From the NCBI GenBank assembly GCA_035457485.1, contig DATIBO010000006.1, positions 754,659 to 818,658 of the forward strand: DNA of 64,000 nt, in the 5' to 3' direction. Below are positions 1-64,000 of the stretch, piece by piece (position 1 is the first letter of the stretch; every line of letters starts with the position of its first letter). Source of the stretch: Candidatus Saccharimonadales bacterium (GTDB lineage Bacteria > Patescibacteriota > Saccharimonadia > Saccharimonadales > EFPC-124). A model generated the notes under the pieces. The model made no database searches. It saw only the letters and a program-made list of their open reading frames with translations, and was not told the DNA's origin. A program made the translations under genes and the position numbers.

Positions 1-62
1 TAAACTTAGCACGGTCAAAAACTTATTTGGATTTTTTGCAAAAATAAGGTTATATAAAAGCT

Positions 63-515
63 ATGGCAAAAATCGACCACGCAATTGTAGATATTTTAAT
101 TATTAAAGACGACAAGTTTTTGCTTGTTCAAGAAAGCAAACCAGGGCGAGAAGGCTTATATAACATCCCCGGCGGTCATGTAGACGCGCACGAAACCCTT
201 TTTGAAGCAGCGGTTCGCGAAGCTAAAGAAGAAACAGGATATGATGTTGAGCTAACTGGCGTAATTGGAATTTATCAGAGTATTTTGCCGGAGTTAAATG
301 TTAGTGGGCCAGTTTTTACAGCCAAAATTATTGGCGGCGAAGCGACAAGCTCAGCCGAACATCCAGATGTTAAATGGGTAAGCGCAGATGAACTTTATAG
401 AATGGCAAAAGAAGGTGAGTTGTTTACTAAATATCCACCATTTGCAGTCAACCACTACTTAACGCGTGGGGCTTTTGGGTTGGAGATAATTGCGAGTTAC
501 GATTACACAAAATAA
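63..515 (+). CDS. NUDIX hydrolase
   Basis: 150-aa ORF with Nudix box GGHVDAHETLFEAAVREAKEETGY. Confidence 0.85.
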   Translation: MAKIDHAIVDILIIKDDKFLLVQESKPGREGLYNIPGGHVDAHETLFEAAVREAKEETGYDVELTGVIGIYQSILPELNVSGPVFTAKIIGGEATSSAEHPDVKWVSADELYRMAKEGELFTKYPPFAVNHYLTRGAFGLEIIASYDYTK

Positions 516-547
516 AAAATCCCAACTTTCGCTAGGGACTTTTTACA

Positions 548-633
548 TGGTGGGCGAGGTGGGAATCGAACCCACACTCTTTAAGGGAACTGGATTTTGA
601 GTCCAGCGCGTCTACCAATTCCGCCACTCGCCC
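548..633 (-). tRNA. tRNA-Leu (anticodon CAA), class II, CCA encoded
   Basis: Reverse complement GGGCGAGTGGCGGAATTGGTAGACGCGCTGGACTCAAAATCCAG...GTGGGTTCGATTCCCACCTCGCCCACCA. Acceptor GGGCGAG/CTCGCCC, anticodon stem CTGGA/TCCAG with loop CTCAAAA, long variable arm, T-arm GTGGG-TTCGATT-CCCAC. Confidence 0.9.
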
Positions 634-745
634 TAGGACTAGACTATTATAACAGATCCAATATGTTAACTCCAGTGCCACCCCAAAAGCCTTTTGTTAA
701 ACGCCCAAAAAATTATATACTAACCTCAAGTGGGTTTAATTTGCA

Positions 746-1855
746 ATGAATAATCAAGATAAAAATTTAGCTCCAGCAACGGGCGGCCACCCGGCTAGCA
801 ACGGCAATGACCTTAATCATACGCAAGCCGCCGATGTTGCAAGGCAGCAAATTAGTCAAATTTATAACCAGCACGGCGAACCAAATCAGACTACTGAGCA
901 AAAACCTAATCCTTACGCTCAGACTCACACCGAAAACTTTGACTGGACCAAGTACCACTCTGCTTGGCAAGAATACTATCAGGAATACTACAGACGATAC
1001 TATGCGCAGCAGCAACAACAACCGCTAGCAAATCAGCCAATTGTAGGCGGGGTAGAGCCCAAGCTGAGTCGAACTCAATCACTTAAAGCTGATATTAAAA
1101 ATAAGGTTAAAGAGCGCGCGCAAAACTTTAAAAAAAGCCACCATTTTTGGCCAATTATCACCGCCGTTGCCGTTGGCTTTATATTTTTACTAATTCAATT
1201 TAACGGATTACTTTTTGCACAAGTCAGAGCTTACGTCAGTCCTGGCGAGCTTGAAGGACAAAGTGTAGTAGTGACAAATCCGGCTGCGAGTTTTGAGGTT
1301 GGGCCAGAGCCACGACTGATAATCCCCAAAATTAATGTTGACGTTCCGGTCGTTTATGGCGTGGACTCACTCGAGGAAAATGCGGTGCAAGATGCGCTGC
1401 AAGAGGGGGTAGTGCACTACAATTTACCGGGCGCTAACTCGGTGCCAGGACAACGAGGCAACGGAAGCTATCTAGGGCACTCCAGTAACGATGTTTTTGC
1501 CGGCGGAGACTTTAAGTTTGCGCTTCTTTTGGCTGATAACCTGATGCCGGGCGACACCTTTTTTATGCACTACCAAGGCGTTCGCTACACATATAAAGTG
1601 ACCGAGAAGAAAATTATCAACCCAGATGAGATTTCGGCTTTACAAATTGGTTACGACAAACCGATGGCTACGCTGATAACCTGCACTCCTCCTGGCACAG
1701 CATTAAAACGACTACTAATTTATGGTGAGCAAATTAGCCCTGATCCAGCAACAGCCGTGCAACCTGCACAAACATCGCAACCAACCAATCAGACAGAAGT
1801 CATCCCGGGTAACTCGCCGACACTGTTCGAACAGCTATTTGGATGGCTGTTCTAG
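746..1855 (+). CDS. sortase family transpeptidase with Q/Y-rich N-terminal region and one TM helix
   Basis: TLITCTPPG (TLxTC catalytic Cys), upstream LGHSSN His, TM helix FWPIITAVAVGFIFLLIQF. Confidence 0.75.
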   Translation: MNNQDKNLAPATGGHPASNGNDLNHTQAADVARQQISQIYNQHGEPNQTTEQKPNPYAQTHTENFDWTKYHSAWQEYYQEYYRRYYAQQQQQPLANQPIVGGVEPKLSRTQSLKADIKNKVKERAQNFKKSHHFWPIITAVAVGFIFLLIQFNGLLFAQVRAYVSPGELEGQSVVVTNPAASFEVGPEPRLIIPKINVDVPVVYGVDSLEENAVQDALQEGVVHYNLPGANSVPGQRGNGSYLGHSSNDVFAGGDFKFALLLADNLMPGDTFFMHYQGVRYTYKVTEKKIINPDEISALQIGYDKPMATLITCTPPGTALKRLLIYGEQISPDPATAVQPAQTSQPTNQTEVIPGNSPTLFEQLFGWLF

Positions 1856-1881
1856 CTTCAAACATACAACCGCAAACTAGG

Positions 1882-3312
1882 TTATTCAACAATCATCCGC
1901 GATGACTGTAAGGTGTTATTCTTAAAGCTAAACAGCGACCTTCCATTTGGGCTAAGACTAGCGATCAGGCCTCCGCTAGCGTCTGTAATTTCGCTGGCGT
2001 TCTGACCATCAAATTCCATCATTACAAGTTTGTCGTTGGCCTGAGCCCAAAAATGGAAGCTATCGAGCCATTTAGGATGGTTGGCTACGTTGCCTTCTAT
2101 TGACGCCTGGGAAGTGTGCGCAAGTTCAAGGTCGTGGTTGATCCAGGAGCTAGCGTTACCAGCCGCTAACATTCGACCGTTGTCGCTAAATTTCATCCAA
2201 GCTATATCGCCATTGTACGTGATCTCGACTGGAGTAACTTTAGCTGACTCAGTCGGATCCTGCAAAATCTCGACCTTACCATTATTAGATGCGATTGCTA
2301 AATACTGATGTCTGTAATATTCCGTAAAATCAATCAAAACTTTTTCATCCAAGCCGAAGGTTTTAACAATAGTTTCTTGACCATTGTAGATGCCAACAAC
2401 CTGCTGCTTTGTTTGAGGATCACCGGCGACTTTTTCGCGCTCTGCTACGTATGCGATATGATCACCGCCATAAAGAACGAAACTTTTAGTCCCTACAACT
2501 AAGGCAGCTGACGCGTTGCCAGCTGGAATATCTAATCGCCGCAAAACATCAGATGTCTGCGCGTACAATATATTTGCATTATTGCCCGAAAAATGTACTT
2601 CGCCAATGTTAAGCCTGAACAAATTACCAATATTTACAGTTTCGGCTGCATTAGATCGATCAATTCGTAAAACCTCATTAACATCGCCATTTGTATGACG
2701 GACCAAAATGTAGCGTGAATCAAGCGACCACTCAATAATCTGAAACTGGCCAAAATTACCATCTTTTTTAGTTAAGCTTGTCTCAGGGATTGTCAGCTCT
2801 GTTAAAACTGGGTCTTTCTCGCTTGAAACGTCTGCCAAAGTAAAGGTGGGAGAGTTTTGCTGCTGCTGAATTAAAATCCAGCGACGATCAGGTGACGCCA
2901 GGCCATCTATTACACTAGGAAACTCGCGTACAGTTGTAGTTTTTACAGTGTTCGGCACAAATCTAGCGTAATCCAGCCACAAAAGCTGACCAGGCTGCAG
3001 GCTGACTTGACGATTCCAGTGGCGATAACCATCTAACTGCATACTAATATTGTGACTACCTGGACTCAAATAGGCGCGACTCGGGGTGTTTTCTTGGCGT
3101 GCATCATCTGCAAAAACCATTGCCCCAGTTGGGGTAGTACGAAACTGCGCCACGCCACCTTGTTCAAAACTAAAATCTTTATTAAACCGATAACCCATAG
3201 CATATAAAACTGCCAAGAAACTTAAAATAATTGTTGCCAGCGCCATCACCCCGTATGTAAAGAAGCGGAGAGCAAGCTGGACTTTTTTTGAAGAGAAATC
3301 TATTTTAATCAT
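1882..3312 (-). CDS. PEGA domain-containing membrane-anchored protein
   Basis: N-terminal TM helix. PEGA-like segment TTPTGAMVFADD...LSPGSHNISMQLDGYRHWNRQVSLQPGQ. Long beta-rich C-terminal part. Confidence 0.55.
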   Translation of the reverse strand: MIKIDFSSKKVQLALRFFTYGVMALATIILSFLAVLYAMGYRFNKDFSFEQGGVAQFRTTPTGAMVFADDARQENTPSRAYLSPGSHNISMQLDGYRHWNRQVSLQPGQLLWLDYARFVPNTVKTTTVREFPSVIDGLASPDRRWILIQQQQNSPTFTLADVSSEKDPVLTELTIPETSLTKKDGNFGQFQIIEWSLDSRYILVRHTNGDVNEVLRIDRSNAAETVNIGNLFRLNIGEVHFSGNNANILYAQTSDVLRRLDIPAGNASAALVVGTKSFVLYGGDHIAYVAEREKVAGDPQTKQQVVGIYNGQETIVKTFGLDEKVLIDFTEYYRHQYLAIASNNGKVEILQDPTESAKVTPVEITYNGDIAWMKFSDNGRMLAAGNASSWINHDLELAHTSQASIEGNVANHPKWLDSFHFWAQANDKLVMMEFDGQNASEITDASGGLIASLSPNGRSLFSFKNNTLQSSRMIVE

Positions 3313-3428
3313 CTACTAAAGTTATATCACAGATTAGAAGCGTAAGGTACTTGCATCGTAAGCATAATGAATTTAGTATAATATGTAGAACATTCGCAAA
3401 TAAGCGAGTGGAGGGTAATTTTAGGGGC

Positions 3429-4484
3429 ATGTCTAAAACAACAATTTCAATAAATGGGCGACTGTACGATGCCGTAACCGGAATGCCGGTTGCTGACGCA
3501 ATTAATCAACCTAAACCTGAGCATCGCGCGCCAACCCATCATCAATCTCATCAAAGTAGTCAAACTCACCAACCTAAATCTTTTAGCGATTTTGGAGTGC
3601 GGCAAGCAGCGCACACACATGTTGCACGCACTAGTACCGAAAAGCCAGCCGCTAGCGTACACCAACGGCCTTTAAAGTCACAAACTCTGCACCGCCAAGC
3701 TATCAAAAAGCCTGAGGTAGCACATACAGTTGAACATATCGCACAAACTACTCACCGAAGTCCACAAATTAGTAAGTTTGCCAGCCCTAAGATTGAACCA
3801 GTTCAGCAAATGCATGTTGAACCACCAGTTGAGCCGCCAAAAATGCCAGCGCCAGACCATCTAATTCCACCTCAAACTACACCTTTCCATCCAGCGCTCG
3901 CTCGCCAAGCCGCAAGCACGGCAAGCAGTTACCGTAGTAGTAAAGAACTTAAAGAACATCTTATTCGTGAACGTTTAGCCGAGGTTAGTACCCATAAAAC
4001 AAAAGCTAAAAAACAAAGTTTATTTGCCCGAAAACCCAAGCTTGCCAGTATCTTGGCAAGCACCTTGTCGCTGCTAATTTTGGGTGGCTATTTTACGTAC
4101 ATAAATTTGTCTAATATTTCTATGCAAGTAGCGTCTACGCGCGCAGGTGTAAGTGCGGAGTTCCCAAATTACAAGCCAAGCGGCTATGACATTAGCGGTC
4201 CAATCACATATGCACCAGGCGAAGTAAGCATTAATTATAAATCCAATGTAGGAGATGCTGGTTTTACGCTGACACAAAAAGCCGCCAACTGGGATAGTCA
4301 GGCGGTGCTCGACAACTACGTTCGAAAGCAAAGCAACACTTACTTAACTTTCCAAGATCATGGAATAACAGTTTACACGTTCAACAACAAGGCTGCATGG
4401 TCAAACGGTGGAATGCTCTACACGATCGACGGCAATGCCAATTTGAGCTCCGAACAGGTTTTGCGGCTAGCTACTAGTATTTAG
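3429..4484 (+). CDS. hypothetical membrane protein (H/Q/P-rich N-terminal half, one TM helix, globular C-terminus)
   Basis: ORF 3351..4484. I prefer the ATG at 3429 (MSKTTISING) downstream of GGAGGG over the TTG at 3351. No recognisable motif. Confidence 0.45.
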   Translation: MSKTTISINGRLYDAVTGMPVADAINQPKPEHRAPTHHQSHQSSQTHQPKSFSDFGVRQAAHTHVARTSTEKPAASVHQRPLKSQTLHRQAIKKPEVAHTVEHIAQTTHRSPQISKFASPKIEPVQQMHVEPPVEPPKMPAPDHLIPPQTTPFHPALARQAASTASSYRSSKELKEHLIRERLAEVSTHKTKAKKQSLFARKPKLASILASTLSLLILGGYFTYINLSNISMQVASTRAGVSAEFPNYKPSGYDISGPITYAPGEVSINYKSNVGDAGFTLTQKAANWDSQAVLDNYVRKQSNTYLTFQDHGITVYTFNNKAAWSNGGMLYTIDGNANLSSEQVLRLATSI

Positions 4485-4507
4485 CGTAGATTGATTTTTG
4501 GTTAGAT

Positions 4508-4534
4508 AATAAGCTCTCTTGTTGGGAGCTTATT
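4508..4534. terminator. bidirectional hairpin between convergent genes
   Basis: AATAAGCTC (4508-4516) pairs with GAGCTTATT (4526-4534), 9-nt loop, AT-rich on both sides. Confidence 0.55.
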
Positions 4535-4547
4535 ATAATTTTAAAAG

Positions 4548-6197
4548 TTATATGCGATTAAAACGTTCGACGACTCGATCTTTGCCCATAACCAACATCA
4601 TCTCGTGTAGGTTTGGGCTACGATTACGACCCGTCAAAGCTACTCGCAGTACCATCGCGACCTCGGCGACTGAACCTTTGAACTTATCTGGATTCTGCCT
4701 AAACTCTCTTGTATCTGGGGTGAATCCGTTTTTAGATCCAACAGTTTTTAACTTCTCGAACCAAGTCTGCTGATCATCGGCTGGATCATAACTCGCCAAA
4801 AAATCAGCAATCAAAGCTTTTGCGTCGGCCGGAGCAACGCCTCCAAAGTCAAACTCGGTAACCTGAGCAAAAATATCGTCAAAAAAGAACCCGTAAGCAT
4901 CGCGAAAATCAGACATCTTTCCAATATCTTTGCGTTTAGCATTATCGCGCTCAATCGACAAAACTTTAGCAGAGTATTCTGGGTCGGCAAGCAGCGCAAC
5001 CTCGAGCTCTTGGTCATATTTTTGCGACCATTTTACAACCAAATCAAAAACTTGCTTGGCAGTTAAGCTAGCCAAATAATTACGACTGATGTCTTCGAGT
5101 TTTTCCATACTCAAAAGAGCGCCAGAGTTTTTTTGCATTTTATCCAACTTAAATTCAAACTCTTTGTAAGCTAAGTTTGGGTTAGCACGGCGCCAATCTT
5201 CAAAATTGGAGTTAGCCAAATTCAACAAATACTCAAGTACAGCAACAACTGGGTAGCCCTCTTGTTCAAAAAAGGCGACATTTGCTTCTGGATCTTTCCG
5301 TTTGCTGAGCTTGCGGCGAGAGTTGCCATCCATCTTCTGAATCGGCGCACCGTGCGCATAAACAAACGGCTTATGTCCAAGGGCCTCGGTAAGCTGCATG
5401 TGCAAGGTTGTAGAGGGAAACCATTCATCCGTTCGCAAAATTGTTGTAGTTCCCATCAAAAAGTCATCTACGGCATGCGCCAAATGATAAGTTGGTAAGC
5501 CGATTCTTTTTAGCACCACAATATCATTGTCATTTTCAGGAAGCTCTTTGCGCCCCTTAATTAGATCGTGGACTACGCGCCTTTTATTAACGTCGCCAGT
5601 TGACCTAAAGCGAATTACAAATTGCTTGCCCGCATCAAGCGCCTTAACAACTTCAGACTCAGGTTTGTCGCGCCAAACCGCCCATTCGCCGTAGTAGCCA
5701 GGGCGAATCTTTTGCGCCATTTGGTTTTTGGCATTAGCTTCAAGTTCCTCAGGGGTTGCAAAACAAGGGTAGGCTAAGCCGCGCTCAAGCAACTTGCGAA
5801 CGTAAGTCTTGTAAATATCGGCTCGCTTTGTTTGAGAATATGGACCATAACCGCCAAGTTCACCGCCGATAATCGGGCCTTCGTCGTACGCCAAATCAAA
5901 GTTTTCGAGCATTTCTATGATGAGCTCACGCGCACCTTCAACCTCGCGCTTAGTGTCGGTATCCTCAATACGTAGATAATAAATTCCGCCAGTCTGAGCC
6001 GCCAAACGCTTGCAAATGAACGCCATATATAGCGTACCGATGTGCATAAAACCAGTTGGGCTCGGTGCAACGCGCACAACCTCAGCTCCTGCCGGTAAAT
6101 TGCGAGGTGGGTAGGTGGCTTCAATCTCCTCGATGGTTCTTTCACCCGTAGGCAGAATTCTATCTAAAGTTTCGGTGCTTAAAATAACTTGTGACAT
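4548..6197 (-). CDS. gltX: glutamate--tRNA ligase
   Basis: HIGH motif PSPTGFMHIGT and KMSKS-like KLSKRK. Start moved to MSQVILSTE (6197) from the ORF-track M at 6251. Confidence 0.9.
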   Translation of the reverse strand: MSQVILSTETLDRILPTGERTIEEIEATYPPRNLPAGAEVVRVAPSPTGFMHIGTLYMAFICKRLAAQTGGIYYLRIEDTDTKREVEGARELIIEMLENFDLAYDEGPIIGGELGGYGPYSQTKRADIYKTYVRKLLERGLAYPCFATPEELEANAKNQMAQKIRPGYYGEWAVWRDKPESEVVKALDAGKQFVIRFRSTGDVNKRRVVHDLIKGRKELPENDNDIVVLKRIGLPTYHLAHAVDDFLMGTTTILRTDEWFPSTTLHMQLTEALGHKPFVYAHGAPIQKMDGNSRRKLSKRKDPEANVAFFEQEGYPVVAVLEYLLNLANSNFEDWRRANPNLAYKEFEFKLDKMQKNSGALLSMEKLEDISRNYLASLTAKQVFDLVVKWSQKYDQELEVALLADPEYSAKVLSIERDNAKRKDIGKMSDFRDAYGFFFDDIFAQVTEFDFGGVAPADAKALIADFLASYDPADDQQTWFEKLKTVGSKNGFTPDTREFRQNPDKFKGSVAEVAMVLRVALTGRNRSPNLHEMMLVMGKDRVVERFNRI

Positions 6198-6271
6198 ATT
6201 AAGACAATAGTACAACAGATGTAGCCAAACTGAAAGTAGATGATCATTCACAATCTGTTACAATAAAATCA

Positions 6272-7360
6272 ATGAAAACCAAAAGCAATTTGTGGGCAAA
6301 TTTCAAAAACTGGGTAGAATCACACAAAAAACCAGCAATAGCTCTAAGTGTGGGGCTTTTTGTTTTAAGTTTGGCAATTATCGGCGGCTGCGCATTTTTA
6401 CTTTTAAAGCCCGGTGAAGTTGTTGCAATGACCGAGCAACCTAAAATCGAGGCGCCTGTTTATCCTGAGATTTTTAGATCGCCTTTAACCGGCGGCAAAG
6501 TGGCAACAGAAGAATTAACTAAGCGGCAAGTCACTGCTATTATGATCGAAAACAGTCCTGATGCGCGACCTCAATCAGGGTTGCGCGATTCTGGTGTGGT
6601 TTTTGAAGCCATTGCAGAAGGTGGAATTACACGTTTTTTGGCCTTATACCAAGAACAGCGCCCCAGTTTAATCGGCCCTGTGCGCAGCGTACGCCCATAC
6701 TACGTCGATTGGCTCGCAAGTTTTGACGCCGCTGTGGCTCATATTGGCGGTAGCGCAAACGCATTAAAAGAAGTTCGTAACGGGCAGTACAAAGACATAG
6801 ATCAGTTTTTTAACGCCCAAGCTTATTGGCGTGCGACAGATAGATATGCCCCACATAACGTTTACACTGATTTTGATCACCTAGATGAACTCAACCAATC
6901 TAAAGGATTTACCAGCAGTAGCTTCACCGCTTGGCCACGCAAAATAGATAGCCCTCCTCCAGCGCCAAAAGTTACAAAAATCGACGTTGACGTTTCGTCG
7001 CCAACATTCGATGTTCATTATGATTATGATCCGGCCAGCAATACGTACTTGCGTTCATTTGGAACTGGCGAGCCACACGAAGACCGGGAAGCTGGGCGCA
7101 TTGCACCAAAAGTTGTTGTTGTCATGAAAGTTCCGTCCAGCATTGCATTCGAGGATGGGTACCGCGAACAAATGGCAACGGTTGGGACTGGTCAAGCTTA
7201 CTTTTTTCAAGATGGCCAGATAATTGAAGGTTTCTGGAACAAGCCCAACCAAAAAGCACCTATTAGTTTTTACGACAAACTAGGTCAGTCAATCGTTTTT
7301 AATGAAGGCCAAATTTGGATAACTGTAACCGACCCAGATAAAGATGTAACATGGCAGTAA
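6272..7360 (+). CDS. DUF3048 (YerB-like) domain protein, membrane-anchored
   Basis: N-terminal TM helix. IMIENSPDARPQSGLRDSGVVFEAIAEGGITRFLALY is typical of DUF3048. Confidence 0.7.
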   Translation: MKTKSNLWANFKNWVESHKKPAIALSVGLFVLSLAIIGGCAFLLLKPGEVVAMTEQPKIEAPVYPEIFRSPLTGGKVATEELTKRQVTAIMIENSPDARPQSGLRDSGVVFEAIAEGGITRFLALYQEQRPSLIGPVRSVRPYYVDWLASFDAAVAHIGGSANALKEVRNGQYKDIDQFFNAQAYWRATDRYAPHNVYTDFDHLDELNQSKGFTSSSFTAWPRKIDSPPPAPKVTKIDVDVSSPTFDVHYDYDPASNTYLRSFGTGEPHEDREAGRIAPKVVVVMKVPSSIAFEDGYREQMATVGTGQAYFFQDGQIIEGFWNKPNQKAPISFYDKLGQSIVFNEGQIWITVTDPDKDVTWQ

Positions 7361-8847
7361 AAATCCACGACTACTTTAAAAAATTCAGGCAAAAAGCGAT
7401 TTTAATCGTAACTGTTTTGCAATTAAGCCTGGCTTTTTTAGCTGCATTTGCGCTAAGCAACATCACCCACGCTGACTTCGGCATGACATTTATGGTTTTA
7501 GCGGTGATAAATTTGCTCGCTACGCCTTTGGTCGTAACTGTTTTAAGCCAACCTTTTGGCAAACTAAGCAAAGCTGTGGCACACGTTAGTCAAGACCCTG
7601 TAATTACAGAGCCGCCCAAGCTAACAAAAGCAGATGAACAAACGGGATTAAAAGCTTTAGTTCAGACTGTTTACGAACTGGCCGTGGCGTCACCAAAAAA
7701 ACATGATGAGCAACAAAATGAAACTGCGGTTTTTAAAGAAATTTTAGACGTTTTACCATGCGGTGTAATCGCGCTTGGTAGCGACGGAACCGTTATATAC
7801 GCCAATCAACTCGCCCCTGTTAGTAAAACTCCAGAAGGCAAATTAACAATAGATCTGCATTTTGAGCAAAACGACACTTTAGCAGACTGGGTGTCAACTG
7901 CTCAAGCAAATAAAGTTCGCGATTCGCGACTGTGGTTGCGCGTGGCCGACAAATTGCCAGGTGAGCCCGAACAACGAATTTTCGACGTAGCAACTTATTA
8001 CCAAAAAGGAGACCCGACTGGACTTGAGGCGATAATTGTGACCTTTGACCGCACAAACGTATACAAAAACGATCAAGAAGACATGGATTTTATTGCTCTG
8101 GCCGCCCACGAATTGCGCGGACCAATTACGGTAATTCGCGGCTATCTTGACGTTTTTTCGCAGGAACTTGGCGACAGGCTCGATGCTGAGCAAAAACTCT
8201 TACTTGAACGACTAGAAGTTTCGGCCGAAAGATTATCGGGCAACGTGAATAATATTCTGAACGTGTCACGCTTTGACCGAAAGCAGCTTGCGTTTAGCCC
8301 GCAGGAAGAAAAATTAAGCGAAATCATCGCAGGATTAACCCCCGACTTGAACTTGCGTGCCCGGACCCAGCGGAAATTGCTCAAGTTCCAAATCCCTGCA
8401 AATCTACCAACGATCGCAGCCGATCGCGGCAGCCTAGGCGAGGTAATAACAAACTTGGTAGACAACGCTATAAAGTACAGCCCAGAAGGTGGCGAGGTTT
8501 TGATCAGCGCCGCACAAAAAGACAGCGAAGTTGAGTTCACAGTTCAAGATCATGGTATAGGCATTCCGGCTGCAATTGTTGGTAATTTGTTCAGCCGCTT
8601 TTACAGATCACACCGAAGTAGCCAAGCGATAGGAGGTACTGGTCTTGGCTTGTACATTTGCAAGGCTATAGTCGAAATGCATGGTGGCAAAATCTGGGTA
8701 CGATCAGTCGAGGGCCAGGGTAGCACTTTTGGGGTACTTTTACCAACATATGCCAGCGTTGCGGACAAATTAAAAACAGGCCATAATGCAGATATAACAC
8801 AGCGCCCAGAAGGTTGGATTAAAAACCACGCGATGATCCGGAGGTAG
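7351..8847 (+). CDS. sensor histidine kinase (TM, PAS-like, HisKA, HATPase_c)
   Basis: H-box AAHELRGPITVIRGY, N-box NLVDNAIKYSP, G-boxes DHGIGIP and GGTGLGLYICK. Confidence 0.85.
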   Translation: MAVKIHDYFKKFRQKAILIVTVLQLSLAFLAAFALSNITHADFGMTFMVLAVINLLATPLVVTVLSQPFGKLSKAVAHVSQDPVITEPPKLTKADEQTGLKALVQTVYELAVASPKKHDEQQNETAVFKEILDVLPCGVIALGSDGTVIYANQLAPVSKTPEGKLTIDLHFEQNDTLADWVSTAQANKVRDSRLWLRVADKLPGEPEQRIFDVATYYQKGDPTGLEAIIVTFDRTNVYKNDQEDMDFIALAAHELRGPITVIRGYLDVFSQELGDRLDAEQKLLLERLEVSAERLSGNVNNILNVSRFDRKQLAFSPQEEKLSEIIAGLTPDLNLRARTQRKLLKFQIPANLPTIAADRGSLGEVITNLVDNAIKYSPEGGEVLISAAQKDSEVEFTVQDHGIGIPAAIVGNLFSRFYRSHRSSQAIGGTGLGLYICKAIVEMHGGKIWVRSVEGQGSTFGVLLPTYASVADKLKTGHNADITQRPEGWIKNHAMIRR

Positions 8848-8848
8848 A

Positions 8849-9235
8849 ATGGATACAACAATAAAAACAATTTTATGCATCGAAGACGACCCCTTTATTG
8901 GTGACATGTACGCACGCAGCCTACGTAAAAGTGGATACGACGTAAAACTCGTTACTAGCGGTCAACTGGGTGTAGACGAGGCGTTAAAAAACACTTACGA
9001 CTTAATTTTGCTAGACATCTTACTGCCCGAAAAGCAGGGGACCGAAGTGTTAAAAGTTTTGCGCGGAGACACAGACAAGGTGCCCAATTCGCGCATTTTG
9101 GTTCTAACAAACTTTAGCCAGGACAAAGAATCCAGACTTGCCATGGAGAGCAAAGCCGACGGCTACCTAATTAAAGCCGACATTACTCCGCGAAAGCTAA
9201 TCGAAATAATTAAAAGCATGACAAGAGTAGTGTAA
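8849..9235 (+). CDS. response regulator, receiver domain only
   Basis: 128 aa with CIEDD...LLDILLP...YLIKAD receiver signature. Starts 2 nt after the kinase stop. Confidence 0.85.
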   Translation: MDTTIKTILCIEDDPFIGDMYARSLRKSGYDVKLVTSGQLGVDEALKNTYDLILLDILLPEKQGTEVLKVLRGDTDKVPNSRILVLTNFSQDKESRLAMESKADGYLIKADITPRKLIEIIKSMTRVV

Positions 9236-9250
9236 TAGGAGCAAGATCAC

Positions 9251-9778
9251 ATGGCGCATATGGAATCGTACGATCAAGAAAAAATGCGACACGATAATAT
9301 TTTAACGCCTGACTACCTTCAAGACTACTCGGGTACCCCAAAAACCGAAACCGAGCGACCAGCCGGCGGGCGAAACTTGCTTTACCTAATTTTAAGCGAG
9401 CAGAGTGCTGACAAAGTTTTAGGCTGGTGGGACGAACGCAAAACTCGTAAAGCCGGGCGGCATGCGATTAACAACGCAGCTACCGAGGTTATACCACGCA
9501 TTGTTGACGAATCGGTTGATCCAACCAAAGAAGTCTTTAGAATTCCGCAAACCGGGGAAATCGACGATGCAAAAAAATCACAAGCCAACCGCGCACTCGG
9601 TACAACCACACAAGAAATGCCAATCAACACTAGATACCCGTCAGACGCAGAAGAAGGTGGCAAACATCGACTGAACGAAGAGCGGCAAACCGTGACCTTT
9701 CCTAAGATTGACGACGACACGACCCAACCACTGCCGCGGATAAGGACCAACAATAGCGATACCTTGCGTAAGATGTAA
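9251..9778 (+). CDS. hypothetical protein (charged, probably disordered)
   Basis: 175-aa ORF co-oriented with the upstream two-component pair. No motif. A 138-aa antisense ORF also exists. Confidence 0.4.
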   Translation: MAHMESYDQEKMRHDNILTPDYLQDYSGTPKTETERPAGGRNLLYLILSEQSADKVLGWWDERKTRKAGRHAINNAATEVIPRIVDESVDPTKEVFRIPQTGEIDDAKKSQANRALGTTTQEMPINTRYPSDAEEGGKHRLNEERQTVTFPKIDDDTTQPLPRIRTNNSDTLRKM

Positions 9779-9836
9779 CCCGGTTTAAGCCTGGACAACC
9801 GACCCCTAAAAATGATAAAATCAACCTGTTTTACGC

Positions 9837-9911
9837 GGCCTCATCGTCTAACGGTTAGGACACAAGGTTCTCATCCTTGCAATCGGGGTTCGATTCCCCG
9901 TGAGGTCACCA
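9837..9911 (+). tRNA. tRNA-Glu (anticodon CTC), CCA encoded
   Basis: GGCCTCATCGTCTAACGGTTAGGACACAAGGTTCTCATCCTTGCAATCGGGGTTCGATTCCCCGTGAGGTCACCA. Anticodon stem CAAGG/CCTTG, loop TTCTCAT, T-arm CGGGG-TTCGATT-CCCCG. Confidence 0.9.
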
Positions 9912-9929
9912 TTTAGACACAAATAAAGA

Positions 9930-9960
9930 AGCTCCAGAATCTGTTCCTGGAGCTATTTTT
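9930..9960 (+). terminator. intrinsic terminator after tRNA-Glu
   Basis: AGCTCCAG/CTGGAGCT 8-bp stem, 9-nt loop, followed by ATTTTT. Confidence 0.65.
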
Positions 9961-10006
9961 AACTCATCCGGTAATCAGATCGCGCTTGTGACAAGGGCGG
10001 CAATTA

Positions 10007-10462
10007 CTAAGAAGCTTTGTCCTCTGTAAGCTTTTGATGTAGCGATTTCAAGACGCGTAGAGTCGCTTCGATGTCTGCAGTCGGTAGGTCACCGAAGCCC
10101 TGTATTTCGGATGTCTCAATAAGTTTTTTCGATGCCGCAAGCAACCTTTTGCCTTCACCCGTGAGTGCTAACGCGTTTTGTCTACGCGATTCCCTTGACA
10201 CCTCTACGGCTATCCAGCCTTTTTTACTAGCGATCTCAATGTGGCGGCTTACTGCGCTTTTGTTAATGCCAAGATGTTCGGCAATTACCTGTTGCGATGG
10301 AAGTTTGCCGTCGCCCTGCTCAAAGAGACGGAGCAAGCTGAACTGCTGCAAACTAATGCCAATATTTTTCTTAAAAAGTTGGTCGCCCTTTTTGTCGATA
10401 AGATTAACAACTTGGTGTATGTAATAACCGAGCTGACTATATGCGTCTGATTCTTTTGTCAT
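10007..10462 (-). CDS. MarR family transcriptional regulator
   Basis: Winged-helix segment SQQVIAEHLGINKSAVSRHIEIASKKGWI. Start taken at MTKESDAY. Confidence 0.8.
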   Translation of the reverse strand: MTKESDAYSQLGYYIHQVVNLIDKKGDQLFKKNIGISLQQFSLLRLFEQGDGKLPSQQVIAEHLGINKSAVSRHIEIASKKGWIAVEVSRESRRQNALALTGEGKRLLAASKKLIETSEIQGFGDLPTADIEATLRVLKSLHQKLTEDKAS

Positions 10463-10482
10463 GCTGAAATTATAACACACAC

Positions 10483-10517
10483 ATTGTTTACTTTTCAACT
10501 GTACAAATGTGAACAAT
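10483..10517. promoter_or_regulatory. imperfect inverted repeat in the marR/hydrolase divergent spacer (possible MarR operator)
   Basis: ATTGTTTAC (10483-10491) versus GTGAACAAT (10509-10517), 8/9 complementary, 17-nt spacer. Confidence 0.3.
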
Positions 10518-11474
10518 CGTGGTATACTCCCTCATATGTCAATAAATCACAAGGAAAATATGCAAAATAATTCATCCCAGATCACCGTACGTTCAGGTAA
10601 GGCCAAAAATGGCAAGGTGACGCTTGCCTATGAAGTTTTTGGCGACTCAGGCGAACCGCTGTTGTTAATTATGGGTATCGGCATGCAAATGCTTATGTGG
10701 CATGACGACTTCTGTAAGGAGTTAGTCTCGCGCGGCTTTCAAGTAGTACGCATGGATAACCGAGACGTTGGTTTTTCAACACACCTAACAGAACTCGGCG
10801 AGCCAAAACTTTTTGATATGATCTGGAGACCAAAGAAAGCGGCAAGCTACTCGCTAGAAGATATGGCCACGGATGCAGTGGCAGTACTCGACCAGCTCGG
10901 CTGGCGATCGGCGCATATTGTCGGCGGGTCGCTAGGCGGTATGATCGCTCAGCAGATCGCAATTAGCTACCCCAACCGAGTTCGCTCACTTACTAGCATT
11001 ATGTCGTCGCCGTCCGCTAAGATTGGCCGAGCTAAAATACGTTTTAGTATTAAAATAGGCGGCCTATTTGCGCAACCGTTACACAATGAAACCGAAGCCG
11101 CCGACCGCCAAGTTGCCGTCTTCAAGTTGCTTGGTACTCCTGAAAAAAACTATCCTCTGGATGAAGCTTGGCTTCGGCGAGTTGGTGCCGAAAGCTACCG
11201 CAGGGCATACGACCCAGCCGGCAAGTTACGACAGCAATCGGCCATGCTTGCGGCGCCAGATCGAACAAAAGCCTTACGCAATCTTCGAATACCTGCACTC
11301 GTTATACACGGCGACGTTGACCCAATGATACGTCTGAGGGGTGGCATCGCCACAGCCAAAGCGATACCCGACGCAAAGCTCGTAGTATTAAAAGGTGTTG
11401 GACATGGAGCATTTCCACGCCAAGTTTGGGAGCAGATGATCGAAAATATTTGCGCTGTTGCGAAAAAAGACTAA
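10509..11474 (+). CDS. alpha/beta hydrolase
   Basis: Nucleophile elbow GGSLGGMIAQ and C-terminal GVGHGAF. GTG at 10509 or ATG at 10536 could be the start. Confidence 0.8.
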   Translation: MNNRGILPHMSINHKENMQNNSSQITVRSGKAKNGKVTLAYEVFGDSGEPLLLIMGIGMQMLMWHDDFCKELVSRGFQVVRMDNRDVGFSTHLTELGEPKLFDMIWRPKKAASYSLEDMATDAVAVLDQLGWRSAHIVGGSLGGMIAQQIAISYPNRVRSLTSIMSSPSAKIGRAKIRFSIKIGGLFAQPLHNETEAADRQVAVFKLLGTPEKNYPLDEAWLRRVGAESYRRAYDPAGKLRQQSAMLAAPDRTKALRNLRIPALVIHGDVDPMIRLRGGIATAKAIPDAKLVVLKGVGHGAFPRQVWEQMIENICAVAKKD

Positions 11475-11531
11475 TCACCAGATCAAATCGAGCATCGCAC
11501 GCCCAGCTTATATTTGATATAGTCTAGACAG

Positions 11532-12266
11532 ATGCAAAAAAATAAATACTTAATAAGCTTAAAGCACGTAACCAAAAAATACGGTCAAGATTCGAATGTC
11601 GTTACGGCACTTAGCGACGTTAATTTAGATTTTTTAACAGGCAGCTTTACGGCAATAATGGGTCCGTCGGGCTCCGGCAAAAGCACAATGCTTCAGTGTG
11701 CTGCGGGGCTAGATCAACCAACGAGCGGCTCAATTTTATTTGACAATACAGAACTGACGAGCTTAAACGAGCACCAGCTAACTCTTTTGCGACGCGATCA
11801 AGTTGGATTTATCTTCCAGTCTTTTAACTTATTGCCCTCGCTTTCTGCCCAACAAAACGTCGCGCTTCCGCTGCGCTTGGCTGGTATTAAGCCTTCCCGG
11901 CTGGAGACATTGCAAGCATTGCAAAATGTCGGCCTAGCTGAGCGATCTGACCACAAACCCGGTGAACTATCGGGCGGCCAGCAGCAAAGAGTTGCAATTG
12001 CGCGCGCCTTAATTGCTAAGCCAAAGGTGATTTTTGCCGATGAGCCCACAGGCGCCCTAGACATTGCCAGTGGTCGCGACGTTTTGCAGTTACTAAAACA
12101 TATCGCACAAAACGGCCAGACAATCATTATGGTTACACACGACCCCAATGCCGCATCTTATGCAGATAAAGTAATTTTTTTAGCCGATGGCAAACTTGCT
12201 GGCGAGCTTAAAAACCCCAAAGCTCATGAAGTAGCAAAACATTTGGCCGAGCTGGAGATTAAATAA
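11532..12266 (+). CDS. ABC transporter ATP-binding protein (MacB/LolD-type)
   Basis: Walker A GPSGSGKST, signature LSGGQQQRVAIARAL, Walker B VIFADEPTGALD. Confidence 0.9.
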   Translation: MQKNKYLISLKHVTKKYGQDSNVVTALSDVNLDFLTGSFTAIMGPSGSGKSTMLQCAAGLDQPTSGSILFDNTELTSLNEHQLTLLRRDQVGFIFQSFNLLPSLSAQQNVALPLRLAGIKPSRLETLQALQNVGLAERSDHKPGELSGGQQQRVAIARALIAKPKVIFADEPTGALDIASGRDVLQLLKHIAQNGQTIIMVTHDPNAASYADKVIFLADGKLAGELKNPKAHEVAKHLAELEIK

Positions 12267-14674
12267 TGCTCGCCATCGCTCGCCAAACCTTACGCGGACG
12301 CGTAGGTTCGTTCGCAGGGATGTGTGTGATTTTGAGTCTGAGTATTGCACTTTTGATCGTAGTTTTTTTAGCCTTAGCGACAACCTTCAATAAATCGCCT
12401 TCGCAGCCACAAAGATTCGCCAATGCAGCCACGGTTATCTACCCTAATCCAACATTAAAAATTTTGGCAAACGGCCAAGAATATTCCATTACGCCAGATA
12501 AGTTATTCTTGCCGGATGCGGTCGTAAAAAAGCTTGAATCTGACGGGAGCATAGAGCTAGACCGAACTTTCGCCGCGCAACTTAAAGGCTCAACTAACCA
12601 GATAGGGCATGGATGGGCGTCAGCTGAATTTGGACCTTATAAACTTGTAGCCGGCGAGGCTCCCGACGAGTTGCGTGAGATCGTCGTGCAAGATAACCTT
12701 GCAAAAGTTGGCGACACTTTAGAGGTGTTAACAGAAGTAGGGCCGGAGCTCTACACAGTTAGCGGCTTGGTCAACAAAGTAGACTTCGAATCGCCGATAT
12801 TCTTTAGCGACAATCAAGCGCAAAAAATATCGCCACAAGTCAGTGCAATAGTTTCTGATGCGGGCGTATCGCATTTGCAACAAATAGTAGGCCAAGATGC
12901 CAGAGTTTTAACAGGCGCAGACAAAAGTTTGGCAGATCTTAGTTCTGAGCAAGGCAAAAAACAAATTTTATCAGTTCAGATTTTGTTGGGAATTTCTGGC
13001 GGTTTCGCAATTTTTCTGGCACTCTGTAGTATAGCCTCGACTTTCGCCTTTACTGGAATAAGTCGCCAGCAGGAGTTCGCGACCTTACGAGCACTCGGTG
13101 CCACGCCACAACAAGTTCGCACAATGGTTATTTTTGAAACGTTCTTGCTAGGGGTAGTGTGCGCGGTAGCAGGCACAGTTGTAGGAATTTTGGTCGCGCC
13201 AGTTTTTTCAAACTGGCTAGTAGTTAGCAATATCACTCCAAGCTGGTTCTCAATAAATATTAATATTTTGCCAATTATTGCCGCGGTTGTATTAGGTGTC
13301 TGCATAGCAATTGCCGGGGCTTATAGGTCATCACGCCAAGCCGGATCAACATCGCCCATAGCAGCCTTGCAAGATGCATCTACAAATTCAAAACCAATTA
13401 GCAAATCAAGGATAATTTGGGCTTGGGTGATTTTAGTTTGCACAGTAGCGGCATTAGCTTGGGTGGCGGTTTTACAACCTCATATAGCTGCAATTCCACA
13501 AATTTACCTAGGGCTTCTTATGATGCCAGTTTTGGTGATTATTTTATTCGCGCCCTTGCTCGCTCGCCCCATCGTTAAAATTATCACTCTGCCAATAAAA
13601 AATAGCCAAAACGCGTTAGCTACGTTAGCATGCGAAAATTCATTGACATCAATTAGGCGTACGGTTTCGCTCGCAATCCCTGTAGTTTTATTGATGGGAC
13701 TTTTTATTTGTTTTCAAAGTGCGACAAATACTATTATAGCCGCGCAAACAGATCGCAATGCGAGCGATATAAAATCACAGTACATAATTACTGCAAACAG
13801 CTCAGCCGGATTTTCTGACAATGCGATTTTACAAATGCAATCTTTGCCCAGCGTTACGGTGGCACCGGTAGCTTCTACTACTATTTACTCCTTAACCGAG
13901 GATGGATTAGAGGAACTTGACGCCAAGGCAATCGACCCAAGCCAAATCGAGCAAAACTTGAACATTTCGATTTCATCTGGGTCTCTAGCCGACTTAAGTA
14001 AAAGTACCGTAATCGTTACGCCCGATCTCGAAAAAAACGTTGGCGACCAAGTGGATATTTGGCTTGATAACGGCGACAAACTAACACTTACAGTTGCAGC
14101 AATTGCACAGAAGCATTTCGCAGGTGGACCAGAGGCATTTTTGGATTTATCTAATATCGCTGATAAAAATCCTCGGCAGTTACTAGTGAATGCGAACTCA
14201 ATCGAACAGATTCAAAGCTTGGCCGAACAAAATGGAGGCCAAATGCTAGCGAAGCAGCAGTGGGCACAGCAACAAAAAAACCAAAACTTGCAAGCCGGGC
14301 AAACAGGGCTCATTTTAACTCTTTCGATAATTGGAATTTACGGAGCAATCGTTTTGTTTAACTCGTCTTTAATGGCGAGCACAGAACGTGCAAAATACGT
14401 AAAAAGCCTAAGATTACTCGGGGCGACCAATGCCCAAATTTACAAAACCATATCGCTTGAAGCTGTAGTTGCAGTAGTAATCGGCGTTGTAATGGCTGCA
14501 CTGGCAGTTTTTATTGGACTCACAGGCCAGTATTTTGCCCTTAGTCAGTTAAGCAATGCGGTGGTTGTAGTGAACTGGCAAACCATTTTGGGCATGGCGA
14601 CAGCCTGTTTAGCTTTGGCTGTCACAGGTTCACTCGCACCAATATTTTACATAATTCGCAAACGACTTTTTTAA
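12266..14674 (+). CDS. ABC transporter permease, duplicated FtsX-like module
   Basis: 802 aa with two blocks of 3-4 TM helices separated by a large extracytoplasmic domain. ATGA overlap with the ATPase gene. Confidence 0.8.
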   Translation: MLAIARQTLRGRVGSFAGMCVILSLSIALLIVVFLALATTFNKSPSQPQRFANAATVIYPNPTLKILANGQEYSITPDKLFLPDAVVKKLESDGSIELDRTFAAQLKGSTNQIGHGWASAEFGPYKLVAGEAPDELREIVVQDNLAKVGDTLEVLTEVGPELYTVSGLVNKVDFESPIFFSDNQAQKISPQVSAIVSDAGVSHLQQIVGQDARVLTGADKSLADLSSEQGKKQILSVQILLGISGGFAIFLALCSIASTFAFTGISRQQEFATLRALGATPQQVRTMVIFETFLLGVVCAVAGTVVGILVAPVFSNWLVVSNITPSWFSININILPIIAAVVLGVCIAIAGAYRSSRQAGSTSPIAALQDASTNSKPISKSRIIWAWVILVCTVAALAWVAVLQPHIAAIPQIYLGLLMMPVLVIILFAPLLARPIVKIITLPIKNSQNALATLACENSLTSIRRTVSLAIPVVLLMGLFICFQSATNTIIAAQTDRNASDIKSQYIITANSSAGFSDNAILQMQSLPSVTVAPVASTTIYSLTEDGLEELDAKAIDPSQIEQNLNISISSGSLADLSKSTVIVTPDLEKNVGDQVDIWLDNGDKLTLTVAAIAQKHFAGGPEAFLDLSNIADKNPRQLLVNANSIEQIQSLAEQNGGQMLAKQQWAQQQKNQNLQAGQTGLILTLSIIGIYGAIVLFNSSLMASTERAKYVKSLRLLGATNAQIYKTISLEAVVAVVIGVVMAALAVFIGLTGQYFALSQLSNAVVVVNWQTILGMATACLALAVTGSLAPIFYIIRKRLF

Positions 14675-14717
14675 AAGCACATATAAAGATATGCGTCATG
14701 TTACATAATTACAAGAA

Positions 14718-15134
14718 CTAAGCTAAAACGTCTGCGTATCGCGCCAAAACCCCAGCTTTGACGGCTTCGGGCTGCTCTAATACCACTTTCACACCCGGGA
14801 GCGTAACATCGGCATCGGTGTATTTAACTCCCCAGTTCATAAATTCAAAGAGCATTGGCAATAGATCGATGGATTTTTGGGTCGGTTTATAAATTGCAGC
14901 GCTCTTATTGGCCGGATCATCGTGCCTAGTTAAAAAACCATCTTTGACTAGTGAATCCAGGCGAGAGCTTAAAATATTGGTCGAAATCTTTTCGGGCGAT
15001 CCTAAAAGTTCGCGAAAGTGGCTTTTACCACCAAGCACGATGTCGCGCAAGATTACTAAACTCCACTTGTCACCAAGCATGTCTAACGATAACGCAACTG
15101 GGCAGCCGCTGGTTGTTCGCTTTTTCATAATCAT
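14718..15134 (-). CDS. HxlR family transcriptional regulator
   Basis: CPVALSLDMLGDKWSLVILRD is the HxlR N-terminal signature. Confidence 0.8.
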   Translation of the reverse strand: MIMKKRTTSGCPVALSLDMLGDKWSLVILRDIVLGGKSHFRELLGSPEKISTNILSSRLDSLVKDGFLTRHDDPANKSAAIYKPTQKSIDLLPMLFEFMNWGVKYTDADVTLPGVKVVLEQPEAVKAGVLARYADVLA

Positions 15135-15135
15135 A

Positions 15136-15178
15136 TTATAACAAAAGTACTTGCATTATGCAATCACTTTATGTTATA
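15136..15178. promoter_or_regulatory. 43-bp dyad in the hxlR/SRPBCC divergent spacer (probable HxlR operator overlapping a promoter)
   Basis: Core TTGCAT-T-ATGCAA (15151-15163) and outer TTATAAC (15136-15142)/GTTATAA (15172-15178) share one centre at 15157. TATAAT lies at 15175-15180. Confidence 0.4.
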
Positions 15179-15187
15179 ATTTACTTT

Positions 15188-15667
15188 ATGAATGATCAAA
15201 ACTTTACACTAACAATCAATGTAAACAAGCCTGCAAGCGAAGTTTACAAAGCAATTACTAATGTTCGTGACTGGTGGTCTCAAGAGGTAGAAGGCGATAC
15301 TGACAAACAAGGCGCTGTTTTTTACTACCACTACAAAGACCTACATAACTGCGTACTTAAGGTGGCAGATTTACAGCCAAGCAAAAAAGTAGTTTGGCAC
15401 GTACTTTACAACCACTTTAGTTTTGTAAAAGACGAAAAAGAGTGGACGGGCGACGAAATTGTTTTCGAAATTAACGAAAAAGGTGACAAAACAGAAGTTA
15501 AATTTACCCACTTTGGCTTGACACCAAAATACGAATGCTACGGTGCCTGTTCTGAAGGTTGGGGAAACTACATCCTTGGTAGTCTAAAAGACTTGATCGA
15601 AACTGGTAAGGGTGAGCCCAACGTTGGCGAAGCGCAAACTAAATCAGAGGCGAAGCACGAAAAATAA
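15188..15667 (+). CDS. SRPBCC (Aha1/START-like) domain protein
   Basis: VYKAITNVRDWWSQEVEGDTDKQGAVF.. and ..CSEGWGNYILGSLKDLIETGKG. Start taken at MNDQNF (15188). Confidence 0.75.
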   Translation: MNDQNFTLTINVNKPASEVYKAITNVRDWWSQEVEGDTDKQGAVFYYHYKDLHNCVLKVADLQPSKKVVWHVLYNHFSFVKDEKEWTGDEIVFEINEKGDKTEVKFTHFGLTPKYECYGACSEGWGNYILGSLKDLIETGKGEPNVGEAQTKSEAKHEK

Positions 15668-16104
15668 TGCAAGATTTTAAAACATCATTTACAGTCGATA
15701 AAACTCCTGAAGAAGTTTTTGAAGCGATCACTCAACCGCGCAAGTGGTGGGCTAATACAATCGAAGGCGATACCGACAAGCTAGGTGGCGAGTTTACATT
15801 TAAAATGCTGCCGCATCATATTAGCAGCCACAAAATTACGGTTTTCGAACCTGGCAAAAAAGTAGTTTGGCACACAACCGACAGCCAAATTAACTTTGTG
15901 TCTGACAAGGAAGAGTGGAGGGGAACGGATATCGTTTTCGAAATTACTCCTAAAGGCGACAAAACTGAACTAAGTTTTGAGCATATCGGCCTTACGCCAA
16001 AATTAGCCTGCTTTAACGACTGCAAAGGCGCATGGAGCTTTTACATTAGCACCAGCCTGCGTGAGTTGATTGAAACCGGCAAAGGTCAGCCAACAATAAA
16101 CTAA
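15667..16104 (+). CDS. SRPBCC (Aha1/START-like) domain protein, paralog of the preceding gene
   Basis: Same motif pattern as the preceding gene (VFEAITQPRKWWANTIEGDTDKLGGEF.., CKGAWSFYISTSLRELIETGKG). ATGA-type overlap. Confidence 0.75.
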   Translation: MQDFKTSFTVDKTPEEVFEAITQPRKWWANTIEGDTDKLGGEFTFKMLPHHISSHKITVFEPGKKVVWHTTDSQINFVSDKEEWRGTDIVFEITPKGDKTELSFEHIGLTPKLACFNDCKGAWSFYISTSLRELIETGKGQPTIN

Positions 16105-16119
16105 ACTCTAATAAAGTAA

Positions 16120-16153
16120 ATAGCTCGCCCGAATCATGTGGCGAGCTATTTTT
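16120..16153 (+). terminator. intrinsic terminator of the SRPBCC operon
   Basis: ATAGCTCGCC/GGCGAGCTAT 10-bp stem, 10-nt loop, then TTTTT. Confidence 0.75.
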
Positions 16154-16220
16154 GTTTAAACGAACAAACCCGGACCACTGCATGAGCAGCCCGGGTGACC
16201 GACGGATGTCAGTGTTCGTC

Positions 16221-16742
16221 TTACTTGTCTTGCTTGGCCGCCGCGCGACTCAGCCTGCGCAGCTCCCGTTCTTGACAGAAGACCACGTAGGTTGCGACAC
16301 GTTCGGCGAGCGCCTGGGTCGGAACGCCGTAGACACCGCGTTCCGGCATGAATCGGTTGAGCGAGGCGCGGGGGAACTTGCGGTGGAACCAGCGGTTAGC
16401 CTCGTCTGAGCTCAGCCAGTTCACAAAACCGGCCGTGTGGCTGACGTCCCTCATCTTGGTGAGGTCGGCCAGGTACTCAGTAACCAGCTTGCGGCGCTTG
16501 CGAACCGTGTGGATCCAGCGGACGGCGACGCTCAGAGCGAGAATAGGGAAGACCACCATGGCGATCTTGTCCAGCACGGTGAGCTCGCCGCTCAGCGCGT
16601 TTTTGATCGGGGAAAACCACGGCCCGAGCCAGAGCAGAATGAGCCAGACACGGACGTTCGGCAATGAGCGGAACGGCACGCGGTCAAGCAGATCACCCCA
16701 GAACCAGCTCCAGGCATCTCCAACCAACTCGAACAGCTTCAT
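16221..16742 (-). CDS. hypothetical membrane protein on a high-GC (~60%) insert
   Basis: 173-aa ORF with G/C-ending codons throughout. Hydrophobic helices VRVWLILLWLGPWF and IAMVVFPILALSVAV, GAAAGG 7 nt before the ATG, hairpin 16168-16196 after the stop. Confidence 0.6.
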   Translation of the reverse strand: MKLFELVGDAWSWFWGDLLDRVPFRSLPNVRVWLILLWLGPWFSPIKNALSGELTVLDKIAMVVFPILALSVAVRWIHTVRKRRKLVTEYLADLTKMRDVSHTAGFVNWLSSDEANRWFHRKFPRASLNRFMPERGVYGVPTQALAERVATYVVFCQERELRRLSRAAAKQDK

Positions 16743-16816
16743 GTTGCGGCCTTTCGACGTTTGGACGAATAACTAATTTATACCATAAAAACAACAAAAA
16801 ATCTAGCATACGCTGA

Positions 16817-17017
16817 ACTAACTATCGTAGAGAGACTTACAATATTTTTGAAAGCTTTTTTAGAGCTTCGAACGCCTTTAAAGTTGAGCCCAACGCCTCG
16901 GGTGTGGGACTTGCAATCGCCAAATATTTTATAGAGCAGCAAGGTGGAACAATTGGTTTTACCTCCAAAGAAGGAAAGGGTAGTACGTTTTGGTTTGAAA
17001 TACCTATAAATAAATGA
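16817..17017 (+). pseudogene. 3'-terminal remnant of a histidine kinase (HATPase_c G1/F/G2 region only)
   Basis: Frame read by hand gives ..[58 protein letters not shown]. There is an in-frame stop at 16814 and no start or upstream kinase domains. Confidence 0.6.
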
Positions 17018-17031
17018 GTTAGAATCAAATC

Positions 17032-17385
17032 ATGATCACATACAAAAACATTGACGACTATATAAAAAGTTTTTCACCCGACGTGCAAACGGTTTTACAG
17101 AAAATCCGCCAAACTATTCATAAAGCCGAACCAAACGCCACCGAGACTATAAGTTATGGCCTCGCGACCTTTGATTTAAATAAAAAACATCTGGTTCATT
17201 TTGGAGCATTCAAAGAGCATATCGGTTTTTATCCTACTCCATCAGGGACTGCAAAATTCGTCGAACAACTTAAGCCTTACGTAACGTCAAAAGGCTCAGC
17301 AAGGTTTCCGTTAACCAAGCCAGTTCCTTATGATTTAATCGCTCAAATTACCAAATTTCGTGCCGCCGAAGTTACAAAAAAATAG
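17032..17385 (+). CDS. DUF1801 (YdhG-like) domain protein
   Basis: IDDYIKSFSPDVQTVLQKIRQTIHKAEPNATETISYG..HFGAFKEHIGFYPTPSG. Confidence 0.7.
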   Translation: MITYKNIDDYIKSFSPDVQTVLQKIRQTIHKAEPNATETISYGLATFDLNKKHLVHFGAFKEHIGFYPTPSGTAKFVEQLKPYVTSKGSARFPLTKPVPYDLIAQITKFRAAEVTKK

Positions 17386-17450
17386 CCCAACTTTTGTCGG
17401 GCTATTTTATGCAATCTTGTCGGTTGGTGGGCTGTCAACCGGCACGCAGA

Positions 17451-18398
17451 TTATTGTTTGTGCTGATAGTACTCGCTAACAGTACAAAAACCGTTTGCGG
17501 TGTGATCGCAGGGTATAACCTGTTCAAACTCGCGGCCGTTATACCTTTGGAACTTCATGCCTTCGGCCATTGCATCCGGGGTTTTCTGGATTACAACAAT
17601 CACTTGCTCATCTGGGTTAACATCCCAAGGTGGGGTGCTCTCCGAGTGAGTCAAAGCCTTACCGCTTGCACGATACTTGTAAGTAACTTTGTCTCCGACC
17701 TTCAAACCTTGCATGCCAATTTGGTGCGGGCTGTCGTAAACAAATACGTCTGGTGCGATGTTATTAAAGGTCTGTTCGAACACTTTAACTTCATCTTTGC
17801 CATCAATAGTCGTCCCCATTTCAGATTTTAATGTGATGCTATTTTCAGATACAGCAACAACTTCACTGAACGCGCCACCAACAACTTTATCCTTGTTAAG
17901 TGGGTTGCGTGCCAGGGCTTCGTCAATCGCTTTGCCGTCAACTTGTATCTGAGCTTCTAGCTGACAATTACCCTTAACGATTTTAACGACATCTTCGTTT
18001 GTTAACTTAGAATCATTTTTAACTTTGTAGAAAAACGTATCGTTAGTTTTATCGCCAGTAACTACATTAAAAGCATTCTGAAAGTAACAGTTGTCGGCTT
18101 TTACTTCGACGATTCGTCCGTCACTTGTAGGTGTTTCACCGTTAAAAAACGCGTTAATCGCTGGCCAGCCCGCAACCGTAGCGTAAGAGGTTCCTGCCGC
18201 AAGAACTGTAAAAACAAACGCTGCAACGGCAATCGCCGGCTTAGTTAAAACTTTTTCCATAAAATTCTCCATAAATTGCTCACGCCAAGTCAGCTTGGGG
18301 TGATCTGCAATGTGGTTAACTATTTTGTTAGTAAAATCTGCGCTTAGCGGTCGCTGGGGTTTTGCGCTAGATTTTAAAAGATTTTCGATGTCCTTCAT
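17451..18398 (-). CDS. putative anti-sigma factor / membrane-anchored protein
   Basis: 4-nt overlap with the upstream ECF sigma gene. One TM helix (AIAVAAFVFTVLAAG) after a short cytoplasmic N-terminus. Confidence 0.5.
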   Translation of the reverse strand: MKDIENLLKSSAKPQRPLSADFTNKIVNHIADHPKLTWREQFMENFMEKVLTKPAIAVAAFVFTVLAAGTSYATVAGWPAINAFFNGETPTSDGRIVEVKADNCYFQNAFNVVTGDKTNDTFFYKVKNDSKLTNEDVVKIVKGNCQLEAQIQVDGKAIDEALARNPLNKDKVVGGAFSEVVAVSENSITLKSEMGTTIDGKDEVKVFEQTFNNIAPDVFVYDSPHQIGMQGLKVGDKVTYKYRASGKALTHSESTPPWDVNPDEQVIVVIQKTPDAMAEGMKFQRYNGREFEQVIPCDHTANGFCTVSEYYQHKQ

Positions 18399-18919
18399 GA
18401 CAACTCCTTTTTTAGTTCACGCTTAGCTCTGTTAATCCACCCTTTAACCGAACCTACTGGAGCAGAAAGCGCTAGGGCGATTTCCTCATAGCCCAGGCCT
18501 TGCCAGTAGTGTAAACTTATTGCCGCCTTATACCGGGGTTTTAATTTATGCACAGCTCTATGTAACTCGTCATATTGGGCTAACTTTTCGGGGCCGGGTT
18601 GCTTTGCCGCGATCGTTGCAAATACTTCGTTATCTGCTAAAACTTCGTATTTTCGCCGCCTAAGGAGGTCAAGGCATTTGTTGGTCGAAATTTTAAAAAG
18701 CCAGGTGCTAAATTTGTAATCTGTTTTATAGGATTTTAGTTTGTAATAGGCTGCAATAAAAGTTTCTTGAGCCATATCTTCGGCAGCGTCCTCGCTGCGC
18801 AGAATTGCAAAACAATGATGATAAATTGCGTTTTTATAACGGTCGACCAATTCGCCGTAACTAACTGAATCGCCGCTTAAACTTTGAGCTATGAGCTCGG
18901 CTTCATCTTTTTGTTGCAT
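18395..18919 (-). CDS. ECF-type RNA polymerase sigma-70 factor
   Basis: Region 2 (AEDMAQETFIAAYYKL...FSTWLFKISTNKCLDLLRRR) and region 4 (YEEIALALSAPVGSVKGWINRA). Confidence 0.85.
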   Translation of the reverse strand: MQQKDEAELIAQSLSGDSVSYGELVDRYKNAIYHHCFAILRSEDAAEDMAQETFIAAYYKLKSYKTDYKFSTWLFKISTNKCLDLLRRRKYEVLADNEVFATIAAKQPGPEKLAQYDELHRAVHKLKPRYKAAISLHYWQGLGYEEIALALSAPVGSVKGWINRAKRELKKELS

Positions 18920-18927
18920 AACCTACA

Positions 18928-18953
18928 TACGATACAAGCCAGCGGATTGTTAC
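18928..18953 (-). promoter_or_regulatory. ECF-type promoter candidate (GTAAC-17 nt-CGTA) upstream of the sigma gene
   Basis: On the minus strand GTAAC (18953-18949), 17-nt spacer, CGTA (18931-18928). The start codon is only 8 nt further on. Confidence 0.35.
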
Positions 18954-18993
18954 ACAAATCATATTTTCGGCCGCAAAGAGGTACAATATATCT

Positions 18994-19620
18994 ATGAAGC
19001 TTTTACTCACTTCCGGCGGCATCACGACCCAAAAAATTGCCGATGAACTTAACAAGCTAGTAGGGCAGGGCGGCAAAAAGGTAGCCTTTGTGCCAACTGC
19101 AGCCAATGCCGAGCCCAATGGCCCGTGGTTTTTAGAACAAGTTGATAACTTGCGTAAGTTTGGGTTTGATCAGATTGATTTTGTAGATCCATCGGCTGCT
19201 GAAAATGATTGGCGAAGTCGGTTAAACAAATCCGATATAATTTTTGTATCTGGTGGAAACACTTTTCACTTATTAAAACAAACGCGCGACTCTGGTTTTG
19301 GCGAGTGGTTAAAGCAGAATATCGACCGCAAAATCTACGTTGGTTCAAGCGCTGGATCAATTTTGGCTACACCTAGTATTGCCGCGGCGTCTGTCGATCA
19401 TGGTGACCGCAATATTCCTGGTCTCAAAGATTTAACTGGATTAAACCTAGTAGACTTCGAGCTATCACCACATACTCCCACCGAAGTTAGCGACAAAGGT
19501 AACAGAGAATATGCCGCTACGATCGCAAATAAGCTGTACGGAATAAACGATCAATCTGCGATCCTGGTTAGCGGCAACAAAATCAAAGTTGTTCACGACG
19601 GTGATTTTTGGGAATACTAG
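18994..19620 (+). CDS. peptidase S51 (dipeptidase E-like) family protein
   Basis: IIFVSGGNTFHLL and nucleophile motif VGSSAGS. Confidence 0.7.
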   Translation: MKLLLTSGGITTQKIADELNKLVGQGGKKVAFVPTAANAEPNGPWFLEQVDNLRKFGFDQIDFVDPSAAENDWRSRLNKSDIIFVSGGNTFHLLKQTRDSGFGEWLKQNIDRKIYVGSSAGSILATPSIAAASVDHGDRNIPGLKDLTGLNLVDFELSPHTPTEVSDKGNREYAATIANKLYGINDQSAILVSGNKIKVVHDGDFWEY

Positions 19621-19674
19621 TAAACTACCCGTTGATAGATTTCACATTGTTAGTGATTTGGATATAATTGACGC

Positions 19675-19839
19675 ATGAAAATAGTTTTTCCCGACCGAAT
19701 TGACTTAGACGAACCATCAAAACAGAAGCTGCAAGCTCTGGGCGTGCAAATGTATGATGATACGCCTAGCGATGATAGTGTAATCATCGAGCGCATCAAA
19801 GACGCCGAGATCATCACCGCAAACTCGAATCTTGCTTGA
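19675..19839 (+). pseudogene. possible N-terminal remnant of a D-2-hydroxyacid dehydrogenase-like gene
   Basis: 54-codon ORF MKIVFPDRIDLDEPSKQKLQALGVQMYDDTPSDDSVIIERIKDAEIITANSNLA*. It resembles the start of the catalytic domain of that family and stops before the NAD-binding domain. Confidence 0.4.
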
Positions 19840-19923
19840 GTGGCAAGCCAATAAATACCGTAAATTAGTGCTTGCGATAGCCTAGAATCTAAGTCATAAT
19901 AACCACAAGCGCAATGGGAGGGC

Positions 19924-21639
19924 GTGATTATAGCCGCGTTTAAAAGCGAAATCACTCCGTTTTGGTACAAACGGATCTGCGAAGCCACTTTTTTTGTTTC
20001 GTTAGTTTTAGTTTGTCTTTATTTTTTAGCGCATTTTGCCCCAGGAGCTGGCACAAGTTCCTGGCTGCAGATTCCAGATCTGGCTTTTTGGTTTGCCTGT
20101 GTCAGCACTTTAGTTAGTCTGGCCGGGCTAATTGTTCAAAAGCAACAAAAGTATCATTTTGGAATGGCATTGGCCAATTATCTGTTAATTGCAGCGACTA
20201 CAGCGTCGCTAATTGTTCTTAGCGGTGGCTCGAATTCGGCTTTTATTGCGTTGTGGCTATTAGTTGCGGTTTTTGCCGCAATGTTTGGCTGGCAGATTTG
20301 GCTAATAATGCTTTTTGTTGCAAATGCCGGTGTAGTTTGGGAGATATTTTTTGGCGGCGAAATACCAGATCTAGAGCAAATTATTAAACTCATTTTAATC
20401 GCCGAAGCACCTCTGATAACTAGTTTTGTACTGTGGCACGCCGAAACAGGGCAGCCAACAAACCAAAAAGCTTACAATGCGCTTGCTCAACAACTTTCAC
20501 AGGTGGCCAACAAGTCTGAAATTGTGATAAATTCGATCGGCGATGGAGTTGTGGCAGTAGACAAGGCGGGTCTGGTTCAACTTATAAACCCATCCGCGCA
20601 AGCAATCTTAGGCTGGAGTAAACAAGATGCGATTGGGCTTGATTACAGATCACTGATAAAACTTGTAGACTTAAAAGGCAAACCGATCGAAGAACAATTA
20701 TCGCCAGTTAAACAAGTTTTAGCATCTAACAAGCCGATGTCGAGCAATGACTTCGGCCTACTAACAAAAAGCGGCAAAACGGCGCGCATGTCTCTTTTGG
20801 TTTCACCGGTTAGTGGCAACCAGAGTGCAGAAGGGGCGATTTTAGTTTTTAGGGATATTACACAAGAAAAAGAGCAAGAGCGACAACGTGCCGAATTTAT
20901 CAGCACTGCGAGCCACGAAATGCGCACGCCCGTTGCGGCAATCGAGGGGTACTTAGGTTTGGCCATGAACCCGCAAACCGCTGTGATCGATGATAAAGCT
21001 CGAAGCTACTTGCAAAAAGCGTACGAATCAACGCAGCACCTCGGCCGGTTATTCCAAGATTTACTCACAGTATCGCGCGCCGAAGACGGCCGCCTGCAAA
21101 CTAAACCGACAGTTCTGGACATAATAAGTTTTACCCGAGAGATCGTAGAAGGCTTAGAGCAGAAAGCAAAAGATAAGAATATAAGCTTAGTTTACACGCC
21201 TGGCAAAGTGATAGATACAAAAGTTCAGCCGGCATACTTTGTTTATGCTGATCCGGACCAAATGCGTGAAGTTTTAAATAACCTGGTAGACAACGGTATA
21301 AAATACACAAAAGAAGGATCCGTAACTGTAGATGTTACTGGCGACCAACAAAACGTTGCAATTAGCATCACCGACACTGGTATTGGAATCCCACCCGAAG
21401 ATACAGTACATCTGTTCCAAAAATTCTACCGCGTCGATAACACTGATACCCGCGAAATCGGCGGCACTGGATTAGGTCTTTTTATAGCCAGACAGTTAGT
21501 TGAGGCTAATAATGGTCATGTAACTGTTGAGAGCACGTATGGCAAAGGCAGCACTTTTACCGTAAGGTTACCAAGAATGGCCAACGAGCAAGCGGCTGCA
21601 GTAAAAGGGCAGGCAACGAAAACAGTGCCACTGGTTTAG
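19924..21639 (+). CDS. sensor histidine kinase (multi-TM, PAS, HisKA, HATPase_c)
   Basis: H-box ASHEMRTPVAAIEGY, NLVDNGIKYT, DTGIGIP, GGTGLGLFIAR. GTG start sits directly after GGGAGGG. Confidence 0.85.
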   Translation: MIIAAFKSEITPFWYKRICEATFFVSLVLVCLYFLAHFAPGAGTSSWLQIPDLAFWFACVSTLVSLAGLIVQKQQKYHFGMALANYLLIAATTASLIVLSGGSNSAFIALWLLVAVFAAMFGWQIWLIMLFVANAGVVWEIFFGGEIPDLEQIIKLILIAEAPLITSFVLWHAETGQPTNQKAYNALAQQLSQVANKSEIVINSIGDGVVAVDKAGLVQLINPSAQAILGWSKQDAIGLDYRSLIKLVDLKGKPIEEQLSPVKQVLASNKPMSSNDFGLLTKSGKTARMSLLVSPVSGNQSAEGAILVFRDITQEKEQERQRAEFISTASHEMRTPVAAIEGYLGLAMNPQTAVIDDKARSYLQKAYESTQHLGRLFQDLLTVSRAEDGRLQTKPTVLDIISFTREIVEGLEQKAKDKNISLVYTPGKVIDTKVQPAYFVYADPDQMREVLNNLVDNGIKYTKEGSVTVDVTGDQQNVAISITDTGIGIPPEDTVHLFQKFYRVDNTDTREIGGTGLGLFIARQLVEANNGHVTVESTYGKGSTFTVRLPRMANEQAAAVKGQATKTVPLV

Positions 21640-22976
21640 GTTTTAAATGATGCGGCAAACATCCTAATCTTTTCTTTAGCAGTTTTAGGGATCGTCGCCT
21701 CCAGCGCCGCGTGCATTAGCAAGTTCCGCCTAAGCAGCTCTTTTGAAGCATCTTTAAAAATAGCACGCTCACGCATATTGTTAGGCCGATTGCCAATCTT
21801 AATATAAGCATCAAACTGCGGCGGAGCGTACTCGTGATTTGTTTTTTTGATATCCAAAAGATTCAACACGACACTATTTTCGACACTTAAATAAATGTAA
21901 ATTAATTCAACCAGAGGTAAATCGTTTTGCATTGTAGCTGCTTCTAAACTGCTTTCAAAATCATCGATCTTAGTTGGAGATTTTAAATAGTGCGACCGGT
22001 AATCTGAAAGCCATTGCATAAAAAGCTTATGAGTTTGACTTTTATGTATTGCAAATAACGGCGACTCAGGTTGCCCCCCAACGTTCATCCTTTCGCTAAA
22101 AGCCTGCAAATTAGCCAAAGTGATTCTATCAAACAAGTTCATGTTCTTGATCTGAGACAGCGCACTTAGATAAGCTTCCGCAAAGGATTCGTAAGGGTAA
22201 ATGAGCTTTGCAACTTCTACGATATCGCCCAGGTACCTATAAGGTTTCAAACTAACCGTGTTTTCGTTAAGGCGAAAACAACCGCGGCTAGCCATGCCCA
22301 TTTCAAACCCAAAGAAGTTAATCGTGGACTCGATTTCATCCATTTTCTCTAGCGTAAAATCAGGAATCGCCACAGATACGGAGTAGGGTCCTGTAATCTG
22401 ATCAGCCCACTGATCGTTATCTAAATCGCCATTCATTAAAATTAAACGTTCTCCATCAGAGCCTGTCATGTTGTAATAATTGCAAACCCTTCCAACCGCT
22501 ACAAAACCATTTTTAAAAAAAGCCGAAAGAGAATTATAGTTATTTGGATGCACGGTTGTAATCATCTTTGTTTTACCAGCCTTTTTTGCGATCTCAATTG
22601 AATCTTTTAGAACTTGACCGCCTAAGCCGTTGCCAGAAAACTTGGGGCTAGTCGCCAAAACCCACATATAAGCTGTGTCATGTTTCAGATTTTGCAGCAT
22701 CGATTCTTCGGCCTCTGGATCTGGCCCAGTCATGATTCCGCCCATCGCCGCAATTTCTCCTGTTGGATCAACGTAACCTGTAAACTCCGCGATCCCTAGC
22801 GCAAATAAACGCTCGTATGTTTTGTATTCGTAAGTAGGCTGAGTGACTTCGCCGCGATCCTGCGAGAAAATCGAAAAGTCAAATTCAGCAGCACGCTGGA
22901 CCATCTGCTTGGAGGTAAAGCGAGTTTTATAATATTGTTTAAATCTTTCAACCTGGTGTAGGCCTTCTACGGACAT
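21636..22976 (-). CDS. GNAT N-acetyltransferase domain fused to an unknown ~230-aa C-terminal domain
   Basis: Acetyl-CoA site-like SGNGLGGQVLKDSIEIAKKAGK..HPNNYNSLSAFFKNGF. The C-terminal half has no motif I recognise. Confidence 0.55.
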   Translation of the reverse strand: MSVEGLHQVERFKQYYKTRFTSKQMVQRAAEFDFSIFSQDRGEVTQPTYEYKTYERLFALGIAEFTGYVDPTGEIAAMGGIMTGPDPEAEESMLQNLKHDTAYMWVLATSPKFSGNGLGGQVLKDSIEIAKKAGKTKMITTVHPNNYNSLSAFFKNGFVAVGRVCNYYNMTGSDGERLILMNGDLDNDQWADQITGPYSVSVAIPDFTLEKMDEIESTINFFGFEMGMASRGCFRLNENTVSLKPYRYLGDIVEVAKLIYPYESFAEAYLSALSQIKNMNLFDRITLANLQAFSERMNVGGQPESPLFAIHKSQTHKLFMQWLSDYRSHYLKSPTKIDDFESSLEAATMQNDLPLVELIYIYLSVENSVVLNLLDIKKTNHEYAPPQFDAYIKIGNRPNNMRERAIFKDASKELLRRNLLMHAALEATIPKTAKEKIRMFAASFKT

Positions 22977-23063
22977 ATTTTATAAAACTACTTCATAAAA
23001 CAAACGTTATCAAGCATAAGAAGCACTGGAATTTTTGATATTTGTCTCGTACAATGATTTTAG

Positions 23064-24029
23064 ATGACCAAAATTTTACTTGTTGAAGACGATAAAAGCC
23101 TACGCGAAATTTACGGGGTACGCTTACTTGCAGAAGGCTACGATATTGTGACTGCGAGCGATGGCGAAGAAGCTCTAGCGATTGCAATAAAAGAGCATCC
23201 TGCACTTATTATTTCAGATGTAATGATGCCAAAGATTAGCGGTTTTGATATGTTGGATATTCTAAAATCCACAACCGAGACGCGCAACATTAAAGTTATC
23301 ATGATGACCGCTCTAAGCAGCGAGGAACAGCGGGCGCGCGGCGAACGAATTGGCGCTGACCGCTACTTAGTAAAATCGCAAGTGGGAATTGAGGATGTAG
23401 TTAAGACTGTCCACGACGTACTTGGAGATAAACCTGCTGCTCCAGCTGCTCCTGCAGGAACTCCTCAGGCCCAGCCAACAGCAGTTGCGCCAAGCATGTA
23501 CCCAAATCCAGCAGCTCCGGCTCCGCAGGTAGCTGTTACTCCGTCACCAGTCCAGCAACCGGTAGCCCCACAGCCTTATCAGGCTCAACCAATTCAGCCA
23601 CACACAATGCCGCCCGCAATGTCTACTACTCCTGCCAGGCCAGCTGCAAAACAGCGTATAATCCAGCCAATTAATGATCCGTCGCAAAAAATTGACATTA
23701 ACGAACTTTTAAATCGCGAACTAGCTAAAGAAGCAGGCGGTGGAGTAGTTCCACAGATCAGTACAACTGATCAAGAAAAACAAATCGTAAACGACCAGAT
23801 TCAGCAGGCCGGAGATTTTTTTGCTCCGACTCAACCGCAGCCAGCTATTCAACCAGCTGAGCCATCTAATGAACAGTTGCAACAGCCTACGTCTAGTAGC
23901 GTTCCGCCAACTCAACCAACAGTTTCTGCCCCAAGCGCAACCTGGCAACCAGTTCAAGCCCCAACGAGTCGCCCAGCAATAGCGCCCGCGCCAACGCGTC
24001 CAGATATAGCCCCACCTGCTAGGCAATAA
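23064..24029 (+). CDS. response regulator receiver domain with ~200-aa Pro/Gln/Ala-rich tail
   Basis: Receiver ILLVEDDK...SDVMMPKISGFD...YLVKSQV. Residues ~122-321 are low-complexity P/Q/A. Confidence 0.8.
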   Translation: MTKILLVEDDKSLREIYGVRLLAEGYDIVTASDGEEALAIAIKEHPALIISDVMMPKISGFDMLDILKSTTETRNIKVIMMTALSSEEQRARGERIGADRYLVKSQVGIEDVVKTVHDVLGDKPAAPAAPAGTPQAQPTAVAPSMYPNPAAPAPQVAVTPSPVQQPVAPQPYQAQPIQPHTMPPAMSTTPARPAAKQRIIQPINDPSQKIDINELLNRELAKEAGGGVVPQISTTDQEKQIVNDQIQQAGDFFAPTQPQPAIQPAEPSNEQLQQPTSSSVPPTQPTVSAPSATWQPVQAPTSRPAIAPAPTRPDIAPPARQ

Positions 24030-24033
24030 ATTA

Positions 24034-24732
24034 ATGAATCCTCAAAACGACGTTCCACAACGAGCAAATAAATTTATTGCCACACACCTAGCAATTGGTA
24101 GGCGAGCCGCCGATGATTTAATTGCAAAAGGCAAAGTTTTAATTAACGGCGAAAAAGCGGAGCTCGGTAGTCGCGTTTACGCCGGCGACAAGGTCACGGT
24201 CGACGGCAAAAAGGTCGATAGCGTAAAAACTAATTATCTTTACGTATTAATGGATAAGCCAGTTGGTTACGTCTGCAGTCGGCGACAGCAAGGCGACGTT
24301 CCAACAATTTACAGCCTGCTTCCACAAAAGTACGATCACCTAAAAACCGTGGGTCGCCTAGATAAAGATTCTTCGGGCTTGATTCTACTTACTAACAACG
24401 GCGATCTGGCACATCAGCTAACACACCCGAGTTTTAAAAAAGTTAAAACTTACGATGTTCAGTTAAGCAAACCACTAGAACCATTACATCGTCAGATGAT
24501 CAGCGATATCGGCATAGATCTACCCGACGGCAAAAGTAAGCTTTTGCTTGAGCGTTTAACCGACGGAGATGAAACCTCGTGGCAAGTTACAATGCACGAA
24601 GGCCGCAACCGGCAAATACGGCGGACTTTTTTGGCCTTGGGTTATACGGTTATAAGCCTGCGCCGTAAAACATTTGGAAAATACTCGCTAGATCAGTTAA
24701 ATGGCAAGCAAATTCTAGAGATAGAACAATAA
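24034..24732 (+). CDS. pseudouridine synthase (RsuA/RluB family) with S4 domain
   Basis: S4 N-terminus, catalytic GRLDKDSSGLILLTNNG, HEGRNRQIRR. Confidence 0.85.
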   Translation: MNPQNDVPQRANKFIATHLAIGRRAADDLIAKGKVLINGEKAELGSRVYAGDKVTVDGKKVDSVKTNYLYVLMDKPVGYVCSRRQQGDVPTIYSLLPQKYDHLKTVGRLDKDSSGLILLTNNGDLAHQLTHPSFKKVKTYDVQLSKPLEPLHRQMISDIGIDLPDGKSKLLLERLTDGDETSWQVTMHEGRNRQIRRTFLALGYTVISLRRKTFGKYSLDQLNGKQILEIEQ

Positions 24733-24747
24733 TTTTAAGTCGGACTT

Positions 24748-24780
24748 CCCCGATCCAGCGACAATTCTACTGGACCGGGG
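24748..24780 (+). terminator. hairpin after the pseudouridine synthase gene
   Basis: CCCCGATCCAG/CTGGACCGGGG pairs at 10 of 11 positions with an 11-nt loop. The T tract is weak. Confidence 0.4.
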
Positions 24781-25007
24781 CGTCTTAATATCTACATTTG
24801 GTTCTGTTTACATTTTAGACTAAACAAGCTAAACTCCACCCAATGACAAACCCATTCAAAACAAATCCAAAACTCAAAGATACTCTAATTCGTTGCACTT
24901 TGGCATGTTCCGTCCACTCTAATTGAAACAAACTATTTTTTATTGTATAATCATTTAGATCTGCAGGCGTGCTGCGCTTGAATAATGTATTATAAAAGAT
25001 AGAAATT

Positions 25008-26345
25008 ATGAGTAAAAAATTACCAACTGTTGCCGTTGTCGGCCAAACTAACGTAGGAAAATCCAGTCTGTTTAACAGAATGGTTGGGTTTCAGCAAGCA
25101 GTTGTTGCGCGCGAGGCCGGCACAACTCGCGACAAAGTCGTTGGAATTGTCGAGCATAATGGTCAAAACTTTTGGCTAGTAGACACCGCCGGCTTGAAAG
25201 ATCCGTCTGACGAGTTCGAAGCAAGTATCCAAGAGCAGATTACCGAGGCAACTGAGGCAGCAGATCTTATTTTAGTTGTCGTAGACAGCACTATTCCGCC
25301 AAGCGACGACGACCGAAGCGTGGCAAAAAAAGCCTTAAAATCGCGCAAACCCGTAATTTTAATTCTAAACAAAGTCGACAAAAAAGAATCTTTGCCAACC
25401 GAAGAATTTTTGCGCCTTGGCATCAAGCAAATTAACCGCACCAGCGCCGAACATAACAGGGGAGTTAGTGCCCTGTTAGACGAAATTGCCAAGAATATCC
25501 CCACGGCAAAAGACACCCCGCGTGACGACATTTTGCGAATTGCGTTTATTGGTCGCCCAAACGTTGGTAAATCTTATCTGTTCAACACCTTGGGCGGCAA
25601 GCAAGAGGCGATCGTGGCAAACGTTGCTGGCACAACCCGCGATATTAACCGCGTTCGCACCCGCTACAAAACTCAAGACATCGAAATTCTAGATACAGCT
25701 GGCATTCGTCGCAGCGGTAAAATCGAAACCGGAATCGAAAAGTTCAGCGTGCTTAGAACCTTGCAAGCGATTGAGGAAGCCGATGTTTGCTTGCTTTTAG
25801 TTGACGTCAACGATCTTCACGTTTCACTTGATCAAAAACTCGCCGGAATGATTAAGGAATCAGGCAAAGGCCTAATTTTAGTAGTTAGTAAGTGGGATAC
25901 CTACGAAGAGAAGACTCCTTTTAGCCGCGATGAAATTGCCAAGCAACTAATTAACAACTTTCAGTTTGCACCGTGGGTCACATTATTGTTTACTAGCGCC
26001 GTAACAGGTCAAAACGTGTCTAAAATCTTTGACCTTGCACTAGATATTTACGAACGTCGAAAAACCAAACGCAAGACCAGCGAGCTTAATAAAATTCTTC
26101 AAAAATGCATCGAAAAGCACCCACCAGCTGGGCTAAAAAACACTCATCCAAAGTTGCGCTATATGGTGCAGACAGATGTCAATCCACCTTGGTTCGTAAT
26201 TTACGGCAGCCACTTAAAGTTCTTACATTGGAGCTATAAGCGCTACCTTGAGCACGCAATTCGTGAAGCCTACGATTATACAGGCACATCGATAAAATTC
26301 AGCTTCCGTGAAGAAAAGAAAGAACGCCTCGAAAGCGAAAAATAA
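25008..26345 (+). CDS. der: ribosome-associated GTPase Der/EngA
   Basis: Two G domains (GQTNVGKSSLFN, GRPNVGKSYLFN, DTAG twice, NKVD/SKWD) plus a KH-like C-terminus. Confidence 0.9.
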   Translation: MSKKLPTVAVVGQTNVGKSSLFNRMVGFQQAVVAREAGTTRDKVVGIVEHNGQNFWLVDTAGLKDPSDEFEASIQEQITEATEAADLILVVVDSTIPPSDDDRSVAKKALKSRKPVILILNKVDKKESLPTEEFLRLGIKQINRTSAEHNRGVSALLDEIAKNIPTAKDTPRDDILRIAFIGRPNVGKSYLFNTLGGKQEAIVANVAGTTRDINRVRTRYKTQDIEILDTAGIRRSGKIETGIEKFSVLRTLQAIEEADVCLLLVDVNDLHVSLDQKLAGMIKESGKGLILVVSKWDTYEEKTPFSRDEIAKQLINNFQFAPWVTLLFTSAVTGQNVSKIFDLALDIYERRKTKRKTSELNKILQKCIEKHPPAGLKNTHPKLRYMVQTDVNPPWFVIYGSHLKFLHWSYKRYLEHAIREAYDYTGTSIKFSFREEKKERLESEK

Positions 26346-26398
26346 GCCAGCAAAAATTAAAGAACAACTTCTGTGCAAAGTATGGCATACTTTAAATA

Positions 26399-26944
26399 AT
26401 GAAGATTGTAGTTGGCTTAGGAAACATTGGCGAACACTTTAATGGGACTCGCCATAACGTGGGTTTTGCTATATTAGATTCGCTAACAGACGACTGGCAC
26501 GACAGACCCAAATTCAAATCATTTGTCGCCGAAGTCAATATAGGTGGCGAAAAAGTTATTTTGTTAAAGCCTAAAACATACTACAACCTAAGTGGCGATG
26601 CAGTTATAGCTGTAAAAAATTTTTACAAAGTAGACGCGCGCAACATTTTAGCGGTACATGATGAGCTCGCATTACCGTTTGGCGCAATCAGGACTCGTAA
26701 TCAGGGCAGCGACGCCGGCAACAACGGAATCAAAAGCTTAATAGCTCAACTTGGGCCCGATTTCGCCAGGGTGCGCATTGGGATAGCTAACGATTTTACA
26801 GCTAAAACCGACGCTGCTGATTTTGTGTTGGGACATTTTACTCGTGAAGAGTTGAAAAAAATGCCCGATATTGCGCACTCAGCTAAAAAAATGATCAACA
26901 ATTTTGTTACGAATAAATTTGAGCAAACTAGTGTAAACCCCTAG
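26399..26944 (+). CDS. pth: peptidyl-tRNA hydrolase
   Basis: MKIVVGLGNIG..GTRHNVGF...HDELALPFG. Confidence 0.9.
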   Translation: MKIVVGLGNIGEHFNGTRHNVGFAILDSLTDDWHDRPKFKSFVAEVNIGGEKVILLKPKTYYNLSGDAVIAVKNFYKVDARNILAVHDELALPFGAIRTRNQGSDAGNNGIKSLIAQLGPDFARVRIGIANDFTAKTDAADFVLGHFTREELKKMPDIAHSAKKMINNFVTNKFEQTSVNP

Positions 26945-26954
26945 CTTTAGGCAA

Positions 26955-27226
26955 TAAAAAAGCGCCAGGTAAGGGTGGGCATCACCTGGCGCCGTTTTAC
27001 CCTTCAACCCACCCGTTTCGGGCATTAGCGTGACCCACCTCACATAATCAAGAGGTCCGCCGGTTAAAGGGATTAGCTTGCACACAACGCTTATAATTGC
27101 GTTTAAAGTGGAGGGTAGAAAACTTTAGACGCACGTTGTATGCAATCTAACATTTAACTCTCTGGGGAGAGAGTGTTAGAATTTTGGGGGTATAAGGTGC
27201 GGTTTCGCCCTTACAGGCTTACCGTG
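26955..27226 (-). ncRNA. candidate ~270-nt stand-alone RNA of unknown class
   Basis: Minus-strand TTGACA (27259-27254), 17 nt, TAAATT (27236-27231). Hairpins at 27194-27212, 27146-27180 (13 bp) and 27012-27022. Ends at the 26962-26992 hairpin plus U6. No minus-strand CDS lies downstream. Confidence 0.3.
26962..26992. terminator. bidirectional intrinsic terminator
   Basis: GCGCCAGGT/ACCTGGCGC 9-bp stem, 13-nt loop. A6 lies immediately 5' (U6 on the minus strand) and T4 lies 2 nt 3'. Confidence 0.65.
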
Positions 27227-27280
27227 TGTTAATTTAACACGCCTAGGCTAAAATGTCAATACTTTTTTACATAAATCATC

Positions 27281-28141
27281 ATGATTAGCAATAGCGTTTT
27301 ACCAGATCAGAGCGAATACTTACAGATCATAACAAATATTGCAGGTTTTCCAAAAAGCTTATATTTTAGTGGTAATTTACCTAAAAATAGGGTGAAAACA
27401 GTTTCTATAGTCGGAACACGCAAACCAACAGATTACGGCACCGAATTTGCGTATAAATTTGCTTACGAACTAGCAAAGCGGGGCATAGTAATTGTAAGCG
27501 GCCTAGCTTATGGAATTGATGCGATCGCCCATAAGGCGGCGCTAGATGCCGGCGGAACAACGATCGCTATACTTCCATCCGGCTTAAATAGAATTTATCC
27601 ATCGGGAAACGCAAAACTCGCAGATAGGATTGTTGAAAATGGCGGCTGTTTACTTACAAAATACGAACCAGATTCGCACCCATACAAATCGAGTTTTGTG
27701 CAGCGCAGTCAAATTGTATCTGGCATAGCTGACGGAGTTTTAGTGATAGAGGCAGGCGCAAAAAGCGGCACAATGCATACAGCCGAGTTTGCTCGGCGGC
27801 AGGGCAGAGTGGTCATGGCGCTTCCGGGCAACATCAATAGCGTAATGAGCGAGGGTTGTAACAACCTTATTAAAAAAGGAGCTGTGGCCATAACCGAAAC
27901 CGCCGATATTCTAAGTGCAATTGGATTCAAAAAACTTATTCAAACAACACTACCAGTCGGTTCAAACCCTCAAGAACAGATTATACTAAAGCTCATCACA
28001 TCTGGAGTTAACCAAACGGAACACCTTCAAAAACAAAGCAGCCTTAGTGCCGCGGAGCTTAACCAAGCGCTAACAATGCTAGAAATATCAGGCCAAATTA
28101 AGTCGATTAGCGCAGGCAAATGGGTTACAGGAAATCTATGA
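27281..28141 (+). CDS. dprA: DNA processing protein DprA
   Basis: VSIVGTRKPT..GLAYGIDAIAHKAALDAGGTTIAILPSGL..SGTMHTA. Confidence 0.85.
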   Translation: MISNSVLPDQSEYLQIITNIAGFPKSLYFSGNLPKNRVKTVSIVGTRKPTDYGTEFAYKFAYELAKRGIVIVSGLAYGIDAIAHKAALDAGGTTIAILPSGLNRIYPSGNAKLADRIVENGGCLLTKYEPDSHPYKSSFVQRSQIVSGIADGVLVIEAGAKSGTMHTAEFARRQGRVVMALPGNINSVMSEGCNNLIKKGAVAITETADILSAIGFKKLIQTTLPVGSNPQEQIILKLITSGVNQTEHLQKQSSLSAAELNQALTMLEISGQIKSISAGKWVTGNL

Positions 28142-28225
28142 TAGTCCGCACGAACACTTGCAATATTTTTAATTTTGCGTAATGTAGATCACTAAGCTAT
28201 ATTCAGAACATTAAGCACAAACATT

Positions 28226-30637
28226 ATGAGCAAAAATCTAGTTATCGTAGAGTCACCAGCCAAAGCAAAAACCATCGCCAAATATTTAGGTAGCGATTTT
28301 GAAGTAAAAAGTAGCTTTGGACACATCCGTGATCTGCCAAAAAAGGGGATGAGCGTAGATATTGCTCATAAATTTGAACCCACCTACGAAGTCAGCCCTG
28401 ACAAAAAAAAGACAGTCGCCGAACTTAAGCGCGCAGCAAAATCAGCCGAAACGGTTTGGCTCGCATCGGATGAAGACCGCGAAGGAGAGGCGATTGCTTG
28501 GCATCTAAGCGAAGTTTTAAAGCTAAAGCCAGCTCAAACAAAACGCATTGTATTCCACGAAATCACAAAACCAGCAATCGAGAATGCGGTTAAAAATCCG
28601 CGCGAGCTCGATAAAGATTTAGTTGACGCACAACAAGCACGCAGAATTTTAGACCGAATTGTAGGATACGAGCTTAGTCCAGTTTTGTGGCGAAAAGTCC
28701 GACCAGGCCTGAGTGCAGGTCGCGTGCAATCTGTTGCGGTTCGCTTAATATCGGAGCGCGAAAACGAAATAATCAACTTTAAAGCCGAAAGCGCATTCAA
28801 AGCGAGTGCGGTTTTTGATCTAAAAGACGGCACTGAACTAAAAGCCGAAAGCGCAGCAAAATACAAAACCGAAGACTCTGCTAAAAAGTTTTTGACTGAC
28901 TTGGCCGAGAGCGACTGCACTATCGCAGATATCGAAAAGTCCCCAGGCACACGCAGCCCCAGTGCACCTTTTACGACCAGCACACTACAACAGGAAGCAT
29001 CGCGCAAACTCGGTTTTAGCCCAAAGCAAACCATGATGCTAGCGCAGCGCCTTTACGAAGAAGGTCACATTACTTACATGCGTACCGACTCTTTTAACTT
29101 GAGCAGCTTGGCGATTGGCGCCATGAGTGAACTTATCAAAAAAGAGTTTGGACCAGATTATTTGCAAGTTCGCAAGTACTCAACAAAATCCGCCGGTGCA
29201 CAAGAAGCCCACGAGGCAATTCGCCCTACGCACTTTGAGCGTACAGAGGTTGGTAAAGACTCTCAGCAAAAAAAGCTTTATCAGTTAATTTGGCGCCGTG
29301 CGGTTGCTAGTCAAATGGCCGCTGCAAAAGTCGAGAAAACCACAATTAAAATTGCGGCCAGCAAAACAAAGGATCAACTAGAAGCAAAAGGTGAAGTCGT
29401 AATCTTTGCTGGATTCTTAAAAGTTTATGGGAGCAAAAAAGAAGACGGCATATTGCCAGATGTAGCCAAGGGAGACCCTTTAATACTAGTGGGCGCTGCA
29501 GCCGAGCAAACCTATTCACGCGCTCCTTCGCGATATACGGAGGCCAGCCTAGTGCGTAAACTTGAAGAACTAGGAATTGGTCGCCCAAGTACGTACGCGC
29601 CAACAATCAGCACAATTCAAACCCGCGGCTACGTAGAGAAAGCAGACGTAATGGGTGGTGAGCGAGAGGTTGTTAGATTAGCCCTTGCAAAGGTCAAGGC
29701 TTCGCCCAAAGCTCTCGGAAGCTTGTTTTTGAGCACGAACGATCAAGCGCCTGAGAATACCGGACCCGAGGAGCAAGTAAAAACCGAGCTCACCTCCGAA
29801 AAGGTCGGCCATTTTACACTGGCTCGTCGCCAAGCCTCAGAGCCAATTCCAACCGACAAGGGTAAATTAGTGCCAACCGACATCGGCAACGTAGTAACTG
29901 ACTTTTTGGTAAAAAATTTCCCGCATACGATCGACTACGACTTTACAAAAGATGTAGAACAAAAGTTCGACGACGTAGCCGAGGGCAAACTAGCCTGGCA
30001 GGCAATGTTGCAAAAATTCTACGACCCGTTTCATTCTACCGTAGAAAAATCCGGCGACATTAGCAGAGCAGAGGCAATGCAATCGCGCCCTCTTGGTAAA
30101 GACCCCAAAACCGGTAAGCCAGTAAGCGCACGATTTGGGCGCTTTGGGCCTATGGTACAAATTGGCGCAGCCGAAGATGAAGAAAAACCTAAGTTTGCAG
30201 GGATCCCAGCTGGTAAAACTATCGACAGTATAACTTTAGAGCAAGCTTTAGAGCTGTTTAAATTACCGCGAATTGTTGGGCAAACTGATGACGGCAAAGA
30301 TATCGAAGCTAACAATGGGCGATTTGGACCATACATAAAAGTTGGTAGCAGCTATGTTTCGATTAAAGGCAATGACCCTCTCGAGATTGACCTAAAAACC
30401 GCAAAAGAATTATTAAAAGCCGATGCTGACAAGAAGGCGAAAATGACCATCCATGTTTTTGATGAGCAGGGGATTAAAGTTTTGAACGGGCGATTTGGAC
30501 CATACGTAACAGATGGGAAAAAGAACATTAAGGTTCCGAAAGACCAAGATCCAAAAAAACTGACCTTAAAAGATTGTCAGGAGATTCTGAGCAAAGCACC
30601 CGCAAAAGCCGCACGAAAACGACGTGTTCGTTCATAA
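28226..30637 (+). CDS. topA: DNA topoisomerase I
   Basis: Toprim start LVIVESPAKAKTIAKYLG, DEDREGEAIAWH, active-site region ITYMRTDS, basic C-terminal repeats NGRFGPY. Confidence 0.95.
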   Translation: MSKNLVIVESPAKAKTIAKYLGSDFEVKSSFGHIRDLPKKGMSVDIAHKFEPTYEVSPDKKKTVAELKRAAKSAETVWLASDEDREGEAIAWHLSEVLKLKPAQTKRIVFHEITKPAIENAVKNPRELDKDLVDAQQARRILDRIVGYELSPVLWRKVRPGLSAGRVQSVAVRLISERENEIINFKAESAFKASAVFDLKDGTELKAESAAKYKTEDSAKKFLTDLAESDCTIADIEKSPGTRSPSAPFTTSTLQQEASRKLGFSPKQTMMLAQRLYEEGHITYMRTDSFNLSSLAIGAMSELIKKEFGPDYLQVRKYSTKSAGAQEAHEAIRPTHFERTEVGKDSQQKKLYQLIWRRAVASQMAAAKVEKTTIKIAASKTKDQLEAKGEVVIFAGFLKVYGSKKEDGILPDVAKGDPLILVGAAAEQTYSRAPSRYTEASLVRKLEELGIGRPSTYAPTISTIQTRGYVEKADVMGGEREVVRLALAKVKASPKALGSLFLSTNDQAPENTGPEEQVKTELTSEKVGHFTLARRQASEPIPTDKGKLVPTDIGNVVTDFLVKNFPHTIDYDFTKDVEQKFDDVAEGKLAWQAMLQKFYDPFHSTVEKSGDISRAEAMQSRPLGKDPKTGKPVSARFGRFGPMVQIGAAEDEEKPKFAGIPAGKTIDSITLEQALELFKLPRIVGQTDDGKDIEANNGRFGPYIKVGSSYVSIKGNDPLEIDLKTAKELLKADADKKAKMTIHVFDEQGIKVLNGRFGPYVTDGKKNIKVPKDQDPKKLTLKDCQEILSKAPAKAARKRRVRS

Positions 30638-30679
30638 AAATGCTTGCATAATATTAAAAAACATGTAATAATGAGTTTA

Positions 30680-31126
30680 TCCAAGTTTGGTAGGTGGCCC
30701 ATCGGGGTCTGACCAGACAGGTGTCGTGACACGGAGAGCTCACGACTTTGTAGGCGCATGGAGCTGCAGCATTGCTTTTACTTGTAAATCGGCCGATGAG
30801 CAACAGTCTCGCGCCCGGCGCCTCACAATCCTGCTGGAACGGGGAAAGACCAGGAAATAACCCCCCTAGTCAAAGCACCCCACAGGGTGTAGCCCCGCTC
30901 CAGCAATCCAACTTCGCGACGCGCTCCTCCTCCGTGTCGCACGGCACATCTCACGGCTCCGCCCCCGTAGCCGGTTGTGCCGTTCCCCGGTCGCATATGC
31001 GCGCTTAGGCCGCAGCGACCAAGGGCGACCTCGCCGCCCGCCTACCATCGTGGTGGCGGGGTCGCCCCCAAATACACCCCTGGCCTCTCGGCGCACATGT
31101 TGCGTGGGAGGTCAGGGGCCTCTTTT
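30680..31126 (+). ncRNA. GC-rich structured RNA candidate (~440 nt), class unresolved (divergent RNase P RNA not excluded)
   Basis: About 60-70% G+C inside AT-rich flanks, with only nonsense ORFs. Promoter-like TTGCAT-16-TAATAA at 30644-30671, many 6-13 bp local helices, terminal hairpin plus U tract. Confidence 0.5.
31077..31126 (+). terminator. intrinsic terminator closing the GC-rich RNA candidate
   Basis: CCCCTGGCCTCTC (31077-31089) pairs with GGGAGGTCAGGGG (31105-31117), two G-U pairs, then CCTCTTTTTT. Confidence 0.65.
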
Positions 31127-31304
31127 TTATAAAGACCTTAACAATATTAGTTATCCACAAGACATAAGCAGTATCACAGTATAATATGTCTTTATAGTCT
31201 AATTAATGCTATAATTTACATATACATTGAATAATGTTGACTAAAATCAAATTTTATGTCAAAATATTTATAAATAACTCCAAAAACTAGGGAAGCTAAA
31301 AATT

Positions 31305-32342
31305 ATGCACGACTCATCTACCGAAACCGCCACCGTCGATTTAGCAGCGTCTATCAAAGGCATCCTAAATACGATCGAGCGTGACCGTGAACGCGAAATT
31401 ATCTCGCGTCGTTTTGGTTTATTCGATCGCAAAGAAACCCTAGAACAAGTCGGCGAACTACTTGGCATTACTCGCGAACGCGTTCGCCAACTAGAGAAGG
31501 CTATTATGATCCGCCTAAAAATGGCTGCCGAGAGTAACCTTCCTCAGATTCCTGAGCTTGAAAAGCAATTTATTCGCCACTTACATGACTTGGGTCGAGT
31601 TGCAAAGGTAAATGACCTTAGCGCCCTAGTAACCAAAAATGACACTGAACTTGACCGCGCACATGTTGCATTCATTGCAGCTCTTTCGCCACGCCTAACT
31701 TTAGTAGAAGAGAATGATCGCTATCATCAGGGCGTAGGTTTAAGTGAGTTCCACGACAGTGATAAAATTAAAAAGAACGTTGACGAAATCATCAAAACCA
31801 TTAAAGAATCTGGTTCTCCGGTGACGGTCGATTCTCTACACGAAAAGCTTTCGCATGATCATCCAAGCCACGTTAAAGCGCTTGCTAGTTTAAGTAAACA
31901 GCTTGCGAACCTAAAGGGCAAGTGGGGTCTTACTCAATGGCCAAGTGTAAACCCAAAGAACATTCGCGATAAGATTTTTGTGATTCTACAAGAAAACGAC
32001 AAGCCTATGCACTTTAACGAGATCGCAAAGGCTATTAAAGGTTCTGATTTCCGCCGTAAAGATGTTACCACTCAGGCGATTCACAACGAACTAATCAAAG
32101 ATAGTCGCTTTGTTTTGATCGGTCGCGGAATTTACGCCCTAAAAGACTGGGGTTATTCTAAAGGAACAGTCGCCGATATTATTGTCGACGTTCTTAAAAA
32201 AGAAGGCAACCCGCTTCACCGCGACGAAATCGTTAAGCGCGTTTTGAAACACCGACAAGTTAAAGAAACTACAATTCTTTTGAACTTGCAGGGTAAAAAG
32301 CAATTCAAGCGCACCGCTAAAGCGACCTACGGCTTGGCCTAA
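31305..32342 (+). CDS. sigma-70 region 4-like HTH protein with two C-terminal HARE-HTH-like modules
   Basis: RFGLFDRKETLEQVGELLGITRERVRQLEKAIMIRLK (region 4). KPMHFNEIAKAI...IHNELIKDSRFVLIGRGIYALKDWGY and NPLHRDEIVKRVL (HARE-HTH pattern). Confidence 0.65.
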   Translation: MHDSSTETATVDLAASIKGILNTIERDREREIISRRFGLFDRKETLEQVGELLGITRERVRQLEKAIMIRLKMAAESNLPQIPELEKQFIRHLHDLGRVAKVNDLSALVTKNDTELDRAHVAFIAALSPRLTLVEENDRYHQGVGLSEFHDSDKIKKNVDEIIKTIKESGSPVTVDSLHEKLSHDHPSHVKALASLSKQLANLKGKWGLTQWPSVNPKNIRDKIFVILQENDKPMHFNEIAKAIKGSDFRRKDVTTQAIHNELIKDSRFVLIGRGIYALKDWGYSKGTVADIIVDVLKKEGNPLHRDEIVKRVLKHRQVKETTILLNLQGKKQFKRTAKATYGLA

Positions 32343-32399
32343 AAATTGTAAGCCCAAATATTTGCACCTGCGGCCAACATAAGAGACAATAGAGATTAA

Positions 32400-35060
32400 A
32401 TGGGCCCATTCTTACTAGAAATTCTGAGCAAATGGTATATTTGGCTTCCGATAGCCGCAGTTTTTGCATACCTTGCGTTCCGCAATAATTTGCGCGCTAA
32501 AACAGTTGCCGATACTGAACATACTCTATTGATTCTTGAAATTCCACGAACAAACGACAAAAAAGAATTAGCCGCCGAACAGATGTTCGCCAGTTTACAT
32601 GGCATTTTGCGTGATAAAAAGGAACTACTGAGTCAAGGTGGGCTCCAAGAACATATTAGTTTTGAAATTGCATCAATCGATAAGCAGATCAGGTTTTACG
32701 TCTGGGTGCCAACTCACTTGCAAAACTTTCTAGAAGGCCAAATCTACGCACAGTATCCAACTGTACAGATCCACAAAGCAGACAGCGATTATACTGAGCG
32801 CGAGATTTTACAGCCGGTAATTTACTCGGCCGAGTTAGCCTTAACAGATAACGAGGCGTTACCAATCAAGACTTTTCAAAGCTTCGAAGTTGACCCGCTT
32901 GCTGCCGTAACAGCAACCTTAGCCAAACTCGAAGAACAGAATGAAGAAATATGGATCCAGGTTTTAGCTCGGCCAGTGTCAGATGGATGGCATTTTAAGT
33001 CAACCCGTTTTGCCAATAAACTAAAAGGGAAGGCTAACAGCGGAGTTGGTCACTTACTACTAGGACTACTCCAGGCCTTCTTTAAGCCGCCCGAGGCCAA
33101 AGATTCAAGTGCACCCGAGATTAGCGAACGCGACAAAAGCCGAATCAGTGAAATCGAAAAGAAAAGCGTAAAACTTGGCTACCAAGTTAAAATGCGAATT
33201 TTATATCTGGGAAATACCGAAAAAACAGCAAAACTACGCATGCAGGCAATTGTTGGAACATTCAAGCAATTTAATAGCACCAACCTTAATGGATTTCAGA
33301 TTAAAGGTGCAGCGTATGGCCAAGAGGGCATAGATAAATTCCGAGCGCGCTTTTTCATAGACAAAGGCTACATCTTAAACATTGAAGAGCTCGCTAGCGT
33401 TTACCACCTACCGCACACAACAGTAGAGACGCCGAACATCGTTTGGGCTAGCTCAAAAACGGCCGAGCCACCGGCAAAACTACCAATTATACTTGGCACG
33501 GACAGAGATAACGAGATAAGCGCATTCGGCTTAACAAACTTCAGAGGAATTAACCAGCAATTTGGATTATTCCGAGGCGATCGAGGCAGGCACGCTTATA
33601 TAATTGGTCAAACTGGAACCGGTAAATCGGGAATGCTCGAGCTTTTGGCGCTAAGTGATATTTTCCATAATCAAGGATATGCAATTATTGACCCGCACGG
33701 TGATTTTGCAATGGCAAATCTTAAGTTCATTCCACCGTCACGCATAAAAGATGTGGTTTACTTTAACCCGGCCGACATGCAGTTCCCGATTGGTTTCAAC
33801 CCAATGGAGGTAAGCGATCCAAACATGAAGAGCCATATCAGCTCCGAAGTTATTGGCGTCCTTAAACGCATGTTCGGCGACAGTTGGGGGCCGCGCTTGG
33901 AATATATTTTGCGTTACACGATTTTAGCTTTGCTTGATTACCCAAATACAACACTCCTCGATATCACCCGAATGCTAACCGATAAAAAATTCCGCAAGGC
34001 TGTAGTAGAAAATTGCCAAGATACTGTGGTTCGTCAGTTCTGGAATGTTGAGTTTGCTAGCTGGAACGACAAATTCTTAGCCGAAGCTATAAGCCCAGTA
34101 TTAAACAAAGTTGGAGCTTTCACTGCCAACCCAATTATTCGTAATATCATTGGTCAGCCAAAAAGTACATTTAACATTCGCAAAATTATGGACGAGGGCA
34201 AGATTTTGGTGGTTAACCTTTCTAAAGGTCTGATCGGTGAAGACAACGCCGGAATCTTAGGGTCTTTCCTTGTGACTAAGATTCAGTTGGCTGCGATGAG
34301 CCGCAGCGATATTCCTCTCATCGAAGATCGCAGACCGTTCTATTTATACGTAGATGAGTTCCAGAACTTTGCGACCGATTCGTTTGCCACTATTTTAAGC
34401 GAGGCACGCAAGTACGGCCTTAACTTGACCGTAGCCAACCAGTACATCAGCCAAATGGGCGAAACCGTTCGCGACGCAGTATTTGGTAACGTGGGAACAA
34501 CCATTTCTTTCCGCGTAAGTCCAGATGACTCTCAGATTCTGGGAAAACAGTTTGCGCCGCAATTTTTACCTGAAGACATCATGCAAATGGCAAACCGGCA
34601 CTTTGTAATTACTATGGTAATAAACGGCGAAAAAACACCCTCGTTCTCGGCTCGCACTTTAACATTGCCGCCAGCACAAACCAACTTTACCGAGCAGATT
34701 GTTCAAAATACCAGGCAAAATTACGCACGACCCGTTAACGACGTTGTAGCGGAGATCCAACAGAATGTTAATCCGACCCATAATCAGCAGGCGGTTACCG
34801 CGAGTAACAAGCCGAAGGAGCCTAAGCCAGATGAGGTTAAGCCACTACCGATAGTTAACGAAACAAAAATAGAACAAGCTAAACCTGCAGAGCAACCCGC
34901 ACCACAGAGCGAACCTGCGCTTACTGCCGCCGCCAGTGAGCCCGAAAGCGCCAGCAAAAAGCGGCGCCGACGCAGAAAGCGTAGTAAGAGCAAACAGGGG
35001 AGTGAAGTTACAACCGGCCCCGAGCCCCACAATGACAGTTCGTCTTTGAGTCTGCGCTAA
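32400..35060 (+). CDS. TraD/VirD4-like (type IV coupling protein-like) P-loop ATPase, membrane-anchored, basic low-complexity tail
   Basis: TM helix WYIWLPIAAVFAYLAF, Walker A GQTGTGKSG, Walker B-like FYLYVDEFQNFAT, LTVANQYISQ, C-terminal KKRRRRRKRSKSK. Confidence 0.65.
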   Translation: MGPFLLEILSKWYIWLPIAAVFAYLAFRNNLRAKTVADTEHTLLILEIPRTNDKKELAAEQMFASLHGILRDKKELLSQGGLQEHISFEIASIDKQIRFYVWVPTHLQNFLEGQIYAQYPTVQIHKADSDYTEREILQPVIYSAELALTDNEALPIKTFQSFEVDPLAAVTATLAKLEEQNEEIWIQVLARPVSDGWHFKSTRFANKLKGKANSGVGHLLLGLLQAFFKPPEAKDSSAPEISERDKSRISEIEKKSVKLGYQVKMRILYLGNTEKTAKLRMQAIVGTFKQFNSTNLNGFQIKGAAYGQEGIDKFRARFFIDKGYILNIEELASVYHLPHTTVETPNIVWASSKTAEPPAKLPIILGTDRDNEISAFGLTNFRGINQQFGLFRGDRGRHAYIIGQTGTGKSGMLELLALSDIFHNQGYAIIDPHGDFAMANLKFIPPSRIKDVVYFNPADMQFPIGFNPMEVSDPNMKSHISSEVIGVLKRMFGDSWGPRLEYILRYTILALLDYPNTTLLDITRMLTDKKFRKAVVENCQDTVVRQFWNVEFASWNDKFLAEAISPVLNKVGAFTANPIIRNIIGQPKSTFNIRKIMDEGKILVVNLSKGLIGEDNAGILGSFLVTKIQLAAMSRSDIPLIEDRRPFYLYVDEFQNFATDSFATILSEARKYGLNLTVANQYISQMGETVRDAVFGNVGTTISFRVSPDDSQILGKQFAPQFLPEDIMQMANRHFVITMVINGEKTPSFSARTLTLPPAQTNFTEQIVQNTRQNYARPVNDVVAEIQQNVNPTHNQQAVTASNKPKEPKPDEVKPLPIVNETKIEQAKPAEQPAPQSEPALTAAASEPESASKKRRRRRKRSKSKQGSEVTTGPEPHNDSSSLSLR

Positions 35061-35225
35061 AAAGGTAACTTGATTAGAGTGAACTCGCCCTAGTCATCAT
35101 CAAAGCAGGCGAGGAGTAAAAAGCGTTTGTCGGACGGACCGAACGCGAATCCCCTTTTAAATCGTGCGAAGCTTGCGGATACTTGACATCTAATCGTATT
35201 TGAACCTACTAAAATTATCTACCAC

Positions 35226-35242
35226 TAGAACAAAAATCGAAC
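35226..35242. repeat. 17-bp direct repeat copy 1 (TAGAACAAAAATCGAAC)
   Basis: Identical to 35762-35778. Confidence 0.85.
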
Positions 35243-35761
35243 ATGGCTATTGGAAATTATGCATGGCCGTAACGAAGTTATTATTTATATGCTAATTGAA
35301 ATAAATCTACTGCAAAATGAAGAGGTAGGCAAATTAAAAAACTAAAGAAAAAAACAGTGAAAAAGACGGGATTATAGGTAATGCAGGAAGCATAATCGGG
35401 ATAGATGTTATGTCGCACAATATATCTTTTACGACACTACATGTATAAATCAAAAACATGTACTTATTCATCTTTTAAGAGGTAGGGTATCTAATATATC
35501 TATAAAACTCATGTAAACTCTACTAAACAACCTTTGCTTATGCGTCATGCGATCAGGTTTACCGATTAATAAATGGATCTAGGTATAAGGTATGCGTTAT
35601 TTTGACTTTTCCACAGGCTATGTTAAAAATATGCATTTTGTTGTCATTTTTAGACATTTTTTCACACAACCTCCCCACCCTGATTCCCTGCCTCAAAACT
35701 TTCTATTTTAAATATAAGTATCAAAAATATTTTCTAGCGATGTTGATCATGAAAAAATTAA

Positions 35762-35778
35762 TAGAACAAAAATCGAAC
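35762..35778. repeat. 17-bp direct repeat copy 2 (TAGAACAAAAATCGAAC)
   Basis: Identical to 35226-35242, 536 bp away. Brackets AT-rich ORF-free DNA. Confidence 0.85.
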
Positions 35779-35801
35779 TAAAGAGAGTGAGAGAGTAGTG
35801 T

Positions 35802-36710
35802 CTATTTGTAATATGCCTTATGCGCAACGCGAACATCGAGATACTGAGGCTTGATTCCCTTTGCGTCGAAATACTTAATAGCATTATATATATCTTCAGC
35901 CTGCTCCACCGGATCGCGGTCGATGTGCGTTTTTATAGCATATTCCCTGCCCTCAAGCTTTAGATGAATCTCACGCGTAGATGGCGGGATTACAACCTCT
36001 GTAACCTTGCCCAATTCATAGCTCTCGACAGCTCCAATAAGTTGCCCTAAAAACCTGATAAAACGCGATGAGGCAACCGCTCCGCCGCCCTCATCAGGTC
36101 TTATGCCGGATTGATCCGTAACAACCAAACCAGGTTCCTCGAAATGATTGTAAATAAAAGCCTCACCATCTTTGTCTACGTAAAAGTTCTGATTGCCAGC
36201 CTTCCAAACAATCAAGGGCTTTCTGAACTCAAGATCAAACTCTAAGTTCCCTCCATACCAATTACGATTAACATACACATCATCAACTTCGCTGTGAGCG
36301 CTTTTGACGTATTCGTTAACTTCATCTTGGGAAATCGTAAAACCGAAATGCTGTAGCGGTGTTTTGGCCATGAAATCGTTTATTGTTTTTTTATAAACGT
36401 CAACATTCGGCATGTTACTGGCTGGCGCGAAAACAATCTGCGGATTCTTGATATACATTGCGAACATATACATTAAAATCGCAAAAACTCCCGCCCATGA
36501 TGCTGCTGATTTAGCGAACGTTTTAAGTCTTGCTTTGCGTTCATGGCTCTTAAGGCGATCAGTTTTTAACTGACCGGTTTTTTCGGCAGTAGGAGCAACC
36601 TTTTCGGAAGTACTACCAGTTAAAGTTCTACTGCGTCTGAATACATAGCCATTTTGCCCATCCATAAGATTGGGCTGCCTAGGTTGTTGTTTTTTAAACC
36701 ACCACTTCAT
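35802..36710 (-). CDS. cell division protein FtsQ/DivIB-like
   Basis: Position directly after murG in the dcw cluster. Basic N-terminus, one TM helix (WAGVFAILMYMFAMYI), POTRA-sized extracytoplasmic domain. Confidence 0.6.
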   Translation of the reverse strand: MKWWFKKQQPRQPNLMDGQNGYVFRRSRTLTGSTSEKVAPTAEKTGQLKTDRLKSHERKARLKTFAKSAASWAGVFAILMYMFAMYIKNPQIVFAPASNMPNVDVYKKTINDFMAKTPLQHFGFTISQDEVNEYVKSAHSEVDDVYVNRNWYGGNLEFDLEFRKPLIVWKAGNQNFYVDKDGEAFIYNHFEEPGLVVTDQSGIRPDEGGGAVASSRFIRFLGQLIGAVESYELGKVTEVVIPPSTREIHLKLEGREYAIKTHIDRDPVEQAEDIYNAIKYFDAKGIKPQYLDVRVAHKAYYK

Positions 36711-36714
36711 TTAG

Positions 36715-37881
36715 CTAGGCTCGCTCTTTATTTTTATATGCAGCACTTACGATCAACTCGGCCATATCGATTGCAGAATCGGGCTTCGCAAACTTATAAA
36801 TAGCTTTGGACAAATCGTTCATTGTTTTTTTGTCATCAATAATCTTTTCGATTGCAAGCTTTAAGATGACAGGATTCATTACGATTTTATCCTCTTGTAC
36901 CACAATCGCAGCGCCAGCTTTGGCAAAAACTTCAGCATTTTTGATCTGATGACCGCCCGTTAAATATGGGTTTGGAACGATTATAGTCGGCTTTGCCATA
37001 GCTGCCAGTTCACTAGTAGTCGTTGCGCCCGCACGTGTGACAACCACGTCAGCGCCACCAAACGCCAAAGCCAAACCGTTTATAAAGGGCTTTACAACAT
37101 AGTCGGCGCTCTCAGGGGCGCGTTGCATGACTTCGTTGTAATTCGATTGTCCTGTTATATGTAAAATGGAACATTTTTTAAGCAACGGTTCAGCCACACT
37201 GACGATCGCTCGATTTAAGTTGCGCGCCCCCAAACCTCCGCCAGTCACAACTACAAGTGGCTTTTTAATATCTACCATGCCTAAAACGGATCTGCATTTT
37301 TCTTTTTCTTGCTGCGTAACTGGCCTAAAAGCAGCGCTTACTGGAACGCCAACGTAATGCGTTTTTTCCCTGGGGTAAGGGTAGTTTTCCACCGGCGCAC
37401 CGGTTGCAATTATTGTCGCATGCTTTGCTAACAGTTTATTGGTTAAACCCGGCAATGAATCCGAATCATGAATAACTAAAGGGATCTTTAAAAATGACGC
37501 CGCTAAGCCCACAGGCAAGCAAACAAAGCCACCTTTTGTAAAAACTACATCGGGCTTAACTTTTCGTAAATACCTAACACTCTGTAATAATCCCACACCG
37601 GTTACGAAAACATCTCCAATGTTTTTAAAAGTCATAGGTAAATTGAAGATTTGTTTCCATACGCTCACAGAATGAAAGCGGCGAAACTTACCGGCATTTA
37701 TTTTTTTGACTGGAACTTTAAAATTAAGAGTATCAATAATACCCGTGGCTTGCTGTCCAAAAGCTTTGTCGGTTATAAAATAAGCTTTTAAGTTTTTATC
37801 GTGCTTTTTAAGCTCACGCAGTACCGCTAAAACCGGTGTTACGTGCCCGCCCGATCCGCCGCCGGCCGCCAAAATTGTCAT
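36715..37881 (-). CDS. murG: UDP-N-acetylglucosamine--N-acetylmuramyl-(pentapeptide) pyrophosphoryl-undecaprenol GlcNAc transferase
   Basis: G-loop AAGGGSGGHVTP, VVTGGGLGA, TRAGATTTSELA. Confidence 0.9.
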   Translation of the reverse strand: MTILAAGGGSGGHVTPVLAVLRELKKHDKNLKAYFITDKAFGQQATGIIDTLNFKVPVKKINAGKFRRFHSVSVWKQIFNLPMTFKNIGDVFVTGVGLLQSVRYLRKVKPDVVFTKGGFVCLPVGLAASFLKIPLVIHDSDSLPGLTNKLLAKHATIIATGAPVENYPYPREKTHYVGVPVSAAFRPVTQQEKEKCRSVLGMVDIKKPLVVVTGGGLGARNLNRAIVSVAEPLLKKCSILHITGQSNYNEVMQRAPESADYVVKPFINGLALAFGGADVVVTRAGATTTSELAAMAKPTIIVPNPYLTGGHQIKNAEVFAKAGAAIVVQEDKIVMNPVILKLAIEKIIDDKKTMNDLSKAIYKFAKPDSAIDMAELIVSAAYKNKERA

Positions 37882-39094
37882 CAGTTCCTCCTTGTGTTGA
37901 CTGAGTTGGGTTGTGTCTGGTGTATCTGGAAATCTGAATTACTAAACCAAGCGCGGCCAACATACACAGCAAGCTTGTGCCACCAAAACTTACAAACGGT
38001 AATGTTATGCCGGTTAGCGGGAAAATTCCTAACATTGCACCCACATTTATAATACTATGCGAGAACACCCAACCAAAGGTGCCGGCAATTACTAGCTTGG
38101 GGAAAAGTTGCGAAGTTTGATCCATAATTTTTAGCATCCGCCAGAACATCCCACCAAAGAGGCCTAGCACCGCCACTGTCCCTAAAAATCCAAACTTCTC
38201 GGCTAAAATTGCAAAAATTGAGTCGTTAGCCGCCTCGGGCAAATAACCGAACGCCTGAATGCTTCGTCCTAAACCCTTACCAGTCATACCTCCGCTGCCG
38301 ATCGCAATCAACGCTTGATTTTCATGATACCCCATGTCAGTCGTAGTAGAGCTACTGTGGTTAAAATATGTCAGGATTCGCTCCATTCGATGCGGAGCCA
38401 ACAAGATAAATATTACACCCAGCCCGACCACCAAACCGATTAGCATTGCGAAAAACTTTAGCTTGACGCCAGCCATAAAAAGCATGATCAGCGCAATCGC
38501 AAATAACGTTAGGCCGGTTCCCAAGTCTTTTTGCAAACCAACAATAACGATCGTCGAAGTGATTAGCAAAACACTCAACGGAACAAAAGTTTGCTTAATG
38601 TCGTTTAATTCGCCCTGTGCAACTCTGGCGGCCAAAAAACTGGCTAAGAAAACTAGCAACGCAAGCTTCATGACCTCGGCTGGCTGAAAGCTAATTATCC
38701 CAAGATCAAGCCAACGACAAGCACCATTAACGCAAAGGGCTAACGGGGTTGCCTGAAGTAGAAATGGCAACGTGCCTAAGATTATTCCTACGATTAAAAT
38801 GTTTAGGCTATTTTTACGCCACCAGCCAAGCGGCACAAAGGCAGCAATTGCAAACGCCGCACCGCCAATTGCAATGTAAATTAATTGCCTAAACAAAAAA
38901 TAATGTTGACTAATCTCGGTTTCACTTGAGCTAATCCTCGCAATTAGCGCTGGGCTGATCGAATAAATAACGATCAGCCCTAAAAGGACCAAGGTACAGA
39001 TGAAAAGGATTAATGGCATATCTGGACGATGTTTGCGTATCCCCTCAAACTCATCTACAAACCTAGTGATCCGCCCTCCCCTGCTTGGGTTCAT
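37814..39094 (-). CDS. ftsW: SEDS family peptidoglycan polymerase FtsW/RodA
   Basis: About 10 TM helices. QALIAIGSGGMTGKGLG..LPEAANDSIFAILAEKFGFLG. Confidence 0.85.
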   Translation of the reverse strand: MNPSRGGRITRFVDEFEGIRKHRPDMPLILFICTLVLLGLIVIYSISPALIARISSSETEISQHYFLFRQLIYIAIGGAAFAIAAFVPLGWWRKNSLNILIVGIILGTLPFLLQATPLALCVNGACRWLDLGIISFQPAEVMKLALLVFLASFLAARVAQGELNDIKQTFVPLSVLLITSTIVIVGLQKDLGTGLTLFAIALIMLFMAGVKLKFFAMLIGLVVGLGVIFILLAPHRMERILTYFNHSSSTTTDMGYHENQALIAIGSGGMTGKGLGRSIQAFGYLPEAANDSIFAILAEKFGFLGTVAVLGLFGGMFWRMLKIMDQTSQLFPKLVIAGTFGWVFSHSIINVGAMLGIFPLTGITLPFVSFGGTSLLCMLAALGLVIQISRYTRHNPTQSTQGGTDDNFGGRRRIGRARNTGFSGTA

Positions 39095-39095
39095 C

Positions 39096-40133
39096 CTAAA
39101 CGTACCCGCCTGTCAAAAATATAATCAAACCGATTGCTGCACAAATTTGCGCTAGTAACCAAAATCGCATCGTAATTTTTGTCTCTGGCCAACCGGTCGC
39201 CTCAAGGTGGTGGTGAATGGGCGCAGATATAAAAACCTTTCTTCCCAAAAACTTTTTGCTTAGTAGCTGAATCGAGCTTGAACCGGCTTCGATCACAAAG
39301 ACTAAACCAATAATCGGCAGTAAAAACAAGGTGTTTGTTAACATTGCCACAACACCCAATGCCGTGCCTAAAGCAAAGGACCCTACATCCCCCATAAAAA
39401 ACCGGGCTGGATATATATTAAACCACAAGTAAGCCGTAAGCGCACCCACAACTGTAAAACAAAAAGCAGCCAAGTATGACTGCCCCTGAAACATTGCAAT
39501 TATCCCAAAAGTTCCAAAACTGATTGCCGCTAGTCCACCAGCCAAGCCATCTAAGCCGTCACTGATGTTTACGGCATTACCCATTGCAACAACCACAAAA
39601 ATAAATATAGGTATAATCAGCCAGCCAAGCTCAAGCTCGAACGGCAAATACGGAATATGGACACTTGTAAACCCAAGCTTGTAGTAAAAAAACCAAGCAG
39701 CAACTGCTGCAACCAAAGCGATTAGCAAAAATTTTACACCACTCCGTAAACCACGCACACCACCGCCAAGACCGCGGATATTAATAACATCGTCAATCAA
39801 GCCTACGATTCCACCCCCGATAAGCGCCGCAAGTGGCAACCATGTTTCTGCCCTATTCAGATTAAAAGCAAGAGTCATCAAAGCAACGACTGCAACGAAC
39901 ACCATTCCAGCCATGGTCGGAATGTGCCGCTGATGCTTTTCGGCATGTAGCTTTGCAAAAACGGCTGCCTTCTCGCCCGTAGTGCTTGTTGTGCGCTGCA
40001 CTTTCCAAAACTTAAATTTATAAGCAAAAAATGTGTAAATAGGAGTCGCCAACATACTAACGGCAAAGCCAATAAACGCCAGTAGTAACAAGCTTGTTAC
40101 CTCGTTAATAATCTCGGCCGGAATTGAGTACAT
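39096..40133 (-). CDS. mraY: phospho-N-acetylmuramoyl-pentapeptide-transferase
   Basis: GLIDDVINI, NAVNISDGLDGLAGG, FMGDVGSFALG, APIHHHLE. Confidence 0.9.
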   Translation of the reverse strand: MYSIPAEIINEVTSLLLLAFIGFAVSMLATPIYTFFAYKFKFWKVQRTTSTTGEKAAVFAKLHAEKHQRHIPTMAGMVFVAVVALMTLAFNLNRAETWLPLAALIGGGIVGLIDDVINIRGLGGGVRGLRSGVKFLLIALVAAVAAWFFYYKLGFTSVHIPYLPFELELGWLIIPIFIFVVVAMGNAVNISDGLDGLAGGLAAISFGTFGIIAMFQGQSYLAAFCFTVVGALTAYLWFNIYPARFFMGDVGSFALGTALGVVAMLTNTLFLLPIIGLVFVIEAGSSSIQLLSKKFLGRKVFISAPIHHHLEATGWPETKITMRFWLLAQICAAIGLIIFLTGGYV

Positions 40134-40136
40134 ATT

Positions 40137-41888
40137 TTAGCCCCTTGGTTGAATTTTTAGATAATCTAGCAGCCAGTTTGAGATATCGGTAAAAATTGGC
40201 GCCGCACCTTGAGTGCCGGCGAAATCACCGAGATCCGAATCATCCACTCTTATCATTATCACATATTCTGGCCGATTTTGACCACCATAGCCTAGATACC
40301 CCCCGATGGTTTTCGTTTTGCTATACTGTCCGGTCGTTGGATCATAAACCTGCGCAGTCCCTGTTTTGCCGCCTGTTGTATATCCCGGTCTATCTAGCTT
40401 ACCCAAACTTCCCGCCCTAATCTCGTGAGTCATCATTCGCAACTTTTCGGAAGCATCTGCGCTAATCACACCTGTTTTCTTCACGATAGGCTCTTTAGCA
40501 ACTACATCACCCTTTTCATTCACTACTCCGCTAATAATCTGGGGTGAGTAATATGTTCCGCCATTAACTAGTGCCGAGAATGTTGAAACTGCCTGCAGCA
40601 TAGTCATCGTCATACCCTGGCCAAAAGTCATGTTCGCATATCGAACTGGACCACCTTGCTCGTCGTCAGGTGAAATAACCTGCCCAGCCGCCTCAAAGGC
40701 CAGGGGGATTCCAGTAATCTCATTTAGTAAAAAACGATCTGTTAAGTACTGATAAAATTTATCCTTTGCCTGATCATTAATGTCGCCACCACCAAGTAAT
40801 CGCAAAATGTGTACCATGCCAGTGTTGTAAGAATATCGCAGCGCATCAAGCATCTTAACATTACCCAAAAGTTCGTTACCAAGGTTCTTGATTGTTGCGT
40901 CTGCGACTTTTGTCGAGCCAGTATTCACATAGGTTGTGTCGGGCTGGATAACACCTTCGTTAAGGCCCATGGCAACTGTAAACGTTTTAGTTACAGATCC
41001 CGGCTCGTACGGATCTGAGATCGTCGGATTTTGAAAAGCGTTGTAATCTGTGACTTTTTGATATTCACCTGGGTTGTAGGTCGGCAAGCTTGCCATTGCC
41101 ATGATTTGTCCATTATTTGGGTTAATTACAACAGCACTCCCTTTTGTAGCATGAACCCGCTCCAGCCCCGCTTTTAAAGCCTTCTCTACGTATGATTGAA
41201 TATTGCGATCTATACTTAGGACCACGTCTTCACCATCTTGCGCTGGTGTCTGAACTGTATTCGCACCAACTGAGATCGGAATCCCATTCACATCTGTAAT
41301 CGCCTTGAGCTGCCCTGCCACTCCGGCAAGTTGATCGTTATAACCTTGTTCTATTCCGTATTGCCCCTTACCTTCTCCATTTACAAACCCCAAGACCTGA
41401 GCCGCCAACGTTCCCTCAAGATAAGTTCGTTTTTCGCTTTCTTGAAGCCCAATTCCAGCTAACTCCTCTTTTTTAAGTAAATCAGCCTGTTGTTTGTTCA
41501 ACAACTTCGCTAAAACAACATACTGTCGATCCTTGTTCTTCAAACTTTCTTCAAAGCCCTCCACTAAATTACCGCCAGCGATTCTGCGCAAAACCTCAGC
41601 AGCTTTCGTCTCATCTTTCACATATCGTGGATCAGCGAAAACAGTATAGCTCGGTTCATTTAAAACGAGTGGGGCTATCTTGTCATAGCCATCTTTTGCA
41701 TAAATCTCACCTCTACTCGCTGCAATCGAGAATTTGGCCGTGTGCTCTTTTAGGGCTTCGGCTTCGTAATAGTCGTGTCTGATAACTTGAACATAAAAAA
41801 GCCGCACAACAAAAATAGCTCCCAGTAAAAACATGAGAGCCATTAAAATCCGCACCCGGCTATGTAAAGTTACATCTGTTTTTTCCAT
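40137..41888 (-). CDS. penicillin-binding protein 2/FtsI-type transpeptidase
   Basis: SxxK (GSVTK), SxN (YSYN), KTG (GGKTGTAQ). N-terminal TM anchor. Confidence 0.85.
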   Translation of the reverse strand: MEKTDVTLHSRVRILMALMFLLGAIFVVRLFYVQVIRHDYYEAEALKEHTAKFSIAASRGEIYAKDGYDKIAPLVLNEPSYTVFADPRYVKDETKAAEVLRRIAGGNLVEGFEESLKNKDRQYVVLAKLLNKQQADLLKKEELAGIGLQESEKRTYLEGTLAAQVLGFVNGEGKGQYGIEQGYNDQLAGVAGQLKAITDVNGIPISVGANTVQTPAQDGEDVVLSIDRNIQSYVEKALKAGLERVHATKGSAVVINPNNGQIMAMASLPTYNPGEYQKVTDYNAFQNPTISDPYEPGSVTKTFTVAMGLNEGVIQPDTTYVNTGSTKVADATIKNLGNELLGNVKMLDALRYSYNTGMVHILRLLGGGDINDQAKDKFYQYLTDRFLLNEITGIPLAFEAAGQVISPDDEQGGPVRYANMTFGQGMTMTMLQAVSTFSALVNGGTYYSPQIISGVVNEKGDVVAKEPIVKKTGVISADASEKLRMMTHEIRAGSLGKLDRPGYTTGGKTGTAQVYDPTTGQYSKTKTIGGYLGYGGQNRPEYVIMIRVDDSDLGDFAGTQGAAPIFTDISNWLLDYLKIQPRG

Positions 41889-41893
41889 TGGAA

Positions 41894-42256
41894 TTAATTA
41901 GTTCGTGCAAAATCAGTTTGAGCTGGAGAACCGAGCTGAGCAGCGACGCCACTTTGCGAAACTCGCTCTAACGCCTGCAACCTTGCCGTCTCAACTTCGA
42001 GATCGCGCTGTTCGCTTAAAAGCTGTTCTTTTTGATTGTTAAGATCGTTTATCTCGTATCCGTACGTACTTGTTTTGGTAATTTGCGTAAGGTAAATTAA
42101 GCCTAACACAGCAAGCATCAGTGCCACTAGTACCGTATGACTAACGGGCCCTAGCCGTTTGCTTGGCTTGAACCTAACCGTATTTTGATTGCGTCGCCAT
42201 GATCTGCCGCCGGCAATTTGGCCCTGCATTGCTGCTGAATTATTGTACTGATACAT
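41894..42256 (-). CDS. FtsL-like cell division protein
   Basis: Position between rsmH and the PBP gene. One TM helix followed by a coiled-coil segment (LNNQKEQLLSEQRDLEVETARLQ). Confidence 0.5.
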   Translation of the reverse strand: MYQYNNSAAMQGQIAGGRSWRRNQNTVRFKPSKRLGPVSHTVLVALMLAVLGLIYLTQITKTSTYGYEINDLNNQKEQLLSEQRDLEVETARLQALERVSQSGVAAQLGSPAQTDFARTN

Positions 42257-42291
42257 TTTTGTTTCTTTTTATTTTGAGCTAAAATCCTGGC

Positions 42292-42334
42292 CTAGTGTAG
42301 ACGATTATTAACCGTCTACACTAGTCTTTTTTTT
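42292..42334 (+). terminator. perfect 12-bp hairpin plus T8, oriented against the dcw operon
   Basis: CTAGTGTAGACG (42292-42303) pairs with CGTCTACACTAG (42313-42324), 9-nt loop, then TC and TTTTTTTT on the plus strand. Confidence 0.5.
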
Positions 42335-42413
42335 GGTTTTAGCGCGCCTGCTCAAGGTGCCTTACAGCAACCTTAAATCGGCGAGAAGTACCCTGAACCT
42401 TGATAGGCATAGG

Positions 42414-43316
42414 TTATTCCCTTTTGTTTTTTATTTTTACAGCGCCTCGCAGTTTTGCACTACGAGAACGTGGATTGTAAACATCTTCGGTTGCCCCACT
42501 AATTGGTCGCTTGGTAATTAGGGAAAGTGTGGCTTCATATCCAGATTCCGCCTGCTCTTTAAAGAAGCGTTTAACCAAACGGTCTTCTAGGCTATGGAAG
42601 CTAATTATTGCTACCCTACCACCCGGTTTTAATAAATCAGGTATAAGTGGTAACACTTTTTTTAGCTGTCCTAGCTCGTCGTTAACCGCGATCCGGATTG
42701 CTTGAAATGTGCGCGTCGCCGGATGAGTTTTACCTCTTCGGCCACGATAAACATCTGCGACAACACCCGCAAGTTCAGCCGTAGTCGCAAATGGACGATT
42801 GGCAATTATTGCCTGGGCCACTTGTTTTGCCTTGGGTTCCTCGCCATATTCTCTCAAAATTTGCGTAAGCTCATCTTGGTTTATTTGGTTAAGGTACTCG
42901 GCCGCCGATAAACCATTTTGTTGGTCCATCCGCATATCTAGTGGTCCATCGCGCATAAAACTAAAACCGCGCTCGGGTATGTCTAGCTGTGGTGACGAAA
43001 CACCAAGATCGATTAAAATTAAGTCGACTTGTTCACCTTGCTCGTGCAGCTGCTCGGCTGCCGTTCCGTAATCGCTTTTGATTAGGTTGGCGCCAGCTTG
43101 CTTTAACTCTTGCAAAGCTTTAATCGACGTTTCGTCTCGATCAACCAACGTAGCTAAATTAGCCGCACCAATTAAATTGATTACAGCTTTAGCATGCCCG
43201 CCATAGCCAGCCGTTAAATCGAGGTATCGCTCCCCTTTTTGCGGCTTGAGTACGTCAAGCACGGCTTGTAATAAAACCGGTTCATGTTGGAGTTGTTGTG
43301 GTGGTATTTTTTTCAT
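42414..43316 (-). CDS. rsmH: 16S rRNA (cytosine1402-N4)-methyltransferase
   Basis: HEPVLLQAVLDVL, DLTAGYGGHA, DLGVSSPQLD, SFHSLEDR. Confidence 0.9.
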   Translation of the reverse strand: MKKIPPQQLQHEPVLLQAVLDVLKPQKGERYLDLTAGYGGHAKAVINLIGAANLATLVDRDETSIKALQELKQAGANLIKSDYGTAAEQLHEQGEQVDLILIDLGVSSPQLDIPERGFSFMRDGPLDMRMDQQNGLSAAEYLNQINQDELTQILREYGEEPKAKQVAQAIIANRPFATTAELAGVVADVYRGRRGKTHPATRTFQAIRIAVNDELGQLKKVLPLIPDLLKPGGRVAIISFHSLEDRLVKRFFKEQAESGYEATLSLITKRPISGATEDVYNPRSRSAKLRGAVKIKNKRE

Positions 43317-43320
43317 ATCG

Positions 43321-43557
43321 TAGTCACCTATTTGACAGCCAGCGTTTTTGTTTTTGTAAAATGTTTTTGTTTTTGTAATGTGTGTTAATGGAGTTGTTGT
43401 GGTGGTATTTCAAAATGAAACGCCGTTAAAGCCATTAACTTTGAGAGACTTATGTGAGGTGGAGTTTTTTGGGAGGTGTTTTTTGGAGGGGAAAGGTGCT
43501 AGGGCTTGCTAAGTGGAATGCCCTCGGCCCACTCACTGGCTGCCAAATAGCTGACTA
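43321..43557. repeat. 237-bp element bounded by 22-bp inverted repeats in the mraZ-rsmH spacer
   Basis: TAGTCACCTATTTGACAGCCAG (43321-43342) is complementary at 20/22 positions to CTGGCTGCCAAATAGCTGACTA (43536-43557). Interior holds a 16-nt tandem repeat and a 22-nt copy of the rsmH 5' end. Confidence 0.55.
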
Positions 43558-43618
43558 CGGAGAAACTCCGGTAGTTTTAAAAGCCATTGGCGTGTGTGTC
43601 ACCGAATTTTTAAGGTGC

Positions 43619-43978
43619 CTACTTAGCCATTAAACGCCAGTAACGTCCAGCACGGACTGCTACGACATCACGAGTAATCCCCGAAAAATCTAGCAAATGC
43701 TGCTCGATACTAATACGACCCTGCTTAGCATCAAGGTCAGCTGATGTTTTGCCCATACGAAACTGTACGTTCAAATCAGCCACCTTTTGATCTAAGATGT
43801 CGCCGTTTAATGCAGGCTCGACCAATTCGTCCCATACCGATTTTGGGTACAGGTGCAAATATTTATCGAACCCTCTGGTAAGAACCACTCCACTTGCAAG
43901 CTCATCTCTAAGCTCGGCTGGAATTGTCAGCCTTCGCTTATCATCCAGCTTGCGTTCGAAGTAGTCTACCGTTGCCAT
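43619..43978 (-). CDS. mraZ: transcriptional regulator MraZ (short form)
   Basis: Two SpoVT/AbrB-like halves: DDKRRLTIPAELRDEL and DAKQGRISIEQHLLDF. First gene of the dcw cluster. Confidence 0.8.
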   Translation of the reverse strand: MATVDYFERKLDDKRRLTIPAELRDELASGVVLTRGFDKYLHLYPKSVWDELVEPALNGDILDQKVADLNVQFRMGKTSADLDAKQGRISIEQHLLDFSGITRDVVAVRAGRYWRLMAK

Positions 43979-44014
43979 TTTTTTAATAGTGGTTTTTGTT
44001 ATTGCTTGGTGGCT

Positions 44015-44062
44015 TACCCACTGCTACCCACTGACATAAGTTTACTACCCACCATTACCCAC
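44015..44062 (-). promoter_or_regulatory. four phased GTGGGTA repeats upstream of mraZ (putative MraZ operator)
   Basis: TACCCAC on the plus strand at 44015, 44025, 44046 and 44056 (spacing 10, 21, 10 bp), 37-85 nt upstream of the mraZ ATG. Confidence 0.5.
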
Positions 44063-44196
44063 TGCAAGTACTTTATTTCAAATAAATCACAGGGTCCACT
44101 CCACGCAGGCGTTTTATCCACAGTTCTGTGGGAAACTATTTTTGACAAATTAAAAACTACCCCGTTACGAGTAGTTCTTAATTTGCTCAGTATTTT

Positions 44197-45042
44197 TTAT
44201 TCTTTGCCAACTACACGGTTATTAGCAGCAAGCCAACCCTCGACAGTTCCCCCGTCCATATAGTCACCTTTTGCCGGGACAACTACCATTTTATTACCGC
44301 TAGAAATGTACATATTTAACGCTTCGGTTATTTGGTACTCGCCGTTTGCTGCTGGAGCATTCTGCATTACTTGCTTTGCGCACTCCATAAGTTCGTAGTC
44401 AAACAAATATTTACTAATATTAATCAAGGTCGTGGGAGCATCTTCGACTTTTGGCTGTTCTATAACGCGCTTAAAAAAGCTAACACCGTTTTCGCCGTCG
44501 GTCTCGATCACACCATAACGGAATACGTCATCGCGGGGAACATTTACGGCAAGTAGTCCAGCACCAACGCCTGATTCATCTGCAGCCTTAATTAGTTCGG
44601 CGACTTCCGACCGACCGTCGGCACGATAAATAAAATCATCACCCATAAGTACTAAAACCTGTTCATTTTTTTTGATAAGGTGGGCACAAAGAGAAACCGG
44701 AACAGCAGTACCATAAGGCTGGTGCTGATCCTGAACCACATAATGGAAGTTTGCCTTTTTGGCCAAATGCTTAACTTCTTGAAGTTGCTCGGTTTTGCCT
44801 TTGGCTTTTAGGTATTCTTCTAAAAGCTGATTTCGGCCGTAATAGTTTTGCAGCTGCTCAAACTGCTCGCTTACAACAAAAATAATGTCAGTAATTCCAG
44901 CTTTTAGACAATCTTCAACTACGTAGTCAACCAGTGGTCGATTTCCGATCGGCAACATGCACTTTTCTACTGCCTTAGTAATTGGCAGTCGACGTGTTCC
45001 GTAACCCGCGACGGGAATAATCGCTTTTGTTATGCTACTCAT
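44197..45042 (-). CDS. galU: UTP--glucose-1-phosphate uridylyltransferase
   Basis: KAIIPVAGYGTRRLPITKAVEKCMLPI, VLMGDD. Confidence 0.8.
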   Translation of the reverse strand: MSSITKAIIPVAGYGTRRLPITKAVEKCMLPIGNRPLVDYVVEDCLKAGITDIIFVVSEQFEQLQNYYGRNQLLEEYLKAKGKTEQLQEVKHLAKKANFHYVVQDQHQPYGTAVPVSLCAHLIKKNEQVLVLMGDDFIYRADGRSEVAELIKAADESGVGAGLLAVNVPRDDVFRYGVIETDGENGVSFFKRVIEQPKVEDAPTTLINISKYLFDYELMECAKQVMQNAPAANGEYQITEALNMYISSGNKMVVVPAKGDYMDGGTVEGWLAANNRVVGKE

Positions 45043-45613
45043 TAATTAGCTCCTTTAGGGACTTAACTATCTGTCCATTATAATCTTTTGCCGGAAGTTT
45101 ACGGACAAGCAAAACCCCGCTACACCATGTCGGCAAGTCGAGTACAGGTTTGTCATCAACTATTATTGCATCATGTTGTGGCAAATTATTCAAGTAAATC
45201 TGCTTGGGCTGTTGCACGATCACTTTTTCGAACTCTGCCAGTTCGGGCAAAAGTGAGATTTTAAATTCTTGAGTTTCTGGATCCCCAAAAGTAACAATCG
45301 TAGGCTTTGAGTCATGTTTATCTAGCCAACTTAAAAATTCACGCGCATCATCGTACAAAAAATCTTTCCCGATTAGCTCTTTAAAAATAAGCTCGCGAGC
45401 CTCTGTTGGATCGATCCCGAACGACTGCAAAGTTTTAAAAAAACGCAAATATCCACGCGCGCTACCTCCGCCCTTCACGCGGTGACGTAACATTCTAATG
45501 GCAAATGTCATCAACTTAATATCGTAAAGCTTCGAAACCGCTCGACACATTTCGCTGTATCCGTAGGTTGTACGGTAAAGCGTATCGTCTAAATCTAAAT
45601 ACCATTTTTTCAT
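45035..45613 (-). CDS. HAD-like hydrolase (putative)
   Basis: Motif I YLDLDDTLY near the N-terminus and a late DD motif (AIIVDDKP). Confidence 0.45.
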   Translation of the reverse strand: MKKWYLDLDDTLYRTTYGYSEMCRAVSKLYDIKLMTFAIRMLRHRVKGGGSARGYLRFFKTLQSFGIDPTEARELIFKELIGKDFLYDDAREFLSWLDKHDSKPTIVTFGDPETQEFKISLLPELAEFEKVIVQQPKQIYLNNLPQHDAIIVDDKPVLDLPTWCSGVLLVRKLPAKDYNGQIVKSLKELINE

Positions 45614-46608
45614 CAGCTAAAATATATTTTCATTAGTGCGCGCGCAACCCTATCCGGATCATGCCTTATAAACGACCGAGTTTTTGCAAGCCTATCGCCT
45701 TTTTTAAGTTTTATGTCACCCTTAAAAATCAGATCACTGCCTTTAACCAGATAGTTGGTTTTTTGGGTTTTTGCGGGCGGAGTAATCAGCAACTCCCCTT
45801 CTCGCTCGTATTTTTCAAAAACATTTTCGTCAGGTTTAGACGTGTTGTATAGTACAAAATCAAGGTTGCGACCACAAAATCGCTCAATTTCCGAGGCATG
45901 CTCGTAAACTCCCATGCCTGTAGTTTGGCCAGGTTTCGTAACTAAGTTACATACGTAAACAACCTTTGCTTTTGTTTCCTCGAGCGCCTGATTGACTCCC
46001 TTAATAATTAATGCCGCTCCAACAGACGTATATAAGTCACCCGGCGCAATTACTACTAAATCAGCTTCACGAATTGCTTTATCTGCATCCGGATTTATAA
46101 CAGCGTTTGGCTCAAGTATCAACCACGGATTTGGCGCAAACCTTCGTAGATCTGTGGTGTCGACGGCATGCTCACCTTTTACAAGCGTCCCATCGTCTAG
46201 TTTGACCGCTAAATGCACGTTGTCTAAAGTCATTGGCAAAACTCGGCCAGAGATCTTTAAAACTTCACTAGCGGTTTCTACAGCTTCAGCAAAATTACCG
46301 GTCACCTTTTCGAGAGCTGTTAAAAACAAGTTTCCAAACGAATGTCCGCTCAGCTTACCGTCCTCAAATCGATAGTTAAAAAGTTCGCGAGTAACACTCG
46401 GATCTTCAGATAGCGCTACTAGGCATTGGCGCACATCGCCTGGAGGCAAAACACCAAGTTCGTCGCGTAGTTCCCCCGTAGACCCACCATCGTCAACCAT
46501 ACTAACCAGCGCTGTTATGTCACGGCAATAGTTTTTTAAACCGCTCAAAACGGCAAAGCTACCCGTTCCACCACCAATTACAACGACTTTCATGCCAACT
46601 TTTTGCAT
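45613..46608 (-). CDS. YvcK/CofD family protein (gluconeogenesis factor-like)
   Basis: VVVIGGGTGSFAVLSGLK, VSMVDDGGSTGELRDELGVLPPGDVRQCLVALS. Confidence 0.8.
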   Translation of the reverse strand: MQKVGMKVVVIGGGTGSFAVLSGLKNYCRDITALVSMVDDGGSTGELRDELGVLPPGDVRQCLVALSEDPSVTRELFNYRFEDGKLSGHSFGNLFLTALEKVTGNFAEAVETASEVLKISGRVLPMTLDNVHLAVKLDDGTLVKGEHAVDTTDLRRFAPNPWLILEPNAVINPDADKAIREADLVVIAPGDLYTSVGAALIIKGVNQALEETKAKVVYVCNLVTKPGQTTGMGVYEHASEIERFCGRNLDFVLYNTSKPDENVFEKYEREGELLITPPAKTQKTNYLVKGSDLIFKGDIKLKKGDRLAKTRSFIRHDPDRVARALMKIYFS

Positions 46609-46610
46609 TT

Positions 46611-47873
46611 TTAGCCCCTAATCTGTTTAATGATTTTTCCAAACCAGATTGCACTTGGTCTAAGTGTGCGTTTTTTCGTTTTGTAATCGACTTCGGCAAG
46701 TCCAAATCGAGGCCAAAAACCACTGGACCACTCAAAGTTGTCGGTCAAGCTCCAATGTAAATAACCTTCTAACCTTACCCCCGATTGAATCGCACGATGC
46801 ATGGCCATTAGCGTCTGGCTCAGCCACCATTTCCTAAATTCATCGTCATGGTCGGCCAAGCCATTTTCTGTGATAATGATTGGCAGGTTGTACTGATCAT
46901 AAAGTTGTTTTAAAACAATCTCGATATCGGCAGGGCGCATATCCCAGCCCAAATCACTTCGACGCAGGTTTTCATTATGCTGCCTGTAGCCATAGTAACG
47001 ATTGGAAAAATAGTAGTTTAAGCCGATAAAATCCAGATACTTTTTAATACGCCCTAACAAGAATCCGTCTTCCACCCAAGACATAACTTTGGCAGTGGTT
47101 TGCGACAAAACTGCATCGTCTCCGGCGTAGTGATGTGCCGTATTTTTAGCAATGCTAATTAAATATTTGCGACCTTTCTTTTTTGCGGCCTTGTAAACTT
47201 TTTTATGAACCGAAATTAAGTTCAGCAAAACTACCAAAGCCTCGGTCTTGCTCCGCCGTTGCGGTGGCCACTCCCCGAGTAAAAAGCTCTTGGCGGCGTA
47301 GACTTCGGGTTCGTTCAAGGTAATAACATACCGAAAATTTTGACCAAGTTCATCAAATACTTTTTCGGCAAACCGTAAAAAATAGCCAATATTGCTACGT
47401 TTTGTAAAGCCACCTTTTTGCTCGAACCAAACCGGCACAGTCCAATGCCACAGAGTTACAATTGGTTCCACTCCTATAGCTGCAAGCTTTTTTAGATAAA
47501 CGCGGTAATGTTCAATTGCTTCAGCGTTCCAAGCACCTTCTTCTGGCTCTACACGAGACCACTCAATACTAAAGCGCCAAGCATTCATGTTGAGCTTTTT
47601 TATTAAAGCAAAATCCTCTTGGTAACGGTTATAATGATCTGTTGCCTTGCCTGAGACATAGTTCGCCGGATTTGTGGCATCAGCTTTAATTTGATCCCAC
47701 TTTGGCAAATAATTAGCCTGGTATTTAGCTGTCTCGGCCAGGATTTTAGCGTGTTCGAGTTCCCAAACAGTCCACTGATTATGGTTTGACCCCTCAACCT
47801 GATGTGCCGCACTTGCTGCGCCCCACAAAAAGTGCCCCGGAAACTTTAAAAGCAAACCCTCGTCTTTTTTCAT
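46611..47873 (-). CDS. glycoside hydrolase family 1 beta-glucosidase
   Basis: FLWGAASAAHQVEG, acid/base TLNEP, nucleophile ITENG. Confidence 0.85.
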   Translation of the reverse strand: MKKDEGLLLKFPGHFLWGAASAAHQVEGSNHNQWTVWELEHAKILAETAKYQANYLPKWDQIKADATNPANYVSGKATDHYNRYQEDFALIKKLNMNAWRFSIEWSRVEPEEGAWNAEAIEHYRVYLKKLAAIGVEPIVTLWHWTVPVWFEQKGGFTKRSNIGYFLRFAEKVFDELGQNFRYVITLNEPEVYAAKSFLLGEWPPQRRSKTEALVVLLNLISVHKKVYKAAKKKGRKYLISIAKNTAHHYAGDDAVLSQTTAKVMSWVEDGFLLGRIKKYLDFIGLNYYFSNRYYGYRQHNENLRRSDLGWDMRPADIEIVLKQLYDQYNLPIIITENGLADHDDEFRKWWLSQTLMAMHRAIQSGVRLEGYLHWSLTDNFEWSSGFWPRFGLAEVDYKTKKRTLRPSAIWFGKIIKQIRG

Positions 47874-47908
47874 CTTTAACTATTATATCAGCAAATATTA
47901 ATCAATTT

Positions 47909-48685
47909 TTACAAAACGTTGTCAGTTTTAGCTAAATGCCAATAATTTTCAAAAACCTGACGCATAAAAGCGGCTAAAAATGGATTTTTCACTTCTGTCC
48001 CCAGATGTAAGCCGTGGCCGAACGAATTATAAATCGCGATCGTATTATCGTAAATCGACAGCTCGGCCTGAATATTCAAAACTTCTTTAGAAATATACTT
48101 GGCGCGGTAAAACTTTGTATACCCTGGGTCGTCAGAAAGCTCAAACGGGTTAACTCCTATATTTTCTATACTACGCAAATGGATTTTACGCATTACAACT
48201 TCGTTTCGAAACTTTTCAGCCCAGACTTTTCCAAGCGGCGCATTAAGAGTTTTACCAGAGAATAACAGAACCTCACTTGTAGCGTGAAGTTCGTTCCAAA
48301 GCATTTGTTTAAGCCCGCCGATTCCGCTAAAAGTTTTAACCTCGAATCCTTCGTCTTTGCTTTTAAAACTTGCAAGCAAACTATTTAGATCTAAAAAATT
48401 ACTACGAAACTGGCTCGCTTTTGCTTCTTGGTCAACAACTAGGAGCTCCAAGTTTTCAATCGAGGCGGCCGAGATAAGCTTATCGTTACTAGTTGTCAAC
48501 TGACCAACCAAGCCTTTTTCAGCTAAAACATCGACAATTCTGTAAACGTTTGATCTGGCGATTCCCGTTTCACGACTTAACTCAAGCGGTGTTCGGGGCG
48601 CGCTAACCAAGCTCAAGAATATCTTAATCTCGTCGCGTGTCAGCCCTAGCGCCTCGAGCTTTTGATGAATAATATTGTTTTCCAT
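47909..48685 (-). CDS. TrmB family sugar-responsive transcriptional regulator
   Basis: N-terminal wHTH LGLTRDEIKIFLSLVSAPRTPLELSRETGIARSNVYRIVDVLAEKGLV. Confidence 0.75.
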   Translation of the reverse strand: MENNIIHQKLEALGLTRDEIKIFLSLVSAPRTPLELSRETGIARSNVYRIVDVLAEKGLVGQLTTSNDKLISAASIENLELLVVDQEAKASQFRSNFLDLNSLLASFKSKDEGFEVKTFSGIGGLKQMLWNELHATSEVLLFSGKTLNAPLGKVWAEKFRNEVVMRKIHLRSIENIGVNPFELSDDPGYTKFYRAKYISKEVLNIQAELSIYDNTIAIYNSFGHGLHLGTEVKNPFLAAFMRQVFENYWHLAKTDNVL

Positions 48686-48737
48686 TTTGAAGAACAGTTT
48701 AACAGATGTGGCCTCGAAGATCCATATTCAGATTATT

Positions 48738-49592
48738 ATGGAAAAATCAGTCAACCACAGTGAGCAAAGAACCGCCAAACGTGAACTTCATTTAAAAGCC
48801 TATCGTCCGACTACCAACTTAATATTCGACAATTTCAACAACAGACCAGAGCGATCCGAACTTTTTACGAATCCGCCAGAGGATTTTATTAGCGCATACA
48901 ACACGTATGAGGGCATTCTAGTTAACTCGATTAAAGACACATTTCATACCGACAACCCTGTTCAGCAGAGATCGGCTCAAGCAGTTTTTAACAATCATAA
49001 CTTTGTTAGCTGGCGTTATAACCAGGATTGGCCGTACGAAAACCTACCCATAAAACCTACTTTTGAGCAGACCAACAGCGCTTTTGAGGCAAAAATGATC
49101 CGCAATAAAAGTATTGGGCTTGCTTTAACTCTGCTTTACATGACAAGTATAAAAAATGCGCTGCGCCCGCTTGAGCTTCCGGCACTACAAACTTGTCGCG
49201 TTATTTGTGATGCTTTTGAGGCAATTGAACCTTTAGCCTTTTTACATGATTCCGACGAAGCTGATCTGTTACGCGAACTCGTAAACATGACCGAGGCAGA
49301 GAGTCTGTTCCCTAGCCCGCAAACTATTAAGAAAATTTACAACGGCGAGATCGCGTTATCGCCCAATTGCTGGGACATAGACAAGAACCTTAAGATTAAG
49401 TTTAATCACGAACTGCCAGCAAAGCATCTTATGGCTCACATTGAACCGCGCATGGGTTGTCCGGTCGCGGTCGGACACATGACTCACGAAGGTCGAGATT
49501 CCAAAGTCGAGCACGGGAGCTACTTGCAAAACATGTGGTGTGACGTCGCACTCCTTATGTTAGAGACAAATGAATTTGTACCCACAAACTAG
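48738..49592 (+). CDS. hypothetical protein
   Basis: ORF 48675..49592. I prefer the ATG at 48738 (MEKSVNH) because 48675 would overlap the divergent trmB start. No motif recognised. Confidence 0.4.
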   Translation: MEKSVNHSEQRTAKRELHLKAYRPTTNLIFDNFNNRPERSELFTNPPEDFISAYNTYEGILVNSIKDTFHTDNPVQQRSAQAVFNNHNFVSWRYNQDWPYENLPIKPTFEQTNSAFEAKMIRNKSIGLALTLLYMTSIKNALRPLELPALQTCRVICDAFEAIEPLAFLHDSDEADLLRELVNMTEAESLFPSPQTIKKIYNGEIALSPNCWDIDKNLKIKFNHELPAKHLMAHIEPRMGCPVAVGHMTHEGRDSKVEHGSYLQNMWCDVALLMLETNEFVPTN

Positions 49593-49655
49593 TCTGTGGA
49601 AAACTTTTACAGAATTTACTTTATTTTTTACCCCAGCGTCTGATAGACTCGTGCC

Positions 49656-50327
49656 ATGTCAAAAGCATTACGGATGCAACAGATTCCACTTCACGAACGA
49701 CCGCGCGAAAAAATGCAACGCAAGGGGCCACACGCATTGTCGGACTTCGAGTTACTCGAAGTCATAATAGGTAGCGGAAACGGCCAGGCCGACGTTGGCA
49801 CAATCGCCCGAAGTATTCAGAAAGTCCTTAAAACCGGCGTACACAATTTTAATATGAGTTCGTTAACTGCACTTACTGGGGTTAGTTTGGCGCACGCAAG
49901 CCGAATTCTGGCCTCGCTCGAAATCGCCAAACGCCACCTAGTTCGTGACAACCTTGCTCTGCAAACTGTTTCCGAAATTGTTAGTCGTTTGGGTGAAATC
50001 CGAGATAAAACTCAGGAGCATTTTATTTGCTTAAGCATGGACGGCGGCCACCGTTTGATCGCTCAACGCACTATTACGATCGGCACGCTCGACACAGTTT
50101 TGGCGCATCCACGAGAGATATTCTCGGACCCTATAGTTGATAGGGCCGCTTATGTAATAGTCGCGCATAACCACCCATCAAACGATGTCAATCCAAGCCC
50201 AAAAGACTGTGAGTTAACCAATCAATTAATTGCTGCGGGTCAACTTTTAGGGGTCCCTTTGCATGATCACATAATTGTTACCAAAACGCAGCATTTTAGT
50301 TTTAGGCAAAAACATCTAATCATATAA
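49656..50327 (+). CDS. radC: RadC-like JAMM/MPN+ domain protein
   Basis: N-terminal HhH-like region and JAMM motif VAHNHPSNDVNPSPKDCELT. Confidence 0.85.
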   Translation: MSKALRMQQIPLHERPREKMQRKGPHALSDFELLEVIIGSGNGQADVGTIARSIQKVLKTGVHNFNMSSLTALTGVSLAHASRILASLEIAKRHLVRDNLALQTVSEIVSRLGEIRDKTQEHFICLSMDGGHRLIAQRTITIGTLDTVLAHPREIFSDPIVDRAAYVIVAHNHPSNDVNPSPKDCELTNQLIAAGQLLGVPLHDHIIVTKTQHFSFRQKHLII

Positions 50328-50336
50328 AGGAATACC

Positions 50337-51221
50337 GTGAACCATTACTACGAACTTCGCCACACACCCCAATACCCAGCAACTAGCATTGCATCCGACG
50401 TTGCGCGCCATCTCGAGGTTCGCCAATATTTAGGCACCGCGCTTATTGTGTGTAAATCCCCCACCAATACCATGAGCGTGGTGCGTAAACAGTGGCTTAA
50501 CCTAATGCGAAATATCCACAAGCAGCGTGCAAGCACACTAAACGCCGAAGAGATTTTACGACTAACTCATGCTATTTTGCATATGCAAAAGATGACCTTT
50601 GTCGCCAAGCCCCCACAAGAAACGACGGCCGCCAGTATCTATTTTATAACCCCAGGTGAGCTTAATATTCTGCCCCCGGACTGCTATACAATTTATCTTT
50701 TAGATAAGGTCAAACCTAGCAGTTTAAAGTTTGCCCTTGGTGGATTATCGAATAACGGATTAGTCGTCAACTACGACGTCGGCATGGCAATGAGCGATTT
50801 TCAACTAAAGCCAAAAAGTAAACTAGAATCAGAAGTACTTCGCGAATGGAGTAGCGTTTTGCAACTCTTAAAAAGATTTAAAATTACTCCTTCGCAACTA
50901 GTTAACTCGAGTCCGGTTTTCTTGGCCGCAAACGATCACGCGCTCGATACACTTTTGGGGTCGCCTCAAGAGTTCTTACATATAACGTCAGCCTTTCAAC
51001 ATATGGCTCACTTGGGTCAGCCGTTTACTACCATAAGTTCTACTCAACAACGCGAATTTACCGCTGTTGCGAGGCTTGCCCACAGAGTACAATCACTAAC
51101 TCCAAGTACCTTTAGCAATTACCTTATTCGCAATTTTGGCTCAACATCTGACTACGAAGTTTTCTTTTTGCACGACATTCTTGCAAATACTCAAGAATCA
51201 AAAAATTTTACAATAAACTAA
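50337..51221 (+). CDS. hypothetical protein
   Basis: 294-aa ORF with a GTG start 9 nt after radC. No motif recognised. Confidence 0.4.
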   Translation: MNHYYELRHTPQYPATSIASDVARHLEVRQYLGTALIVCKSPTNTMSVVRKQWLNLMRNIHKQRASTLNAEEILRLTHAILHMQKMTFVAKPPQETTAASIYFITPGELNILPPDCYTIYLLDKVKPSSLKFALGGLSNNGLVVNYDVGMAMSDFQLKPKSKLESEVLREWSSVLQLLKRFKITPSQLVNSSPVFLAANDHALDTLLGSPQEFLHITSAFQHMAHLGQPFTTISSTQQREFTAVARLAHRVQSLTPSTFSNYLIRNFGSTSDYEVFFLHDILANTQESKNFTIN

Positions 51222-51694
51222 AATAAACTCGTCTGATTTTGCGTAACTTGCTCAGCAAGCATATCTACGAACGGTGTCTGTCCCTTAACCAGTTTCCTGC
51301 GGGCAACGTCTAGACTAAACCACCCAGCTCTGTCTACCTCTGGAAAGCGTTGTTTTTCACCGGACTTTAATGGCCATTCCATCTCAAAAAAATTACTTCT
51401 TATATCTTTATCAAAGTCATTCTCAGTAAACCAAGCTGTAACTTTTTTGTTGCCATATTTAACTTCGCCCAGTAATAAATACTCACCTTCCGGGCAATTG
51501 CGTCCAGTTTCTTCTTTAAATTCTCTTTTCGCGGCAAGCAACGAGTCTTCACTCTCTGTATGTTCACCCTTTGGAATAGACCAAGCGCCAGTATCTTTTT
51601 TAGCCCAAAATGGACCACCTGGGTGGACCAGAAAAACTTCTGGCTTGTTTTTAGTCCACCTGTAAAGCAAGATTCCAGCCGAAAGTTTAGGCAT
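51218..51694 (-). CDS. NUDIX hydrolase (COG4112-like)
   Basis: GGPFWAKKDTGAWSIPKGE...AAKREFKEETG. Start taken at MPKLSAGILLY. Confidence 0.75.
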   Translation of the reverse strand: MPKLSAGILLYRWTKNKPEVFLVHPGGPFWAKKDTGAWSIPKGEHTESEDSLLAAKREFKEETGRNCPEGEYLLLGEVKYGNKKVTAWFTENDFDKDIRSNFFEMEWPLKSGEKQRFPEVDRAGWFSLDVARRKLVKGQTPFVDMLAEQVTQNQTSLF

Positions 51695-52430
51695 TATTAG
51701 TCCTTTTTTGGGCCTTTTGGGCCATAAAATGCATTCGTTGCTCCACACTCAAATGCTCGATTGCGTACCTTAAAGCTGTGCGTGGCATTACCGAAGAGTG
51801 TTTATCTAAAAAATCCAGGAGCTGATCGCGATCTTTTTTGCCTGCTTCTCGTAACATCCAACCGGTGGCTTTGTGAATCAAATCATGTGAATCGCCAAGC
51901 AACATCTCGCTGATCCTAAAGGTATCGTCCAAGTCGCCTTTTCTAATAAATGCCCAGGTACTGACAATGGAAATTCGACGCTCCCATAAACTCTTTGACT
52001 TTGCCAGTTTATATAAAATAGCGCGCGGCTTATTCTCCAGGAATCCACCAACCACATCGCGACAACTTACGTCAACTAAATCCCAGTTATCGATTTTGTC
52101 TGTTCGCTTCAAATATAGATCAAATAAACTCTTTTTTTGAGACTCAGGTGTTTTTTTACTAGCCGCTTGGTTCGTCATAATTATCAAAGCAGCCATCCTA
52201 ACTTCGTGGACTGGACACTCCAAAAGCTCATCTATTTCACTTATTTTTAGATCAGAATATTTTTTACAAGCCAGTCGAATTTTCGGCATTCGCACACCGA
52301 TAAAGACATCACCCTCAGCATATTGACCTTCGCCAGTTCTAAAGAACTTCTGCAAGACCTGCAAATCCTCGGGTGATCTATCTGCTAATTTTTGAAGTTT
52401 ATCAATAAGATCGTCTGTGCGAGCACTCAT
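51687..52430 (-). CDS. DNA alkylation repair protein (AlkD-like HEAT repeat)
   Basis: QKFFRTGEGQYAEGDVFIGVRMP, WERRISIVSTWAF, ATGWMLRE. Confidence 0.75.
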   Translation of the reverse strand: MSARTDDLIDKLQKLADRSPEDLQVLQKFFRTGEGQYAEGDVFIGVRMPKIRLACKKYSDLKISEIDELLECPVHEVRMAALIIMTNQAASKKTPESQKKSLFDLYLKRTDKIDNWDLVDVSCRDVVGGFLENKPRAILYKLAKSKSLWERRISIVSTWAFIRKGDLDDTFRISEMLLGDSHDLIHKATGWMLREAGKKDRDQLLDFLDKHSSVMPRTALRYAIEHLSVEQRMHFMAQKAQKRTNNA

Positions 52431-52936
52431 TACTTGTCCCAGATTTGCACAAATTTTATCCTATCTACCTCATGTGTGCCATCTGCTAGTTGACGAAATT
52501 CAACATTATGATTAGCTACAAAATAATCACCAACTGAGTCAATATACTCTAAGTTGCAAACTGTTTGACTAGCACTTCTAATATGTGGACCTTGGTAAAT
52601 TTTAAACTTTCGCTCTTCGCCCGGCATTAAAATTGTCTGCAAGTCAGTACTTTGCCCCAAGAATTCTAGCTGGTTTAGGTCAAGCCTATCATTTGAACCG
52701 TTGTGAACCGACGCCCAACATTCAAAACCTGCACCGTTGTTGTAGCACTCAACCTCGGTAATATGCGCTTTTTTAATTACCTTCGGCCCACTTTGAATAT
52801 GTTGTTCAGCTTGCGTTGAGCCCTGACCAGGTATCCCGCCTGCGATTTGCGGATTTTGCGGCTGTAAACTATCTTCCGGAACAAAGGCCGGCTTTCCACT
52901 AACGATTCTGCCTAACGTTTCAAAGAACGAGGGCAC
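52430..52936 (-). CDS. hypothetical protein
   Basis: 168-aa ORF translationally coupled on both sides. No motif recognised. Confidence 0.4.
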   Translation of the reverse strand: MPSFFETLGRIVSGKPAFVPEDSLQPQNPQIAGGIPGQGSTQAEQHIQSGPKVIKKAHITEVECYNNGAGFECWASVHNGSNDRLDLNQLEFLGQSTDLQTILMPGEERKFKIYQGPHIRSASQTVCNLEYIDSVGDYFVANHNVEFRQLADGTHEVDRIKFVQIWDK

Positions 52937-54266
52937 TTTGCAAATCCTTAATTTTAACGCGAGTCTGTTTCATTGTGTCGCGTTCGCGCACGGTCACACT
53001 GTCGTCTTTTAGACTTTCAAAATCAATCGTCACACAGTACGGCGTGCCAATTTCGTCTTGCCTGCGATAGCGTTTACCGATACTTTGCGTCTCATCGTAT
53101 TCAACGTTCCAACCAGTAGACTGAACAATTTGTTTATACACTTTATCAGATAAGGCTTGTAGTTCTGGCTTTTTGCTCAACGGTAAAACAGCAACTTTCA
53201 CAGGTGCGATTTCGGGCTTAAATTTGAGTACAATTCGTGTTTCGTCGCCAACTTTTTCCTCACAGTAGGCGCTATCGAGAACTGCAGTCATTAAACGGCC
53301 CAGCCCGATCGCAGGTTCGATAACATAGGGCATATAGCGCTCGTTTGTTTCTGGGTCAAAGTAACTCAAGTCTTTGCCACTTGCCTTTGTGTGCGCCTTT
53401 AAGTCGAAGTCTGTTCGGTTAGCAATACCCCAAAGCTCTCGCGGTTCACCGCCAAAAAACTCATATTGAATATCCCAACTATCAGCAGCATAATGAGCAC
53501 GCTCGTCTTCGCCGTGTTGATGCCAAACCATTTTTTCTCTTTTAACGCCCGCTTCTACCAAAAAGTTCCAACAAAATTCTTTCCATTTATCCAAATCAGC
53601 TTCGGCCATTGCTGGCTTTGTGAAGTATTCCATTTCCATCATGTCAAATTCTCGCACACGGAACAAAAATTCTCGCGGGCTGATTTCGTTACGAAAACCC
53701 TTACCAATTTGGGCTACACCAAAAGGCAGTTTGCTACGAGTGGTCTCACGCACAAGTTCGTAATTTGTAAAAATTGCTCCAGCTGTTTCTGGTCGCAAAT
53801 AGGCCACACTCTCGTCGTCTTCAAGCGCACCTACATACGTCTTGAACATCATGTTAAAAGTTCGCACTTCGCCCAAAGGGTTACCGTCTGGCGACTTTTT
53901 GCCCTTTAGCAGCTCATTGAGTTTTTCAATGTCATTCGTATCGACACCGGCCAAATGATCAGCGCGATAGCGTTTTTTTGTAACTAAATCTTCTACAAGT
54001 GGATCATTAAAACCATCAATATGTCCACTAGCCTTCCAAAGCTTTGTATTTTGGATAATCGCACCATCAATACCATGAATATTGCGATTTTCGCGCACAA
54101 ATTTTTGCCACCAAAACGCTTTTAAGTTATTGGCTAGCTCTACGCCGTAAGGCCCCAAATCCCAAAACCCTGCTAATCCACCGTAAATTTCGGAAGCCTG
54201 AAAAACAAAGCCTCGCCTTTTTGCAAGACTAACCAAAGAATCTAGTGTAACCTCTTGTTTGCTCAT
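52920..54266 (-). CDS. glyQS: glycine--tRNA ligase (alpha2 type)
   Basis: RRGFVFQASEIYGGLAGFWDLGPYG, class II motifs FRNEISPR and GIGLGRL. Start taken at MSKQEVTL. Confidence 0.9.
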   Translation of the reverse strand: MSKQEVTLDSLVSLAKRRGFVFQASEIYGGLAGFWDLGPYGVELANNLKAFWWQKFVRENRNIHGIDGAIIQNTKLWKASGHIDGFNDPLVEDLVTKKRYRADHLAGVDTNDIEKLNELLKGKKSPDGNPLGEVRTFNMMFKTYVGALEDDESVAYLRPETAGAIFTNYELVRETTRSKLPFGVAQIGKGFRNEISPREFLFRVREFDMMEMEYFTKPAMAEADLDKWKEFCWNFLVEAGVKREKMVWHQHGEDERAHYAADSWDIQYEFFGGEPRELWGIANRTDFDLKAHTKASGKDLSYFDPETNERYMPYVIEPAIGLGRLMTAVLDSAYCEEKVGDETRIVLKFKPEIAPVKVAVLPLSKKPELQALSDKVYKQIVQSTGWNVEYDETQSIGKRYRRQDEIGTPYCVTIDFESLKDDSVTVRERDTMKQTRVKIKDLQSALVL

Positions 54267-54350
54267 ACTTTTTAATATTATACCAGAATCATCTGTAAAT
54301 CTCATTGATTTTTATACCAAAAGGCGTAAGAATATCAACACGAGGTATGT

Positions 54351-55010
54351 ATGAGTCAAAATCCTGAAGTTTCTCCGGCACGGCCGAATCAACCAGAAAA
54401 ACCAAAATTCAACCCTGATAACGCCAAAAAAGCGCGAGATGCGTTAAAGAGAGGGAATTTAACAGTTGCATTAAAATTTTTGGATCATATCAACCTAGAG
54501 GACGCCAGGTCACCCGAGAACTGTGCGGCAGTCGCCCAAGCTCTGCAATTACGAGCCGAAGCCAACCTACAGGTTGCCACGGTTGAATCGGTCGGAGCGG
54601 CGTCGGCCGATATGCGTGCTGCCATTTCGCTTATTGATACGTTATCGCCAGATGTTAGACAAATTTACGAAGCTGCACTTGTTTGCACAGCAACAGAGGT
54701 GCAGAGAGTTAGAAACGGTCACCTACCAGTAGAAACAATGGATGAAGTCGACCAAATTGTTGGTGCGGTCCCCGATGAACATCCTGCAAAACCTATCCTG
54801 ACTTACTTCTCGCAGAGAACAATCGGAATCTGTTACGCGTTTAGTCCGACGATGTCCGCCATGTCCATGGATCGCGCCCGCGCAGCAGCAGAAGAAGCTG
54901 GGGTCCCTCGAGATAATCTTTTACATCTTTCTAACCTAAGCAGCGCCAAAGTTGCAACTTTAAATGCCCCCGCGCCCTATCCGCTTTCCACCCTTTACGA
55001 GCTGCCGTAA
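54351..55010 (+). CDS. hypothetical Ala-rich protein (GC-elevated orphan)
   Basis: 219-aa ORF, a lone plus-strand gene between minus-strand neighbours. 35/60 and 37/60 G+C in two lines counted. Confidence 0.35.
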   Translation: MSQNPEVSPARPNQPEKPKFNPDNAKKARDALKRGNLTVALKFLDHINLEDARSPENCAAVAQALQLRAEANLQVATVESVGAASADMRAAISLIDTLSPDVRQIYEAALVCTATEVQRVRNGHLPVETMDEVDQIVGAVPDEHPAKPILTYFSQRTIGICYAFSPTMSAMSMDRARAAAEEAGVPRDNLLHLSNLSSAKVATLNAPAPYPLSTLYELP

Positions 55011-55669
55011 AAAATTAGACTTACATCTTTTAATATTTGCGCAACGCCGCTAATTCTGTGTAATGTTGGTGGCGAATATTGCTGAGCTAGTCGCAAAAAT
55101 TTAATGTGATCTCCTGTAAATCTCCCGTTGGAATTCTTAAAAAATGTAACTGTTGACTGATCATAGTCATATTTTTGATCCGAACTAAGCAATTCACCAT
55201 CCGAATCAGTTTCTAAGTTGACTCCTTCGCCTAACAAATGGCCTAGATTCAACTTAAACCAGACCTCGACTAAGCCATGGCTAATTCTTAAATCCTCTAG
55301 TGATGCTAATGATGATTTTAAAAGTTGGTAAAACTCCGGACTTGTCACGGTCTCGCTGGCTTTGTTAATTTGTTTTAAAATTTCGTATGCAAACTGCATT
55401 CGATCGTAATCCTGCAGAATCTTTGCGCCATAAAATTGTTTTATCTGCGCCCCAGTTACGACCGCCAAATCACCCCGACCCTCAATTGTGTTAATATCAC
55501 AAACTGCAAATAACTCTAGTCCGCCCGCTAGTTTGCTCTTTGGCCTTCGCGCACCCTTTGCAATCACACTGATTTTGCCGCGATCAGGAGTAATAATGCT
55601 CAAAATTCTATCAGCTTCCCCATAATTTGTGCGCCGCAATATTATCGCTTCGGTCCTAAAGTAGCGCAT
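54995..55669 (-). CDS. recO: DNA repair protein RecO
   Basis: EAIILRRTNYGEADRILSIITPDRGKISVIAKGARRPKSKLAGGLELF. Confidence 0.85.
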   Translation of the reverse strand: MRYFRTEAIILRRTNYGEADRILSIITPDRGKISVIAKGARRPKSKLAGGLELFAVCDINTIEGRGDLAVVTGAQIKQFYGAKILQDYDRMQFAYEILKQINKASETVTSPEFYQLLKSSLASLEDLRISHGLVEVWFKLNLGHLLGEGVNLETDSDGELLSSDQKYDYDQSTVTFFKNSNGRFTGDHIKFLRLAQQYSPPTLHRISGVAQILKDVSLIFYGSS

Positions 55670-56009
55670 TATTCACCGCCTTTACAAAGTCAACTTTGGT
55701 AATTGTTGTTTTATCTAAAACGTCTTTAACGCCGTAGGCCTTTAGGGTTTTTTTACTAGGTGGCGAAGTACTTAAAATTATCACAGGAATTTTTAAAAAG
55801 TCATCATATGACGCCAAAATATTTAAAAGCTGCACCCCGTTAGAATTTGGCAAAAACATGTCCAAAATAATCAGATCGATCTGTGACTCATCAAGCTTAT
55901 TCAATGCCAGCTGGGCGTCACCTGCCCAAACACAATCGTGATTTTGCAGCCAACCTTCGTAGCAATCTTTGGACCAAATATCATCCTCGACTAGCAGAAT
56001 TCTACTCAT
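55656..56009 (-). CDS. response regulator, receiver domain only
   Basis: ILLVEDD..DLIILDMFLP receiver pattern, 117 aa. Confidence 0.8.
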   Translation of the reverse strand: MSRILLVEDDIWSKDCYEGWLQNHDCVWAGDAQLALNKLDESQIDLIILDMFLPNSNGVQLLNILASYDDFLKIPVIILSTSPPSKKTLKAYGVKDVLDKTTITKVDFVKAVNNALL

Positions 56010-56712
56010 AAATAAAGCTCATCTGGTTAGACTGCAAGAGGTCCACAAAAAAACTAGCACCTTGCCTTGCCTTGCCTAAGCTCAGCCTGCCACCCATTGC
56101 CGCCGTAAGCCGACCAGCGACATATAGCCCTAGCCCGCTAGTGCCTGGCCTAGCACTAAATGGCTGCGGTCGCTCACCAATAGTATTGCTCACGCTTTTA
56201 AACTCAACCGCATCGATACCAGGTCCATTGTCTTTAACATTTAATCTGACTAAACCATTAGTCTCAGCTATACTCAGCTCAACTAGGCCACCCTGTGGAT
56301 TGTGACGCACCGAGTTATCCAGTAGATTCACGATTACATCATGCAGAACTTCCCTATTTGCCAAAGCCAGATTGCTAGATCTGCGCTTAATTAAATGCAG
56401 CTTCTGATCAAACTTCGCCGCAAATGGTAACATTTCGTTTAGAGCCTGCTCGCAAACTAGCTGCACGTTGGTAGGCTCAAGAGTATTTATTAGATCCAGA
56501 TTTCTTATGTTTTCTAGACGACTACTATTCGTCAACTGACTCGCTAGGCGCAAACTCCTCTCGGCAGTAATTATTATTCTTTCTATTGCCTGCTTTTGGT
56601 TTTGGCTGAGGTCTGTTTCTTTTAGGTCGTACGACAAATGCCTAATTAAAGCTAACGGCGCTTTTAGCTCATGCGCTACTGCAACAACTAAATCTACCCG
56701 TTCACCTTTCAT
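56002..56712 (-). CDS. cytoplasmic histidine kinase (HisKA + HATPase_c only)
   Basis: H-box VAHELKAPLALIRH, NLLDNSVRHNP, DNGPGI, SGLGLYVAGRL. No TM or sensor domain. Confidence 0.8.
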   Translation of the reverse strand: MKGERVDLVVAVAHELKAPLALIRHLSYDLKETDLSQNQKQAIERIIITAERSLRLASQLTNSSRLENIRNLDLINTLEPTNVQLVCEQALNEMLPFAAKFDQKLHLIKRRSSNLALANREVLHDVIVNLLDNSVRHNPQGGLVELSIAETNGLVRLNVKDNGPGIDAVEFKSVSNTIGERPQPFSARPGTSGLGLYVAGRLTAAMGGRLSLGKARQGASFFVDLLQSNQMSFIYE

Positions 56713-56753
56713 TAATACCAGTGTAACAAAACAAAATCAGCTAAGCACAAGCA

Positions 56754-57395
56754 CTACGGATTAAACTTAAGTGAGGGCAAAATTATATTGTTAAAATCGC
56801 CTAAAAATGCATCTGATTCTGTAAAGATTTCGATTGATTTATCGCGTGATTTAAGCAGGACCAGCGACCCGTTACTCTGACCTAGCTTACCATCAAATCG
56901 TGTGCCCACCTGACCGTTAACAGTTATGGCCGAGGCTTTTAGTGTGCCGTCCTGCACCCCTTGCTGAAAAGCCGCAAGCGAGTTTTCGTAAGTAGAATTT
57001 AAAATAACTACACGCAGTGCATATGGCTGTTGTCTGGTTGGGTTAGAAACCGCACCAGGGTGAAAGTAAGCATTATAACCTGTTCCCGCCGAGCCATCCG
57101 CCTCTATATATAAGCTCCACGTCTTAGGAAAATCAAAAGTAACTTGACCGAGATCAGCCGGACCAACGAATTGCCTTGTCGGAAGCTTTTCTCTTTCGAC
57201 AAAACCTGCTTCATCGGTCGCCTTTTGTTGCTCTTGTGCCAAGACGACGGATTCAGCCACAATGCCGTCTACATTATTTTTTTGTTCCTGATAATTTAGA
57301 TATGCCCAAACACTAAAACCGCCAAAACCCACAGTCAAAACAGAAAGAACAATCGTCATTACAAGTAAAACCTGAGAACCGTTCTGGTTATGCAT
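56754..57395 (-). CDS. hypothetical membrane-anchored protein
   Basis: N-terminal TM helix VLLVMTIVLSVLTVGFGGF. No motif recognised. Confidence 0.4.
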   Translation of the reverse strand: MHNQNGSQVLLVMTIVLSVLTVGFGGFSVWAYLNYQEQKNNVDGIVAESVVLAQEQQKATDEAGFVEREKLPTRQFVGPADLGQVTFDFPKTWSLYIEADGSAGTGYNAYFHPGAVSNPTRQQPYALRVVILNSTYENSLAAFQQGVQDGTLKASAITVNGQVGTRFDGKLGQSNGSLVLLKSRDKSIEIFTESDAFLGDFNNIILPSLKFNP

Positions 57396-57434
57396 ATGTT
57401 TATATAGTAGAAACTCTAGGGTTTTTTGTAAAGC

Positions 57435-57932
57435 CTAACCTATTTTATAGATCTGCAGAGATTTTATCGACCCGACGGGCTTTGTGCCCGGAATTTTAAA
57501 TCCATTACTCACGACTAGAATTGGTTTCTTCAAAATTTTAGATTGATCAATCATTCTTTGCTTGAATTTTTGCATAAATATATCAGCCAAAAACACAAAA
57601 ACTACATCTGTTTGCTTCGGTAAATCACTGATCCAAAAATTGCGCAAATAAATTTTTACTACATCGCGATATCGCCAACAACGCACCCAGCTTATAACGC
57701 ACAAAATTGGATTTATTTCGTAACCGACTGCTTTATATCCTTTTTGGGCAGCTAATTTTAAAAGCTTGCCGTCGCCAGAGCCTAAATCTACAAAAGTGCT
57801 GCCTCTTTTAAGGGCCAGCTCGTCGAACATCTCGATCAAAACCTTTTTATGCGTCGGTACGTACGGTGCACCAAAAAAAACCACCAATCCAAAAAATATG
57901 AAAATTACTAAACCAACCAGAGCCAAAAGCAT
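57435..57932 (-). CDS. class I SAM-dependent methyltransferase with N-terminal TM helix
   Basis: Motif I VDLGSGDGKLLKLAA followed by GYEINP. Confidence 0.65.
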   Translation of the reverse strand: MLLALVGLVIFIFFGLVVFFGAPYVPTHKKVLIEMFDELALKRGSTFVDLGSGDGKLLKLAAQKGYKAVGYEINPILCVISWVRCWRYRDVVKIYLRNFWISDLPKQTDVVFVFLADIFMQKFKQRMIDQSKILKKPILVVSNGFKIPGTKPVGSIKSLQIYKIG

Positions 57933-58123
57933 TACTCGGCGAACTTTTCTTTTAAGATTGTTATTTTGTTCTCAGCCTCGCTTATTCGCTTTTTTATTTC
58001 GTCGGTCAGCTTAACGCCTTCTTCGAATTTAGCTAGCGCTTCTTCTACATCTAGGTCAGGACGCTCGAACCACGCTAAAAGTTCGTCAAGTTCCTTAAAT
58101 TGATCATTAAGATTTTTTGACAT
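57932..58123 (-). CDS. xseB: exodeoxyribonuclease VII small subunit
   Basis: 63 aa, FKELDELLAWFERPDLDVEEALAKFEEGVKL. Confidence 0.8.
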   Translation of the reverse strand: MSKNLNDQFKELDELLAWFERPDLDVEEALAKFEEGVKLTDEIKKRISEAENKITILKEKFAE

Positions 58124-59225
58124 CTTGCACTCCTACATTAATTATTGTATCGCTAAGTTCAATCACCAGCTCGTCGCCCTTTTTAAGTTTTAAGCCACTC
58201 TTTAGCAAGGCGCCGTTTTGCCTAACCAAGGAATAACCCCGCCTTAGCACCGCACTAGGATTAACCTGGTTTAATAGTCTGCTTGCCATTTGCAGCTGGT
58301 GCATTCGCAGCTCTAGAGTCTGGTCAATACTCGAAAACATCAACCCGACCGCCTGCAACGCTCTTAGTTTTTTTGCTTGCAACGAGCTTTGGATATGGCT
58401 CAAGAATCTTTGCTCGCGCTGGCTAAGTTCACGAAGCACGGCCTCGCGATCGGGCGTCAAGAGCTGCGCTGCATTGCTCGGAGTGGCAGCCCGCAGATCA
58501 GCCACTAAGTCACATAAACTTGTATCTGTTTCGTGCCCCACACCTACTAAGGTTGGAATACGGCTTGCCGCAATCGTTCGCACAAGCGGCTCCTCGTTGA
58601 AGACAGCCAGGTCCTCAGCGCTTCCCCCGCCCCTTATAATTACTAGAACTTCTACTAAATTTGGCTGCTGATTAAAATAGTCGATCGCTTTAATAATCTG
58701 TTGACCTGCACCGACACCCTGAACCTGCACATCTGCAACCTCAATCTGAATTCCACGCCACCGATGGTTAATAATTTTAATGAAATCTGCGTAGCCTGAC
58801 GATTCCGACGATGCAATAACGCCGACGCGACCTGGAATTTTTGGCAAAATGCGTTTCCGCGATGAGTCAAACAAACCCTCGCTTTGCAATTTTGCCTTAA
58901 GAATCTCGAATGCGCGTTTTATAGTCCCTTCGCCAACTGGCAAGACCTCGCGCACAGATAAGCTAAACTTTCCCCAAGGCGTAAGCTTAGGCTGAGCAAT
59001 TAGTCTAACTTTCATTCCATCTTCTAACGGGATTCTTAAGCTGTAAATCATCATAAAGCAGCCTATGACGCCGTCATTGTCTTTAATGTCAAAAAACACA
59101 AATTTATTTTTGCTAACCTTAAATGATGCCACTTCGCCTTCCACTATCACGGTCGGGTAAGCAAACTCAAGCGTCTGATTAACTACGCTTATTAAATCAC
59201 TTACGCTGTAGATCTGTTTTTCCAT
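58107..59225 (-). CDS. xseA: exodeoxyribonuclease VII large subunit
   Basis: OB-fold N-terminus YSVSDLISVVNQTLE..VIVEGEV, RGGGSAEDL, GVGHETD. Confidence 0.85.
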   Translation of the reverse strand: MEKQIYSVSDLISVVNQTLEFAYPTVIVEGEVASFKVSKNKFVFFDIKDNDGVIGCFMMIYSLRIPLEDGMKVRLIAQPKLTPWGKFSLSVREVLPVGEGTIKRAFEILKAKLQSEGLFDSSRKRILPKIPGRVGVIASSESSGYADFIKIINHRWRGIQIEVADVQVQGVGAGQQIIKAIDYFNQQPNLVEVLVIIRGGGSAEDLAVFNEEPLVRTIAASRIPTLVGVGHETDTSLCDLVADLRAATPSNAAQLLTPDREAVLRELSQREQRFLSHIQSSLQAKKLRALQAVGLMFSSIDQTLELRMHQLQMASRLLNQVNPSAVLRRGYSLVRQNGALLKSGLKLKKGDELVIELSDTIINVGVQDVKKS

Positions 59226-60243
59226 ACCTGTTTATCGCCAATTGATACGTTGGGTAGCCCATAATCAATGTTAATGCTAAAGTTATTATCCTAAAAATCA
59301 GAGTAACGCTTAGTGCTAATCCGGGCGAAATGCCCATACTTACAAAAAGAGCAGTCATAAGTGGCTCAAAAACGCCCAAGCCCCCCGGCAAGGCAGCGAT
59401 CAAGCCAGCCACACTCGAGATTACCAAAGCCACAACCACCACCCCCGGATTAACCCATTGCCCATGTGCTACAAAAACCGCATACAACAGAGCCATCTCA
59501 AAAAATATTGCAAGCGCCATCCAAAATGCAGCAGCGCGCATTTCTAGAATATTATTTTTGATCATAACGTAATCTTCGTGTAGCTCAAGAAAGGTTTGTT
59601 CAACTTTCTTGATTCGCACAACCTCGGGACGTTTTCCGAACTTATGTAAGATGTGGTTTATAAAATTTGCCAATGTCTTTGTAAAGTTTATAATTCGATC
59701 ACGCTGACCTATAACGAATATTATTAGACCCGTCAGGCCCATTAGCGACACCACAACTACAGTTATGATTATAATAACCAGTGCATTAGCTTTACCGTCG
59801 GCCGCCAGCAAAAATAGCGAAATGAACATTAAAATAATATGAACTATAAAACCGAATGCAAACCTACCGATTTGCGCCAAAGTCGATCGAGCCGTCGACA
59901 CATCGTAAGGTTTTAGACGCCAAGTAAAATACGAAAAACCAGATAACCCGCCGCTGGGAAAAACATGGTTAACAAAGTTCAGCTCCGCTACCGCAGGTAA
60001 CAAAATCCTGCGCTGGACCCTACAGCGAAGAACCAAAAAAAAGTGGTAGAAAAATTCAGACAGACCAAAGTAAAAAGCAATATTTATTGGAATCATCGCC
60101 AAGAGGGGCCAAATATTCAATCCTTGCGACTTATGAAGTGCGTCAACAATGTCCGGCCAGGCAAACACGATCAAAAATACTAGCGCCCCTAGCGTGAATA
60201 AGTTTAACCAAAGTTTCCAATTGAATTTTTTATGAGATCGCAT
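59197..60243 (-). CDS. flippase-like (UPF0104 / LPG synthase TM region) membrane protein
   Basis: 348 aa, about 8 TM helices, basic N-terminus MRSHKKFNWKLWLNL. Confidence 0.55.
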   Translation of the reverse strand: MRSHKKFNWKLWLNLFTLGALVFLIVFAWPDIVDALHKSQGLNIWPLLAMIPINIAFYFGLSEFFYHFFLVLRCRVQRRILLPAVAELNFVNHVFPSGGLSGFSYFTWRLKPYDVSTARSTLAQIGRFAFGFIVHIILMFISLFLLAADGKANALVIIIITVVVVSLMGLTGLIIFVIGQRDRIINFTKTLANFINHILHKFGKRPEVVRIKKVEQTFLELHEDYVMIKNNILEMRAAAFWMALAIFFEMALLYAVFVAHGQWVNPGVVVVALVISSVAGLIAALPGGLGVFEPLMTALFVSMGISPGLALSVTLIFRIITLALTLIMGYPTYQLAINRYGKTDLQRK

Positions 60244-60265
60244 GTAAAAAAGTTATACTGTAGAC

Positions 60266-61426
60266 ATGATAGCACTTCTCGGCCGTCAACCTAAAATCGG
60301 AATCGCAGAACTCGAAAGTATTTATAGCGACGTCACCCCTGTAGGAAAACAGGCTGCTTTTGTAAACAATGAAATTAACATTGCGAGGCTTGGTGGAACT
60401 CTTAAAGTTGCCGAGCAAATAGATGAGTTTCAATCCACTGATTGGCGGCGAATTAGCGATCTACTAATTAAAAACTTTTTAAACTACGTTGCCACTATGC
60501 CAGAAAACGGCAAGATCAAACTTGGTATTAGTATTTACGATATTAATGCTAACTCGCAGCAAGTTTTTAGGACCGGCTTAGAACTCAAAAAAATCGCACG
60601 TAAAAACGGCCACAGCCTAAGGTTTATACCCGGCGCTGGATCTGCTTTAAATAGCGCACAGGTTTTACACAACCAACTAACAAGTAACCTTGGTATTGAA
60701 TTATGTCTAATTAAAGATGACTACAAAACAGTTGTCGCCAAGACTGTATCCGTCCAAGACGTGGATGATTACGCTCGTCGCGACTTTGGCAGGCCAAAAC
60801 GTGACGCATTCGTAGGCATGCTACCTCCTAAACTTGCCCAGACAATGGTTAACTTGGCAGTTGGAGATCAAAAAAACGCTAAGATTTTAGACCCTTTTTG
60901 CGGCACAGGCGTAGTCCTACAAGAAGCTTTACTTGCCGGATTTGAAGTCGCAGGCACAGATTTAAGTCAAAAAATGATTGACTACACCGCCGAAAACTTG
61001 GATTGGCTTAAAAAATCATACGAAATAAAACAAATGTTAGGCAAACTTCAGGTTGGAGATGCTACGAAGTTTGAATGGCGCGATTTTAATTTTACAAATG
61101 TGGTTTGCGAAACCTACTTAGGTCAACCACTTTCCGGATTACCAAAGCCCGAGAAACTCCGCGAAATTATCGGCAATTGTAATCTAATAACAGAGAAATT
61201 TTTAAAAAATTTGCGTCCACAGCTAAAACCTGGATCGCGCCATTGCATTGCGGTACCAGCCTGGTTTGATGGAAAATCATTTAAACACCTGCCAGCACTT
61301 GACCACCTCGAGAGTTTGGGCTATAATCGTTTAAGATTTCAACATTCTAGCAATGGAGAGTTAATCTACCACCGCGCCGACCAAATCGTCGCCCGCGAAT
61401 TGCTAGTTTTATCAGTTAAGGAGTAA
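60266..61426 (+). CDS. SAM-dependent methyltransferase (Trm11/RlmL-like, putative RNA methylase)
   Basis: Motif I ILDPFCGTGVVLQEALLAGFEVAGTDLS after a ~190-aa N-terminal domain. Confidence 0.55.
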   Translation: MIALLGRQPKIGIAELESIYSDVTPVGKQAAFVNNEINIARLGGTLKVAEQIDEFQSTDWRRISDLLIKNFLNYVATMPENGKIKLGISIYDINANSQQVFRTGLELKKIARKNGHSLRFIPGAGSALNSAQVLHNQLTSNLGIELCLIKDDYKTVVAKTVSVQDVDDYARRDFGRPKRDAFVGMLPPKLAQTMVNLAVGDQKNAKILDPFCGTGVVLQEALLAGFEVAGTDLSQKMIDYTAENLDWLKKSYEIKQMLGKLQVGDATKFEWRDFNFTNVVCETYLGQPLSGLPKPEKLREIIGNCNLITEKFLKNLRPQLKPGSRHCIAVPAWFDGKSFKHLPALDHLESLGYNRLRFQHSSNGELIYHRADQIVARELLVLSVKE

Positions 61427-61432
61427 CACCCC

Positions 61433-61705
61433 ATGGCACATGTAAAAGCAGGTGCAACCAGTAAGAACGTACACGATTCACCCGGCCAACGGCTTGGTGT
61501 TAAACGCTTTGGCGGCCAAAAAGTAAACGAAGGCGAAGTTTTGGTTCGTCAAGTTGGTCAGACCAAAATTGCTGGTCCTGGCACTTTTATGGCTCGTAAC
61601 TTTACTATTCATGCCGCAAAAGCTGGCGTTGTAAGCTTTGCAAAAGTAAAGACCAAACGCTTTACAGGCAAAACAACCACTCGCACTCAAGTGATTGTTA
61701 AATAA
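61433..61705 (+). CDS. rpmA: 50S ribosomal protein L27
   Basis: MAHVKAGATSKNVHDSPGQRLGVKRFGGQKV..G.ILVRQ pattern. Confidence 0.9.
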   Translation: MAHVKAGATSKNVHDSPGQRLGVKRFGGQKVNEGEVLVRQVGQTKIAGPGTFMARNFTIHAAKAGVVSFAKVKTKRFTGKTTTRTQVIVK

Positions 61706-61727
61706 AAGTCTTTGGTTAAAAATAAAA

Positions 61728-61752
61728 ACTCCCGATTTTTCGGGAGTTTTTT
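61728..61752. terminator. bidirectional intrinsic terminator
   Basis: ACTCCCGA/TCGGGAGT 8-bp stem, TTTT loop, T6 downstream and A-run upstream. Serves rpmA and the convergent 61754 gene. Confidence 0.75.
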
Positions 61753-61753
61753 G

Positions 61754-62215
61754 TTAGTTTCCGATTATTCCACCTGGGGTGTTGGGGCCAACTTTTCTTG
61801 TTGGTGCGGCTCCCTGCTCACCTATTACTCCTCCTGTCCAACGCTGATTAGGTAAAGAAGATTCAGTAGGTGCTCCGATTACTCCCGTGCTGTTTGCGGT
61901 TGGCTTTGGTGACTCGGCGTAAGGGTTAGGTTGCCCGCCAAGCATTCCACCTGGTTCGTTAACAATGCGCTGCGCAGTTTGGGGTGGTGCTGCCTCACCA
62001 TGTAGAACGCCATTCTCAAACGAATAATTCTTGCTGTCAGCTTCTCGTCGATCTTCTTGCTGCTCACCTCCGGCCCCAAGTTCTTCGGCGTGTGACTGGT
62101 CTAGATCCGCTTCACCTTCGACTTCCTTGCTAACTTCTGCCTCCTCGCCAGATCCAGGCTTTGGTTCAAGTTTAAAACGCTCGTCGTTAGGATCGAATGG
62201 AACAAATTCACTCAT
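61754..62215 (-). CDS. hypothetical acidic Gly/Pro-rich protein
   Basis: 153-aa ORF, low complexity, no motif. Confidence 0.35.
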   Translation of the reverse strand: MSEFVPFDPNDERFKLEPKPGSGEEAEVSKEVEGEADLDQSHAEELGAGGEQQEDRREADSKNYSFENGVLHGEAAPPQTAQRIVNEPGGMLGGQPNPYAESPKPTANSTGVIGAPTESSLPNQRWTGGVIGEQGAAPTRKVGPNTPGGIIGN

Positions 62216-62298
62216 TTTTGTATCTCTTTTTTATTTTTGCTAATAAATTTACGGTAACACAAAAAAGCCAATTATGCAATGAGCTTATGTTTACTAAA

Positions 62299-62682
62299 TT
62301 ACAGACTCATGCCTAGATGATGTTTAATTCTATCTACAACATCACCAATTACAACCTGAGACTTCACCAAGTAATCATCGGCTCCGAGTTTCTCGGCCAT
62401 TTCCTTGTCTTTTTCTTGGCTCAACGCAGTGAGCATAATAATGCGGACATTGCTTGTTTCTGGCGTGTTGCGCAAAATATCTAGCACATCAAAACCACTG
62501 ATCTTTGGCATCATAGCGTCAAGCACAATCAAGTCTGGCTTATATTCTATCGCGGCCGAAAGCGCTTCTTCGCCATTAACTACATGCCGTACATCGAATC
62601 CTTCAAGTTCCAAACGGGAAACATATACCGAGGCTAGGGCTTTATCATCCTCTACAAGTAAAATCTTCTTTTTTGGGTTCAT
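62299..62682 (-). CDS. response regulator, receiver domain only (paralog of 23064..24029 receiver)
   Basis: ILLVEDDK, LDAMMPKISGFDVLDIL, YLVKSQV. Confidence 0.85.
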   Translation of the reverse strand: MNPKKKILLVEDDKALASVYVSRLELEGFDVRHVVNGEEALSAAIEYKPDLIVLDAMMPKISGFDVLDILRNTPETSNVRIIMLTALSQEKDKEMAEKLGADDYLVKSQVVIGDVVDRIKHHLGMSL

Positions 62683-62703
62683 ACTACCTACAGTTTAGCT
62701 AAG

Positions 62704-63912
62704 TTAGCGGAGCTTTTCAAATGCAGCCGACTTTTGTGCATCATTCGTCAAGTCTTCACCGGCTTCTACCACTACGTCTGGTTCGATTCCCTCTTTGTTA
62801 ATGTTGCGACCATTTGGAGTGTACCATTTTGCAACAGTCACTTTTAGCTGTCCGCCGCCGTCAATAGGCTCGATCGTTTGTACACTTCCCTTGCCAAATG
62901 TTTTTGTCCCAAGCAATACAGCTGCATCGTAGTCGTTTAGTGCGCCAGCTACAATTTCGCTAGCACTGGCACTTCCACCATCGATTAGCACTACGGTTGG
63001 CACGCCAGATAAAATCGCGCTGCCATCAGTTTTTAGAGTCTCTACAATCTTGTCGCCGGTTCTTTCTTCGACTACAACTTTGTCTTTCAGCCAGAGCCCC
63101 GAAATATCTTGTGCAGCCCCCAAGTACCCGCCACCGTTACCCCGTAAATCAAGCACCACACCCTTTACGCCAGCTTCTTTAAACTCTTTAGCTGCTTTCG
63201 TAGCCAGCCTAAACGTATCTGAATCCGAGAACCGCGAGATCCTTAGATACCCAATGTTATCTGGAGTGATCTCATATTTTACGCTAGGGTTTACAATTTC
63301 CTCACGCACAATCGAAAAATCTTTAACCTGTTGATCGCGTAAAACCGTCAGTTTTACAGTTGTGCCCTTTTCGCCGCGAATCTGTGAAACAGCTTTTTCA
63401 ATCGACCAACCAGTTGTGTCTTGGTCGTTGACCTTAACTATAAAGTCACCCGGTTGCAAACCACTCCTTAAAGCCGGCGATTCGTCCAACGTGGATACTA
63501 TTGTAATAAAATCATCTTTTTTACCTAATTCAGCGCCAATCCCCGAGAACCTTCCGTCAAGTTCTTGCAAAAATTCTGAAGCTTCTTTGTCGGTAAAAAA
63601 TACTGTATATGGGTCGCCAGCCGCCTCGACTAATCCTTTTTTGGCGCCATCTATCAGTGCTTGTTTGTCTATATTTCCATCAAACTGGCTACTTAATGCT
63701 TCGTAGACATTCTGTAAACTAGAGAAATCTATAACTTCGGTTCTTTGTTTTAAGCCAATAAATGCTGCGATTTCGGAACTTCTTGTGCCAGCAATAAAGC
63801 CGCCAAAGGCAACCAAAAGGACTACGACTACAAGCGTGCCCACGCCCACTTTTGTGTTTTTTAATGTCGAAACGAATCTCGGCACACGCAATTTTTTGCC
63901 CTTTTGCTGCAC
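62704..63912 (-). CDS. S41 family C-terminal processing peptidase
   Basis: TM anchor, PDZ (GLQPGDFIVKVND), catalytic region LIDGGSASASEIVAGAL..GTKTFGKGSVQ. Confidence 0.85.
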   Translation of the reverse strand: MQQKGKKLRVPRFVSTLKNTKVGVGTLVVVVLLVAFGGFIAGTRSSEIAAFIGLKQRTEVIDFSSLQNVYEALSSQFDGNIDKQALIDGAKKGLVEAAGDPYTVFFTDKEASEFLQELDGRFSGIGAELGKKDDFITIVSTLDESPALRSGLQPGDFIVKVNDQDTTGWSIEKAVSQIRGEKGTTVKLTVLRDQQVKDFSIVREEIVNPSVKYEITPDNIGYLRISRFSDSDTFRLATKAAKEFKEAGVKGVVLDLRGNGGGYLGAAQDISGLWLKDKVVVEERTGDKIVETLKTDGSAILSGVPTVVLIDGGSASASEIVAGALNDYDAAVLLGTKTFGKGSVQTIEPIDGGGQLKVTVAKWYTPNGRNINKEGIEPDVVVEAGEDLTNDAQKSAAFEKLR

Positions 63913-64000
63913 TTCAAGCTCCCAAAATGTTTATAATAACTGTGTCTATACTACCACGCGTTTACATTTTTTTAGAAGTATATGTAGACTAATCCCGAAG

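Follow-up and report, generated by a model that had tools for sequence, protein, structure and literature searches.

How did a GC-rich gene, compositionally unlike everything around it, come to lie in the chromosome of a Saccharibacterium, and how much DNA came with it? Genomes are very small in Saccharibacteria, which live attached to other bacteria; the way they gain genes – by which mode and from which donors – bears on our understanding of their adaptation. The question is posed here for a 64-kb stretch of DNA (the window), which a sequence-only reading had provisionally referred to a Saccharibacteria-type epibiont. This attribution was right: the identical protein at NCBI is hypothetical protein VLA77_04455 of Candidatus Saccharimonadales bacterium (MAG TPA). 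Numbered from the first letter of the window, the locus reads as follows:

15158 to 16104, plus strand: two tandem SRPBCC/AHSA1-family genes, the left neighbour (15158-15667 and 15667-16104; PF08327, E=7e-8 and 2e-9)
16118 to 16153, plus strand: terminator hairpin of the SRPBCC operon, an inverted repeat (fold −18.7 kcal/mol, z=−5.2)
16154 to 16221, minus strand: structured 3' end with predicted intrinsic terminator (terminator scan; fold −33.1 kcal/mol, z=−4.9)
16221 to 16742, minus strand: orphan ORF of 173 aa (GC 0.615, GC3 0.81; sole homolog P0003)
16743 to 16822, minus strand: predicted AT-rich promoter and 5'UTR of the cassette (homologous to the upstream region on contig L002; motif matches)
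16817 to 17016, plus strand: histidine-kinase pseudogene (PF02518, profile positions 56-109 of 111, E=2e-9)
17032 to 17385, plus strand: DUF1801 gene, the right neighbour (PF08818, E=3.5e-13)

The patch around the orphan gene is the strongest compositional outlier within the 64-kb window. Against a whole-window GC of 0.441 (sd 0.033 for 522-nt windows), the ORF stands at the window-wide maximum (z=5.3 in 522-nt windows), and its GC3 (z≈11) is far from that of the 60 other ORFs of the window (0.419±0.035, maximum 0.49). The tetranucleotide distance of the patch is likewise the highest of the window (z=7.0). Codon usage, measured as the synonymous-codon likelihood of the ORF, deviates at z=−5.1. 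The composition switch noticed from the letters alone, for which the G+C counts of 37/60, 36/60, 26/60 and 16/60 were reproduced exactly, is therefore confirmed, far above chance, by GC, GC3, tetranucleotides and codon usage, the last two being the checks that the earlier reading had itself named. Codon-position GC reportedly tracks genomic GC, a relation ascribed to Muto and Osawa in 1987 and held to be established. Here GC1, GC2 and GC3 are 0.61, 0.43 and 0.81: because this is the pattern of coding DNA in a genome of about 60% GC, the gene would not yet have drifted toward the composition of its new genome. There is good support for a foreign origin, a recent arrival and compositional equilibrium with a ~60%-GC source, and the proposal of an acquisition from a high-GC pool finds backing both in this composition and in the orphan status of the gene.

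As had been described, the patch holds one membrane-protein gene, a single intact minus-strand ORF whose coordinates and size of 173 aa were given exactly. Its product has two N-terminal hydrophobic helices, which are predicted to span the membrane, followed by a basic C-terminal part of ~95 aa, predicted to be cytoplasmic. We would thus picture a small protein of the inner membrane that crosses it with two helices, has both termini inside and carries a basic cytoplasmic C-terminal domain, as far as prediction from the amino acids goes. Nothing significant came from Pfam, NCBIfam, PADLOC, PHROGs or a PDB sequence search for either of the two members of the family, and the AlphaFold2 model, built on a two-sequence alignment, is unusable (pLDDT 54, pTM 0.28).

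Two members is all that the family has: among 5.8×10^9 indexed and 1.84×10^9 exhaustively scanned representative proteins we found the target itself and one homolog, P0003, 30% identical over 149 aa and co-linear with the 173-aa protein. Both have the same length and share conserved motifs, at a DNA identity of only 47%. An apparent further relative, P0002 (5,048 aa, E=6e-32), was a repeat-summing artefact without a matching stretch. The searched protein databases gave no homolog from Actinobacteria, plasmids or phages, and searches of phage, plasmid and IMG/VR sequences with P0001, P0003, profile A1 and the DNA of L002 were all negative. Orthologs at the same locus in related genomes would have spoken for vertical inheritance, as the earlier reading had pointed out; there is no ortholog in any related genome of the databases, and no Saccharimonadales protein besides the target itself matches the family.

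The sole relative is carried by a contig of 1.3 kb, L002, which displays the same alternation of GC-rich genes and AT-rich DNA. Its two ORFs have GC3 values of 0.80 and 0.83, its spacers a GC content of 29-39%, and the P0003 ORF (0.80) sits between such spacers; the contig amounts to two single-gene units in succession. The codon usage of the target correlates with that of these two ORFs at r=0.75 and 0.72, versus 0.33 for the window's own genes. The ORF next to P0003 gives one profile match, to the LemA-like phage family phrog_1383 (E=2e-17), and hits to real phages are weak (26% identity). The two promoter regions of L002 resemble each other (p<0.001), as they should if its genome employs a single promoter type repeatedly.

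Comparison of the two loci shows that what they have in common is more than the coding sequence. Upstream of the gene in the window, the 5'UTR contains a predicted ribosome-binding site, GAAAGG (16750-16755), and a predicted extended −10 element, TGGTATAAA (16777-16785), with a T-tract upstream, both at the level of consensus; a strict two-hexamer promoter scan does not flag this promoter. The 5' flanks of the cassette and L002 align with a score of 20, when shuffles give 11.1±2.0 (p=0.003); none of 2,556 100-mers from the window reaches this value, and the 61 true upstream regions reach 15 at most. Downstream, 16214-16221 pairs with 16158-16165 (core ACGAAC/GUUCGU) to form an outer clamp; within it lie hairpin 1 (16198-16213) and hairpin 2 (16168-16196), and after it comes a U-rich tail. 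The 3' end of the L002 homolog has the same architecture (fold −30.1 kcal/mol, z=−6.2). The two elements have 15/15 identical positions in CGGGTTTGTTCGTTT, their structures differ by one compensatory change, and the 3' flanks score 18 against each other, no other region downstream of a gene scoring above 14; pairs were counted by hand from the two folds, the MAFFT alignment having misplaced the 5' half. The hairpin ACCCGG…CCGGGT at 16168-16196, which had been taken for the gene's own, was located exactly, yet it is only one part of this larger structure conserved in the homolog. The one Rfam hit over the terminators, to Thr_leader, stayed below threshold (29 bits; gathering score 55) and was judged spurious.

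Because its promoter/5'UTR and its structured terminator are homologous to those of L002, the imported unit is a self-contained promoter–ORF–terminator cassette, at ~16150–16822, resembling a phage "moron". The GC-rich insert of ~0.6 kb that had been delimited from the letters is real as a patch, but the imported unit is larger and includes the AT-rich promoter and 5'UTR, up to ~16822. Since AT-rich regulatory flanks belong to the import, the boundary of composition is not that of the insert.

What did the cassette land in? On the left, the SRPBCC terminator, with its perfect 12-nt arms (16118-16129 and 16140-16151) and T-run, is the limit of the native sequence, the SRPBCC/AHSA1-family genes before it having a composition like the rest of the window. 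On the right lies what had been called a decapitated histidine kinase, and this description is apt. Only the last 66 codons (16817-17014) and the stop are left, encoding the second half of the HATPase_c domain; the start codon, the HisKA domain and the sensor domain are missing. The remnant is 36-38% identical to the other kinases of the window. It is still an open frame of 66 codons with the composition of the surrounding genome (GC3 = 0.33), so that a recent event fits. Homology with L002 stops at ~16822 and kinase homology starts by 16832: the 5' edge of the cassette meets the truncation point within ~10 nt, which bears out the suspected tie between the insertion and the loss of most of the kinase. 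The DUF1801 gene begins 15 nt past the stop codon of the remnant; its orthologs, 74-80% identical, are found in other gene contexts, none with a kinase upstream. Used as synteny probes, the SRPBCC gene yielded relatives in Bacteroidota only, and a neighbouring gene of 315 aa yielded none in JGI contigs. As no relative with an empty site was found via these three neighbours, insertion and deletion are inferred from the anatomy of the locus, not observed. A cassette-like promoter/UTR at the edge of a syntenic relative, L044, was not significant (p=0.38 and 0.16).

An imperfect direct repeat of 14 nt had been proposed to mark the boundaries of the insertion. Its coordinates (16154-16167 and 16759-16772) are exact; its 11/14 identity is at chance level, a 14-mer matching at 11/14 or better being present in 17% of shuffles and in 21% of real-sequence controls. 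No terminal inverted repeats bracket the patch. The cassette has SRPBCC, kinase-remnant, DUF1801 and sigma-factor genes as its neighbours; among the best 25 of the 78 Pfam families matched by ORFs of the window there is neither a phage family nor an integrase. The nearest tRNA gene (Glu, 9837-9911) is 6.2 kb away.

Several known systems come to mind. In the framework of Lawrence and Ochman, un-ameliorated transferred genes, or "genomic islets", are compositionally atypical. The cassette shares with them a sharp break in GC, GC3 and codon usage, an orphan gene and a variable accessory region, though at one gene and ~0.67 kb it is unusually small. It differs from a classical genomic island, having no integrase among the best 25 of 78 Pfam families, no adjacent tRNA, no significant direct repeat and no IS element, and from an IS element or MITE itself, having no terminal inverted repeats and no match of its 173-aa ORF to transposase families. 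The product recalls class II holins: two N-terminal transmembrane helices precede a cytoplasmic part that is highly basic, and the pool of origin may be phage-related. At 173 aa, with a C-terminal domain of ~95 aa, the product is longer, and no endolysin is adjacent. The holin families of Pfam, PHROGs and NCBIfam do not match the protein, and no lysin lies in the neighbourhood. Under a constitutive promoter a holin would be toxic.

The closest likeness is with morons, in the concept of Juhala and Hendrix: single coding regions with their own promoter and factor-independent terminator, and a composition unlike that of adjacent genes (PMC4378225). Their function is often unknown or protective, the mechanism of their acquisition is unknown, and by definition they are inserted between two phage or prophage genes (PMC4378225). 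The cassette likewise consists of a single ORF, with a predicted promoter and a predicted terminator of its own, and its composition deviates from that of adjacent genes. Unlike a moron, it lies in a bacterial chromosome, where it took the place of part of a host gene. Among the best 25 of 78 Pfam families of the window, no recognisable prophage genes were seen nearby, so that the term moron does not strictly apply. The analogy underlies our best guess about function: the protein may be a membrane accessory or protective factor, acting for example in the exclusion of incoming phage or DNA.

The reading that we prefer, at a probability of about 0.6, is a recent lateral gain of a single-gene unit from a ~60%-GC mobile pool by illegitimate recombination, with truncation of the kinase. 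The unit, 16150-16822 on the minus strand, would comprise a sigma-70-type promoter, a short 5'UTR with ribosome-binding site, the GC-rich ORF and the structured intrinsic terminator, and would have arrived in a single piece, from a pool with coding DNA of ~60% GC. L002 would stem from the same pool, most likely a phage or another mobile element and not the chromosome of an actinobacterial cell. Integration into the Saccharimonadales chromosome would have been non-site-specific, with the terminator of the SRPBCC operon on one side and a native histidine-kinase gene on the other. The first ~85% of that gene (an estimate made against the 498-571-aa kinases of the window) may have been lost at the same time or shortly afterwards. 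Free DNA taken up through the competence system is a plausible route, since the window encodes DprA and Saccharibacteria are naturally competent through ComEC, as shown experimentally (PMC10633639).

Cultivated Saccharibacteria grow on Actinobacteria (PMC10633639), and the sequence-only reading had accordingly named actinobacterial hosts as the obvious donors. A fragment of host chromosome, taken up by the competent epibiont and integrated, would account for a composition that fits a donor of 60-65% GC. Yet among the 5.8×10^9 and 1.84×10^9 proteins, in which Actinobacteria are densely sampled, no actinobacterial or other cellular homolog appears, and the sole relative is framed by AT-rich DNA beside a phage-family gene. 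The promoter/5'UTR and terminator of the cassette are AT-rich too, and are common to L002 with its spacers of 29-39% GC; we know of no actinobacterial intergenic DNA that is as AT-rich. A host origin has thus no support from homology, and we think it quite improbable. A transfer within the phylum, L002 deriving from a higher-GC Saccharibacterium, from other Patescibacteria or from a mobile element of theirs, and the cassette having moved between related epibionts, is on the whole unlikely as well, even if regulatory signals would already have worked in a related recipient. The promoters of L002 share TTTTATTGTAT with the native promoter upstream of der and score highest against native upstream regions of this Saccharibacterium; L002 might thus be an element of Saccharibacteria, or come from a higher-GC relative, and not be a phage of a high-GC host. 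It also carries a tRNA-Glu fragment 84% identical to that of the window, and its ribosome-binding site and terminator style match those of the cassette. However, tRNA genes and extended −10 promoters are generic, the target is the only Saccharimonadales protein that matches the family, and to our knowledge no Saccharibacterium has a gap of 30 points between the GC of coding and spacer DNA.

Integron gene cassettes are small, single-ORF and often orphan units, whose attC site is an imperfect inverted repeat of ~60-140 nt with an AAC…GTT end. The cassette of the window, a small orphan ORF with a structured 3' repeat ending in AAC…GTT, invites the idea of site-specific insertion: the CGAAC…GTTCG clamp with its hairpins would be an attC-like recombination site, and the repeats TTRTTCGTYYAAAC its core sites. 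The element, of ~65 nt, is within the attC size range and is conserved in structure with a compensatory change, a similar motif recurs in the 5'UTR and 3' tail of both loci, and L002 lines up two units. Against this, the candidate core sites, GACGAAC/GTTCGTT in the window and AACGAAC/GTTCGTT on L002, fit the R''/R' consensus (RYYYAAC/GTTRRRY) at only 5/7 positions each, with only the AAC/GTT triplets in agreement; the 3' structure is asymmetric and branched instead of an R/L-box stem; and the unit has its own promoter, typically absent from integron cassettes. The window shows no array and no second copy of the element, IMG/VR has no match to its pattern, the direct repeat is at chance level, and no integrase is found among the best 25 of 78 Pfam families. 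A bidirectional terminator, too, would show an A-rich/U-rich clamp around a hairpin. We regard site-specific insertion as very doubtful. Still less credence goes to a contaminant fragment joined into the Saccharimonadales contig, which an abrupt switch within 600 bp of a metagenome-assembled genome might evoke: an independent Logan assembly (contig of 130 kb) is identical to the window, part of an 889-kb NCBI MAG contig, over 20,522 bases spanning both junctions, which makes mis-assembly unlikely. The sequences to the left and right come from one genome, no repeat at the junctions could mislead an assembler, and the intact ORF is neatly framed by promoter and terminator. Equally hard to believe is that selection maintains the odd composition of a native, vertically inherited gene, or that the long ORF arose by chance in GC-rich non-coding DNA. 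GC-rich DNA is poor in stop codons, and the other frames and strand of the patch do contain several overlapping ORFs of 76-142 aa, but the GC3>GC1>GC2 periodicity is found in the frame of the 173-aa ORF only, the homolog is co-linear, of the same length and with conserved motifs despite 47% DNA identity, and no other Saccharimonadales genome in the databases searched has an ortholog.

A bolder extension is a long shot: the cassette and L002 might represent an unrecognised class of self-contained mobile single-gene units that pass between the genomes of phages and episymbionts with no recombinase linked to them. In such units an AT-rich promoter would drive a fast-evolving, GC-rich ORF, and the 3' element, conserved and Y-shaped (two hairpins within a CGAACA/TGTTCG clamp), would be a terminator that doubles as a recombination site. 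If true, they would be the promoter-bearing analogue of integron cassettes in Patescibacteria.

As it stands, and returning to the gain of a single-gene unit from a mobile pool, the locus is a fairly ordinary, textbook case of gene transfer rather than a new mechanism. It is also a very clean recent acquisition: a single undrifted gene with ready-made, predicted expression signals, obtained at the cost of a sensor kinase. Two cautions follow, that the obvious donor, the actinobacterial host, finds no support in homology, and that the boundary drawn from composition makes the imported unit look smaller than it is. And if the two-member family proves phage-derived, this would suggest the phage DNA of the community as a source of genes for naturally competent episymbionts.

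The minus-strand frame 16221..16742, predicted to encode a membrane protein of 173 residues, is a foreign gene, intact, whose composition has not yet drifted to that of its new genome. While mean GC in the window is 0.441 (sd 0.033 for 522-nt windows), that of the gene is 0.615, inside the top-GC stretch of the entire 64 kb (z=5.3). Its GC1/GC2/GC3 values are 0.61/0.43/0.81, GC3 being 0.419±0.035 (maximum 0.49) in 60 other ORFs of the window, which places the gene at z≈11. The patch also ranks first in the window for tetranucleotide distance (z=7.0), and the synonymous-codon choice of the gene is an outlier (z=−5.1). The compositional switch noticed in the sequence-only reading is therefore genuine; indeed its four G+C counts, its hairpin at 16168-16196, its two 14-mers and its ORF proved exact to the base on recount. 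The order GC3 > GC1 > GC2 is, by the established relation of Muto and Osawa, the mark of true coding DNA from a genome of about 60% GC, and because the gene displays this pattern we take the frame to be real and as yet unaltered by its present genome.

The same unit is found in two assemblies. At NCBI, an identical protein is recorded as a hypothetical protein on an 889-kb contig of a Candidatus Saccharimonadales MAG, in keeping with the Saccharibacteria type presumed from the sequence. Independently, the Logan assembly of run SRR25158331 has the gene on a 130-kb contig, of which the 20,522 bases retrieved correspond to window positions 6221-26742 with 0 mismatches. Both junctions are reproduced. 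An assembly chimera would require two false junctions in two assemblers, and there is no repeat at either junction; since the assemblers agree across both, a chimera is excluded for practical purposes.

The protein itself is remarkably isolated. Nothing significant was found in Pfam, NCBIfam, PADLOC or PHROGs, and among 5.8 billion proteins a word-indexed search recovered the query alone. Scanning 1.84 billion cluster representatives exhaustively with HMMER gave two further entries. One (P0002) is a protein of 5,048 aa with tandem repeats; no single stretch of it matches, and it was rejected because its score is an artefact of summed repeats. The other, P0003 (168 aa), is co-linear with the query, with 30% identity across 149 residues. 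The two have in common an N-terminal LL…PFRSLP motif, two hydrophobic helices, an RRK stop-transfer cluster, and a C-terminal F(V/L)xWL…NxW…P.A.N…GVxGVP…LxER..TY signature. A profile built from both recovered no third member, and IMG/VR, the INPHARED phages, the PLSDB plasmids and the PDB contained no homolog; judged from sequence, they form an orphan family of two. Hydropathy and the positive-inside rule suggest that both ends lie inside the cell, the N-terminus preceding two transmembrane helices and the C-terminal part, some 95 residues, making up a basic domain. The AlphaFold2 model, made from the two-sequence alignment, was unusable (pLDDT 54).

P0003 is encoded on a Logan contig of 1,335 bp (L002; run SRR21686406) with the following layout:

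1. tRNA-Glu 5′ fragment, 84% identical to the tRNA-Glu of the window
2. spacer, 29% GC
3. ORF1, encoding P0003, GC3 0.80
4. hairpin region
5. spacer, 39% GC
6. ORF2, GC3 0.83, extending past the contig end

With this layout, the sole homolog is likewise a GC-rich ORF in an AT-rich frame. The contrast between coding and non-coding GC on this contig, with both ORFs at GC3 of at least 0.80 and spacers at 29-39% GC, is unusually large.

Between the two genes, coding DNA retains only 47% nucleotide identity in a codon-based alignment. The 100 nt preceding their start codons align with a score of 20, against 11.1±2.0 for dinucleotide shuffles (p=0.003); none of 2,556 100-mers of the window reaches 20, and the upstream regions of 61 other window genes score at most 15. 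The 100 nt downstream score 18 (shuffles 8.2±1.5; maximum 14 for the downstream regions of other genes), and their alignment contains CGGGTTTGTTCGTTT, identical at 15/15 positions. Control comparisons of 5′ with 3′ flanks were not significant. At both loci GTATAAA stands 31-34 nt, and CGAAAGGC 7-8 nt, ahead of the ATG. These alignments indicate that the non-coding flanks are homologous. The unit common to L002 and the window thus runs from ~16150 to ~16822, some 0.67 kb, and comprises an AT-rich promoter/5′ UTR that goes unmarked in the composition profile: the patch 16154-16772 was rightly seen as foreign, but its extent was drawn too small, as the promoter/5′ UTR reaches ~16822. The expression signals travel with the gene, in what we call the cassette.

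Downstream of the stop codon, both loci adopt the same fold (−33.1 kcal/mol, z=−4.9 in the window; −30.1 kcal/mol, z=−6.2 in L002). Directly past the stop, ACGAAC pairs with GUUCGU in the tail, making an outer clamp. Hairpin 1 keeps its position with a wholly different sequence, while hairpin 2 differs by one G-C to A-U compensatory change and four wobble-compatible changes, counted by hand from the two folds as MAFFT misaligned the region. The hairpin earlier assigned to the patch does exist, yet it is only hairpin 2 of this larger structure. An Rfam match to the threonine operon leader (16114-16245, minus strand; 29 bits against a gathering threshold of 55, E=0.004) overlies back-to-back terminators, and we judged it a spurious product of stacked hairpins. 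The 3′ element is conserved and has an AAC…GTT clamp, and at both loci the 5′ UTR holds a similar motif; one might therefore also see in this element a recombination site akin to integron attC. We hold this to be very improbable: the core consensus is matched at 5/7 positions only, the cassette has its own promoter, no integrase appears among the Pfam families displayed for the window, no second copy of the element occurs in the window or in IMG/VR, and the direct repeat is at chance level. The A-rich and U-rich tracts clamping the hairpin also have the look of a bidirectional terminator.

The surroundings of the cassette are as follows:

left of the cassette, HxlR regulator
15158-16104, left of the cassette, two tandem SRPBCC/AHSA1 genes
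16118-16153, SRPBCC operon terminator, a perfect 12-bp hairpin
16817-17014, plus strand, frame 3, kinase remnant of 66 codons, HATPase_c match E=2e-9
15 nt past the stop codon of the remnant, start of a DUF1801 gene
27281-28141, DprA gene, directly upstream of topA, DNA_processg_A E=1e-69
32400-35060, TrwB/TraG-like coupling ATPase, 886 aa

That the right-hand neighbour is a decapitated histidine kinase was correctly seen: the remnant is a kinase tail that covers positions 56-109 of the 111 of the HATPase_c profile, with neither start codon, sensor nor HisKA domain. Its GC3 (0.33) is like that of the surrounding genome and its identity to other kinases of the window is only 36-38%, so that it is a native gene deprived of its front rather than a recent duplicate. 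Homology to L002 stops at ~16822 and kinase homology has begun by 16832 at the latest; hence the 5′ edge of the cassette is, within ~10 nt, the point where the native kinase is truncated. At the other edge, the cassette terminator adjoins that of the SRPBCC operon. The anatomy would be as expected from an insertion with accompanying deletion. The 14-nt direct repeat proposed to bracket it does not survive as a boundary, for 17% of shuffles and 21% of controls drawn from real sequence reach an 11/14 match between flanks, and one of the copies is merely the terminator tail.

The remaining window is ordinary chromosome (TopA, an mraW-mraY-ftsW cluster, Der, Pth, DprA). Searches for relatives through the SRPBCC, 315-aa and DUF1801 neighbours provided no empty site. 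DUF1801 orthologs (74-80% identity) have differing contexts. In one locus (L044) DUF1801 is still followed by the genes for the S51 peptidase and the 571-aa kinase, with nucleotide identity of 72-79%, but the sigma-70/315-aa pair (17451-18919) is absent and the 109 nt upstream are unrelated to the window; two others (L043, L045) show mraY, (NUDIX), DUF1801 and a VOC-like gene. None of the three has the kinase remnant, and more distant orthologs are non-syntenic. As these contexts differ, ~14.7-19 kb is a plastic accessory zone. No ortholog of the 173-aa gene turned up in the databases searched, which argues against vertical inheritance.

Several further features deserve mention. The 14700-19700 zone is a hotspot of rearrangement, gene gain or loss, the order around DUF1801 differing in all relatives found. 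An older lateral acquisition may account for the SRPBCC/AHSA1 genes: their composition is that of the window at large, yet among GTDB species representatives their nearest relatives are Bacteroidota (Mucilaginibacter, Flavobacterium; 43-52% aa identity), with none in Saccharimonadales. A 315-aa ORF (17451-18398, minus strand), downstream of an ECF-type sigma factor gene (18395-18919) with a 4-nt overlap, matches no Pfam family and is without relatives among JGI metagenome contigs; its product may be an anti-sigma factor or a membrane partner specific to the lineage. The 740 AT-rich nt at 35061-35801, flanked by the coupling-ATPase gene and a gene of 302 aa, hold no ORF above 59 aa and no Rfam match, and are the second-ranked tetranucleotide outlier of the window (z≈4.6).

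Where did the cassette come from? Synonymous-codon profiles correlate at r=0.75 and 0.72 between the gene and the two L002 ORFs and at 0.93 between those ORFs themselves, but at only 0.33 between the gene and the genes native to the window; from this, cassette and L002 plausibly stem from one kind of gene pool. The donor was probably a mobile element. ORF2 matches phrog_1383 ('virion structural protein', E=2e-17), shows a weak LemA likeness, and by tblastn weakly matches (~26% identity) large Vibrio phages (records of 111-121-kb genomes) and a 469-kb Sinorhizobium phage. Two further traits count toward a phage or mobile element: the significant resemblance of the two L002 promoter regions (38-177 and 760-859; score 17 versus 9.1±1.6), and a tRNA beside small, separately transcribed genes. 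Pointing away from phage, the promoter core TTTTATTGTAT is found also upstream of the native der gene, and the second L002 promoter obtains its top score against native upstream regions; L002 could thus be part of an element of Saccharibacteria or of a relative with higher GC. No longer relatives of L002 were found in IMG/VR, JGI metagenome contigs or INPHARED. Donation by the chromosome of an actinobacterial host, as first proposed, finds no homology support in this densely sampled phylum, and the 29-39% GC of the L002 spacers speaks against it: to our knowledge, intergenic DNA of Actinobacteria is nowhere so AT-rich.

That a Saccharimonadales genome recently acquired a single gene, an event of a known kind, is thus well documented; of the sequence-only reading the import stands, the proposed donor lacks homology support, and the repeat boundary falls. 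The DNA would have entered by uptake in free form; natural competence via ComEC, DprA and ComFC is described in Saccharibacteria (PMC10633639). DprA and the TrwB/TraG-like ATPase, both related to DNA transfer, are encoded at most 20 kb from the insert. Integration would be by illegitimate recombination; the locus and the window families displayed yielded no recombinase or transposase, nor any significant repeat or att-like site. Once in place, the cassette could be expressed from its predicted signals. The promoter has an extended −10, TGGTATAAA, and a T-tract, in which it resembles at least one promoter native to the genome; GAAAGG, 7 nt ahead of the ATG, would serve as ribosome-binding site; and the predicted terminator is strong. 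Among described concepts the phage moron comes nearest: one ORF, deviant in composition, that carries a promoter and terminator of its own and whose mechanism of acquisition is unknown (PMC4378225). The cassette shares all these structural traits; lying outside any prophage, it is not a moron in the strict sense. This analogy and the membrane topology make a protective or exclusion role at the membrane our best guess of function, though a doubtful one. The case is of value mainly for correcting the anatomy, in that the cassette brings signals of its own and the repeat is at chance level, and for the caution it brings to the assumption that the host is the donor.

Follow-up and report, generated by a model that had tools for sequence, protein, structure and literature searches.

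The window analysed here, a stretch of 64,000 nucleotides from a Candidatus Saccharimonadales bacterium, carries topA at 28226-30637, with dprA directly upstream of it, and the next open reading frame (ORF), at 31305-32342, encodes a Sigma70_r4 and HARE-HTH protein that bears the JGI name "RNA polymerase delta subunit". The 667-nt gap that an earlier note on this DNA had placed between topA and the next coding sequence is borne out by the ORF list, as is its description of a GC-rich segment (~30690-31120) with AT-rich flanks: in 100-nt windows, G+C climbs from 0.38-0.44 to 0.54-0.72 between ~30700 and ~31100 and drops to 0.20-0.36 3' of ~31100, the value for the whole window being 0.44. We refer to this segment, with its 54-72% G+C, as the island. 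A local figure of 43/60 G+C given in the earlier note agrees with the 100-nt windows at 0.72.

The three overlapping ORFs previously recorded in the island (30772..31008 and 30975..31184 on the plus strand, 30866..31096 on the minus strand) are present in the ORF list, and the judgement that they are nonsense and not coding sequence holds. Indeed, Pfam gave no match for any of the seven ORFs of the island, and an exhaustive phmmer search of the longest, of 78 aa, against 1.84 billion representatives yielded no genuine homologue. Its lone match, a 22-residue stretch against repeats of a 5142-aa protein, each at no more than 27 bits, was rejected as spurious. As far as can be judged from sequence, the island is non-coding. 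It contains long near-perfect inverted repeats; it shares no repeat of more than 14 nt with the rest of the 64-kb window, no direct repeats or att-like sites flank it, and blastn found no match to it in phage and plasmid collections. Two of its segments, read directly off the DNA, recur in the discussion below: CTGACCAGACAG at 30709-30720 and GGGGAAAGACCAGG at 30841-30854.

Promoter-like element and syntenic relatives

The order topA, island, sigma-like gene recurs in many Saccharimonadales, always with the island on the topA strand, and the length of the island, in which tandem copies may be present, ranges across lineages between ~360 and 1600 nt. A promoter-like element that follows the topA stop codon can be aligned across 15 syntenic loci: TTGC is invariant within the consensus cTTGCAT, and after an A-rich spacer comes a -10 region, GTAnnAA(T/A), of which A31 and A34 are invariant. 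CTTGCAT itself occurs in 7 of the 15 islands, its reverse complement in none of them. In the window the element is made up, on the plus strand, of the -35-like box TTGCAT (30644-30649), located 6 nt past the topA stop codon, a 16-nt spacer and the -10-like box TAATAA (30666-30671), coordinates that had been assigned before and are confirmed here. A generic sigma-70 scan left the TTGCAT element unscored, because TTGACA is matched at only 3/6 positions. Since no terminator lies between the stop codon and the promoter-like box, topA transcripts must extend through the island as far as its terminator.

The element is absent from two loci that have no island, L081 and L082, and in another locus, L002, what seems to be a second promoter-like element lies within the 1.6-kb island. 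A promoter and a terminator of its own for a stand-alone structured RNA are supported in this way, with transcription still unshown. The family that we propose would be recognized by an island on the same strand between topA and the Sigma70_r4/HARE-HTH gene, by cTTGCAT-N16-18-TAnnAA in front, by a terminator at the end and by a structure kept through covariation, and all of these features are present.

L081 and L082 are the two relatives closest by TopA, and their spacers measure only ~95 nt and ~65 nt, respectively; the RNA must be dispensable or relocated, since they lack the island. Moreover, the same spacer is a hotspot, occupied by GC-rich ORFs in L012 and L013 and by other ORFs in L008, L016, L021, L091 and L101. 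Conventional sequence comparison does not connect the islands to one another: searched with nhmmer and blastn (word size 7) against 160 syntenic loci, the window's island gave no matches, MAFFT aligned it with its four closest relatives only over the downstream 150 nt, and island sequences are unalignable even where the neighbouring protein is 94% identical.

Predicted fold and its conservation

The predicted transcript, of ~450 nt, extends over 30676-31128 of the plus strand, its 5' end being inferred from the -10 box and its 3' end from the U-tract. It folds with -219 kcal/mol, where dinucleotide shuffles reach -173 +/- 6 (z = -7.6), and a separate run with 16 shuffles gave z = -11.3; the minus strand is much weaker, at z = -3.4 and -5.1 in the two runs, and the 5' half (30676-30912) stands out less, with z = -2.9. 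Plus-strand z values of nine other islands range from -6.7 to -26, and of the 10 islands, counting the window's, 8 have a relatively better fold for the plus than for the minus strand, whereas topA itself and the GC-rich coding inserts found at the same site stay between -0.9 and +0.4. G-U pairs make up 12 of the 148 predicted pairs of the window's island. All the internal helices that the earlier note had drawn recur in the minimum-free-energy (MFE) folds.

Some ten separate helices, all on the plus strand, follow one another in the fold, and several of them can be matched with those of a related locus, L161. A 5' hairpin, A (30685-30718), present in both the MFE and the centroid folds, holds the 12-mer CUGACCAGACAG, which pairs locally with UUUGGUA and not with the 3' end. 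It is followed in the predicted fold by hairpin B (30723-30746), with a 7-bp stem GUCGUGA/UCACGAC and the loop CACGGAGAGC; the L161 hairpin at the equivalent place has the loop GCGGAGAGA, and CGGAGAG is common to both. The loop of hairpin B is partly complementary to that of module M1, and a kissing-loop contact between the two can be inferred. Domain C (30748-30828) is predicted as a long irregular hairpin with ACUUGUAAAUCGGCCG at its tip, the equivalent long hairpin of L161 carrying TACTTGTTAGATCGGCCG, and domain D (30832-30905), which contains GGGGAAAGACCAGG, as a three-way junction with a closing helix at ~30832-30844/30893-30905 and two inner hairpins, whose place in the module order is taken in L161 by a multi-branch domain.

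Downstream lie five modules. In M1 (30913-30940), an 8-bp stem (30916-30923/30933-30940) carries the 9-nt loop CUCCUCCUC (30924-30932), which resembles the anti-Shine-Dalgarno sequence; its L161 counterpart, GACAUG-ACCUCCUC-CAUGUC, differs by one compensatory change, of C-G to U-A, and by a change of G-U to A-U. M2 (30941-30983) has an outer stem (30941-30948/30976-30983), separated by an internal loop of 5 nt from an inner stem that ends in an apical CCCC loop (CCGCCCCCGU), and L161 has the identical dot-bracket topology with a longer inner stem; the tip CCCCCGU is common to both, and in the model-fitted alignment described below 3 outer-stem and 3 inner-stem pairs are changed on both sides. 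M3 (30984-31020) is a hairpin closed by GGUCGC/GCGACC (30989-30994/31015-31020), a helix kept in L161 as GGGUCGC/GCGACCC. M4 (31021-31067) is a 16-18-bp hairpin (31023-31040/31049-31067), corresponding to the inverted repeat I2, with the tip CCCGCCU (31037-31043); this tip is also found in L161, and 6 pairs are changed on both sides with respect to that locus yet still paired.

M5 and the terminator (31077-31128) comprise a 14-bp stem, a 4-bp capping hairpin and then CCUCUUUUUU. The earlier note had rightly recognized this hairpin and the tract directly after it; its count of 13 bp with two G-U pairs has to be corrected to 14 bp with three (31077-31090/31105-31118), the 3' arm having been set one base out of register. 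The arms are conserved, as UGGCCU...GGAGGUCA in L161 and as CCCUUCGA...UUGGAGGUU in L162, and both of these loci have a separate small terminator hairpin 3' of the M5 arms. The MAFFT alignment of M5 from the three lineages mis-registers the 5' arm, and this alignment was not used for the pair counts.

A covariance model built from the window's island sequence and its MFE structure alone (R2) recovers positions 235-408 of L161, at the syntenic position, scoring 32.7 bits (E=3.6e-5); no further island was detected in the 89 kb searched, where the next best match has E=4.5. The five 3' modules of L161 come in the matching order with matching topologies. In the fitted alignment of the two sequences, 96.9% of cells are paired and 18 pairs have changed at both positions (slid controls: 0-2), although it must be considered that an alignment fitted to the model favours pairing. 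The paired columns are 50% identical, and fourfold-degenerate sites of the neighbouring gene only 54%; ordinary drift therefore explains the lost similarity, and the idea of hypervariability above the neutral rate was dropped. What the comparison of these sequences has shown is that the predicted stems change at about the neutral rate and are kept paired by compensatory substitutions, with several loops retained.

Compensatory change is also found in a sister clade represented by 10 loci, where 29 of 78 consensus pairs show it. Two long-range helices occur there, at alignment columns 171-175/801-804 and 281-286/495-500, namely GGGG/CCCC beside the terminator, and AGGGGU/ACCCCU. In the core of this alignment, which also passed the slide control, pairing amounts to 93% and 9 pairs have both partners changed, a result reached by 0 of 500 shuffles; furthermore, the loop ACGCCUCC, which is invariant, caps a covarying stem. 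The earlier note had left the reality of the RNA to be decided by homologues and covariation: blastn gave no match, but compensatory pairs exist in both the nearest relative and the sister clade. The homology of the window's RNA to the sister-clade islands is not proven, and rests on synteny, promoter, composition and loop motif. A model of the sister-clade core (R1) finds neither the window nor other clades, and a two-sequence model (R3), run with filters off, places its best match inside the island on the plus strand in 5 of 10 loci, with marginal E values of 0.003-0.07 and one match on the wrong strand. Altogether, it is highly probable that 30676-31128 (+) is the gene of a functional structured RNA belonging to a new family, its expression and targets being untested.

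C-rich loops and competing readings

No known family was recovered by the Rfam covariance search that had been proposed as a check. Rfam 15 gave no family match in the island when the whole window was searched at gathering score and nothing relevant at E<=10 over 30600-31200, where the sole matches are of chance miRNA/snoRNA type with E>1; there was thus no match at E<=10 to RNase P RNA, tmRNA, 6S RNA, Ms1, RNAIII, RsaE or 6C, and none to the models of OLE, ROOL, GOLLD, HEARO and raiA. In 22 related loci (18 searched at gathering score, four at E<=1) no RNase P, tmRNA or large-RNA match was obtained, and ARAGORN reported no tmRNA in the window, only two tRNAs.

Short loop motifs offer more. 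CCUCC is the commonest 5-mer in hairpin loops, present in those of 9 of the 16 islands, whereas GGAGG is found in the minus-strand loops of 2 of the 16; CCUCC is unpaired in 15 of its 35 occurrences and GGAGG in 2 of 20. Conserved unpaired C-rich loops are represented by CUCCUCCUC on the 30916-30940 stem, by the tips of M2 and M4 and, in the sister clade, by ACGCCUCC. In Staphylococcus aureus, the unpaired C-rich loop motifs of RNAIII and RsaE bind Shine-Dalgarno sequences (PMC2790875) and block initiation by this pairing (PMC2790875; PMC2837412), and the 6C sRNA binds its mRNA targets via C-rich loops (PMC6486639).

On the reading that we prefer, the island would be transcribed from its promoter-like element, a step that is inferred without transcript evidence; the RNA, which topA transcripts probably also carry as their 3' end, would finish at the M5 hairpin and U-tract, and its ten or so G+C-rich helices may serve as a stable scaffold displaying the conserved loops CUCCUCCUC, CCGCCCCCGU and CCCGCCU. 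These loops could then pair with G-rich, Shine-Dalgarno-like GGAGG sequences of selected mRNAs, blocking initiation, or they may titrate them, which is the least certain step of all. GGAGG is found within 20 nt of the start in only 3 of 57 ORFs; because Shine-Dalgarno use looks weak in this genome, a general anti-Shine-Dalgarno role is unlikely and the targets would necessarily be few. Moreover, no complement to GGAGGAGGAG or ACGGGGGCGG, from the loops of M1 and M2, exists outside the island in the 64-kb window, GGAGG near the CCUCC loop can pair with it in one sub-clade, and in the window's island and L161 the CCUCC loop could instead contact the CGGAGAG loop of the 5' hairpin within the same molecule. 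We regard this mechanism, which rests on analogy, as tentative and rather more likely to fail than to stand, and the whole statement, that of a new-family structured RNA acting via C-rich loops, as evenly poised between right and wrong.

The best-surviving alternative accepts the RNA and takes the C-rich loops as tertiary or protein contacts of a large scaffold or "ornate" molecule (a ribonucleoprotein component, a ligand-binding RNA or a ribozyme), comparable to OLE, ROOL, GOLLD and raiA. Together with HEARO, these resemble the island in being large, structured, lineage-restricted and supported by covariation, and in occupying a long G+C-rich intergenic region. The long-range helices that close the sister-clade RNA agree with such an architecture, and so do the ~ten ordered modules, whose order is kept between the window's island and L161, the possible kissing of the CGGAGAG loop with a CCUCCUC loop in these same two, and the scarcity of Shine-Dalgarno sequences; in addition, 450-1600 nt and helices of this stability exceed the needs of an sRNA that pairs through a seed. 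Nevertheless, the kissing pair has only ~4 bp and, both loops being invariant, lies beyond the reach of covariation analysis, and none of the large-RNA families of Rfam 15 gave a match. Furthermore, much of the sequence and the overall architecture are constant in ornate RNAs, whereas here alignable sequence is lost at 94% neighbour-protein identity, and length and module content vary widely among close lineages, which is unusual for a precise three-dimensional fold. We consider this alternative doubtful, though one that has to be kept in mind.

A second possibility is that the island merely forms a structured 3' UTR of topA, acting in cis as a stack of hairpins against 3' exonucleases and insulating the downstream gene, without any function in trans. 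The 6 nt from stop codon to promoter-like box with no terminator between, the constant location on the topA strand and the short spacers of the island-free relatives (~95 nt in L081, ~65 nt in L082) are what such an element would lead one to expect. It is rendered improbable by the promoter-like element, conserved in 15 loci and missing precisely in L081 and L082, by its apparent second copy inside the island of L002, and by loop sequences that are kept while the stems drift, which is needless for a mere stability element. A partial parallel is provided by the 3'-UTR sRNAs of DapZ/MicL type, whose promoter lies at the end of the upstream gene and whose terminator, as that of the island with topA transcripts, is shared. 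These enterobacterial sRNAs are ~80-300 nt long and Hfq-dependent; the island differs in that its promoter-like element is just past the coding sequence, not inside it, and in that the RNA is far larger.

An RNA that binds RNA polymerase, of the 6S or Ms1 type, would make sense of the adjoining Sigma70_r4 and HARE-HTH gene, and 6S RNAs, as is generally known, also conserve structure far better than sequence. However, this adjacency is the sole link, and elsewhere the same spacer receives other cargo, ordinary ORFs included; there is no Rfam match at E<=10, and the many-hairpin chain lacks the single long helix with a central bubble. This reading is very unlikely.

Fainter still is the prospect of a hairpin or cruciform element acting at the DNA level near topA and dprA, for example a supercoiling-sensitive site or one for single-strand recombination. 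It draws on the long near-perfect inverted repeats and on a position with a topoisomerase gene on one side and a cargo hotspot on the other, with dprA directly upstream of topA. The strand preference of 8 of the 10 islands argues against it, as do the 12 G-U pairs among 148, which would turn into A-C mismatches in the complementary strand, and the bracketing by promoter and terminator with no flanking direct repeats. Regarding repeated elements, REP/BIME clusters and MITEs resemble the island in placing stable hairpins after a gene end; within the 64-kb window no part of it recurs (best 14 nt) and each of its hairpins is unique. Unlike these elements, it has no terminal or flanking repeats and conserves loops, not stems.

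Close to refuted is the view that the island is functionless, decayed high-G+C DNA acquired horizontally, for instance from an actinobacterial host. The spacer is an insertion hotspot, and the window has another GC-rich, foreign-looking ORF (16221-16742), but GC-rich coding inserts have z ~0 against -7 to -26 for islands, and 97% of pairs are kept by compensatory changes at a divergence of neutral level. Neither Pfam nor phmmer found a protein homologue that would point to a decayed high-GC protein gene, the outcome by which the earlier note would have been overturned, and no phage or plasmid match exists.

The weakest reading, according to which the island is RNase P RNA or tmRNA in a strongly diverged form, can be set aside almost entirely: the size fits, CUGACCAGACAG (30709-30720) is identical to the 5' end of E. 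coli M1 RNA (we estimate a chance of ~0.01 for such a 12-mer match), and GGGGAAAGACCAGG is faintly like GAGGAAAGUCC, but Rfam and ARAGORN were negative as described above, both motifs are buried in local hairpins, and L162, a relative covered in full length, lacks the 12-mer in the sequence inspected (L161 is uninformative here, its contig beginning only downstream of this segment). In RNase P RNA, the P4 helix is formed by GAGGAAAGUCC (CR-I) with ACAGAA..CCGGCUUA (CR-V), and P1 joins the 5' and 3' ends; in the island, GGGGAAAGACCAGG lies inside a three-way junction, the pairing of CUGACCAGACAG is local and no CR-V-like sequence was found, and neither the tRNA-like domain nor the tag frame of a tmRNA was detected by ARAGORN or Rfam. 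An RNase P RNA would moreover be essential and conserved in sequence and size, whereas the element is missing at this locus in the close relatives L081 and L082, not universal among relatives, unalignable and ~360-1600 nt long, and we know of no RNase P RNA that varies threefold in length or loses all similarity among close relatives. The statement of the earlier note that the island fits neither of these RNAs is upheld, and its reservation about a very divergent rnpB is not supported.

Relation to described regulatory RNAs and significance

Returning to a new-family RNA with C-rich loops, its nearest functional parallels are found outside the phylum. RNAIII of Staphylococcus aureus has 514 nt and 14 hairpins. 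Like the island, RNAIII and RsaE (RoxS) are stand-alone RNAs with their own promoter and terminator, which in the island are only predicted, and with many stable hairpins and unpaired C-rich loops. The differences are that the island has no sequence or covariance-model similarity to them, that it displays CCUCC where they have UCCC, that it embeds no peptide gene, that its G+C is far above that of the genome, that its length varies about fourfold between lineages and that its host seems poor in Shine-Dalgarno sequences. A further parallel is the 6C RNA, a two-hairpin molecule of <100 nt from Actinobacteria, which are the known hosts of cultured Saccharibacteria. It shares with the island the G+C-rich hairpins, and its C-rich loops are conserved and bind several mRNAs (PMC6486639); the island, in turn, presents ~ten helices over 450 nt and has no Rfam 6C match at E<=10.

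A more speculative extension, which we regard as improbable and which nothing at present tests or excludes, would see here a new class of large, Saccharimonadales-specific RNA in which only the helices and a few anti-Shine-Dalgarno-like C-rich loops are selected, the rest undergoing neutral turnover, with modules gained, lost and duplicated. Such an RNA could control translation or titrate ribosomes or mRNAs in a genome poor in Shine-Dalgarno sequences and possibly rich in leaderless mRNAs, or it could be a nuclease-resistant RNA acting on G-rich targets of the high-G+C actinobacterial host.

Saccharibacteria and other bacteria of the candidate phyla radiation have tiny genomes and lead an obligate epibiotic life. 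An RNA of ~0.45-1.6 kb in the core chromosome near topA constitutes a substantial investment for such a genome, from which we infer that it is likely important. If the C-rich loops do target ribosome-binding sites, they would open a first way into the post-transcriptional regulation of this phylum, for which genetic tools are starting to exist. Literature searches found no description of the island RNA, nor any regulatory RNA for Saccharibacteria or the candidate phyla radiation beyond a few motifs, such as lysM-TM7, one of the few described for these bacteria (PMC5737381). The island also offers a test case, in which sequence search fails at 94% identity of the neighbouring protein and a covariance model built from a single sequence recovers the homologue. 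Since gene order, structure and short loop motifs are what define the family, comparable RNAs probably go unnoticed as a rule.

As for the remainder of the window, it carries a second GC-rich, foreign-looking ORF at 16221-16742; the segment 16151-16750 had been considered as a second RNA island and was dropped, since it holds a real ORF of 173 aa and its fold has z ~0.

Composition and folding of the topA spacer

The ORF list of the window places the topA stop at 30637 and the start of the following ORF at 31305, so that the gap described in the earlier note is real. The jump in composition reported there is borne out by 100-nt windows, in which G+C rises from ~0.40 to 0.54-0.72 across ~30700-31100 and then falls to 0.20-0.36, the overall value for the window being 0.44. 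The RNA of this G+C-rich, hairpin-dense island is predicted at 30676-31128 (+). The TTGCAT-N16-TAATAA element, the overlapping ORFs, the 12-mer CTGACCAGACAG and GGGGAAAGACCAGG are all present where they had been placed. Thermodynamic folds recovered every helix proposed, except that the 3′ arm of the terminal hairpin had been drawn off register by one base; its pairing is 31077-31090/31105-31118, with 14 bp and three G-U pairs.

The plus-strand fold reaches -219 kcal/mol and its dinucleotide-shuffled versions -173 +/- 6 (z = -7.6, and -11.3 in a second shuffle run), whereas the minus strand gave z = -3.4 and -5.1 in two runs. With plus-strand values so far below those of the minus strand, and G-U accounting for 12 of the 148 predicted pairs, these models point to folding beyond chance in a putative plus-strand RNA. 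The signal is weaker in the 5′ half (30676-30912; z = -2.9).

No known family accounts for the island. At the gathering score, Rfam 15 detects nothing in the window beyond two tRNAs; the Rfam search of the island suggested in the earlier note, performed at E<=10 on 30600-31200, returned chance matches alone (miRNA, snoRNA and similar models), with no RNase P, tmRNA, 6S, SRP or any large RNA, and ARAGORN found no tmRNA. RNase P RNA and tmRNA, which had seemed not to fit from the sequence although a very divergent rnpB was not excluded there, were rejected, as every defining feature tested was failed. Furthermore, no Rfam family was detected in any of 22 related loci. The view that the island ORFs are non-coding also stands: none of seven matched Pfam, and an exhaustive phmmer search with the longest, against 1.84 billion representatives, matched one protein, rejected as an artefact: this protein has 5142 aa, and a 22-residue stretch falls many times on its repeat unit, each time at <=27 bits. 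Phage and plasmid collections gave no match to the island, its segments are not repeated anywhere else in the window, and no direct repeats flank it. Literature searches retrieved no description of this RNA, lysM-TM7 being the sole Saccharibacteria motif to turn up.

Islands in related lineages

TopA-based scans of species-representative genomes and metagenomes yielded 160 loci (L-numbers), mostly from Saccharimonadales. The order topA, then a gene with sigma-70 region 4 and HARE-HTH domains (31305-32342 in the window; its homologues are labelled 'RNA polymerase delta subunit' by JGI), is widely retained. A TrwB/TraG-like coupling-protein ATPase (window 32400-35060) comes next in all relatives examined, and dprA lies upstream of topA. 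The spacer measures 70-370 nt in many lineages, including L081 and L082, the two nearest by TopA, where both the island and the promoter-like box are missing, and 550-1750 nt in lineages with a G+C-rich, hairpin-dense island (L001, L002, L003, L004, L006, L009, L036, L083-L085, L136).

In all islands tested, plus-strand z ranged from -6.7 to -26 relative to shuffles, and the plus strand was relatively better folded than the minus in eight of ten. High G+C alone does not explain this, since G+C-rich coding controls (the ORF inserts of L012 and L013 and an ORF elsewhere in the window), like a piece of topA, gave z = -0.9 to +0.4. Moreover, 15 island-bearing loci align right after the topA stop, with cTTGCAT, an A-rich spacer and GTAnnAA(T/A); TTGC is invariant among them, and k-mer counts gave CTTGCAT in 7 of 15 islands and its reverse complement in none.

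Nearer relatives were found by searching with the downstream protein, which is 94%, 85%, 83% and 80% identical to that of the window in L161, L162, L163 and L164, respectively. Identity between the window and L161 is 91% over the 150 nt preceding the sigma-like gene; the islands of the window and L161-L164 could not be aligned by MAFFT, blastn or nhmmer. Hypermutation of the island was rejected, because identity at fourfold-degenerate sites in the neighbouring gene is just 54% and unconstrained sequence is thus already saturated. The window and L161 have a common module order: a CGGAGAG-loop hairpin, a long hairpin tipped ACUUGU.A.AUCGGCCG, a multi-branch domain and five 3′ hairpin modules, M1-M5 (30913-30940, 30941-30983, 30984-31020, 31021-31067 and 31077-31128), whose dot-bracket topologies match. 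Conserved at module tips or arms are CCUCCUC (M1), CCCCCGU (M2), CCCGCCU (M4) and UGGCCU...GGAGGUCA (M5). M5 is recognisable in L162 as well, and both L161 and L162 follow it with a small, separate terminator hairpin.

A covariance model with 30913-31067 of the window and the MFE structure of that segment as its sole input matched L161:235-408, the syntenic place (32.7 bits, E = 3.6e-5). As a specificity control, the 89 kb searched gave no match in any other G+C-rich island (next best E = 4.5). Paired cells make up 96.9% of the model-fitted alignment, and 18 pairs are altered on both sides, against 0-2 with slid partners; none of 500 shuffles reached the observed values. Given these double-sided changes and an identity of only 50% in paired columns, the stems drift at about the neutral rate yet stay paired, with the caveat that an alignment fitted to structure favours pairing.

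In a sister clade of ten loci around L083/L085 and L165-L172, RNAalifold on the whole-island alignment gave 78 pairs, 29 with compensatory change, including long-range pairs of GGGG (columns 171-175) with CCCC (801-804), just before the terminator, and of AGGGGU (281-286) with ACCCCU (495-500). The core, in which a nested helix comes after a covarying stem with ACGCCUCC as its invariant loop, is 93% paired, with nine pairs changed on both sides, and passed shuffle and slide controls. Judged by these alignments, the sister-clade islands are predicted to be real, globularly folded RNAs. Their core model fails to detect the window. A two-sequence window/L161 model, with filters off, had its best match inside the island on the plus strand in five of ten loci, beginning at their CCUCC hairpins, with E of only 0.003-0.07 and one wrong-strand match. 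Common ancestry of all islands is likely but not proven, and rests on synteny, promoter, composition and loop motif.

Some islands have features of their own. That of L002 (8301-9900) spans ~1.6 kb, contains ACUUGUG/GCUUGUG six times and carries, ~890 nt in, a second promoter-like element, TTGACT-N17-TAGAAA, resembling the first; it may comprise two tandem RNA genes. A UU-bulged hairpin, ACCGC-UU-GAGCC-loop-GGUUC-GCGGU, is present in two copies each in L003 (~8570-8600, ~9055-9085) and L084 (~4410-4445, ~4790-4825), with a counterpart of similar form, GCGC-UU-GAG...CUC-GCGC, in L162 (~3645-3670), and appears to be a recurrent sub-module whose role is unknown. Short-read contigs L161, L163, L164, L168 and L169 start inside or just downstream of the island, perhaps because assembly or coverage breaks down at G+C-rich hairpins; if so, these RNAs would be under-represented in metagenome assemblies.

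C-rich loops and possible modes of action

Among all 5-mers in MFE hairpin loops with closing stems of at least 4 bp, surveyed in 16 islands, CCUCC ranked first (nine islands), with the neighbouring 5-mers GCCUC and CGCCU next; GGAGG appeared in minus-strand loops of two. CCUCC was unpaired in 15 of 35 occurrences, as against 2 of 20 for GGAGG. Such loops read CUCCUCCUC in the window (30924-30932, on an 8-bp stem), ACCUCCUC in L161, CUACAGCCUCCUA in L162, CAUGCCUCC in L004, AGCCUCC in L006, CUCCGCCUCC in L009, ACCUCCUCGA in L002 and ACGCCUCC in the sister clade. CCUCC is the anti-Shine-Dalgarno (SD) core of 16S rRNA. The loop (30730-30739) of hairpin B (30723-30746 (+)), CACGGAGAGC in the window and GCGGAGAGA in L161 (~24-32), is partly complementary to the M1 CCUCCUC loop (window 30924-30932; L161 ~246-253). 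A kissing-loop contact is possible from sequence alone; covariation cannot test it, since both loops are invariant.

The analysis shows a conserved and strongly structured plus-strand element that has a terminator, a conserved promoter-like box and conserved C-rich loops, and we consider it highly probable that the window island is a functional gene for a structured RNA of a new family, its expression as a ~450-nt RNA being inferred. That the C-rich loops stay fixed while their stems drift fast suggests that the RNA works through its loops. The most apt precedent would be Gram-positive regulatory RNAs such as RNAIII and RsaE, in which unpaired C-rich motifs base-pair with the ribosome-binding site (PMC2790875; PMC2837412); actinobacterial 6C is placed in the same class (PMC6486639). 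These regulators are the closest in working mode, but the island belongs to none of their families. SD-type pairing nevertheless remains a tentative proposal, because GGAGG is sparse (within 20 nt upstream of the start in only 3 of 57 window ORFs; GGAG in 8 of 57), no extended loop target exists within the 64-kb window, and the CCUCC loop could instead contact the CGGAGAG loop internally or bind a protein, all of which count against a broad anti-SD role. In several window ORFs, e.g., 14718..15134 (-) and 46611..47873 (-), a TATAAT-like box abuts the ATG, suggesting weak SD use and possibly leaderless mRNAs.

One main rival is a scaffold or ornate RNA or ribonucleoprotein, which we regard as less likely. 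OLE, ROOL and GOLLD are alike in size and as unexplained G+C-rich intergenic RNAs; the island matches none of them and, unlike them, its family has kept hardly any primary sequence and shows a roughly fourfold spread of lengths, perhaps with tandem copies (L002). The other main rival, a purely cis-acting topA 3′ UTR, is improbable beside the conserved promoter-like box, even if the island RNA, with no terminator between it and topA, would probably also form the 3′ end of topA messages, as 3′-UTR-derived sRNAs with their own promoter would. We class the island RNA as a bacterial structured regulatory or scaffold RNA of a new family: a sizeable, well-supported RNA in a poorly understood phylum, whose function is still open.

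Spacer cargo and neighbouring elements

In more distant lineages, ordinary or G+C-rich ORFs of 190-400 aa, some with 65-70% G+C, occupy the spacer between topA and the sigma-like gene (L008, L012, L013, L016, L021, L091, L101, L102, L110). This cargo is unrelated, and the site behaves as a cargo or insertion hotspot.

The Sigma70_r4/HARE-HTH gene has a TGCTATAAT promoter region, and immediately 5′ of that region lies TTATCCACA (31151-31159), a perfect E. coli-type DnaA box. The box is kept as TT(A/T)TCCACA at the equivalent position with or without the RNA island (L001, L002, L007, L009, L036, L084, L136, L161-L164, L081, L082).

Elsewhere in the window, a 173-aa ORF at 16221-16742 (-) has ~61% G+C against a background of 44%. 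It matches no Pfam family, its N-terminal half is hydrophobic and its fold z is ~0; it is more suggestive of a gene gained by horizontal transfer than of another RNA island.
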